IMG/VR virus record: IMGVR_UViG_2698536337_000010
DNA length: 7,739 nt
Reading direction: 5' to 3' (one strand)
From: a virus
Taxonomy: Duplodnaviria > Heunggongvirae > Uroviricota > Caudoviricetes
Of this stretch, positions 1 through 7,739 are shown one piece after another. Made by a program: the position numbers and the translations under genes. Positions within the stretch are counted from its first letter, which is position 1; each line of letters starts with the position of its first letter. A model generated the notes under the pieces. It did not search any database. It saw nothing but the letters and a program-made list of their open reading frames with translations, and was not told the origin of the DNA.

Positions 1-787
<787 letters not shown>

Positions 788-818
788 ATATATATGTATT
801 TTCTCTGTTAAGCGTGAG

Positions 819-871
819 CTACGTGAAAAATAATTTTTGGTGTGGGTATTAACTTTGCTTTATTCACGTAG
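819..871. repeat. Perfect 9-bp inverted repeat CTACGTGAA / TTCACGTAG with a 35-bp spacer, just 3' of the tape-measure stop codon
   Basis: Plus 819-827 CTACGTGAA and 863-871 TTCACGTAG are exact reverse complements. No U-tract follows on either strand, so not a canonical terminator. Confidence 0.5.
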
Positions 872-883
872 AACACCGTTAAA

Positions 884-3064
884 TCATTCTTCCTCTGGAT
901 AGCTTGAACTTAAGAGCATATCCTGCGTGAACTGGTCATTAGCTGATTGATTGAAAGTAAAGAAAGATGGTTCATCTGGTCGAACGACAACTTGACCACC
1001 AAGTGAAACTTTCACTGGCTCCTGAATACGCTTACTCAAAGCACTAATTTCATCCCTCAGACCCTGAATATCTGCACTCGTTAATGCTGAATCTTGCTTA
1101 ATGTTGTTTAACTCTGGATGATTGAATCTTGCAATATTCATTGTGGCATTGTTAAACAATTCACCCATTGAACTAAAAATTCTACTCCATCCTTCGTTAA
1201 TCATATTCGGTTTATTAGGGTCACCAGAATACACGGGATTAAAGTCACTACCCACACCTACCCCAGACGGATGCATATTAGCGTTTTTGACTACTTCCTG
1301 ATTCATAAAATCCAGTGCTTTCTTCAATGCATATAAACCAAGAGTGACGCCTCTGATTTGTGGAATCATTGAAGCTAATGCTAACGCTGTTTCATAACCG
1401 TCATCAGCATAACCAATTGCAAGAGCACTACCTACACCACCAGCTACACCTTTCAGTTTTCCACCACCTTTACCAGTAGCTACCTGACCAGCCACCTGAT
1501 TAGCTCTTGTACCTAACGTTGTGATTGCTCTTGTCAGGTTCATAACCCCTGTAGTAGCACTGAATAGCGTCTTTGCAGATAACGCTATAGCAAGACCTTT
1601 GACGAAGTTGATAAAACCATCACCGACTTCATCAAGTAGTTTTCGTTTAGTGTCATCAAGGCTGTAATAGAACTTCTTAGTCTGTAAAATCCAGCCTTCA
1701 ATGGTGTTATTGAATACGCGAATATCATCTACACCAGCTTTAAGCATGTCGATAAGTCCACCGATAGCATCACCAGCGATAGAAGAACTCATCCCCATTT
1801 CACTAAGCAGGTTACTCAGGCTGGATAAGAAGCCGTTTAGCTCATCCTGTGAACCTGAGAAGATTTTCACCATCGTATCATCCCAATTGTTTGCTAACTT
1901 ACCTAAAGCTGTCTGAGTGCTCTTAGTGACTTCAGCCCAGCCACCCGCTTTATCAATCATCAAGCCCATCTGTTTAGCGACTTTAGGGAGAGTATCAGCG
2001 GAAAGTACCTTCCCGTTTTTCATGGCTGCATCAAGCTCTGTAGCAGTCATACCCAATGCTTCAGCGAATAGCTTAAATGCACCAGCCATACGGTCACCTA
2101 ACTGCCCACGTAATTCCTCAGCCTGAATCTTGCCCTTGCTCGCCATCTGCTCAAATGCTCTCAAAATGCCGTTTAGCTCATCGTTAGAAAGCCCCATTAA
2201 GCGACTCATAGCCGTTGCATTACCAAATAGCTCCTGTGTCTGTTCCTGTGACATAGAACCCTGAGCACCTGCTGCAAACTTAGCGTAGCTTGATAGCCCT
2301 TCAGAGATATTAAGACCTGTCTTGTCTGCTAAATTTCGAATAAATACCTCAGCTTCAGATGCTTTATCACCAAGTACAAACTTAGCGGCTCTCTGTGCGG
2401 AATCTCGTTTAAGACCTGCATTCATAATGGCCTTGTAAGCGTTAAGAGCACCCATCACAGAGTAAAATGCACCAGATAATTTAATCGCATTGCTTGCAAG
2501 ATTATTAAATGCGTCGCTTGTATTGTTAATGCTGGCGGTCTTTGTCTGTGACCTGAGTTTATTCAACGTTTCACGAAGAGATTGATTTAATTTTGCAAGT
2601 TCAGCGTTAAACTTTTCACTTCCAATATTACCAGCCTTACCGCTTAAGCTGTAATACTGTGCTTTAAACATTTTAGCCATCAGCGGATTAATATCACCAA
2701 GCTTAGACATATTCACGCTATGCGCTGCTGTGATTGCTCTGTTTCCGCTAATTCGTGGTTGCCTTGATTGTTTTGGAGGATTAACAGTGTCATTAAATCT
2801 GGTGGCAAACTGAAATGCTTTTGTGCTTCTTGCTCTCTGCTCAATCTTGTCAAAGGTCTTATTAAACTTCCTTTCAAGCTGCCCTAAAGAACTTGTCAGA
2901 TTGCTGTCAAGTTGCTTGGTATCGACCTTAAACGCTCTATTCAAATTGCGTTCAATTCTTTGTGCTGACTGCAAAGCTGCCTTTTCAACTCTTTGCAAGC
3001 CCTTAATAACGTTTTCACTGAAACTAAGTTCAACGATAAAACTATCAACTGTGAATTTGCTCAT
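884..3064 (-). CDS. Phage tail tape-measure protein (726 aa)
   Basis: ATG at 3064 with SD AGAGGTGA 7 nt upstream. Coiled-coil-like N-terminal third; central segment GKIQAEELRGQLGDRMAGAFKLFAEALGMTATELDAAMKNGKVLSADTLPKVAKQMG matches the conserved tape-measure domain as I recall it; Gly-rich hydrophobic segment GKGGGKLKGVAGGVGSALAIGYADDGYETALALASMIP is typical of TMPs. No Walker motifs. Confidence 0.8.
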   Translation of the reverse strand: MSKFTVDSFIVELSFSENVIKGLQRVEKAALQSAQRIERNLNRAFKVDTKQLDSNLTSSLGQLERKFNKTFDKIEQRARSTKAFQFATRFNDTVNPPKQSRQPRISGNRAITAAHSVNMSKLGDINPLMAKMFKAQYYSLSGKAGNIGSEKFNAELAKLNQSLRETLNKLRSQTKTASINNTSDAFNNLASNAIKLSGAFYSVMGALNAYKAIMNAGLKRDSAQRAAKFVLGDKASEAEVFIRNLADKTGLNISEGLSSYAKFAAGAQGSMSQEQTQELFGNATAMSRLMGLSNDELNGILRAFEQMASKGKIQAEELRGQLGDRMAGAFKLFAEALGMTATELDAAMKNGKVLSADTLPKVAKQMGLMIDKAGGWAEVTKSTQTALGKLANNWDDTMVKIFSGSQDELNGFLSSLSNLLSEMGMSSSIAGDAIGGLIDMLKAGVDDIRVFNNTIEGWILQTKKFYYSLDDTKRKLLDEVGDGFINFVKGLAIALSAKTLFSATTGVMNLTRAITTLGTRANQVAGQVATGKGGGKLKGVAGGVGSALAIGYADDGYETALALASMIPQIRGVTLGLYALKKALDFMNQEVVKNANMHPSGVGVGSDFNPVYSGDPNKPNMINEGWSRIFSSMGELFNNATMNIARFNHPELNNIKQDSALTSADIQGLRDEISALSKRIQEPVKVSLGGQVVVRPDEPSFFTFNQSANDQFTQDMLLSSSYPEEE

Positions 3065-3095
3065 TCATGTTTCACCTCTTTAAGTGTTCATATAC

Positions 3096-3137
3096 GAAAA
3101 AGGGAAAGACTACCGATATCACTCGATAATCTCTCCC
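3096..3137 (-). terminator. Candidate intrinsic terminator or attenuator between the 68-aa ORF and the tape-measure gene
   Basis: Minus RNA: GGGAGAGA-u-UAUCG-agugauau-CGGUA-g-UCUUUCCC followed by UUUUUCG. Outer 8-bp stem (one G-U) plus inner 5-bp stem, then a U5 tract, ending about 30 nt before the TMP SD. Confidence 0.4.
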
Positions 3138-3162
3138 GTAGATTTTCACCCAACCAATCTTG

Positions 3163-3369
3163 TTACCTAACCAGATAATAATTACCATCTTCACCAACAA
3201 TCTGACAATCACTTGGTAATTTATCAAGACACCACTTAGCTATTTTCCTGATTCTATTCTTTTGCTTAGAGGAGGTGAATGATTTGATTCGTTTTGGTTT
3301 GTTGGGTTGTTCTTTCAATCGTTCACTAATTGCTTTAATAAGCTCATAGCGTTCTGTTAAATCAATCAT
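3163..3369 (-). CDS. Hypothetical small basic protein (68 aa)
   Basis: ATG at 3369 with SD AAGGTGGTGGTG directly upstream. Lys/Arg-rich middle (KPKRIKSFTSSKQKNRIRKIAKW). No recognisable family. Confidence 0.6.
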   Translation of the reverse strand: MIDLTERYELIKAISERLKEQPNKPKRIKSFTSSKQKNRIRKIAKWCLDKLPSDCQIVGEDGNYYLVR

Positions 3370-3393
3370 TCACCACCACCTTTTAATTATTAA

Positions 3394-4104
3394 TTAAATA
3401 GCCTTTGCATATTTGCTAGAAATCTTCGTAAGCTGCTCAATATCAGCCTGCATAGCAATCTTCTTAGCATCTTCATATTCTTTCACAAGCTCTTTCATAG
3501 CCTGAAGCTCTCTTGAGAGATACAACTTAACATTATCAAGTTGCTTGTTACGTGATGCCAAGATGTTCTGTCTAGCAATTTCAGCGAGTTCTTCATCGCT
3601 CTTATTAGTCATGTAAATAAACTGACCAGCACCTCTTGATGCCTTAACCATCTTCACAATTCGATGTCCAGCAGGAAGACTACTAATCACGGCTGCGACG
3701 TTTTCTTGAAAAGTACCAAAACCATCATTATCTTCGTATTGGTAATAGACAAATGGTTTCTGTGACAATTCATCCTGAATCTCAAATTCTGACGGCTCAA
3801 TAGCTGATTGCATCAAGGTAACTTTGCTGTAAGCGTCATCTAATCTAAGGCGCTGTTCTTTCAGCAGTTGGTAATATTTCTTTTCAAGCTCAAGTAATGC
3901 TTCACTCTTGCAAATATCAGGCATCTCTTGAGGCTCAGGAGACACAAAGATGGTTGTTTTTGGTGACATCTTTAGCGATTGCTCAAGCTCAATACGCTTG
4001 TCATGCTCTTTACGCTGAATAGTGATAGCTGGATGTTCAGTCTGTGGCGACCAGTCACTGAAGCTATCAATCACTTTGCCATTAATGTAAATATCATTTG
4101 TCAT
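3394..4104 (-). CDS. Hypothetical protein (236 aa) with a charged, helical or coiled-coil-like C-terminal third
   Basis: ORF track gives 3394..4152, but 4152 is a GTG. The in-frame ATG at 4104 is preceded by GAGGAA at a good distance, so 4104 is preferred. Same strand as the TMP gene; two stops separate it from the 68-aa ORF. Confidence 0.65.
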   Translation of the reverse strand: MTNDIYINGKVIDSFSDWSPQTEHPAITIQRKEHDKRIELEQSLKMSPKTTIFVSPEPQEMPDICKSEALLELEKKYYQLLKEQRLRLDDAYSKVTLMQSAIEPSEFEIQDELSQKPFVYYQYEDNDGFGTFQENVAAVISSLPAGHRIVKMVKASRGAGQFIYMTNKSDEELAEIARQNILASRNKQLDNVKLYLSRELQAMKELVKEYEDAKKIAMQADIEQLTKISSKYAKAI

Positions 4105-4279
4105 TGCTTTTCCTCTTCTAAGCGGAAGTGTTTCAGTTTTTAAAAAGCACACCTGACAGCCTATCTAAACTTAGAAGAGACTTAAAAGGCGGTTTGCCAA
4201 GTATGCTTTTTAAAAGCTGAATAGCCCTAGATAATTTCTTATAAAGGGCCATTCATAAGGTGAAGAAATTAAAACATCT

Positions 4280-4301
4280 AAAGGATTCAAAAAGGATTCA
4301 A
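4280..4301. repeat. Tandem direct repeat 2 x 11 bp (AAAGGATTCAA AAAGGATTCAA) in a 350-bp non-coding region
   Basis: Exact duplication read directly from the sequence. Nearby inverted repeats ATGACCT/AGGTCAT (4328-4334 / 4351-4357) and ATCATT/AATGAT (4391-4396 / 4404-4409). Confidence 0.6.
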
Positions 4302-4424
4302 ACGAATGAACAAGAGTACTTTTCGAGATGACCTCTCAGACTAACCTGAAAGGTCATGTAGCGAAAAGCATTGCACCTTTCAGAATAACTATCATTGATG
4401 TAGAATGATTAATAGTTTAATTCA

Positions 4425-4441
4425 GGAAGAGTTGCTCTTCC
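4425..4441 (-). terminator. Weak candidate hairpin downstream of the 25-aa ORF (GGAAGAG-ttg-CTCTTCC)
   Basis: Perfect 7-bp inverted repeat with a 3-nt loop, followed on the minus strand by the A/U-rich stretch UGAAUUAAACUAUUA. The short loop and interrupted U-tract make this weak. Confidence 0.2.
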
Positions 4442-4502
4442 CTATTACCATCATCTCATGCTTAAGGTTATTTGTCAACAGCTTTTTAACAGATTGGTAA
4501 CA

Positions 4503-4580
4503 TCAATTCTTATTTACCGTATTACCTACCCAGCAACCAACAAATAACCCTAAAGTCATCCAGAGAATAACGAGTGTCAT
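4503..4580 (-). CDS. Possible 25-aa hydrophobic micro-peptide (MTLVILWMTLGLFVGCWVGNTVNKN), translationally coupled to the upstream 101-aa ORF
   Basis: Not in the ORF track (too short). ATG at 4580 overlaps the TAA of the 101-aa ORF (TAATG). SD GAGGTG lies 5 nt upstream inside the upstream gene. About 18 contiguous hydrophobic residues, enough for one transmembrane helix. Confidence 0.35.
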   Translation of the reverse strand: MTLVILWMTLGLFVGCWVGNTVNKN

Positions 4581-4885
4581 TACATCACCTCGCTGTAAGG
4601 GTTTAATTCATTCTGATAGGTCAAGAATACATTCAGCTTCAATAATTGCTCAGGGCTTAAATCAAGTCGATTGCACTCTTCAATGATAAAGCGCTTATTG
4701 TATGGGTCTGTTACTTCCAGCTTGTGAACATAGTCACCAAGTTTAATTTCGTTGATTATATGCTTGTCAATATACGTTGACGCTTCAAAACAATGCATGA
4801 AATAGATATTAAAGCCCGACCTGTTCAGGTCAATCAACCAATTCATGGTTTCTTGGTCAACCATAATTTGCATTGGGTAATTCAT
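4580..4885 (-). CDS. Hypothetical protein (101 aa)
   Basis: ATG at 4885 with SD AAGGA 8 nt upstream. No recognisable motif. Confidence 0.6.
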   Translation of the reverse strand: MNYPMQIMVDQETMNWLIDLNRSGFNIYFMHCFEASTYIDKHIINEIKLGDYVHKLEVTDPYNKRFIIEECNRLDLSPEQLLKLNVFLTYQNELNPYSEVM

Positions 4886-5031
4886 TTTTAAAATCCTTCC
4901 TGTATCGCATTCTAAGACGTTTTAACCCCTTTTTTAGACCACTTAAGGCGATTCCCTAAGTTACCCTGATTAGGGGCTTAAAAACGTTTCTGGTGCGTCT
5001 GGTAAAGCCTGAGAGATATGTTTTGCTGTTT

Positions 5032-5247
5032 TTAGCTCAAGTCTGAGACTAATAGCCCCATCTGGTGACCGTAGTCTTTTAACCAGCTTTGCTTAACCGG
5101 AGTCTTCAGAGAATAGTTAGGGGCTGACAAGTGAAGATAGATATCATCTTTGCCGTGGATACTTCCCCATCCTTCGTATAACTCAAGCAAGTTTTCAAAA
5201 TAACGAAATGCTTTATTAGTCTGAAGTTGTACTGTGATAGTTTTCAT
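5032..5247 (-). CDS. Hypothetical protein (71 aa from the ATG at 5247; 75 aa if the ATG at 5259 is used)
   Basis: ATG at 5247 overlaps the TGA of the upstream ORF (TGATG). GGGGTG SD-like sequence upstream. Confidence 0.5.
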   Translation of the reverse strand: MKTITVQLQTNKAFRYFENLLELYEGWGSIHGKDDIYLHLSAPNYSLKTPVKQSWLKDYGHQMGLLVSDLS

Positions 5248-5468
5248 CAAGCACCCCATTCAGAAATAAGCTTAATTCCCTGCTCAAGCTGTTCAGGGTC
5301 GTTATAGTCGAGTATTACCAGTGGCTTTAATTCGTGTTTAAGCTGGTGGATTTGAGAGGGTTTTAATCGTTTGTTTGCTTTGAGGGTCACATCTTCAAAT
5401 TCAGCATCTGCTAAATTCTGTCTGATTAGGTGGCGGCCAAGTGTGGAATATTGGAACCTATAACACAT
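5247..5468 (-). CDS. Hypothetical protein (73 aa)
   Basis: ATG at 5468 overlaps the TAA of the upstream ORF (TAATG). SD GGAGG 4 nt upstream. Confidence 0.5.
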   Translation of the reverse strand: MCYRFQYSTLGRHLIRQNLADAEFEDVTLKANKRLKPSQIHQLKHELKPLVILDYNDPEQLEQGIKLISEWGA

Positions 5469-5758
5469 TAAACCTCCAATCTATCCGCCAGTTGATGGAC
5501 CTTAGCGCTTAACACCTGAATCATTGAGCAACCTGCTACTGCGGACTGTGCTTTGAGTAGTTCCAGTTGGCCCGTTGTGATTCTGATGGCCTTAGAACCC
5601 TCTGCGACGCCCTTAACGTTATCGAAAGGGCTAAGGTTTACCGACTCTTTTAAAATCTCCCCAACAAGCGCTGTGTGCTTCATATCGGGATATTTGGCTT
5701 TGATTGCTGCCAGTCGTTCAAATGCCTCTGGCAAAAGGCGCGTAACTGTGTGAGTCAT
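5468..5758 (-). CDS. Putative DNA-binding protein with two tandem ribbon-helix-helix-like motifs (96 aa)
   Basis: ATG at 5758 with SD AAGGAG 9 nt upstream (the track's 5788 ATG has no SD). Residues VTRLLPEAFERLAAIKAKYPDMKHTALVGEIL and AIRITTGQLELLKAQSAVAGCSMIQVLSAKV each follow the RHH pattern (beta-strand, helix A, turn, helix B with a Ser/Thr N-cap). Judged by eye against Arc/CopG/ParD/TraY-type sequences. Confidence 0.55.
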   Translation of the reverse strand: MTHTVTRLLPEAFERLAAIKAKYPDMKHTALVGEILKESVNLSPFDNVKGVAEGSKAIRITTGQLELLKAQSAVAGCSMIQVLSAKVHQLADRLEV

Positions 5759-5816
5759 TGTAAAAATCTCCTTAAATCTCTTACTCATACTACAATCTTA
5801 ACATCTATTTAACATA

Positions 5817-5845
5817 TTGTCAGTACCTCATTTACATGATACTAT
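5817..5845 (+). promoter_or_regulatory. Sigma-70-type promoter for the plus-strand small-membrane-protein gene
   Basis: -35 TTGTCA (5817-5822), 17-bp spacer, extended -10 TGaTACTAT (TG 5837-5838, hexamer 5840-5845). Predicted start about 5852, followed by SD AAGGA (5885-5889) and ATG 5896. Confidence 0.5.
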
Positions 5846-5895
5846 GGTTGTAGGGGCTGATACAGGTGCTGTTTCCTTTCACAAAAGGAAAATTA

Positions 5896-6072
5896 ATGCA
5901 TGATTTTTTCACAGCAATTATTGAATCTCATCGTTTTAGCTCGTTGGGCTTTGCGGTATTTATTGTGCTATTGGTGTTTTGCGTTATGAATCGAGTCATT
6001 ACAAAAAAGACAAAGCTTACAATTCGACTTAAACTTCTTCGTGTTGAGATAGAGATTTCAGTAAATAAATAG
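5896..6072 (+). CDS. Small single-pass membrane protein (58 aa), the only plus-strand gene in the window
   Basis: Track ORF 5866..6072 starts at a GTG too close to the predicted transcript start; ATG 5896 has a proper SD. Sequence MHDFFTAIIESHRFSSLGFAVFIVLLVFCVMNRVITKKTKLTIRLKLLRVEIEISVNK has one roughly 18-residue hydrophobic helix followed by a basic tail. Its 3' end overlaps the convergent minus-strand gene by 15 bp. Confidence 0.5.
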   Translation: MHDFFTAIIESHRFSSLGFAVFIVLLVFCVMNRVITKKTKLTIRLKLLRVEIEISVNK

Positions 6073-6456
6073 CTGGTGGACTGAATCCCATAAATCGTAA
6101 TGATACAGCACCGCAAACTTCAAAGCGTCAATCTTTAAATCTGTCACATCATCGACGAAATAATAATCCCTCCCTTCTTTCTTCGGTCGAATCCGNNNNN
6201 NNNNNNNNNNNNNNNNNNNNNNNNNNNNNNNNNNNNNNNNNNNNNNNNNNNNNNNNNNNNNNNNNNNNNNNNNNNNNNNNNNNNNNNNNNNNNNNNNNNN
6301 NNNNNNNNNNNNNNNNNNNNNNNNNNNNNNNNNNNNNNNNNNNNNNNNNNNNNNNNNNNNNNNNNNNNNNNNNNTCATCAAGTAACCTTCACGAGAAATG
6401 CTGTAACGTCTGAGTAAATAGTCACGGTATTTTCTCTCGCCATTATAAGTTTTCAT
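6058..6456 (-). CDS. Hypothetical protein interrupted by an assembly gap, in the position a lambda P-like partner gene would occupy
   Basis: ATG at 6456 overlaps the TAA of the replication gene (TAATG), using the GGAGGA inside the upstream gene's last codons as SD. Only 27 N-terminal and 45 C-terminal residues are real sequence. Frame continuity across the N run is not evidence the two pieces are one gene. Confidence 0.35.
   Translation of the reverse strand: MKTYNGERKYRDYLLRRYSISREGYLMXXXXXXXXXXXXXXXXXXXXXXXXXXXXXXXXXXXXXXXXXXXXXXXXXXXXXXXXXXXXRIRPKKEGRDYYFVDDVTDLKIDALKFAVLYHYDLWDSVHQLFIY
6196..6374. other. Assembly or scaffold gap (179 N)
   Basis: Uninterrupted run of n characters. Confidence 0.99.
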
Positions 6457-7409
6457 TAAAACATTCCTCCACCATAAACACGTCTGACTTTAACTTTTTC
6501 TTTCTTTGGCTCGGTGTGAGTTTTCTTTTTTGGTGTAAAAGTAAAATCATCGTCACTATCATCAAAGTCATCGAGGTCACTAACCTTGTTCTTTAGCTTC
6601 GCATTTCTGAATCTTTCTTTAATTTCTGCTTTACGCTGTTCACGTTTCAATTCCTTTTCAGGGTCTTCTTCATCATCAAGGTCAACATCCGGTAATTCAT
6701 CATCAGTGGCGGGGCACTGTGTGTTTTTATGGTCACTACTAGCAATCACATCAGAGATTTTATCTTCCTTTTTAACGACCTCTTTAGCAGCTTCACTATC
6801 AAGGTCATCTAAGTCAGATGTTTTAACAGTCTCTTTAATAGCCTCTTCAATACCAAGAGAATCACATTCATGTGAATCACAGAGCGAAGCTCCCTTCTTA
6901 AAATATTCTTCTTCAAAGTCATCTTCTTTATTGTTATTAATAAGTTCTTTCTTGTTATTACTGTTATTATACGTGTCAAAGATTTTGACTGACTGAGTAA
7001 AAAATTTTGACTCAGTGGGTAAAGAATTTTGACTCAGTGGGTCATCTTTCTTGACTGACTGAGTAACTTTAGACTCCAGCTTTGCCTTTCTGGCTTCCTT
7101 AGCTGTAAGCTCTGTTAAAACCTCCGGTACTTCATCAAGTGAATAAACTTTAATAACACACTGATTGCTTGCAACGTTAGTTTTCTTGATTAAACCATGT
7201 GCCTCAAGTTGTTTCATACATGCAATCACGGATGTTCTTGTGATTCCAGCATACTGACCAAGATGAGCATATGAAGGGGTATAATATTGCCCCTTATCGT
7301 GATAAAACTTTTGTTCATTCAACATGACAGTGTAAATAATACGGTCGGCAGCTTTAACGCCATTAGTCATCTGATAAATACGGTCATCAAACATGTGGAA
7401 TTTTTCCAT
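6456..7409 (-). CDS. Replication initiator (lambda O / replisome-organiser-like, 317 aa): N-terminal helix-turn-helix domain plus a long acidic low-complexity C-terminal region
   Basis: ATG at 7409 with SD AAAGGAAAA (the track's 7466 start is a TTG lying inside a terminator hairpin). N-terminal about 100 aa contain an HTH-like segment (YAHLGQYAGITRTSVIACMKQLEAHGLIKK). The gene contains an iteron array and AT-rich tract. C-terminal about 200 aa are D/E/K-rich with repeated SDLDD-like motifs. Confidence 0.75.
   Translation of the reverse strand: MEKFHMFDDRIYQMTNGVKAADRIIYTVMLNEQKFYHDKGQYYTPSYAHLGQYAGITRTSVIACMKQLEAHGLIKKTNVASNQCVIKVYSLDEVPEVLTELTAKEARKAKLESKVTQSVKKDDPLSQNSLPTESKFFTQSVKIFDTYNNSNNKKELINNNKEDDFEEEYFKKGASLCDSHECDSLGIEEAIKETVKTSDLDDLDSEAAKEVVKKEDKISDVIASSDHKNTQCPATDDELPDVDLDDEEDPEKELKREQRKAEIKERFRNAKLKNKVSDLDDFDDSDDDFTFTPKKKTHTEPKKEKVKVRRVYGGGMF
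6983..7070. repeat. Four 22-bp phased iterons (origin-like) inside the replication initiator gene, flanked by an AT-rich tract (about 6900-6982)
   Basis: TTGACT cores at 6985, 7007, 7029 and 7051, exactly 22 bp apart. Units are TTTTGACTGACTGAGTAAAAAA / TTTTGACTCAGTGGGTAAAGAA / TTTTGACTCAGTGGGTCATCTT / TCTTGACTGACTGAGTAACTTT, an A-B-B-A arrangement in which A and B contain mutually inverted ACTGAGT / ACTCAGT cores. Confidence 0.7.
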
Positions 7410-7423
7410 TATATTTTCCTTTT

Positions 7424-7470
7424 TAAAAATAAAACAAAGAAAGGGCTGACCACGTATAGTGACCAACCCC
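7424..7470 (-). terminator. Intrinsic-terminator-like hairpin plus U-tract immediately upstream of the replication gene (tR1-like position)
   Basis: Minus RNA: GGGUUGGUCAC-uauac-GUGGUCAGCCC (11 bp including 3 G-U pairs) followed by UUUCUUUGUUUUAUUUUU, ending about 15 nt before the SD of the replication gene. The G-U pairs become C-A mismatches on the plus strand, so the element is minus-strand specific. Confidence 0.5.
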
Positions 7471-7479
7471 AGAGGGAGT

Positions 7480-7739
7480 GAATTAATTAGAAGATGGACT
7501 GATAAAGGAACTCAGAAGCCTGAGCGATTACGCGAGTATTAACAGCAAAAGGAAAAGCCTTGATTGAATAAGAGGCCGTGAAAATCTGTCAATACCCTGA
7601 CGCCTCCCAACGTTGTAACCTCTTAATGTTCTGAGTTCTTTTATCACCCCATATAAAAACTATAACAGATGTGATTATAAATTGCAACAATTATTTCACA
7701 GAATAATTACTGATTGGTCATTTATTGTTCACAGGGATA
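7480..7739. promoter_or_regulatory. Non-coding AT-rich region at the right edge with candidate promoter hexamers and direct repeats (early regulatory region, truncated by the window)
   Basis: No ORF of plausible size on either strand. Minus strand has a perfect TATAAT (plus 7674-7679) with a poor -35, and a perfect TTGACA (plus 7587-7592) with a poor -10 (TATTCA). Direct repeats TTATTTCACAG / TTATTGTTCACAG lie 33 bp apart (TTCACAG at 7695-7701 and 7728-7734). Confidence 0.3.

What the first reader, a model, noticed from the sequence alone, without database searches (positions are those of the whole stretch)
3096..3137. Terminator-like hairpins sit immediately 5' of both the replication gene and the tape-measure gene
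Two separate hairpin-plus-U-tract elements (3096-3137 and 7424-7470) end 15-30 nt before the ribosome-binding sites of the two largest genes, leaving no room for a promoter in between. Expression would then need read-through, which suggests antitermination control of the lambda N/Q kind or attenuation.
Basis: inference. Interest (0 to 1): 0.45.

Follow-up and report, generated by a model that had tools for sequence, protein, structure and literature searches.

The report
Terminator gates in a phage-satellite island
Both hairpins are real, conserved transcription stop signals placed directly in front of the replication gene and the tail tape-measure gene of a small, apparently undescribed E. 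coli island that borrows tail genes from Felix O1-like phages, so both genes can be made only when RNA polymerase reads through the stops.

Summary
On the minus (coding) strand, T1 (stem-loop 3137..3102, then TTTTT) and T2 (7470..7442, then a U-rich tract) are the two strongest terminator-like sites in the window. They lie 37 and 32 nt before the tape-measure and rep start codons.

- **T1** occurs at the same junction in 85 of 86 related islands. There are 29 distinct sequences, all pairing, each with 1-4 G-U pairs and a T-run of 5-7.
- **T2** closes a roughly 215-nt leader transcribed from a conserved near-consensus promoter. Its first ~160 nt form a covarying structure with no Rfam match.
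- No promoter fits after either hairpin, so read-through is needed.
- A cis switch is not supported, because T2 forms with probability about 1. No N, Q or nut element was found.
- The likely helper phage has the same layout: its strongest late-operon terminator ends 34 nt before its chaperone/tape-measure genes.

The window belongs to an ~11-kb integrative island with a serine integrase, an iteron-bearing rep gene, and Felixounavirus-derived tape-measure and baseplate genes. It resembles Vibrio PLE satellites.

My reading is that T1 is a leaky insulating terminator and T2 is a default-off leader gate opened in trans. The trigger is unknown.

The parts
3102..3137 (-). T1 stem-loop (15 bp, 6-nt loop, 3 G-U pairs)
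   Evidence: -23.6 kcal/mol, z = -4.6. Found in 85 of 86 related loci as 29 distinct sequences, all pairing.
3092..3101 (-). T1 U-tract (TTTTTCGTAT)
   Evidence: A T-run of 5-7 follows the stem directly in all 85 loci.
3073..3079 (-). Ribosome-binding site of the tape-measure gene (AGAGGTG)
   Evidence: Read from the sequence. The GAGGTG motif before the ATG is conserved across loci.
884..3064 (-). Tape-measure protein gene (726 aa), derived from Felixounavirus
   Evidence: PF20155, phrog_4036. One search shows DNA similarity to Felixounavirus.
3163..3369 (-). Island-specific 68-aa gene whose transcript T1 would end
   Evidence: Annotated as a ~70-aa hypothetical gene at this position in all islands.
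3394..4104 (-). Island-specific 236-aa core gene (no family match)
7442..7470 (-). T2 stem-loop (12 bp, 5-nt loop, 4 G-U pairs)
   Evidence: Pair probability about 1 in the full leader. Three sequence types fold alike at the same place.
7424..7441 (-). T2 U-rich tract (TTCTTTGTTTTATTTTT)
7494..7652 (-). Structured 5' domain of the rep leader RNA (23-bp outer stem plus inner helices)
   Evidence: 99% of cells are paired against 33-50% in the slid controls. Nine pairs change on both sides. z = -5.7. No Rfam match.
7659..7687 (-). Candidate promoter of the rep leader (TTGCAA-17-TATAGT with an upstream TG)
   Evidence: Conserved in every leader-bearing locus, including those without the methylase gene upstream.
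6456..7409 (-). Replication initiator gene (317 aa, winged-helix/DnaD_N-like)
6975..7062 (.). Four 22-bp iterons inside the rep gene (candidate origin)
4147..4197 (-). Third terminator-like hairpin plus TTTTT, about 40 nt before the 236-aa gene; part of a long inverted repeat (4132-4221)
4450..4478 (-). Candidate promoter of the 236-aa/68-aa/TMP unit (TTGACA-17-GATGAT with TG)
   Evidence: The equivalent site TTGACA-17-CATAAT is present in L012.
808..871 (-). Conserved cassette CTACGTGAA...CACGTAGCTCACGCTTAA between TMP and the baseplate gene. In 33 related islands a second copy sits between T1 and TMP.

Best explanation
Both hairpins are Rho-independent terminators that work in the sense RNA of a small integrative island resembling a phage satellite.

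T1 separates the island's own 236-aa and 68-aa genes from tail genes captured from a Felix O1-like phage. It stops most transcripts that start at the promoter near 4478..4450, and a minority read through to make the tape-measure protein. The helper-type phage places a strong terminator in front of its own chaperone/tape-measure genes in the same way.

T2 is the end of a ~215-nt, highly structured leader RNA made from a strong-looking promoter. By default transcription stops there and rep stays off. Rep is made only when termination at T2 is overcome by something acting in trans, most plausibly during infection by the helper phage.

Shown:
- The hairpins, their U-tracts and their strand specificity.
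- Conservation with compensating changes.
- The absence of promoter space.
- The absence of a competing cis structure.
- The analogous layout in the phage.

Inferred:
- That they terminate in vivo.
- That T1 is leaky.
- That T2 is conditionally bypassed.
- The identity of the trigger.
For: Terminator anatomy and energies:
- Both hairpins have the stem, loop and U-tract of an intrinsic terminator.

T1 conservation:
- Present in 85 of 86 loci as 29 distinct sequences of 12-17 bp.
- Folding energies -15 to -22 kcal/mol, with a T-run of 5-7.
- Every variant has 1-4 G-U pairs, which would be C-A mismatches on the other strand.
- Stem positions 9 and 11 change on both sides, and other positions switch between G-C and G-U.
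- T1 is the best-conserved non-coding piece between diverged islands.

Need for T1 read-through:
- The spacer to the ATG is as short as 24-27 nt in some loci.
- The TMP reading frame is intact in 42 of 46 complete copies that lack any insert after T1.

T2:
- Three unrelated hairpin sequences occupy the same position before the rep ribosome-binding site.
- The promoter-leader-T2-rep unit is kept as a module even where the upstream methylase gene is absent.
- The leader's 5' domain is supported by covariation, with z = -5.7.
- T2 pair probabilities are about 1, and no upstream segment sequesters its 5' arm.

Helper-type phage garuso:
- The strongest terminator in its 20-kb late operon lies between the gene annotated 'structural protein' (gene 115) and the tape-measure chaperone gene. 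Its stem ends 34 nt before the chaperone start codon.
- The Felix O1 genome paper states that how that phage transcribes past its many terminators is unknown (PMC3185647).
Against: - There are no transcript data, so termination efficiency is not known.
- T2 is only moderately stable (-15.6 kcal/mol, z = -2.5). In the commonest leader type its U-tract has only four U residues.
- No trans factor has been identified: the island's small proteins match no family.
- In 33 of 85 islands a conserved cassette that may be a promoter sits between T1 and TMP. There, T1 may be a full stop rather than a leaky one.
- The covariation in the leader comes essentially from two or three lineages, so it reflects few independent events.
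- The window's own copy looks partly decayed, because its baseplate gene is disrupted.
Confidence: 0.45

Rival explanations
1. A single processive antitermination system. A helper-phage factor (or an island factor) makes RNA polymerase resistant to termination. T1, T2 and the hairpins in the third leader are then all bypassed together on infection, which switches the whole island on.
For: - All three co-directional units of the island carry terminator-like hairpins in their leaders or junctions.
- The promoters upstream are near consensus.
- The helper-type phage needs read-through of its own late-operon terminators, and how it achieves this is unknown.
Against: - No N- or Q-like protein was found, and boxA-like words are at chance level.
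- Felix O1 is reported to encode no obvious modifier of RNA polymerase (PMC3185647).
- The cassette that follows T1 in 33 islands suggests TMP can have its own promoter.
Confidence: 0.2
2. Both are purely passive, constitutively leaky terminators. They only lower the level of Rep and TMP relative to the upstream RNAs, and switching the island on or off is done elsewhere, for example by a repressor at the promoters.
For: - This is the simplest reading, and it is common in phage structural operons. The same layout occurs in phage garuso.
- TMP is needed in few copies per tail (general knowledge).
- A candidate regulator gene sits next to a divergent promoter region at 5788-5866. This was read by eye and not tested.
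Against: - It does not explain why rep carries a conserved, covarying 160-nt structured domain ahead of the terminator.
- It does not explain why a near-consensus promoter would be paired with a terminator rather than simply being weaker.
Confidence: 0.2
3. T2 is mainly the 3' end of a trans-acting small RNA. The ~215-nt structured RNA would be the functional product, analogous to the SviR RNA of Vibrio PLE satellites, and rep expression by read-through would be secondary.
For: - The unit of promoter, structured RNA and terminator looks like an RNA gene.
- All PLEs encode a regulatory small RNA that binds helper tail-gene transcripts (PMC12987554).
- Leader type A has 20 of 21 nt complementary to Felixounavirus nrdD mRNA.
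Against: - The nrdD match is at chance level (E = 3) and is not shared by leader type B.
- The RNA occurs only with this rep module (28 of 97 loci) and always directly abuts the rep ribosome-binding site. That fits a cis leader.
Confidence: 0.1
4. T2 is the expression platform of a cis-acting switch: a riboswitch, a ribosome-mediated attenuator or a countertranscript-driven attenuator that alternates between terminator and antiterminator folds.
For: The architecture of a structured domain, a linker, a terminator and then the ribosome-binding site is that of many riboswitches.
Against: - No alternative pairing competes with T2 in any of the three types.
- There is no conserved leader peptide (sequences).
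- No antisense promoter was found.
- There is no Rfam match.
Confidence: 0.05

Closest known systems
Internal terminators of phage structural operons (here the terminator ahead of the tape-measure chaperone gene in Felixounavirus garuso; T7 T-phi is the textbook case, from my own knowledge)
   Same: - A strong hairpin plus U-tract lies between co-directional genes.
- It ends about 30-35 nt before the next start codon, with no promoter after it.
- The downstream tail genes therefore depend on read-through.
   Different: - T1 has no detectable sequence homology to any phage sequence.
- It sits at the join between island-specific genes and captured phage genes.
Lambda PR'-6S RNA-tR' with Q antitermination (own knowledge)
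   Same: A constitutive-looking promoter makes a ~200-nt RNA that ends at an intrinsic terminator just upstream of the genes to be switched on.
   Different: - No Q homologue was found.
- No Q-binding element was identified.
- The leader here is an elaborate 160-nt covarying structure, which 6S RNA is not known to need.
Satellite P4 immunity: premature termination in the leader of the replication (alpha) operon, guided by CI RNA (own knowledge)
   Same: - It is a phage satellite.
- Its replication genes are kept silent by termination within a leader transcribed from an active promoter.
- The leader RNA is itself structured and functional.
   Different: - There is no sequence or Rfam relation.
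- P4 uses RNA-RNA pairing between repeated leader segments. Only a weak hint of that exists here: the leader's 5' end is complementary both to the outer stem's 3' strand and to the 3' arm of T2.
- The helper here is a virulent myovirus.
Countertranscript-driven attenuation of rep in plasmids pT181, pIP501 and pAMbeta1 (own knowledge)
   Same: A terminator lies immediately 5' of the ribosome-binding site of a replication initiator gene, inside a long leader.
   Different: - No antisense promoter or terminator was found.
- No alternative pre-emptor structure was found.
PLE satellites of Vibrio cholerae (PMC12987554; PMC13060381)
   Same: - Both have a large serine recombinase integrase and an initiator with iterons.
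- Both carry their own tape-measure and baseplate genes, used in PLE to build chimeric tails.
- The helper is a virulent myovirus.
- PLE expression is staged and depends on infection.
   Different: - The host and the helper genus differ.
- The tail genes here are 88-93% identical in DNA to the helper genus, against 20-41% protein identity in PLE.
- No terminator-based control has been described for PLE in the paper I searched.

Membership tests
Rho-independent (intrinsic) terminator | A stable G+C-based stem with a short loop (3-8 nt) on the transcribed strand | tested here: met
   T1 has 15 bp and a 6-nt loop at -23.6 kcal/mol. T2 has 12 bp and a 5-nt loop at -15.6 kcal/mol. Both have G-C pairs at the stem base.
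Rho-independent (intrinsic) terminator | A run of U directly after the stem | tested here: met
   T1 is followed by TTTTT in the window and by 5-7 T in 85 loci. T2 is followed by TTCTTTGTTTT in type A but only TTTTC in type B.
Rho-independent (intrinsic) terminator | Structure conserved through compensating changes, in the sense strand only | tested here: met
   There are 29 T1 variants that all pair, each with G-U pairs. Three T2 types have different sequences but the same fold.
Rho-independent (intrinsic) terminator | RNA 3' ends form at the U-tract in vitro or in vivo | not testable with these tools
   Needs Term-seq, Northern blots or in vitro transcription.
Lambda N / nut antitermination | A boxA/boxB nut site in the transcript upstream of the terminator | tested here: not met
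   boxA-like words: 6 found against 5.0 expected, and none lies in the leaders on the minus strand.
Lambda N / Q antitermination | An N- or Q-family protein encoded nearby | tested here: not met
   No such Pfam, PHROG or NCBIfam match for any window protein, even at E <= 5. The annotated island genes outside the window are recombinases and a methylase. The helper-phage proteome was not scanned.
Lambda Q / qut | A promoter-proximal sigma-70 pause element (-10-like) and a Q-binding element | tested here: inconclusive
   A conserved TGATAAAA lies at about +7 to +14 of the leader in all types. It is also part of the outer stem, and no binding element can be defined.
Countertranscript-driven rep attenuation (pT181 type) | An antisense RNA gene within the leader, and alternative terminator/pre-emptor folds | tested here: not met
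   No plus-strand promoter lies in 7412-7660, and no competing fold exists.
Riboswitch or cis attenuator | A known aptamer family, or mutually exclusive terminator and antiterminator helices | tested here: not met
   No Rfam match at E <= 1. T2 pair probability is about 1 in all types.
P4-type immunity | Leader segments complementary to a processed leader RNA cause premature termination | tested here: inconclusive
   The leader's 5' end (GGGCUGAUA) is complementary both to the outer stem's 3' strand and to the 3' arm of T2, at -7 to -12 kcal/mol. There is no sequence relation to P4 and no processing data.
PLE-like phage satellite | Small integrative element with a large serine recombinase and its own initiator plus iterons, and no capsid or packaging genes | tested here: met
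   The island is about 11 kb and splits the DUF72 gene or sits at tonB-yciI, wrbA-ymdF or dinB. Its gene content is shown, and the iterons.
PLE-like phage satellite | Own tape-measure and baseplate genes related to those of a virulent helper | tested here: met
   88-93% DNA identity to Felixounavirus. The PLE precedent is in PMC12987554.
PLE-like phage satellite | Helper-dependent excision, replication and transduction | not testable with these tools
   Needs infection experiments.

The most novel reading that the evidence does not exclude
The terminators are the island's helper sensor. Felix O1-like phages must carry an unrecognised general antitermination activity in order to express their own terminator-studded late operon. 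A widespread, undescribed family of E. coli satellites has placed terminators (T2, T1 and the hairpins of the third leader) in front of its replication and tail genes. Infection by the helper, and nothing else, would then license those genes, with the 160-nt structured leader RNA serving as the receptor or tuning element.
Probability: 0.2. Interest if true: 0.75.

Novelty: new member of a known kind. Interest (0 to 1): 0.5.

Why it matters
How satellites of strictly virulent phages detect their helper is largely open. So is how Felix O1-like phages transcribe past their many terminators, a question raised in 2010 (PMC3185647).

This island offers a compact, testable system:
- It has three promoter-leader-terminator units.
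- One of them has a covarying 160-nt RNA domain, in front of a replication initiator and helper-derived tail genes.
- Matches to the T1 region were found in about 390-430 of 5,426 complete E. coli genomes.

If read-through proves to depend on infection, it would define a new induction route for satellites and point to an antitermination function in a phage genus used for typing and therapy. If read-through is passive, the result is ordinary operon tuning.

Tried and rejected
- **Rfam search.** A permissive search of the whole window found nothing in either region.
- **Related loci in genome contigs.** A scan with Rep found nothing. A scan with TMP found only one E. albertii copy and an unrelated prophage, L004.
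- **Viral-contig scan.** A leader pattern gave 17 loci, all chance matches.
- **Homology of T1 to a phage sequence.** There was no BLAST match. The likeness to the garuso terminator is in layout only.
- **Homology of the TMP-baseplate cassette to phage DNA.** None found, and its motifs are absent from the 46 kb of garuso examined.
- **A promoter overlapping T1.** The site TCGGTA-17-TATATG, read by eye, matches only about 7 of 12 positions. It was not reported by the scan, and its geometry fails in loci where the ribosome-binding site follows the U-tract directly. Rejected.
- **TTGTTT-18-TATAAT after T2.** This would start transcription inside rep, downstream of its ATG. Rejected.
- **T2 as the terminator of the upstream methylase gene.** T2 lies downstream of the conserved rep promoter, and the module persists where the methylase is absent. 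Rejected.
- **Bidirectional terminators.** No T-run follows either hairpin on the plus strand, and the G-U pairs would be mismatches there. Rejected.
- **The 68-aa and 236-aa proteins as homologues of the phage tape-measure chaperones.** No similarity. There was also no relative among solved structures.
- **Leader peptide.** The 39-aa GTG-started reading frame in leader type A is not conserved in type B.
- **Formal pair counting for T2.** MAFFT put the two types one column out of register, so T2 was compared by separate folding instead.

Full report
**What is in the window.** Almost all reading frames lie on the minus strand. From high to low coordinates they run as follows:
- A non-coding stretch (7739-7410).
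- A 317-aa replication initiator (6456..7409), matching PHROG replication-initiation families at about 1e-10 and DnaD_N weakly. It carries four 22-bp iterons inside the gene at 6975-7062.
- Several small genes with no family match.
- A 430-nt non-coding stretch.
- A 236-aa gene and a 68-aa gene with no family match.
- A 726-aa tape-measure protein gene (884..3064; PF20155 at 2e-21; phrog_4036 at 4e-93).
- The start of a gene that RefSeq annotates as 'phage baseplate protein'.

**The observation.** The consensus scan reports T1 and T2 as the two longest terminator-like stems in the window.
- T1 is 3137..3102 on the minus strand: 15 bp, followed by TTTTTCGTAT. It folds at -23.6 kcal/mol (z = -4.6; 0 of 200 shuffles fold as well).
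- T2 is 7470..7442 on the minus strand: 12 bp, followed by TTCTTTGTTT. It folds at -15.6 kcal/mol (z = -2.5; 4 of 200 shuffles).
- The T1 stem end is 37 nt from the TMP ATG, and the T2 stem end is 32 nt from the rep ATG. In each case the ribosome-binding site lies inside that spacer.
- No promoter-like site is reported in either spacer.

**Where the window comes from.** The window is part of an integrative island of about 11 kb in E. coli chromosomes.
- Matches to the 68-aa gene/T1 region occur in 427 of 5,426 complete genomes, and matches to T1 alone in 389.
- The island has a constant architecture: a large serine recombinase, the baseplate gene, TMP, a ~70-aa gene, a ~236-aa gene, small variable genes, a replication module, often a Dam methylase, and a small serine recombinase.
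- It is inserted at wrbA-ymdF, at tonB-yciI, next to dinB, or inside a DUF72 gene that it splits in two.
- The baseplate gene, and parts of TMP, are 88-93% identical in DNA to lytic phages of the genus Felixounavirus. In those phages TMP abuts its chaperone gene and the next gene, with no intergenic elements.
- This is the make-up of a phage satellite. It is closest to the PLEs of Vibrio cholerae, which were recently shown to encode their own TMP, chaperone and baseplate hub for chimeric tails (PMC12987554).
- I found no description of the E. coli island in the paper library.

**T1 in relatives.** I collected 16 island copies from E. coli and E. albertii genomes, and 80 more from metagenomes using a profile of the 236-aa protein.
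- Of 86 loci that contain the TMP start, 85 have the T1 hairpin at the same junction.
- There are 29 distinct hairpin sequences. All fold into 12-17 bp stems (-15 to -22 kcal/mol), and all are followed directly by 5-7 T.
- Every variant contains 1-4 G-U pairs, so the structure exists only in RNA of the coding strand.
- Stem positions 9 and 11 show changes on both sides (T-G, A-T, G-C, G-T; G-C, C-G, T-A). Other positions switch between G-C and G-U or between U-A and U-G.
- T1 is also the best-conserved non-coding piece between diverged islands. Some BLAST hits cover only the hairpin.

This is strong evidence for a functional terminator-type RNA hairpin.

**What lies after T1.** Three arrangements occur:
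- In 34 loci, including the window, the ribosome-binding site follows within 40 nt or less, and in some within 24-27 nt.
- In 17 loci a small extra hairpin is inserted.
- In 34 loci there is an insert of more than 70 nt. In 33 of these the insert is a conserved cassette, CTACGTGAA ... (T/C)ACGTAGCTCACGCTTAA.

The cassette has these properties:
- It is found in every island between TMP and the baseplate gene (window 808-871).
- It occurs nowhere else, and always on the gene strand.
- It has a -10-like TAGAAT or TATTTT but no -35 element (read from the sequences). It may therefore be an activator-dependent promoter. This is untested.

The TMP reading frame is intact in all three classes: 28 of 31, 14 of 15 and 25 of 30 complete copies. 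In the 51 loci without the cassette, TMP must therefore be expressed through T1.

**T2 and the rep leader.** T2 is not isolated.
- A promoter-like site TTGCAA-17-TATAGT, with an upstream TG (7687..7659), is conserved in every locus that has this rep module. This includes loci where the methylase gene upstream is missing. T2 is therefore not the methylase terminator.
- From that promoter a leader of 223-246 nt runs to the rep ATG.
- Three sequence types exist. At the T2 position they have different sequences:
  - GGGGTTGGTCAC/GTGGTCAGCCCT
  - AGGCTAATCGG/CCGGTTGGCCT
  - a weaker third form
- All three types fold into a hairpin followed by T-rich sequence, 22-35 nt before the ATG.
- The first ~160 nt of the leader fold into a long structure with a 23-bp outer stem and inner helices.
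- On an alignment of 15 distinct leaders, 99% of cells pair against 33-50% when partners are slid. Nine pairs change on both sides, against 0-3 in the slid controls.
- The window's leader folds at -74.6 kcal/mol against -52.4 +/- 3.9 for shuffles (z = -5.7).
- Caveat: the covariation stems from only two or three lineages.
- There is no Rfam match.
- The leader occurs only with this rep module, in 28 of 97 loci.

**Is there a cis switch?**
- In the full leader, T2 has pair probabilities of about 0.9-1.0 in all three types.
- The RNA truncated before the 3' arm does not sequester the 5' arm.
- The best upstream partner of the 5' arm is weak (-4 to -10 kcal/mol).
- The only recurrent feature is that the leader's 5' end (GGGCUGAUA) is complementary to the 3' arm of T2 as well as to its normal partner in the outer stem. 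It is locked in that stem.
- There is no conserved leader peptide and no plus-strand promoter in the leader.

Ribosome-mediated attenuation, a riboswitch-type platform and countertranscript attenuation are therefore not supported. The default state is termination.

**Is there an antiterminator?**
- None of the window's proteins matches N, Q or any other family, apart from TMP and Rep.
- boxA-like words are at chance level.
- The rest of the island encodes recombinases and a methylase.
- The helper-phage proteome was not scanned.

**The helper-type phage has the same layout.** In Felixounavirus garuso the strongest terminator in the 20-kb late region is AAGGGGGAGACTTTAAAAGGTCTTCCCCTT followed by TTTTGTTTCT.
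- It lies between the gene annotated 'structural protein' (gene 115) and the tape-measure chaperone gene. Its stem ends 34 nt before that gene's ATG.
- A second hairpin plus T-run directly abuts the ribosome-binding site of the gene before terminase.
- The Felix O1 genome paper notes numerous Rho-independent terminators. It says that whether they are passed by read-through or by secondary promoters is unknown, and that the phage has no evident RNA polymerase or specificity factor (PMC3185647).
- T1 has no detectable sequence homology to phage DNA, so the resemblance is one of design.

**A third case in the window.** The 350 nt before the 236-aa gene are also highly structured (-112 kcal/mol, z = -6.6).
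- They follow a TTGACA-17-GATGAT promoter-like site.
- They include a long inverted repeat whose 3' arm is followed by TTTTT about 40 nt before the ATG.
- In relatives, GCCC...GGGC hairpins followed by T-runs are conserved about 105 and 210 nt upstream of that gene. In the window's type the T-run of the proximal hairpin is broken.

**Interpretation.**
- T1 is best read as an intercistronic terminator that insulates and down-tunes the captured tail genes. It mirrors the helper's own design, and TMP is made by read-through.
- T2 is best read as a default-off gate at the end of a structured leader, opened by something in trans.
- Whether that trigger is a helper-phage function, which would make the terminators a helper sensor, cannot be decided from sequence.
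- I rate the split model at 0.45, one shared processive antitermination system at 0.2, purely passive leak at 0.2, a trans-acting small RNA at 0.1 and a cis switch at 0.05.

**Novelty and interest.** As objects, both are new members of a very well-known kind. What raises the interest is the setting:
- A common, apparently undescribed satellite-like island of E. coli that carries Felixounavirus tail genes.
- Three terminator-bearing leaders.
- An unclassified, covarying leader RNA in front of rep.

Together these make two open questions directly testable.

Noticed in passing
whole window; L001 7340-18504; L005 3295-14039: The window is part of an ~11-kb integrative island. It carries a large serine recombinase, a baseplate gene, TMP, core genes of ~70 aa and ~236 aa, a replication module, often a Dam methylase, and a small serine recombinase. 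Matches to its T1 region occur in roughly 390-430 of 5,426 complete E. coli genomes, and one copy is in E. albertii. It inserts at four sites, one of which splits a DUF72 gene. It looks like a PLE-type satellite of Felix O1-like phages, and I found no description of it.
   Followed up: partly
window 808-871 (- strand): A conserved cassette lies between TMP and the baseplate gene in every island. It has the inverted repeat CTACGTGAA...TTCACGTAG about 45 nt apart, then CTCACGCTTAA, with a -10-like TAGAAT or TATTTT inside. A second copy sits between T1 and TMP in 33 of 85 islands. It has no match in phage records. It may be an activator- or helper-dependent promoter.
   Followed up: partly
window 4100-4450 (- strand): The 350-nt leader of the 236-aa gene is very structured (-112 kcal/mol, z = -6.6). 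It has a 27-nt-arm inverted repeat (4132-4221) and a terminator-like hairpin plus TTTTT about 40 nt before the ATG. Relatives keep GCCC...GGGC hairpins with T-runs about 105 and 210 nt upstream.
   Followed up: partly
window 1-748 (- strand): The baseplate gene of this copy is disrupted. Residues 1-49 and 77-255 of the L001 protein align in different frames, so about 27 residues are lost near 573-581. The last residues and window bases 1-33 diverge from other islands. This copy may be decaying, or the assembly may have errors.
   Followed up: partly
window 6975-7062: Four tandem 22-bp iterons (GT[CA]A..TTTTGACT[GC]A..) lie inside the rep reading frame. The arrangement resembles lambda O with ori-lambda.
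   Followed up: partly
window 7491-7521 (- strand); L118 151-182: The type A leader RNA is complementary to the nrdD (anaerobic ribonucleotide reductase) mRNA of several Felixounaviruses, with 20 of 21 contiguous nt and 28 of 32 overall. BLAST gives E = 3, and leader type B does not share the match, so it is probably chance.
   Followed up: partly
window 3147-3158 (- strand): The 12-mer ATTGGTTGGGTG, between the 68-aa stop codon and T1, is conserved in most islands even where flanking sequence has diverged. Its function is unknown.
   Followed up: no
window 6196-6374: A masked run of N interrupts the 132-aa reading frame downstream of rep, so that gene could not be examined.
   Followed up: no
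L012 11850-13930; also L006, L008-L011, L014: Islands with the alternative replication module have about 2 kb without any reading frame of 50 aa or more. They lack the rep leader and T2, and their first replication-module gene has only a ~45-nt leader.
   Followed up: no
L010, L011, L012, L014 (after T1); L006, L009 (before T1): A small mobile hairpin module, GGATAG(N)CTTCTATCC, appears on either side of T1 in different islands. The intergenic region seems to be built from shuffled short modules.
   Followed up: no

What the first reader, a model, noticed from the sequence alone, without database searches (positions are those of the whole stretch)
3163..7409. Replication module and tail tape-measure gene only about 3.4 kb apart on the same strand, with no packaging or head genes between
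In lambdoid, P2-like and Mu-like layouts, terminase, portal, capsid and major tail genes separate replication genes from the tape-measure gene. Here the interval holds only short unrecognisable ORFs. This could be a reduced satellite-like or defective element, an unusual architecture, or an assembly mis-join (the window contains an N gap).
Basis: partly seen in the sequence, partly recalled or inferred. Interest (0 to 1): 0.6.

Follow-up and report, generated by a model that had tools for sequence, protein, structure and literature searches.

The report
Phage-parasite island carrying borrowed tail genes
The window is a partly decayed Shigella sonnei copy of a compact (about 11 kb), self-replicating chromosomal island, apparently not yet described and found in roughly 7-10% of complete E. 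coli genomes, that carries only two tail genes taken from virulent Felix O1-like phages and is most likely a parasite (satellite) of those phages.

Summary
A lambda O-like replication initiator (6456-7409, with four 22-bp iterons inside the gene) lies 3.4 kb upstream of a tape-measure gene (884-3064) on the same strand. Only small unrecognisable ORFs lie between them.

It is not a mis-join. Three independent S. sonnei assemblies and hundreds of finished E. coli chromosomes show the same order, and the N run replaces only 23 bp.

Complete relatives are about 11.3 kb:
- a large serine recombinase;
- a Dit-like tail protein and the tape-measure protein (TMP);
- 68-aa and 236-aa orphan proteins;
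- a variable replication module;
- often a Dam-type methylase.

No relative examined has capsid, portal, terminase, sheath or tube genes.

The TMP and Dit genes are mosaics of Felixounavirus genes. The Dit N-terminal domain is nearly identical to the phage protein, and the TMP keeps the phage-like N-terminus, core and C-terminal tip.

Two sequencing runs contain the excised circular form, with an attP junction and an attB at the tonB start codon.

The best reading is a satellite-like island of Felix O1-like phages that supplies its own TMP and Dit for chimeric tails, as the Vibrio cholerae PLE elements do. This copy is damaged: a 74-bp deletion in Dit and an ISSso4 insertion. Satellite behaviour itself is inferred, not shown.

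The parts
1..41 (.). Terminal sequence of an IS21-family element (ISSso4). The island sequence starts at about position 34/35.
   Evidence: Positions 1-41 match multi-copy sequence on S. sonnei/E. coli plasmids at 95%. In pSS_046 this lies about 200 bp outside istA of ISSso4. E. coli islands align only from position 34, and the S. sonnei contig L125 ends exactly at window position 35.
35..748 (-). Dit-like tail/baseplate gene taken from Felix O1-like phages, here a pseudogene. It is frameshifted by a 74-bp deletion at 579/580 and truncated about 21 nt before its stop by the IS.
   Evidence: The first 57 aa match phrog_3721 (E=6.6e-26). Intact relatives hit Pfam Dit_like (E=2.5e-20). Positions 268-703 are 92-93% identical in DNA to many Felixounavirus genomes. 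The frame change is seen. The 74 bp are present in phage garuso, L003 and L004 but missing here, and the deletion is shared by L125 and L126.
749..883 (-). Island-specific spacer between TMP and Dit (the two genes abut in Felix phages). It holds a conserved element with the inverted repeat CTACGTGAA...TTCACGTAG (about 803-875) and a 9-bp-stem hairpin before the Dit ribosome-binding site.
   Evidence: Alignment of spacers from three islands. Folded as RNA, -25.8 kcal/mol, z = -3.1. The element sits upstream of TMP and/or Dit in 13 loci and is absent from the phage locus L001.
884..3064 (-). Tape-measure protein, 726 aa, intact; a mosaic relative of the Felixounavirus TMP.
   Evidence: Family hits. 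Overall 34% identical to the phage garuso TMP, but 78% over residues 1-40, 72-75% over residues 290-349, and an identical C-terminal LLSSSYPEEE. About 94% DNA identity to E. coli island copies.
3102..3137 (-). Strong intrinsic terminator (15-pair stem plus T run) between the 68-aa gene and the TMP ribosome-binding site.
   Evidence: It is conserved in L002, L003 and L004.
3163..3369 (-). 68-aa basic orphan protein, always paired with the 236-aa gene upstream of TMP.
   Evidence: 59 homologous clusters; named ones E. coli/E. albertii, none with an assigned function. No family hits. The AlphaFold2 model is low confidence (pTM 0.29).
3394..4104 (-). 236-aa conserved core protein: a long coiled-coil hairpin plus a small alpha/beta domain. 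Its function is unknown, and it is labelled 'transposase' in NCBI records without support.
4132..4478 (-). Long untranslated region with a sigma-70-like promoter (4478-4450) and a 27-nt-arm inverted repeat (4132-4158 / 4195-4221) just upstream of the 236-aa gene.
   Evidence: Consensus matches only; function is inferred.
4580..5758 (-). Four small orphan ORFs: 101 aa (4580-4885), 71 aa (5032-5247), 73 aa (5247-5468) and 96 aa (5468-5758).
   Evidence: ORF list and gene calls on L125. No family hits. This part varies between islands.
5866..6072 (+). Divergently oriented 68-aa ORF with a hydrophobic segment.
   Evidence: A 61-aa plus-strand 'hypothetical protein' CDS is annotated at about the corresponding position in L003; correspondence inferred from position, not aligned.
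6058..6456 (-). Gene downstream of Rep (98 aa in the ungapped S. sonnei contig), interrupted here by the scaffold gap 6196-6374 and by a 78-bp difference at 6082/6083.
6456..7409 (-). Replication initiator, lambda O-like winged-helix protein (317 aa).
   Evidence: phrog_8102 and phrog_428 at E about 1e-10, and replication initiation O-like PHROGs. Weak HTH and DnaD_N Pfam hits. No homologue in the phage or plasmid collections.
6924..7062 (-). Putative origin inside the rep gene: four 22-bp iterons (6975-7062) followed by an AT-rich stretch (about 6924-6974).
   Evidence: The same array occurs in the L003 rep gene.
7442..7739 (-). Rep upstream region with a sigma-70-like promoter (7687-7659), a 38-nt-arm inverted repeat (7494-7531 / 7615-7652) and a terminator-like hairpin (7470-7442).
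   Evidence: Consensus matches only.

Best explanation
**What it is.** The window is most of a Shigella sonnei copy of an integrative island of about 11 kb found in Escherichia, Shigella and Salmonella. It is best explained as a satellite of virulent Felix O1-like myoviruses (Felixounavirus).

**Shown:**
- The family has a fixed backbone: a large serine recombinase, a Dit-like tail protein, a TMP, a 68-aa and a 236-aa orphan protein, and a replaceable replication module. In the window that module is a lambda O-like initiator with its iteron origin inside the gene.
- It inserts at several chromosomal sites.
- It exists as an excised 11,253-bp circle in two sequencing runs.
- It carries no capsid, portal, terminase, sheath, tube or lysis genes.
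- Its two tail genes are mosaics of Felixounavirus genes. The regions that stay phage-like are the Dit N-terminal ~185 residues and the TMP N-terminus, core and C-terminal tip; that these are the contact regions with phage parts is inferred.

**Inferred, by analogy with Vibrio cholerae PLEs:**
- Infection by a Felix O1-like phage triggers excision and O-type replication.
- The tail genes, which sit behind a strong terminator and an island-specific palindromic element, are switched on.
- The island genome is packaged as concatemers into helper capsids.
- These capsids are joined to chimeric tails built from helper sheath, tube and baseplate around the island's own TMP and Dit. This probably costs the helper and so protects the bacterial population.

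**This copy.** It is degraded. Dit is frameshifted by a 74-bp deletion and cut by ISSso4, and the recombinase is not linked in the window. It probably replicates and expresses TMP at most, and can no longer complete the cycle.
For: **Conserved architecture in finished genomes.**
- L003 and L004 lie in yecE; L002 and L135 lie at tonB-yciI; the S. sonnei copy lies next to rutG-ymdF.
- The 68-aa/236-aa core is in 402 of 5,426 complete E. coli genomes, always chromosomal. The right half of the window matches 499 genomes and the TMP/Dit half 570.
- Source names include S. sonnei, Salmonella enterica, E. albertii and E. marmotae.

**No morphogenesis genes other than TMP and Dit.** Tested on the window and on a complete island.

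**Link to Felix O1-like phages.**
- All strong phage hits are Felixounavirus-type genomes. Dit DNA is 92-93% identical, and homology stops 21 nt upstream of the TMP start.
- Dit protein residues 1-185 are nearly identical to the phage garuso protein, while the C-terminal third diverges.
- The TMP is mosaic, and its core is closer to the phage than to another island.

**Mobility.**
- Contig L137 (11,280 bp) has a 27-bp terminal overlap and the junction recombinase|221-aa gene.
- It equals L135 positions 4432-15697, with a 13-bp shared core, CAATGACCCTTGA, that overlaps the tonB start codon.
- The same attP junction is in a second run, L146.

**Replication.** Initiator profile hits plus iterons and an AT-rich stretch inside the gene, conserved in L003.

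**Regulation.** A terminator sits directly before the TMP, and a conserved palindromic element precedes TMP and/or Dit.

**Precedent.** PLEs have a large serine recombinase and their own replicon. They encode TMP, a tail assembly chaperone and a baseplate hub, and build chimeric tails with ICP1 parts (PMC12987554). Putative E. coli satellites of other virulent phages also carry TMP and a baseplate gene (PMC10055350).
Against: - No experiment or dataset here shows induction by a Felix O1-like phage, packaging or transduction.
- No pac/cos mimic, small terminase or capsid-size factor was recognised.
- No virome-derived contig of the island was found. The IMG/VR hits are all prophage-type predictions from isolate genomes.
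- The nature of the two runs with circular forms is unknown, so excision could be spontaneous.
- No tail assembly chaperone was recognised. The 236-aa protein is only a generic coiled coil.
- This particular copy has a broken Dit gene and an IS at its end.
Confidence: 0.55

Rival explanations
1. Defence-only island. The element integrates, excises and replicates, but its phage-derived TMP and Dit (perhaps with the 68-aa and 236-aa proteins) act as poison subunits or decoys that derail Felix O1-like tail assembly. This protects the population without the island being packaged. The island spreads by other means.
For: - Phage-like docking regions are combined with divergent middle parts of the TMP and a divergent Dit C-terminus, which is what a dominant-negative subunit would look like.
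- No packaging signal or capsid-remodelling gene was found.
- Tail-assembly interference is a documented defence strategy: Rta of PLE11 and the Tai systems (PMC11364771).
- No virome contigs were found.
Against: - There are no PADLOC hits.
- A self-replicating, excising 11-kb circle with its own origin fits an element that multiplies during infection in order to be packaged.
- In the only system studied, satellite TMPs are incorporated into satellite virions.
- The two roles are not mutually exclusive.
Confidence: 0.2
2. A decaying remnant of a temperate prophage that has lost its head and most of its tail genes, so the short spacing is simply the result of deletion.
For: This S. sonnei copy does show decay: a 74-bp deletion in Dit and an ISSso4 insertion. 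S. sonnei genomes are IS-rich (general knowledge).
Against: - The same compact gene set and order occurs in hundreds of genomes with intact TMP and Dit and a recombinase at the end. Random decay would not repeatedly stop at the same 11 kb.
- The element still excises precisely.
- The non-tail part has no detectable relative in 50,697 phage records.
- The tail genes derive from a strictly virulent phage group that has no integrated form.
Confidence: 0.05
3. Assembly chimera: the replication half and the tape-measure half were joined wrongly, possibly at the N gap.
For: The window is a scaffold with 179 N. It also differs by 78 bp from another assembly right next to the gap.
Against: - The break in phage homology is at about 3085, not at the gap.
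- Both gap flanks are collinear with an ungapped contig in which 23 bp separate them.
- Two further S. sonnei assemblies and many finished E. coli chromosomes carry the same junctions.
Confidence: 0.01

Closest known systems
[quoted passage not shown]
   Same: - A small chromosomal island with a large serine recombinase and its own replication initiator and origin.
- Associated with a virulent myovirus.
- No capsid, portal or terminase genes.
- Carries its own TMP and a baseplate-proximal tail protein next to it. In PLE these replace the helper's proteins in chimeric tails.
- The satellite TMP is somewhat shorter than the helper's: here 679-726 aa against 735 aa in phage garuso.
   Different: - No sequence relationship apart from the general recombinase class.
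- The initiator is lambda O-like with the origin inside the gene, not RepA_N.
- No recognisable tail assembly chaperone, TcaP, NixI, CapR or LidI.
- The host is Escherichia/Shigella/Salmonella and the inferred helper is Felixounavirus, not ICP1.
- About 11 kb; PLE is larger (from memory, not checked here).
- Induction and transduction are untested here.
Putative E. coli satellites of Stephanstirmvirinae phages (Inny, Muut, Mt1B1_P17) described by Barth et al. (PMC10055350, section 24)
   Same: - E. coli chromosomal elements predicted to parasitise virulent myoviruses.
- They carry a TMP and a baseplate component but not the rest of the tail genes.
- Their replication modules are modular.
- A subset has a serine recombinase.
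   Different: - Those elements encode a major capsid protein, a decoration protein and a RepA_N initiator. Most use a tyrosine integrase next to tRNA genes.
- The present family has none of these.
- Its tail genes come from Felixounavirus (Ounavirinae), not from Justusliebigvirus-type phages.
- Six of our accessions were absent from the held supplementary text of that paper, but Table S6 may not be held.
[quoted passage not shown]
   Same: A satellite class in Enterobacteria in which some members are reported to carry a TMP gene.
   Different: cfPICIs are defined by their own capsid, protease, head-tail adaptor and terminase genes, alpA and Pri-Rep. None of these is present here.
Felixounavirus tail module (TMP plus the downstream Dit-like protein, e.g. 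garuso_118/119)
   Same: The window's TMP and Dit genes are homologous and partly near-identical to this pair and lie in the same order.
   Different: - In the phage the pair is embedded in a full tail and head operon, with chaperone genes abutting the TMP.
- In the island the homology ends 21 nt upstream of the TMP.
- A 135-157-bp island-specific spacer separates TMP from Dit.
- Most of the TMP and the Dit C-terminus have diverged.
Bacteriophage lambda O protein and ori-lambda
   Same: An initiator with an N-terminal winged-helix domain. The origin lies within its own gene, as four tandem iterons followed by an AT-rich region. The lambda layout is from general knowledge.
   Different: Only profile-level similarity. 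The iterons are 22 bp. No recognisable P-like helicase loader is present. The C-terminal half is highly acidic and low-complexity.

Membership tests
Tape-measure protein (Pfam TMP_3 / TIGR02675) | Profile match above the curated cut-off, and a long protein placed before baseplate-proximal genes. | tested here: met
   TMP_3 scores 77 bits against a cut-off of 41. TIGR02675 scores 57 bits against 21.35. phrog_4036 gives E=4e-93. A Dit-like gene follows it.
Lambda O-type replicon | Initiator with an N-terminal DNA-binding domain, and tandem iterons plus an AT-rich region inside the initiator gene. | tested here: met
   Replication-initiator and O-like PHROGs at E from 1e-10 to 1e-6. Four 22-bp iterons plus an AT-rich stretch at 6924-7062, conserved in L003. 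Origin function itself is not testable here.
Phage satellite (general definition) | Lacks the genes for autonomous virion production. | tested here: met
   No capsid, portal, terminase, sheath, tube or lysis hits in the window or in the complete island L135. Chromosomal genes flank complete copies.
Phage satellite (general definition) | Excises and replicates autonomously. | tested here: inconclusive
   Circular excised forms with an attP junction occur in two runs, and a replicon is present. Whether this depends on a phage is unknown.
Phage satellite (general definition) | Induced by, packaged by and transferred with a helper phage. | not testable with these tools
   Needs infection and transduction experiments, or read-level analysis of lysates. 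No virome contigs were found.
PLE (Vibrio cholerae) | Large serine recombinase as integrase. | tested here: met
   Complete relatives carry a 506-507-aa protein with Resolvase, Recombinase and Zn_ribbon_recom domains at the island end. It is not present in the window itself, which ends in an IS.
PLE (Vibrio cholerae) | RepA_N-type initiator, and the PLE-specific genes. | tested here: not met
   The Rep protein has no RepA_N hit and is O-like. No PLE-type genes were recognised. The hosts are Enterobacteriaceae.
PLE (Vibrio cholerae) | Own partial tail module: TMP, tail assembly chaperone and baseplate hub. | tested here: inconclusive
   TMP and a Dit-like protein are present. No chaperone was recognised: the 236-aa protein shows no similarity to the Felix chaperone and gives only coiled-coil fold matches.
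cfPICI / PICI / P4-like satellites | - cfPICI: capsid, protease, adaptor and terminase genes.
- PICI: tyrosine integrase, AlpA and Pri-Rep.
- P4-like: Psu, Sid, Delta and alpha primase. | tested here: not met
   No such Pfam, PHROG or NCBIfam hits in the window or in the complete island.
E. coli satellites of Barth et al. 2023 | Major capsid protein, decoration protein, RepA_N initiator, and a TMP plus baseplate hub related to Stephanstirmvirinae. | tested here: not met
   Only the 'TMP plus baseplate gene' feature is shared. There are no MCP, Dec or RepA_N hits. The tail genes match Felixounavirus, whereas Muut is a Justusliebigvirus.
Complete or defective lambdoid, P2-like or Mu-like prophage | Terminase, portal, capsid and major tail genes between or around the replication and TMP genes. 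| tested here: not met
   Absent in the window and in all complete copies examined.

The most novel reading that the evidence does not exclude
A previously unrecognised family of satellites of virulent Felix O1-like phages. It is present in about 7-10% of complete E. coli genomes and also in Shigella and Salmonella. It carries no head genes at all. It replaces just the two innermost tail proteins (TMP and the Dit-like ring) to build chimeric tails. If confirmed, it would be an enterobacterial counterpart of the Vibrio PLE-ICP1 system and a genetically tractable model for satellite manipulation of tail assembly and for natural resistance to Felix O1-type therapeutic and typing phages.
Probability: 0.5. 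Interest if true: 0.75.

Novelty: new variant of a known kind. Interest (0 to 1): 0.62.

Why it matters
- **Practical relevance.** Felix O1-like phages are classic Salmonella typing phages and common components of E. coli, Salmonella and Shigella biocontrol and therapy cocktails. A widespread chromosomal island that parasitises or blocks them would be a practical determinant of phage susceptibility.
- **Conceptual relevance.** Satellite-encoded tape-measure proteins and chimeric tails were shown only recently, for one Vibrio system. An independent enterobacterial family with the same logic would show that rewiring the tail core is a general satellite strategy. It would do so in an organism where genetics is easy. 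This family has an unrelated backbone, an O-type replicon and no capsid genes.
- **Annotation.** The conserved 236-aa protein is widely labelled 'transposase' without support.

Tried and rejected
- **Phage or plasmid origin of the right half.** Megablast and blastn of positions 3000-7739, and tblastn of the Rep and 236-aa proteins against 50,697 phage records, found nothing beyond the first 86 bases. tblastn of the Rep protein against 72,556 plasmid records found no match.
- **Hidden morphogenesis or defence genes.** Pfam, PHROGs, NCBIfam and PADLOC on all window ORFs and on a complete island gave no head, packaging, chaperone or defence hits.
- **The 236-aa protein as a tail assembly chaperone or transposase.**
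  - BLASTP against the Felix chaperone was negative.
- **The 68-aa protein.** The model had low confidence (pTM 0.29), so no fold search was run.
- **Rfam.** Only sub-threshold noise.
- **14-mer scan of IMG/VR for the conserved spacer element.** Mostly chance matches. The loci with two matches were island copies inside predicted prophage regions.
- **Virome evidence.** The 236-aa protein in IMG/VR hit only contigs predicted from isolate genomes.
- **GTDB species representatives.** Only two loci, Escherichia sp. and E. albertii.
- **Metagenome contigs of about 11 kb (L139, L144).** These looked circular but have no terminal overlap, and L144 carries about 40 bp of chromosomal flank at each end. 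They are integrated copies broken at the island borders.
- **Literature.** No paper in the held library links satellites with Felix O1 or Ounavirinae.

Full report
**1. What is in the window**

All credible genes lie on the minus strand. In the direction of transcription they are as follows.
- A replication initiator at 7409-6456. It hits phage replication-initiator and O-like PHROGs at E down to 1.6e-10, with weak winged-helix and DnaD_N Pfam hits.
- A small gene interrupted by the N run.
- Four small orphan ORFs, and one divergent 68-aa ORF on the plus strand.
- A 236-aa protein (4104-3394) and a 68-aa protein (3369-3163).
- A strong intrinsic terminator (3137-3102).
- A 726-aa tape-measure protein (3064-884): Pfam TMP_3 2e-21, phrog_4036 4e-93, TIGR02675 1.7e-15.
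- After a 135-bp spacer, the start of a Dit-like tail gene (748 downwards; phrog_3721 6.6e-26).

Inside the initiator gene there are four tandem 22-bp iterons followed by an AT-rich stretch (6924-7062). This is the layout of a lambda O-type origin. Nothing in between is recognisable as a head, packaging or tail gene in Pfam, PHROGs, NCBIfam or PADLOC.

**2. It is not a mis-join**

The 236-aa protein is 100% identical to a Shigella sonnei protein.
- An ungapped 14.1-kb S. sonnei contig (L125, GCA_026143145.1) matches window 35-6082 at 99.95% and 6375-7739 at 100%. Only 23 bp lie where the window has 179 N.
- A third assembly (L126) agrees over window 4-4486.
- The window lacks 78 bp flanked by a 13-bp direct repeat at 6082/6083, right next to the gap. 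This is a local assembly problem or a small real deletion, and it does not affect the architecture.

**3. The two halves have different relatives**
- Against phage genomes, only 268-3085 matches, and essentially only Felix O1-like genomes (Felixounavirus). The Dit region 268-703 is 92-93% identical in DNA. Homology ends 21 nt upstream of the TMP start.
- The remainder (3086-7739) has no relative in the phage collection (DNA; Rep and 236-aa protein), and Rep has none in the plasmid collection.
- That remainder matches 499 of 5,426 complete E. coli genomes, always on the chromosome. The TMP/Dit half matches 570 genomes. The 68-aa/236-aa core matches 402 genomes, with up to three copies per genome and none on plasmids.

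**4. The complete element**

In finished genomes the window's genes form a compact island.
- One end carries a large serine recombinase (506-507 aa; Resolvase, Recombinase and Zn-ribbon domains).
- Then, convergently, come Dit-like, TMP, the 68-70-aa gene, the 235-240-aa gene and several small ORFs.
- Next is a replication module that differs between copies. It is the O-like Rep in L002 and L003, and other genes including HNH and HNH-AP2 proteins in L004.
- Several copies also carry a Dam-type methylase with a C-terminal HTH and/or a small DNA invertase.

Chromosomal genes flank it directly. Insertion sites include the interior of yecE (L003, L004), the tonB-yciI interval (L002, L135) and, in S. 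sonnei, a position next to rutG-ymdF. No complete copy examined contains capsid, portal, terminase, sheath, tube or lysis genes.

Distant versions of the 236-aa protein (42% identity) sit in the same context. The association with TMP, Dit and the recombinase is therefore old and conserved. The protein family itself is narrow, with 23 representatives at 50% identity. Source names place it in E. coli, S. sonnei, Salmonella enterica, E. albertii and E. marmotae.

**5. The element is mobile**
- Contig L137 (Logan SRR22802630, 11,280 bp) is circularly permuted and has a 27-bp terminal overlap.
- It joins the recombinase end to the opposite end of the island. It equals positions 4432-15697 of the integrated copy L135, which gives an 11,253-bp circle.
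- attL, attR and attP share the 13-bp core CAATGACCCTTGA. The reconstructed attB overlaps the start codon of tonB.
- A second run (ERR11042405, L146) has the same attP junction.
- Two metagenome contigs of about 11 kb turned out to be integrated copies broken at the island borders.

**6. The tail genes are tuned to Felix O1-like phages**
- *Dit.* Island Dit proteins are almost identical to the phage garuso protein over residues 1-185, which include the Dit_like domain. They diverge in the last 75 residues.
- *TMP.* The window's TMP is only 34% identical to the phage TMP overall. It is 78% identical over residues 1-40, 72-75% over the TMP core (290-349), and has an identical C-terminal LLSSSYPEEE.
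- *Exchange with phages.* In the TMP core, the window's protein is closer to the phage than to another island (L003). This points to repeated exchange with phages.
- *Length.* Island TMPs (679-726 aa) are slightly shorter than the phage protein (735 aa).
- *Organisation.* Unlike in the phage, TMP and Dit are separated by an island-specific spacer. It contains a conserved palindromic element (CTACGTGAA...TTCACGTAG). In other islands this element also precedes the TMP. In the window a terminator sits directly before the TMP ribosome-binding site.
- I infer that the tail genes are kept silent until some infection-dependent signal arrives. This is not shown.

**7. Comparison with what is known**
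- *PLEs.* The nearest functional analogue is the PLE family of Vibrio cholerae. These are islands with a large serine recombinase and their own replicon that parasitise the virulent myovirus ICP1. They were recently shown to encode their own TMP, chaperone and baseplate hub, and to assemble chimeric tails. PLE11 additionally blocks the helper TMP with an 80-aa protein, Rta (PMC12987554). That paper notes predicted tmp genes in other putative satellites.
- *Barth et al.* They described putative E. coli satellites of Stephanstirmvirinae phages that carry TMP and a baseplate gene. Those elements also carry capsid and decoration genes, RepA_N initiators and mostly tyrosine integrases (PMC10055350).
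- *This family.* It shares the logic but not the parts. It has an O-like replicon, no capsid genes, Felixounavirus-derived tail genes and unrelated orphan genes.
- I found no paper in the held library linking satellites with Felix O1 or Ounavirinae. Subscription-only literature could not be searched.

**8. Mechanism proposed**
- *Shown:* an integrative, excising island that carries a replicon, has no means of making virions, and has two Felixounavirus-type inner-tail genes.
- *Inferred:* a Felix O1-like infection triggers excision, O-type replication and expression of TMP and Dit. Concatemers are packaged into helper capsids, which receive tails built around the island's TMP and Dit. The helper's yield suffers. 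I give this 0.55.
- *Main rival (0.2):* the same element acts only as a tail-poisoning defence and is not packaged. The two are not exclusive.
- *Other rivals:* a decayed prophage (0.05) and a mis-assembly (0.01) are contradicted by the conserved compact architecture, precise excision and independent assemblies.

**9. State of this particular copy**
- The Dit gene lacks 74 bp that are present in the phage and in E. coli islands. This shifts the frame after codon 57. The deletion is shared by all three S. sonnei assemblies.
- The window's first 34-41 bases are the end of the IS21-family element ISSso4, inserted about 21 nt before the Dit stop.
- The recombinase gene expected beyond Dit is therefore not linked here. 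The TMP, the core genes and the replicon are intact.
- This copy is best seen as a partly disabled member of the family, which fits the general IS-driven decay of S. sonnei (general knowledge).

**10. What remains unknown**
- The functions of the 236-aa protein and of the 68-aa protein. The 236-aa AlphaFold2 model shows a coiled-coil hairpin plus a small alpha/beta domain, with only generic fold matches. The 68-aa model has low confidence.
- The role of the palindromic element.
- The inducing signal and how the DNA would be packaged.
- The nature of the samples that contain circular forms.

Noticed in passing
window 1-41: The window starts with the terminal sequence of an IS21-family element (ISSso4). 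It is inserted about 21 nt before the stop of the Dit-like gene. Independent short-read contigs break exactly here.
   Followed up: yes
window 579/580: A 74-bp deletion relative to Felix phage garuso and to E. coli islands frameshifts the Dit-like gene. It has no flanking repeat and is shared by three S. sonnei assemblies.
   Followed up: yes
window 6070-6374: The 179-N run replaces only 23 bp. Next to it the window lacks 78 bp that are bounded by a 13-bp direct repeat in another S. sonnei assembly. This is either a repeat collapse in assembly or a real in-frame deletion in the gene downstream of rep.
   Followed up: partly
window 803-875; also L003 11155-11207, L139 6672-6724 and 8932-8984: A conserved island-specific element of about 75 nt with the inverted repeat CTACGTGAA...TTCACGTAG (extended arms of about 20 nt, about 35-nt spacer). 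It precedes the Dit gene and, in many islands, also the TMP gene. It is absent from the Felix phage tail region. It could be a promoter/operator or an RNA structure; which is unknown.
   Followed up: partly
window 3394-4104: NCBI records label this 236-aa protein 'transposase'. Nothing in Pfam, NCBIfam, PHROGs or the predicted structure supports that label.
   Followed up: yes
window 4132-4221: A large inverted repeat (27-nt arms, 85% complementary) lies just upstream of the 236-aa gene, within a 427-bp untranslated region that also has the best sigma-70-like promoter match in the window. Positions 4186-4290 are not conserved between islands.
   Followed up: no
L125 4638-5207 and 5729-6391 (S. 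sonnei, just beyond the window's right end): The S. sonnei island also carries a 189-aa Hin-type DNA invertase and a Dam-family methylase fused to a resolvase-type HTH. Invertases of 189-200 aa are present in several other islands, next to a long non-coding stretch.
   Followed up: partly
L135 4432-4444 and 15685-15697; L137 3743-3755: For the tonB-type islands the attachment core CAATGACCCTTGA overlaps the tonB start codon. Integration therefore keeps the tonB reading frame but replaces its upstream region with island sequence.
   Followed up: partly
L004 16233-16520 and 19175-19699: An island with a near-identical TMP/Dit module carries HNH and HNH-AP2 homing-endonuclease-type genes in place of the O-like replicon. 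This recalls the endonuclease-derived domains used in the PLE-ICP1 conflict.
   Followed up: no

What the first reader, a model, noticed from the sequence alone, without database searches (positions are those of the whole stretch)
3163..4152. Unrecognised 236-aa and 68-aa pair where tail-assembly chaperones would be expected
Immediately upstream of a tape-measure gene one normally finds a chaperone pair linked by a programmed -1 frameshift. Here there is a 236-aa protein with a charged helical C-terminus and a 68-aa basic protein, in the same frame but separated by two stops, with no obvious slippery site. They could be a diverged chaperone or scaffold, or an unrelated accessory insertion.
Basis: inference. 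Interest (0 to 1): 0.45.

Follow-up and report, generated by a model that had tools for sequence, protein, structure and literature searches.

The report
Orphan gene pair in Felix-phage satellite
The two genes are real and conserved, but they are not tail-assembly chaperones: they are an unclassified pair found only in a roughly 11-kb chromosomal island of E. coli, Shigella and Citrobacter that looks like a parasite (satellite) of FelixO1-type phages, carries copies of that phage's tape-measure and tail-tube-initiator genes, and has not been described in the literature I could search.

Summary
A 236-aa ORF (4104..3394) and a 68-aa ORF (3369..3163), both on the minus strand, sit just upstream of a tape-measure gene, in the same frame with two stops between them and no slippery site.

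The context is not a phage tail module. The window is the core of a ~11-kb chromosomal island with two serine recombinases, Dam and Rep. Its only phage-derived genes are diverged copies of the Felixounavirus tape measure (TMP) and tube initiator (TI). That makes it a PLE-like putative satellite.

Both proteins are under purifying selection (dN/dS ~0.3) and occur in every intact island examined, and nowhere else.

They fail every chaperone test:
- No Pfam, PHROG, NCBIfam, PADLOC, PDB or phage-genome match.
- hhalign probability of 0.1% against FelixO1's real chaperones gp65/gp66.
- No −1 open frame, and a frame relation that varies between islands.
- No allele co-variation with the TMP (rho −0.02).
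- NCBI's name 'transposase' has no support.

The 236-aa model is an acidic coiled-coil hairpin with a small α/β tip. The 68-aa protein is basic.

The pair lies in a gated operon: σ70 promoter, structured 341-nt leader with an anti-SD element, 236, 68, conserved terminator, TMP, TI.

Best guess (~30%): helper-directed tail-assembly factors that favour the satellite's TMP and TI. The biochemical function is unresolved.

The parts
3394..4104 (-). Gene for the 236-aa acidic protein (family of 231-249 aa). Predicted layout: disordered, variable N-terminus (1-65), long helix 66-100, small alpha/beta domain 106-166 carrying the invariant NDGxG and LPxGxR motifs, long helix 170-219, and a conserved C-terminal KYAKAI tail.
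   Evidence: ORF and start. Family and motifs. AF2 model with pLDDT 75.7 overall and ~90 in the core. dN/dS 0.27. No family, fold or phage match.
3370..3393 (-). 24-nt spacer between the two genes. It holds an in-frame TGA (3372-3370) and the RBS AGGTGGTG for the 68-aa gene.
   Evidence: Spacers of 15-24 nt with an RBS, and variable frame offsets, in other islands.
3163..3369 (-). Gene for the 68-aa basic protein (family of 62-72 aa, pI 9.4-10.6). Predicted layout: N-terminal helix 5-20, Lys/Arg-rich linker, small beta-alpha-beta-beta C-terminal domain with invariant W46 C47 D49 P52 D54 Q56 G59.
3092..3137 (-). Intrinsic-terminator-like hairpin (15-bp stem, 6-nt loop, then TTTTTCGTAT) between the 68-aa gene and the tape-measure gene. 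It acts as a gate in front of TMP and TI.
   Evidence: Found in 15 of the 16 loci scanned (the search pattern missed L005, where a hairpin is visible in the fold) and by eye in L027 and L029. 9 distinct sequences, dG -20 to -22 kcal/mol, 5 of 10 consensus pairs with compensatory changes. A completely different stem in L029. In L007 only 27 nt separate it from the TMP ATG, leaving no room for a separate promoter.
884..3064 (-). Tape-measure protein, 726 aa, a mosaic mimic of Felixounavirus gp67. The N-terminal ~45 aa (75% identical), a central ~40-aa core (80%) and the C-terminal LLSSSYPEEE (identical) are retained. The rest is 7-45% identical.
   Evidence: The C-terminal 25 aa of the Bas63 TMP contact the hub and puncture apparatus (PMC12609058).
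34..727 (-). Tube-initiator (Dit_like) gene, homolog of FelixO1 gp68 / Bas63 gp18. It is a pseudogene in this copy: a 74-nt deletion shifts the frame after codon 49, and the 3' end abuts IS-like sequence.
   Evidence: Intact copies are 59-75% identical to gp68. Pfam Dit_like. TI identity.
4450..4478 (-). Near-invariant sigma70-type promoter: TTGACA, 17-nt spacer, TG-extended GATGAT (CATAAT in most other islands). It drives the leader-236-68 unit.
   Evidence: Conserved in 17 aligned loci.
4105..4449 (-). Structured ~341-nt leader (z = -7.5). It ends in a long terminator-like hairpin (4214..4139). An anti-SD element CTCTTCTAAG (4179..4170) in its loop is complementary to the SD region CTTAGAAGAG (4122..4113) of the 236-aa gene.
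   Evidence: The SD and anti-SD change together across allele types (CTCTTCTAAG/CTTAGAAGAG; TTCACCTC/GAGGTGAA; TCTAAGTGT/ACACTTAGA). No Rfam family.

Best explanation
The 236-aa and 68-aa genes are a satellite-specific two-gene cassette. They are neither a phage tail-assembly chaperone pair nor a transposase.

They form the first part of the late-type operon of a ~11-kb PLE-like chromosomal island that parasitises FelixO1-type (Felixounavirus) lytic myophages. The operon order is: sigma70 promoter, structured leader with terminator-like hairpin and anti-SD element, 236, 68, conserved terminator, TMP, tube initiator.

Proposed mechanism (inferred): when a helper phage infects, the gates open. 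The acidic coiled-coil-hairpin protein (236 aa), together with its small basic partner (68 aa), binds a component of the helper's tail-core assembly pathway (its TMP, its gp65/gp66 chaperone, or its tube initiator). As a result the island's own TMP and tube initiator are built into otherwise helper-made tails. The island versions keep only the helper-contacting N-terminus, central core and C-terminus. The role would be a selectivity or interference function analogous to PLE11 Rta, or to Tab/anti-Tab, rather than a classical chaperone.

Shown here: gene reality, restriction to the island, operon anatomy, TMP/TI mimicry, and failure of all chaperone tests.

Inferred: helper identity, satellite lifestyle, induction by read-through, and the tail-directed activity of the pair.
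For: - **Island context.** Two serine recombinases, Dam, Rep, and only TMP+TI shared with FelixO1. Inserted at three or more chromosomal sites.
- **Interface-only conservation.** The TMP matches helper gp67 only at its contact regions. TI is 59-75% identical to gp68.
- **Universal and exclusive pair.** Present in every intact island examined, including Citrobacter, and in no phage genome. The exhaustive representative search finds only 5 full-length clusters, all in this island type.
- **One gated operon.** Same strand as TMP-TI, with no room for a separate TMP promoter.
- **Independent allele assortment.** 236-aa alleles are deeply diverged (18-29% identity between types) and assort independently of TMP (Mantel rho -0.02, p = 0.53; no TMP segment above |0.11|) and of the recombinase (rho -0.08). 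TMP and TI do co-vary (0.55). This fits a protein facing an external, helper-side partner better than a dedicated chaperone.
- **Modest 236-68 co-variation.** Mantel rho 0.26, p = 0.01.
- **Experimental precedent.** PLEs encode TMP+TAC+BhuB and build chimeric tails that exclude ICP1's TMP; PLE11's Rta (an 80-aa orphan) blocks helper tail assembly via the TMP (PMC12987554). Tab/anti-Tab is a two-protein TMP-directed cassette (PMC10884400).
Against: - There is no direct evidence for any binding partner. The fold search gives only generic coiled-coil hairpins.
- Independent assortment argues against a TMP chaperone but does not point specifically to a tail target. It fits capsid, packaging or regulatory roles equally well.
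- dN/dS is ~0.3 with no gene-wide positive selection, so an arms race is not demonstrated.
- Rta is accessory (PLE11 only) and expressed before infection. This pair is core and appears translationally and transcriptionally gated.
- Synteny is weak evidence because the whole island is collinear.
- Satellite behaviour and the identity of the helper are themselves untested.
Confidence: 0.3

Rival explanations
1. Non-homologous functional replacement of the tail-assembly chaperone. The 236-aa and/or 68-aa proteins coat and stabilise the island's own diverged tape measure, as gpG/gpGT or the PLE TAC do, without a frameshift.
For: - Position directly upstream of the TMP in the same operon in all islands.
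- The helper has a canonical TAC at the equivalent position, and PLE carries TAC-TMP-BhuB.
- The island TMP body is only 7-45% identical to the helper's, so the helper's TAC might not serve it.
- The 236-aa protein is acidic, like TACs (own knowledge).
Against: - hhalign probability 0.1% against gp65/gp66.
- No TAC in the PDB profile searches or in PHROGs/Pfam.
- No -1 frame or slippery site.
- No co-variation of either gene with whole TMP alleles, and none between the 236-aa family and any 60-column TMP segment. The 68-aa family reaches only rho 0.32, with the segment physically nearest to it, as linkage would predict. L006 has a 90%-identical TMP but a 27%-identical 236-aa protein.
- The TMP keeps helper-like N-terminal and central blocks that could bind the helper's own TAC.
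Confidence: 0.2
2. Capsid or packaging redirection. The 236-aa protein would be a Sid/TcaP/CpmB-like size-redirecting scaffold or a small-terminase-like specificity factor, and the basic 68-aa protein its DNA-binding partner. Together they would let an 11-kb genome be packaged by an 86-kb phage's machinery.
For: - The island has no recognisable capsid, terminase or pac function, so something must supply packaging specificity.
- The helical-hairpin architecture and the size (236 aa against P4 Sid at 244 aa, own knowledge) resemble external scaffolds and the oligomerisation cores of small terminases.
- The 68-aa protein is strongly basic.
- Independent assortment from the tail genes.
Against: - No PHROG or Pfam hit to Sid, scaffold or TerS families.
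- No C-terminal mimicry of any FelixO1 protein.
- No predicted HTH; the N-terminus is disordered.
- The pair is placed with the tail genes.
Confidence: 0.15
3. Regulators of the gated operon. For example, the basic 68-aa protein would act as an N-like antiterminator or RNA-binding activator that lets RNA polymerase read through the conserved terminator into TMP-TI, with the 236-aa protein as a co-factor or sensor of helper infection.
For: - The pair is bracketed by a leader terminator-like hairpin with an anti-SD element, and by a strongly conserved downstream terminator.
- TMP-TI has no room for its own promoter.
- The layout (leader, first genes, terminator, late genes) resembles lambda PL-nutL-N-tL1 (own knowledge).
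- The 68-aa protein has a Lys/Arg-rich disordered segment.
Against: - The basic linker is poorly conserved in sequence.
- There is no recognisable RNA- or DNA-binding fold.
- The 236-aa coiled-coil hairpin is not a known regulator architecture.
- The terminator stems vary freely, so a sequence-specific RNA target is not evident.
Confidence: 0.12
4. Recombination directionality factor(s) for the island's large serine recombinase. Known RDFs fall in the same two size classes: ~58-73 aa and basic, and ~244-255 aa.
For: - The island uses a large serine recombinase, and no RDF is identified.
- The size classes match SprB/Orf7 and gp3/gp47 (own knowledge).
Against: - No allele co-variation with the recombinase (236: rho -0.08, p = 0.70; 68: rho 0.19, p = 0.25).
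- In PLE the RDF is supplied by the helper (own knowledge).
- The genes lie ~3 kb from the recombinase in a late-type operon.
Confidence: 0.05
5. The 236-aa protein is a transposase, as NCBI/PGAP names it.
For: Only the database name 'transposase', carried by most cluster members and by RefSeq annotations.
Against: - No Pfam, NCBIfam or PHROG transposase or recombinase domain in any of 6 diverse members.
- The predicted fold is a coiled-coil hairpin plus a ~60-aa alpha/beta domain, with no DDE, HUH, Ser or Tyr catalytic architecture.
- No terminal inverted repeats.
- It is always single-copy, at a fixed position inside the island.
Confidence: 0.01

Closest known systems
PLE (phage-inducible chromosomal island-like element) of Vibrio cholerae and its tail module TAC-TMP-BhuB, plus PLE11 Rta (Mathur, Boyd et al., Nature 2026, PMC12987554)
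   Same: - A small chromosomal island with a large serine recombinase and a Rep initiator, apparently parasitising a lytic myophage.
- It carries its own diverged tape measure plus one baseplate-core protein, without the rest of the tail genes.
- Orphan small proteins sit next to the tail genes.
- Rta is likewise an orphan found only in satellites.
   Different: - Different host (Escherichia, Shigella, Citrobacter) and different presumed helper (Felixounavirus).
- About 11 kb rather than ~18 kb.
- The baseplate gene is the tube initiator (Dit_like), not the hub.
- No recognisable TAC: the slot is occupied by the 236-aa/68-aa pair, which has no detectable similarity to solved TACs.
- Rta is accessory and pre-expressed, whereas this pair is core and gated.
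- Nothing about this island has been tested experimentally.
[quoted passage not shown]
   Same: - E. coli chromosomal islands of ~13 kb with a Rep initiator.
- They encode a tape measure and a baseplate component but lack most tail genes.
- A subset carries a serine recombinase.
   Different: - Their helper family is Stephanstirmvirinae, not Ounavirinae.
- They also encode a major capsid and a decoration protein, and mostly use tyrosine integrases next to tRNAs.
- This island has no capsid genes.
- Its TMP and TI are Felixounavirus-derived.
- The five accessions of this island that I searched for are absent from the stored supplement text, but the file that should hold Table S6 was truncated when stored.
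Canonical tail-assembly chaperones (lambda gpG/gpGT type; FelixO1 gp65/gp66; PLE1 TAC 5IR0; HK97 2OB9)
   Same: Position immediately upstream of a tape-measure gene; two adjacent small or medium ORFs; the larger protein is acidic.
   Different: - No -1 frameshift signal or overlapping frame.
- No sequence or profile similarity.
- A different predicted fold (coiled-coil hairpin plus alpha/beta tip).
- The second protein is basic.
- A terminator separates the pair from the TMP.
- No co-variation with the TMP.
Tab/anti-Tab of Pseudomonas phage JBD26 (PMC10884400)
   Same: A two-protein cassette on a mobile element whose activity is directed at tape-measure-dependent tail assembly while sparing the element's own tails.
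   Different: It is prophage-encoded, with Tab expressed constitutively. The resemblance is by analogy only.

Membership tests
Tail-assembly chaperone (gpG/gpGT-type TAC) | Programmed -1 frameshift: an in-frame slippery heptamer near the 3' end of the first ORF, with an overlapping -1 ORF | tested here: not met
   No X XXY YYZ heptamer and no -1 open stretch of 25 or more codons in 4160..3050. The frame offset between the two genes varies (0, 1 or 2) among islands. The positive control, FelixO1 gp65, gives T_TTT_TTC plus a 92-aa extension.
Tail-assembly chaperone (gpG/gpGT-type TAC) | Sequence or profile similarity to known TAC families | tested here: not met
   No Pfam, PHROG or NCBIfam TAC hit for the window proteins or for any of 6 and 22 family members. 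hhalign against FelixO1 gp65 and gp66 gives probability 0.1%. PDB-wide profile searches return no TAC, including 5IR0 and 2OB9.
Tail-assembly chaperone (gpG/gpGT-type TAC) | TAC-like fold | tested here: not met
Tail-assembly chaperone (gpG/gpGT-type TAC) | Binds its cognate tape measure, which predicts co-evolution with it | tested here: not met
   236-TMP Mantel rho -0.02 (p = 0.53). 68-TMP rho 0.14 (p = 0.11). No TMP segment shows |rho| > 0.11 with the 236-aa family. Physical binding cannot be tested with these tools.
Transposase (NCBI product name) | A recognised transposase or recombinase catalytic domain (DDE/RNase H, HUH, Ser or Tyr) | tested here: not met
   No such domain in Pfam or NCBIfam. 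The fold is a coiled-coil hairpin.
Phage satellite, PLE-like (applies to the whole island) | A small integrated element with its own integrase and replication initiator that lacks most virion genes | tested here: met
   About 11 kb between flanking host genes. It has a large and a small serine recombinase, Dam and an HTH Rep (PHROG replication initiators, 1.6e-10). Only TMP and TI are shared with FelixO1.
Phage satellite, PLE-like (applies to the whole island) | Genes showing specific adaptation to a helper phage | tested here: met
   The TMP keeps 75-80% identity to Felixounavirus gp67 only at the N-terminus, central core and C-terminal hub-contact tail. TI is 59-75% identical to gp68. Nucleotide identity reaches 97% in patches.
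Phage satellite, PLE-like (applies to the whole island) | Helper-dependent excision, replication, packaging and transduction | not testable with these tools
   Requires infection experiments with a Felixounavirus.
Rta (PLE11 tail-targeting defence protein) | Sequence similarity to the 80-aa Rta protein | not tested
   The PLE11 record PQ783903 is not in the available collections, and the Rta sequence is not in the held supplements.
LSR recombination directionality factor | Co-evolution with the cognate large serine recombinase | tested here: not met
   LSR against 236: rho -0.08 (p = 0.70). LSR against 68: rho 0.19 (p = 0.25). 11 loci.

The most novel reading that the evidence does not exclude
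The island would be a previously undescribed family of phage satellites that parasitise virulent Felixounavirus phages in about 7-10% of E. coli genomes. The 236-aa/68-aa pair would be a new, fold-novel class of tail-hijacking factors that force the satellite's mimic tape measure and tube initiator into helper tails, or block the helper's own. Its expression would be controlled by an undescribed leader riboregulator (terminator and anti-SD switch) followed by a read-through gate.
Probability: 0.25. Interest if true: 0.8.

Novelty: new variant of a known kind. Interest (0 to 1): 0.55.

Why it matters
- **A second, tractable system for chimeric tails.** Satellites that rebuild the tail core of a virulent helper were shown experimentally only in 2026, for Vibrio PLE. 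How the satellite's tape measure is selectively incorporated is explicitly described as unknown (PMC12987554). This E. coli/Shigella island carries the same kind of module (mimic TMP plus a baseplate-core protein) with an orphan pair in place of the chaperone. Its presumed helpers are well-studied, easily handled phages (FelixO1, BASEL Bas63, with a cryo-EM structure). That makes the selective-incorporation question directly testable.
- **Relevance to phage use.** FelixO1-type phages are used for Salmonella and E. coli typing, biocontrol and therapy. An island in ~7-10% of E. coli genomes that may interfere with their tail assembly is practically relevant.
- **Annotation.** The NCBI product name 'transposase', carried by most of the 120 clusters listed for this family, appears to be wrong.

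Tried and rejected
**Searches for homologs of the pair (all negative)**
- Pfam, PHROGs, NCBIfam and PADLOC scans of the pair and of all family members.
- tblastn of both proteins against 50,697 phage genomes at E <= 1: no match.
- Family HMMs against all 1,262 six-frame ORFs of FelixO1, plus a search for C-terminal KYAKAI-like mimicry (a CpmB-style idea): nothing.
- PDB sequence-profile searches: only chance hits.

**Recoding and co-variation tests**
- Programmed frameshift or read-through coupling: rejected.
- Dedicated-chaperone co-variation with the TMP, whole-protein and per segment: none.
- RDF co-variation with the serine recombinase: none.
- Gene-wide positive selection: not seen, dN/dS ~0.3.

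**Other checks**
- Rfam scan of the window: only sub-threshold noise.
- The TTGGTTGGGT motif after the 68-aa stop as a possible iteron: a single copy in the window.
- Direct comparison with PLE11 Rta: the sequence could not be obtained.
- Genome-contig scan with the 236-family alignment: failed for lack of a conserved stretch. The tube initiator was used as bait instead.
- One repeat finder failed on strand syntax, and one script timed out and was rerun.
Full report
**1.

All sizeable ORFs in the window are on the minus strand.
- The 236-aa ORF runs from ATG 4104 to the stop at 3396-3394. The 68-aa ORF runs from ATG 3369 to the stop at 3165-3163.
- They share a frame and are separated by 24 nt that contain a second in-frame stop (TGA 3372-3370) and an AGGTGGTG ribosome-binding site.
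- The finding's upper coordinate, 4152, is the GTG start of the mechanical 252-aa ORF. The real start is 4104: in 17 related loci a GAGGAA-type RBS precedes an ATG that gives 233-249 aa.
- The downstream 726-aa ORF (3064..884) is a tape-measure protein (Pfam TMP_3 2e-21, TIGR02675 1.7e-15, phrog_4036 4e-93).
- Neither ORF holds an in-frame X XXY YYZ heptamer or a long homopolymer. The -1 frame has no open stretch of 25 or more codons anywhere between 4160 and 3050.
- The same script finds T_TTT_TTC at codon 120 of FelixO1 gp65, with a 92-aa -1 extension into gp66, so the negative result is meaningful.

**2. Both ORFs are real genes**

- The 236-aa protein is identical to a Shigella sonnei protein and has 3119 related 90%-identity clusters. 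The 68-aa protein has 59.
- An exhaustive HMMER search of 1.8 billion representatives finds only five full-length 50%-identity clusters for the 236-aa family, at 27-42% identity.
- Across these, P56 E57, K76, E112, D127 G128 G130, I140, P144 G146 and a C-terminal K-A tail are invariant.
- Median dN/dS is 0.27 (236 aa) and 0.34 (68 aa), compared with 0.27 for the tape measure and 0.17 for the next gene.
- Charge is conserved: pI 4.9-6.2 for the 236-aa family and 9.4-10.6 for the 68-aa family.

**3. The context is not a phage tail module**

*Similarity to phages.* Only window 268-3073 resembles any phage: patches at 71-97% nucleotide identity to Felixounavirus genomes, under the tape measure gp67 and the following gene gp68. 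Nothing upstream of 3073 matches.

*Distribution.* In E. coli complete genomes the window matches 533 of 5426 genomes, almost always chromosomal. The pair itself matches 402 genomes, with identities from 60% to 99%.

*Island gene order*, about 11 kb in all:
- a large serine recombinase (~507-548 aa) at one end, on the opposite strand to the genes below;
- baseplate protein, tape measure, the 68-aa family gene and the 236-aa family gene;
- four or five small ORFs, an HTH replication initiator (PHROG replication-initiator families, 1.6e-10) and Dam methylase;
- a small serine recombinase at the other end.

*Insertion sites.* At least three: wrbA/ymdF, tonB/yciI and msyB/lpxL.

*What is shared with the helper.* Of all island proteins, only the tape measure and the next protein have counterparts among FelixO1's 1,262 six-frame ORFs. 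In the Bas63 cryo-EM study the gene after the tape measure is the tube initiator, and the C-terminal 25 residues of the tape measure contact the hub and puncture apparatus (PMC12609058). The island protein carries Pfam Dit_like.

*Tape-measure mimicry.* The island tape measure is 32% identical to gp67 overall. It is 75% identical over the first ~45 residues, 80% over a central ~40-residue core, and identical over the final LLSSSYPEEE. It is only 7-45% identical elsewhere. That is the pattern expected of a mimic that must dock into helper-made parts.

*Taxonomic range.* Among 185,579 species representatives only E. albertii, a Citrobacter and S. flexneri have the tube-initiator bait. Protein names add Salmonella and E. 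marmotae.

*This copy is decayed.* The window's copy, in S. sonnei, has a tube initiator with a 74-nt frameshifting deletion, IS1/IS21 elements downstream, and a recombinase split by an IS3-family element.

**4. Literature**

- PLEs of V. cholerae are satellites of the lytic myophage ICP1 that use a large serine recombinase. In 2026 they were shown to encode their own TMP, TAC and baseplate hub, and to build chimeric tails that exclude ICP1's TMP and hub.
- PLE11 additionally encodes Rta, an 80-aa orphan that blocks ICP1 tail assembly and is escaped by TMP substitutions. How the satellite TMP is selectively incorporated is stated to be unknown (PMC12987554).
- Barth et al. predicted 224 E. coli satellites with TMP and baseplate genes. 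Those are linked to Justusliebigvirus phages, also carry capsid genes, and mostly use tyrosine integrases (PMC10055350).
- I found no paper linking a satellite to Felixounavirus.
- The island is therefore best described as a PLE-like putative satellite of Felixounavirus, by anatomy only.

**5. What the pair is not**

*Not a diverged TAC.*
- No TAC family in Pfam, PHROGs or NCBIfam matches the window proteins or any of 6 and 22 divergent members.
- hhalign against FelixO1 gp65 and gp66 gives probability 0.1%.
- Profile searches of all PDB sequences, which include the PLE1 and HK97 TACs, return only chance coiled-coil hits.

*Not a phage gene at all.* tblastn against 50,697 phage genomes at E <= 1 finds nothing.

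*Not linked by recoding.* The frame offset between the two genes is 0, 1 or 2 in different islands. In L029 and some E. coli genomes an unrelated ORF lies between them.

*Not a transposase.* There is no catalytic domain, and the fold is incompatible.

*Predicted structures.*
- The AF2 model of the 236-aa protein (pLDDT ~90 over residues 70-210) has a disordered N-terminus, a long helix (66-100), a ~60-residue alpha/beta domain holding the invariant motifs, and a second long helix (170-219). In other words, an antiparallel coiled-coil hairpin with a globular tip.
- The 68-aa model (pLDDT 73) is an N-terminal helix, a basic linker and a small beta-rich domain with no PDB neighbour.

**6. Evolutionary tests of candidate roles**

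The islands are highly mosaic. Relative to the window, L006 has a 90%-identical tape measure but a 27%-identical 236-aa protein. L004 has the reverse, 42% and 89%.

Allele co-variation results:

| Comparison | Result | Loci |
|---|---|---|
| 236-aa vs tape measure | Mantel rho -0.02, p = 0.53; no 60-column TMP segment exceeds 0.11 in absolute value | 16 |
| 68-aa vs tape measure | Mantel rho 0.14, p = 0.11 | 16 |
| 236-aa vs 68-aa | Mantel rho 0.26, p = 0.01 | 16 |
| Tape measure vs tube initiator | Spearman rho 0.55 | 14 with an intact tube initiator (91 locus pairs) |
| 236-aa vs large serine recombinase | rho -0.08, p = 0.70 | 11 |
| 68-aa vs large serine recombinase | rho 0.19, p = 0.25 | 11 |

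- The 236-aa gene is the most diverged of the five genes compared: median pairwise identity 28-29%, against 45-49% for the tape measure, 71-73% for the tube initiator, 76-77% for the 68-aa gene and 90% for the recombinase.
- This argues against a dedicated chaperone-client pair and against an RDF-integrase pair.
- It is compatible with a protein whose partner lies outside the island, such as a helper or host factor, but it does not identify that partner.

**7. Operon anatomy**

- *Promoter.* A near-invariant sigma70-type promoter (TTGACA, 17-nt spacer, TG-extended GATGAT or CATAAT; 4478..4450) lies ~345 nt upstream of the 236-aa ATG.
- *Leader.* The 341-nt leader is very strongly structured: MFE -111 kcal/mol against -72 +/- 5 for shuffles, z = -7.5.
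- *Leader hairpin and anti-SD element.* The leader ends in a long hairpin followed by a T-run (4214..4139). The hairpin's loop holds a 10-11-nt element complementary to the Shine-Dalgarno region of the 236-aa gene. SD and anti-SD change together in three allele types.
- *Downstream terminator.* A 13-16-bp hairpin plus T5-8 follows the 68-aa gene. It was found in 15 of the 16 loci scanned (the search pattern missed L005, where a hairpin is visible in the fold) and by eye in L027 and L029. There are 9 distinct sequences with compensatory changes.
- *No separate TMP promoter.* The terminator lies only 27-125 nt from the tape-measure ATG.
- *Conclusion.* The pair and the TMP-TI genes therefore form one operon gated by two terminator-like elements, which implies induced read-through.

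**8. Interpretation**

*Shown here:*
- A conserved, island-restricted two-gene cassette.
- Failure of all chaperone, transposase and RDF membership tests.
- Helper-interface mimicry in the adjacent TMP and TI.
- A gated operon.

*Inferred:*
- The island is a Felixounavirus satellite.
- The pair acts on virion assembly.

*My estimates:*

| Role of the pair | Confidence |
|---|---|
| Helper-directed tail-assembly selectivity or interference factors | ~0.30 |
| Non-homologous TMP chaperone | ~0.20 |
| Capsid or packaging redirection | ~0.15 |
| Operon regulators | ~0.12 |
| RDF | ~0.05 |
| Transposase | ~0.01 |

The remainder is unassigned. The biochemical function is unresolved.

**9. Novelty and interest**

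- Satellite-encoded tail-core modules are now a known kind (PLE, 2026). An E. coli family with TMP and baseplate genes has also been predicted.
- This Felixounavirus-linked, serine-recombinase island, with an orphan pair in the chaperone slot and a leader riboregulator, is a new variant of that kind and, as far as the searchable literature shows, undescribed.
No function has been demonstrated, however.

Noticed in passing
window 4105-4478 (minus strand): A near-invariant sigma70 promoter (4478..4450) is followed by a 341-nt leader that is very strongly structured (z = -7.5). The leader ends in a long terminator-like hairpin (4214..4139). An anti-SD element (4179..4170) in its loop is complementary to the SD region of the 236-aa gene (4122..4113). 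SD and anti-SD co-vary across three allele types. No Rfam family matches. It may be an undescribed riboregulator or attenuator.
   Followed up: partly
window 4503-4580 (minus strand): A conserved 25-codon hydrophobic mini-ORF (MTLVILWMTLGLFVGCWVGNTVNKN) overlaps the stop of the 101-aa gene (TAATG). It is present in nearly all islands, as MGLIIAWTALGLFVGCWVGNTVNKN in others. It could be a small membrane peptide (lysis, toxin or exclusion).
   Followed up: no
window 34-727 (minus strand) and window 1-46: The tube-initiator (FelixO1 gp68-like, Dit_like) gene is a pseudogene here: a 74-nt deletion after codon 49 shifts the frame. The first ~45 bases of the window match unannotated sequence on Shigella and E. 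coli plasmids and look like an IS end. In S. sonnei chromosomes IS1/IS21 elements follow, and the large serine recombinase is split by an IS3-family element, so this copy is immobilised. The 236-aa, 68-aa and TMP ORFs nevertheless remain intact.
   Followed up: partly
window 884-3064 (minus strand): The tape measure is a segmental mimic of Felixounavirus gp67. Only the N-terminal ~45 aa, a ~40-aa central core and the last 10 aa (LLSSSYPEEE) are highly conserved. Island TMP alleles differ widely (36-97% identity, 679-726 aa) and co-vary with tube-initiator alleles (rho 0.55).
   Followed up: partly
window 6196-6374: A run of 179 N (masked sequence) interrupts the ORF downstream of the Rep-like gene (6456..6058). 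That ORF's translation is mostly X and could not be assessed.
   Followed up: no
window 6456-7466 (minus strand): A 336-aa HTH protein matches PHROG replication-initiator families (1.6e-10) and weakly matches DnaD_N. Its C-terminal half is an extremely acidic and lysine-rich low-complexity tail. In other islands it is replaced by unrelated 185-aa or 285-aa proteins, which suggests replicon-module swapping like the RepA_N swapping described for PLE and the Barth et al. satellites.
   Followed up: no
L034 3868-7908 (Citrobacter sp. ANG330): The island tape-measure gene is split into two pieces (3868-4992 and 7132-7908) by a ~2.1-kb insertion. I did not check whether this is an IS, a homing endonuclease or an intron. 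ICP1's TMP is known to be intron- or HEG-interrupted.
   Followed up: no
L006 8616-8903, L008 4956-5243: Some island variants carry a 95-aa ORF with an HNH-like motif (HRNGNRADTRPKNL) among the small genes upstream of the pair. It is absent from the window's variant.
   Followed up: no
window 3148-3158 (minus strand) and the equivalent position in other islands: The motif ATTGGTTGGGT immediately follows the 68-aa stop codon in most E. coli-type islands, and a similar AATTGGTTGG occurs inside the L003 terminator loop. There is a single copy in the window. It may be a conserved recombination junction or a protein-binding site.
   Followed up: partly

What the first reader, a model, noticed from the sequence alone, without database searches (positions are those of the whole stretch)
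6900..7070. Replication origin embedded in the initiator gene: four 22-bp phased iterons plus AT-rich tract
TTGACT cores recur at exactly 22-bp intervals (two helical turns) in an A-B-B-A arrangement, with an AT-rich tract on the transcription-downstream side. This mirrors the lambda O gene and its internal origin. The iterons fall in the linker between the HTH domain and the acidic tail.
Basis: partly seen in the sequence, partly recalled or inferred. Interest (0 to 1): 0.5.

Follow-up and report, generated by a model that had tools for sequence, protein, structure and literature searches.

The report
Replication origin inside its initiator gene
Four evenly spaced DNA repeats and an adjoining AT-rich stretch inside a DNA-binding protein gene of a small E. 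coli/Shigella island look like a replication origin embedded in its own initiator gene, a layout known from phage lambda and Gram-positive RepA_N plasmids but here in an apparently undescribed island that may be a phage satellite.

Summary
Four 22-bp units lie at 6975-7062, with TTGACT cores exactly 22 bp apart, and 0 of 300 simulated sequences gave such phasing. Next to them is the lowest-GC stretch of the window, 6896-6974 at 21.5% GC. Both lie inside a 317-aa winged-helix gene (7409->6456, minus strand), at codons 116-172.

The real repeat unit is a 15-bp half-palindrome, GTCAAA-N3-TTTGAC. E. coli homologues fall into three N-terminal-domain types. Each type has its own four half-palindromic repeats, 22-23 bp apart, at the same codons, followed by its own AT-rich tract. 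The C-terminal halves recombine independently of this module. Because 22-23 bp is not a multiple of three, the same DNA repeat is read in different frames, so selection acts on the DNA. Gain or loss of one unit has produced frameshifted pseudogenes.

I rate it a new member of a known kind.

In passing: the gene sits on an ~11-12-kb island with a serine recombinase and tail genes related to Felixounavirus, so the island may be an undescribed phage satellite.

The parts
6456..7409 (-). Initiator gene, 317 aa. It has an N-terminal winged-helix domain, a disordered linker and an acidic C-terminal part.
   Evidence: ORF and translation. PHROG replication-initiation families match residues 9-165. 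AlphaFold model. Identical proteins are named only as helix-turn-helix proteins in Shigella sonnei and E. coli.
7050..7409 (-). Coding region of the N-terminal DNA-binding domain (codons 1-120), with a RepA_N/DnaD-NTD-like winged-helix fold. It is the presumed iteron reader.
7041..7062 (-). Iteron 1 (nearest the promoter). Core at 7041-7055 reads GTCAAGAAAGATGAC on the coding strand. It is the most degenerate copy.
7019..7040 (-). Iteron 2. Core at 7019-7033 reads GTCAAAATTCTTTAC on the coding strand.
6997..7018 (-). Iteron 3. Core at 6997-7011 reads GTCAAAATTTTTTAC on the coding strand.
6975..6996 (-). Iteron 4. Core at 6975-6989 reads GTCAAAATCTTTGAC, a perfect 6-3-6 palindrome that abuts the AT-rich tract.
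6896..6974 (.). AT-rich tract (21.5% GC; 53% T on the + strand), the presumed DNA-unwinding element. It contains TAATAACAG-type 9-mers, which are expanded by 18 bp in one homologue.
   Evidence: lowest-GC 79-mer of the window; the gene's GC minimum is at the same place in all three types. (L013 has +18 bp).
6678..7037 (-). Coding region of the predicted disordered linker (residues 125-244). It overlaps iterons 2-4 and the AT-rich tract.
   Evidence: pLDDT is below 50 for residues 125-244. Identity between types in this segment is 3-34%.
6456..6704 (-). Coding region of the C-terminal module (residues 236-317): a predicted helix at 250-275 and an acidic/aromatic motif, DLDDFDDSDDDFTF. It recombines independently of the N-terminal domain/iteron module and is the presumed replisome-recruiting part.
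7410..7687 (-). Promoter-like site (TTGCAA-17-TATAGT, 7687-7659), followed by a ~250-nt structured leader with a terminator-like hairpin (7470-7442) just before the ribosome-binding site. Transcription from here would run through the iterons.
   Evidence: (z -4.25).
6058..6456 (-). Downstream ORF whose start overlaps the initiator's stop codon. It is ~96 aa in homologues and partly masked here by Ns at 6196-6374. Function unknown; no helicase-loader signature.
   Evidence: No Pfam or PADLOC hit.

Best explanation
The segment 6896-7062 is the vegetative replication origin of a small integrative island, embedded in the gene of the initiator that recognises it.

Inferred mechanism: dimers of the N-terminal winged-helix domain bind the four half-palindromic iterons (GTCAAA-N3-TTTGAC). 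The iterons are 22 bp apart, about two helical turns, so they lie on roughly the same face of the DNA. The resulting nucleoprotein complex bends the DNA and destabilises the adjoining 79-bp AT-rich tract, which melts. The separately inherited acidic C-terminal module then recruits the replication machinery, which may belong to the host or to a helper phage.

The origin DNA also encodes the tail of the N-terminal domain and a disordered linker that tolerates almost any amino-acid sequence. This is why cis-acting DNA can be laid over coding sequence here. The N-terminal domain, the iterons and the AT-rich tract are inherited as one specificity module. At least three such modules circulate in E. 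coli.

Shown here: the anatomy, its statistical significance, its conservation and co-variation across relatives, and the fold and homology of the protein. Inferred: binding, melting, recruitment, and the fact of replication itself.
For: (1) Phasing is far beyond chance. Four units lie exactly 22 bp apart, none of 300 simulations gave such a pattern, and this is the top tandem repeat in the window.

(2) The architecture is conserved while the sequence is replaced. I read 14 gene copies: the window plus 13 E. coli loci. They fall into three N-terminal types:
- T1: window, L001, L005, L013, L014. Iteron core GTCAAAnnnTTTGAC.
- T2: L002, L004, L007, L009, L010. Iteron core GTGACAAAATGTCAC.
- T3: L003, L008, L011, L012. 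Iteron core TAACCAGAATTTGGTTA.
All intact genes have four repeats, 22-23 bp apart, starting near codon 116. The gene's GC minimum (17-20% over 60 nt) follows the last repeat directly.

(3) The iterons co-vary with the N-terminal domain. That domain is 33-42% identical between types and 99% within types, and the iteron-coded segment follows it. The C-terminal module does not: window versus L009 is 33% in the N-terminal domain but 84% in the C-terminal module, while L009 versus L004 is 99% and 60%.

(4) Selection acts on the DNA, not the peptide. Periods of 22-23 bp put identical DNA in different reading frames. In T3, the same repeat encodes TKNWL, PEFGY and NQNLV. In T1, the inner repeats encode PLSQNS and PTESKF.

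(5) Two distant homologues have the same layout: phased half-palindromes inside the gene, then an AT-rich stretch. They are P0140 (35% identical, L015) and P0146 (L017).

(7) The layout matches characterised systems. pSK41 Rep is 319 aa; its N-terminal domain (1-120) binds four Rep boxes centrally within rep, its linker (121-199) is encoded by the ori, and its C-terminal domain recruits DnaG (PMC5703833). [quoted passage not shown] Lambda's iterons lie at codons 117-144 of O.

(8) The linker is predicted disordered over residues 125-244.
Against: - There is no experimental evidence for binding or replication.
- No homologue was found on any PLSDB plasmid or any INPHARED phage. Autonomous replication driven by this family has therefore never been observed.
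- All copies found are chromosomal and many are degraded.
- The curated Pfam models RepA_N and Phage_rep_O do not match, and direct profile comparison with lambda O finds nothing.
- No helicase, primase or loader gene is recognisable in the island.
- In the closest characterised relative, PLE, the origin is in a non-coding region rather than in repA (PMC7145576).
- The same repeats could serve, in addition or instead, in autoregulation.
Confidence: 0.8

Rival explanations
1. The repeats are operator or handcuffing sites. The protein binds them to control its own expression or copy number, for example as a transcription roadblock inside its own gene. The true origin lies elsewhere, for example in the 430-bp non-coding gap at 4153-4579 or in the ~1.1-kb non-coding stretch beyond the methylase gene, as in PLE, where the ori is non-coding.
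For: PLE RepA, the closest characterised relative, uses a non-coding ori (PMC7145576). The island has sizeable non-coding stretches, one with a small tandem repeat at 4280-4301. Iterons in plasmids are known to have dual roles in origin function and in control (general knowledge).
Against: No further copy of the half-palindrome exists elsewhere in the window. The array is always paired with the gene's GC minimum, in all three types and in distant homologues; that is an origin feature, not an operator feature. The layout of four boxes centrally within rep is the functional ori in RepA_N plasmids (PMC5703833) and in lambda.
Confidence: 0.08
2. The gene encodes a packaging-specificity or small-terminase-like protein, or a partition protein. 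The repeats would then be its pac site or centromere, embedded in its own gene as pac sites are in some terS genes.
For: pac sites inside small-terminase genes, and repeated centromere sites bound by helix-turn-helix proteins, are known arrangements (general knowledge). The island lacks a recognisable terminase.
Against: The best matches by fold and by sequence are replication initiators: PLE RepA, RepA_N and DnaD-NTD. The PHROG matches are replication-initiation families. No oligomeric TerS core is predicted, since residues 125-244 are disordered. No ParA-like partner gene is present. An adjoining AT-rich melting tract is not a pac or parS feature.
Confidence: 0.05
3. The repeats have no function. 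They would be replication-slippage duplications in a tolerant, low-complexity linker, or simply reflect a repeated peptide.
For: The linker is disordered and poorly conserved. Copy number does change by slippage: L003 has +23 bp, L010 -23 bp and L014 -22 bp.
Against: Periods of 22-23 bp are out of frame, so the repeats are not peptide repeats. Three unrelated repeat sequences each keep four copies, internal dyad symmetry, the same spacing, the same codon position and a flanking AT-rich tract. The one-unit copy-number changes seen gave frameshifted genes, two of them annotated as pseudogenes, and all intact genes keep four copies.
Confidence: 0.02

Closest known systems
RepA_N-family theta replicons of Gram-positive plasmids (pSK41 and pTZ2162 Rep/RepA)
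   Same: - Protein size and layout are nearly the same: 317 versus 319 aa, an N-terminal winged-helix domain of ~120 aa, a central linker encoded by the origin DNA, and a separately evolving C-terminal domain.
- Four binding boxes lie centrally within the rep gene.
[quoted passage not shown]
- N-terminal domain plus ori can be swapped as a module, as in the pPR9/pSK41 chimera (PMC5703833, PMC7145576).
- The predicted fold matches.
   Different: - There is no match to the Pfam RepA_N model, and sequence identity to the solved structures is only 11-13%.
- The host is a gamma-proteobacterium.
- The carrier is an integrated ~11-12-kb island with a large serine recombinase, not a plasmid; no plasmid homologue was found.
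- The C-terminal domain is unrelated.
- Control by an antisense RNAI has not been shown here.
RepA of the Vibrio cholerae phage satellite PLE (PDB 4RO3)
   Same: - It too is carried on an island integrated by a large serine recombinase in a gamma-proteobacterium.
- PLE RepA binds semi-palindromic iterons and drives replication only during infection by its helper, a virulent myophage (PMC7145576).
   Different: - The PLE origin lies in a non-coding region about 1 kb upstream of repA, not inside the gene.
- PLE is ~18 kb.
- Apart from the recombinase type and the initiator's N-terminal domain, I found no evidence that the two islands share genes, and I did not compare the remaining genes with PLE.
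- Dependence on a helper phage is unproven here.
Phage lambda O protein and ori-lambda (lambdoid O-type initiators)
   Same: - Four iterons lie inside the initiator gene at almost the same codons: 117-144 in lambda and 116-145 here.
- Spacing is 20-24 bp in lambda and 22 bp here.
- Each iteron has dyad symmetry.
- An AT-rich tract lies immediately downstream in the direction of transcription.
- The N-terminal domain sets origin specificity and is exchanged as a module among relatives.
- Both proteins match the O-like families phrog_678, phrog_345 and phrog_391.
   Different: - Direct profile comparison with lambda O finds no similarity, and there is no Pfam Phage_rep_O match.
- The C-terminal domain is unrelated.
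- No P-like helicase loader follows the gene; the downstream gene encodes ~96 aa of unknown function.
- The carrier is not a lambdoid phage.
Iteron plasmids with Rep_3-type initiators (R6K pi, F RepE, pSC101 RepA, RK2 TrfA)
   Same: Direct repeats are phased at about 22 bp, next to an AT-rich unwinding element, and are read by a winged-helix initiator (general knowledge; PMC4980987).
   Different: In those plasmids the iterons lie outside the rep gene, the iterons are not palindromic, DnaA boxes are usual (none here), and the initiator fold family differs (two winged-helix domains). No Rep_3 match was found.

Membership tests
RepA_N replicons | The protein matches the curated Pfam RepA_N model (PF06970) | tested here: not met
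   The Pfam scan at E<=1 lists HTH_Crp_2, DnaD_N (E 0.0049, below cutoff) and other HTH models, but not RepA_N.
RepA_N replicons | The N-terminal domain has the RepA_N/DnaD-NTD winged-helix fold | tested here: met
   [not shown]
RepA_N replicons | The origin, about four Rep boxes, lies centrally within the rep coding sequence, and the ori DNA encodes a linker | tested here: met
   Four iterons lie at codons 116-145 of 317, and the AT-rich tract lies at codons 146-172. Residues 125-244 are predicted disordered. The reference description is in PMC5703833. Origin function itself has not been shown.
RepA_N replicons | [quoted passage not shown] | tested here: met
   T1 reads GTCAAAATCTTTGAC, T2 GTGACAAAATGTCAC and T3 TAACCAGAATTTGGTTA. 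The criterion is taken from PMC7145576.
RepA_N replicons | The C-terminal domain recruits host primase or another replisome component | not testable with these tools
   Only a conserved helix (250-275) and an acidic/aromatic motif are seen.
PLE RepA-like initiators | Detectable sequence and structural homology to the PLE RepA N-terminal domain (4RO3) | tested here: met
   [not shown]
PLE RepA-like initiators | Carried by a phage satellite that replicates only when a helper phage infects | not testable with these tools
   The context is suggestive: a large serine recombinase, tail genes related to Felixounavirus, and no head or terminase genes.
Lambda O-type initiators (Phage_rep_O) | Sequence membership: a Pfam Phage_rep_O match or direct homology to lambda O | tested here: not met
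   No Pfam hit. hhalign against lambda O gives probability 0.3%. The only link is indirect, through shared PHROG matches (phrog_678/345/391).
Lambda O-type initiators (Phage_rep_O) | Four dyad-symmetric iterons inside the gene, followed by an AT-rich tract | tested here: met
Lambda O-type initiators (Phage_rep_O) | The C-terminal domain pairs with a P-type helicase loader encoded just downstream | tested here: not met
   The downstream gene encodes ~96 aa with no Pfam or PADLOC match. The window's copy of it is partly masked and was not scanned; the PHROG scan of the window's other ORFs also found no loader.
Rep_3 iteron-plasmid initiators | A Rep_3 (PF01051) domain, with iterons and DnaA boxes outside the rep gene | tested here: not met
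   No Rep_3 hit. No DnaA box lies near the array. The iterons lie inside the gene.

The most novel reading that the evidence does not exclude
The origin-initiator module belongs to an undescribed family of ~11-12-kb E. coli/Shigella phage satellites. The family's gene order is large serine recombinase, Dit-like tail protein, tape measure, small ORFs, PLE-RepA-like initiator, Dam methylase. On this reading the satellites exploit virulent Felixounavirus (FelixO1-like) myophages, as PLE exploits ICP1 in Vibrio cholerae. The embedded origin would fire only on helper infection, using the helper's replisome. The three N-terminal-domain/iteron types would be distinct replication-specificity (incompatibility) groups.
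Probability: 0.4. Interest if true: 0.8.

Novelty: new member of a known kind. Interest (0 to 1): 0.5.

Why it matters
An origin laid over the coding sequence of its own initiator is a classic arrangement, known from lambda O and RepA_N plasmids. This locus shows the same solution in a third setting: a chromosomal island of E. coli/Shigella whose initiator is most like that of the Vibrio satellite PLE.

The three natural pairs of N-terminal domain and iterons form a ready-made specificity series. They differ in sequence but share the same architecture and have exchangeable C-terminal modules. They could be used to test how this initiator fold reads DNA, and how cis-acting DNA and coding sequence constrain each other. 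Gain or loss of a single 22-23-bp unit destroys the gene, which is visible in natural pseudogenes.

The module also gives a handle for asking whether these islands replicate on their own or only during infection by FelixO1-like phages. An answer would extend PLE-type satellite biology to E. coli.

If the island proves to be an inert remnant, this is simply one more lambda/RepA_N-style embedded origin.

Tried and rejected
- **INPHARED phages.** Megablast of the region and tblastn of the initiator found no match, so the gene is not from a deposited phage.
- **PLSDB plasmids.** tblastn found no match.
- **Public contig collections.** The search for related loci gave nothing usable on genome contigs or viral contigs. 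The 9-sequence alignment was too divergent to search with. The 4-sequence alignment and the single proteins P0140 and P0142 gave only false candidates.
- **Direct comparison with lambda O.** The profile comparison showed no similarity.
- **Pfam.** Only sub-threshold HTH and DnaD_N hits.
- **PDB with the thin 4-sequence profile.** Only a weak hit to 4ro3. The 9-sequence profile made that hit significant.
- **Rfam on the whole window.** Nothing at gathering thresholds.
- **DnaA boxes.** None near the array.
- **Short motif search.** TTTGACTSA with one mismatch is not enriched window-wide, with 6 found against 6.2 expected. The signal is the phasing and clustering, not the motif count.
- **PADLOC and Pfam on the small neighbouring ORFs.** Nothing, except the methylase scored as an orphan methyltransferase.
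- **Literature.** Searches for this island (yecE, mdtG, serine recombinase, Felixounavirus, satellite, RepA_N in E. coli) found no description.
- **Peptide-repeat explanation.** Considered and rejected because the 22-23-bp periods are out of frame.
- **Chance.** Considered and rejected on the simulations.
Full report
**What is in the window**

All recognisable genes run on the minus strand. They are a 726-aa tail tape-measure gene (884-3064; PHROG 4036, E 4e-93), several small ORFs with no family match, a run of masked Ns (6196-6374), and a 317-aa gene at 7409->6456. The finding lies inside this last gene. Identical or nearly identical proteins occur in Shigella sonnei and E. coli and are named only 'helix-turn-helix domain-containing protein'.

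**Checking the observation**

- Reading the sequence and the repeat finder (family D2) show four 22-bp units starting at 6975, 6997, 7019 and 7041.
- The TTGACT cores start at 6985, 7007, 7029 and 7051, exactly 22 bp apart.
- Tandem Repeats Finder gives this array the highest score in the window (95).
- In 300 Markov simulations of the window, no 6-mer recurred four times at any fixed period of 8-59 bp. In the real sequence this array is the only case.
- A plain motif count is not enriched. The signal is the phasing.
- The AT-rich tract 6896-6974 is 21.5% GC, against 36.6% for the gene. It is the lowest-GC 79-mer in the window.
- The tract lies downstream of the repeats in the direction of transcription.

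**Anatomy of the unit**

The part shared by the four units is a 15-bp half-palindrome, GTCAAA-N3-TTTGAC. On the coding strand, from the promoter-proximal end, the cores read:

| Iteron | Core (coding strand) | + strand position |
|---|---|---|
| 1 | GTCAAGAAAGATGAC | 7041-7055 |
| 2 | GTCAAAATTCTTTAC | 7019-7033 |
| 3 | GTCAAAATTTTTTAC | 6997-7011 |
| 4 | GTCAAAATCTTTGAC | 6975-6989 |

Iteron 4, next to the AT-rich tract, is a perfect 6-3-6 palindrome. Iteron 1 is the most degenerate. No other good copy of the half-palindrome occurs in the window. The A/B distinction lies mostly in the 7-bp spacers.

The region is present in 152 of 5,426 complete E. coli genomes and is always chromosomal. I read 13 loci. 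Together with the window, the genes fall into three N-terminal types:

| Type | Loci | Iteron core |
|---|---|---|
| T1 | window, L001, L005, L013, L014 | GTCAAAnnnTTTGAC |
| T2 | L002, L004, L007, L009, L010 | GTGACAAAATGTCAC |
| T3 | L003, L008, L011, L012 | TAACCAGAATTTGGTTA |

- T2 and T3 have no TTGACT repeats. At the same place in the gene they carry their own phased half-palindromes.
- Every intact gene has four repeats, 22-23 bp apart, starting near codon 116.
- In T2 and T3, as in T1, the promoter-proximal copy is the most degenerate.
- In all three types the gene's GC minimum (17-20% over 60 nt) directly follows the last repeat.

Segment identities show which parts are inherited together:

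- The N-terminal domain is 33-42% identical between types and 99% within types.
- The segments encoded by the iterons and by the AT-rich tract follow the N-terminal domain.
- The C-terminal module does not follow it. Window versus L009 is 33% in the N-terminal domain but 84% in the C-terminal module. L009 versus L004 is 99% and 60%.

So the N-terminal domain, the iterons and the AT-rich tract are one inherited module, and the C-terminal part is another. This is what is expected if the N-terminal domain reads the repeats.

Two distant relatives have the same layout:

- In P0140 (35% identical, locus L015), three 23-24-bp units containing GTGAGTCCTGAAGACAC sit inside the gene and are followed by an AT-rich stretch.
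- In P0146 (locus L017), about 2.5 units of 23 bp containing GTGCATTTGCTGCAC are likewise followed by an AT-rich stretch.

**DNA-level, not protein-level, selection**

Because 22 and 23 are not multiples of three, the same DNA repeat is translated in different frames:

- In T3, one repeat encodes TKNWL, PEFGY and NQNLV.
- In T1, the two inner repeats encode PLSQNS and PTESKF.

A repeated peptide therefore cannot explain the conservation. Three gene copies differ from intact genes of their own type by exactly one unit: L003 (+23 bp), L010 (-23 bp) and L014 (-22 bp). All three are frameshifted. L010 and L014 are annotated as pseudogenes, and L003 is annotated as two separate ORFs. One T1 gene has an in-frame +18-bp expansion of a 9-mer in the AT-rich tract.

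**The protein**

- PHROGs place residues 9-165 in 'replication initiation' families (phrog_8102 and phrog_428, E about 2e-10) and in O-like families (phrog_678 at E 4e-7, phrog_345 at E 1e-5).
- Lambda O matches phrog_678, phrog_345 and phrog_391 as well. Direct profile comparison with lambda O shows nothing, and Pfam gives only sub-threshold HTH and DnaD_N hits.
- An AlphaFold model built from nine family members is confident for residues ~1-120: a winged helix followed by a long helix at 103-120. It predicts disorder for residues 125-244 and a helix at 250-275.
- The iterons (codons 116-145) therefore start at the end of the N-terminal domain and run into the disordered linker. The AT-rich tract (codons 146-172) lies wholly within the linker.
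- The best Foldseek matches in the PDB are the RepA_N plasmid initiators 4pql, 4pta, 4pt7 and 5kbj, and 4ro3.
- 4RO3 is the N-terminal domain of RepA of the Vibrio cholerae satellite PLE. That protein has been shown experimentally to be an iteron-binding initiator of the RepA_N family (PMC7145576).
- With the nine-member profile, 4ro3 is also reached by sequence (E 7.8e-5).

**Comparison with known systems**

- pSK41 Rep is 319 aa. [quoted passage not shown] The C-terminal domain is genus-specific and binds DnaG. A natural chimera (pPR9) has exchanged the N-terminal domain together with the origin (PMC5703833).

All of these features are matched here. In lambda the four annotated iterons lie at 39034-39118, which is codons 117-144 of O. 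They are spaced 20, 24 and 23 bp apart and are followed by an AT-rich stretch. The differences from each system are listed in the membership table.

**Most likely mechanism**

This is inferred. Dimers of the N-terminal domain occupy the four phased half-palindromes and bend the DNA, the adjoining AT-rich tract melts, and the C-terminal module brings in replisome components. A conserved promoter-like site (7687-7659) would send transcription through the origin. No DnaA box is nearby. I put the probability that this segment is the island's origin, read by its own gene product, at about 0.8.

Rivals:

- operator or handcuffing sites only, with the origin elsewhere (0.08);
- a pac site or centromere (0.05);
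- non-functional slippage repeats (0.02).

**Context, noticed in passing**

- The gene sits on an ~11-12-kb insert with conserved gene order: large serine recombinase, Dit-like tail protein, tape measure, six to eight small unknown ORFs, the initiator, and in most copies a Dam-type methylase.
- The insert is found in yecE (L005, L020), in mdtG (L001, with IS insertions), between wrbA and ymdF (L021), and as a degraded copy beside lafU (L002).
- There are no head or terminase genes.
- The Dit-like protein is ~83% identical over its length to a protein of virulent Felixounavirus myophages. Its first ~190 codons are 97% identical at the protein level and 93% at the DNA level. In phage VpaE1 that gene directly follows the tape-measure gene, the same order as in the island.
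- The island's tape measure is of similar length (726 versus 742 aa). It is ~29% identical overall and 77% identical over the first 47 residues.
- A 58-nt non-coding stretch upstream of the methylase gene is 88% identical to a divergent intergenic region of VpaE1.
- Literature searches found no description of such an island.

Together with the PLE-like initiator and the serine recombinase, this suggests a satellite of FelixO1-like phages. That remains a hypothesis.

**Verdict**

As an origin it is a new member of a known kind (lambda O and RepA_N-type embedded origins). Interest is moderate for the origin itself. It would be higher if the island proves to be a new family of E. coli phage satellites.

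Noticed in passing
whole window; L005 11937-23132; L020 2641-14873; L021 ~2899-14400; L001 ~8170-23530: The initiator gene lies on an ~11-12-kb insert with conserved gene order: large serine recombinase, Dit-like tail protein, tape measure, small unknown ORFs, initiator, and in most copies a Dam-type methylase. The insert occurs at four or more chromosomal sites (yecE, mdtG, wrbA/ymdF, beside lafU). It has no head or terminase genes and no match in INPHARED or PLSDB for the initiator. It looks like an undescribed mobile element, possibly a phage satellite.
   Followed up: partly
L005 13543-14316 and 14474-16522 (window 884-3064 for the tape measure) versus VpaE1 L018 42021-45049: The island's Dit-like protein is ~83% identical to ORF066 of Felixounavirus VpaE1 and its relatives (97% aa and 93% nt over the first ~190 codons). 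Its tape measure is ~29% identical over the full length (77% over the first 47 aa). Gene order matches the phage, tape measure then ORF066. This points to FelixO1-like virulent myophages as possible helpers.
   Followed up: partly
L005 22074-22131 (outside the window, 60-120 bp upstream of the methylase gene) versus VpaE1 L018 23361-23416: A 58-nt non-coding stretch containing GATATC inverted repeats is 88% identical to the divergent intergenic region between VpaE1 ORF043c and ORF044. It may be a helper-phage promoter or operator copied by the island.
   Followed up: partly
window 7410-7690, minus strand: A promoter-like site (TTGCAA-17-TATAGT) is conserved in all three types. It is followed by a ~250-nt leader that folds much better than shuffled sequence (z -4.25). 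The leader ends in a terminator-like hairpin (7470-7442) with a T-run just before the ribosome-binding site. T2 and T3 have a different sequence there, and the consensus fold also places a hairpin at this position. This may be an attenuator or an antisense-RNA target, as in pSK41 rep control.
   Followed up: partly
L003 2110-2200; L010 (coding nt ~370-400); L014 (aligned to window 7019-7040): Natural frameshifted initiator genes, two of them annotated as pseudogenes, that differ from intact genes of their type by gain (+23 bp) or loss (-23, -22 bp) of exactly one iteron. In L009, iteron 2 matches iteron 1, which suggests gene conversion between repeats.
   Followed up: yes
window 6196-6374: A run of 179 masked bases (N) lies inside the small ORF whose start overlaps the initiator's stop codon. 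In homologues this ORF encodes ~96 aa with no Pfam or PADLOC match.
   Followed up: partly
window 4153-4579: A 430-bp non-coding gap contains two exact tandem copies of AAAGGATTCAA (4280-4301) and several inverted repeats, including 27-nt arms at 4132-4158 and 4195-4221. Function unknown; it could be a regulatory region or a second cis-acting site.
   Followed up: no
window 6456-6560 (residues ~283-317); P0140 C-terminus: A conserved acidic/aromatic motif lies near the C-terminus (DLDDFDDSDDDFTF). The distant homologue P0140 ends in ...DELPAYEADVAF. This resembles the acidic-aromatic tail of SSB and may be a protein-recruitment motif.
   Followed up: no
window 1-748: Downstream of the tape-measure gene only a 57-aa ORF (575-748) matches the start of a 265-position PHROG profile (phrog_3721). 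By position it corresponds to the Dit-like gene, which seems to be frameshifted or truncated in this copy.
   Followed up: no
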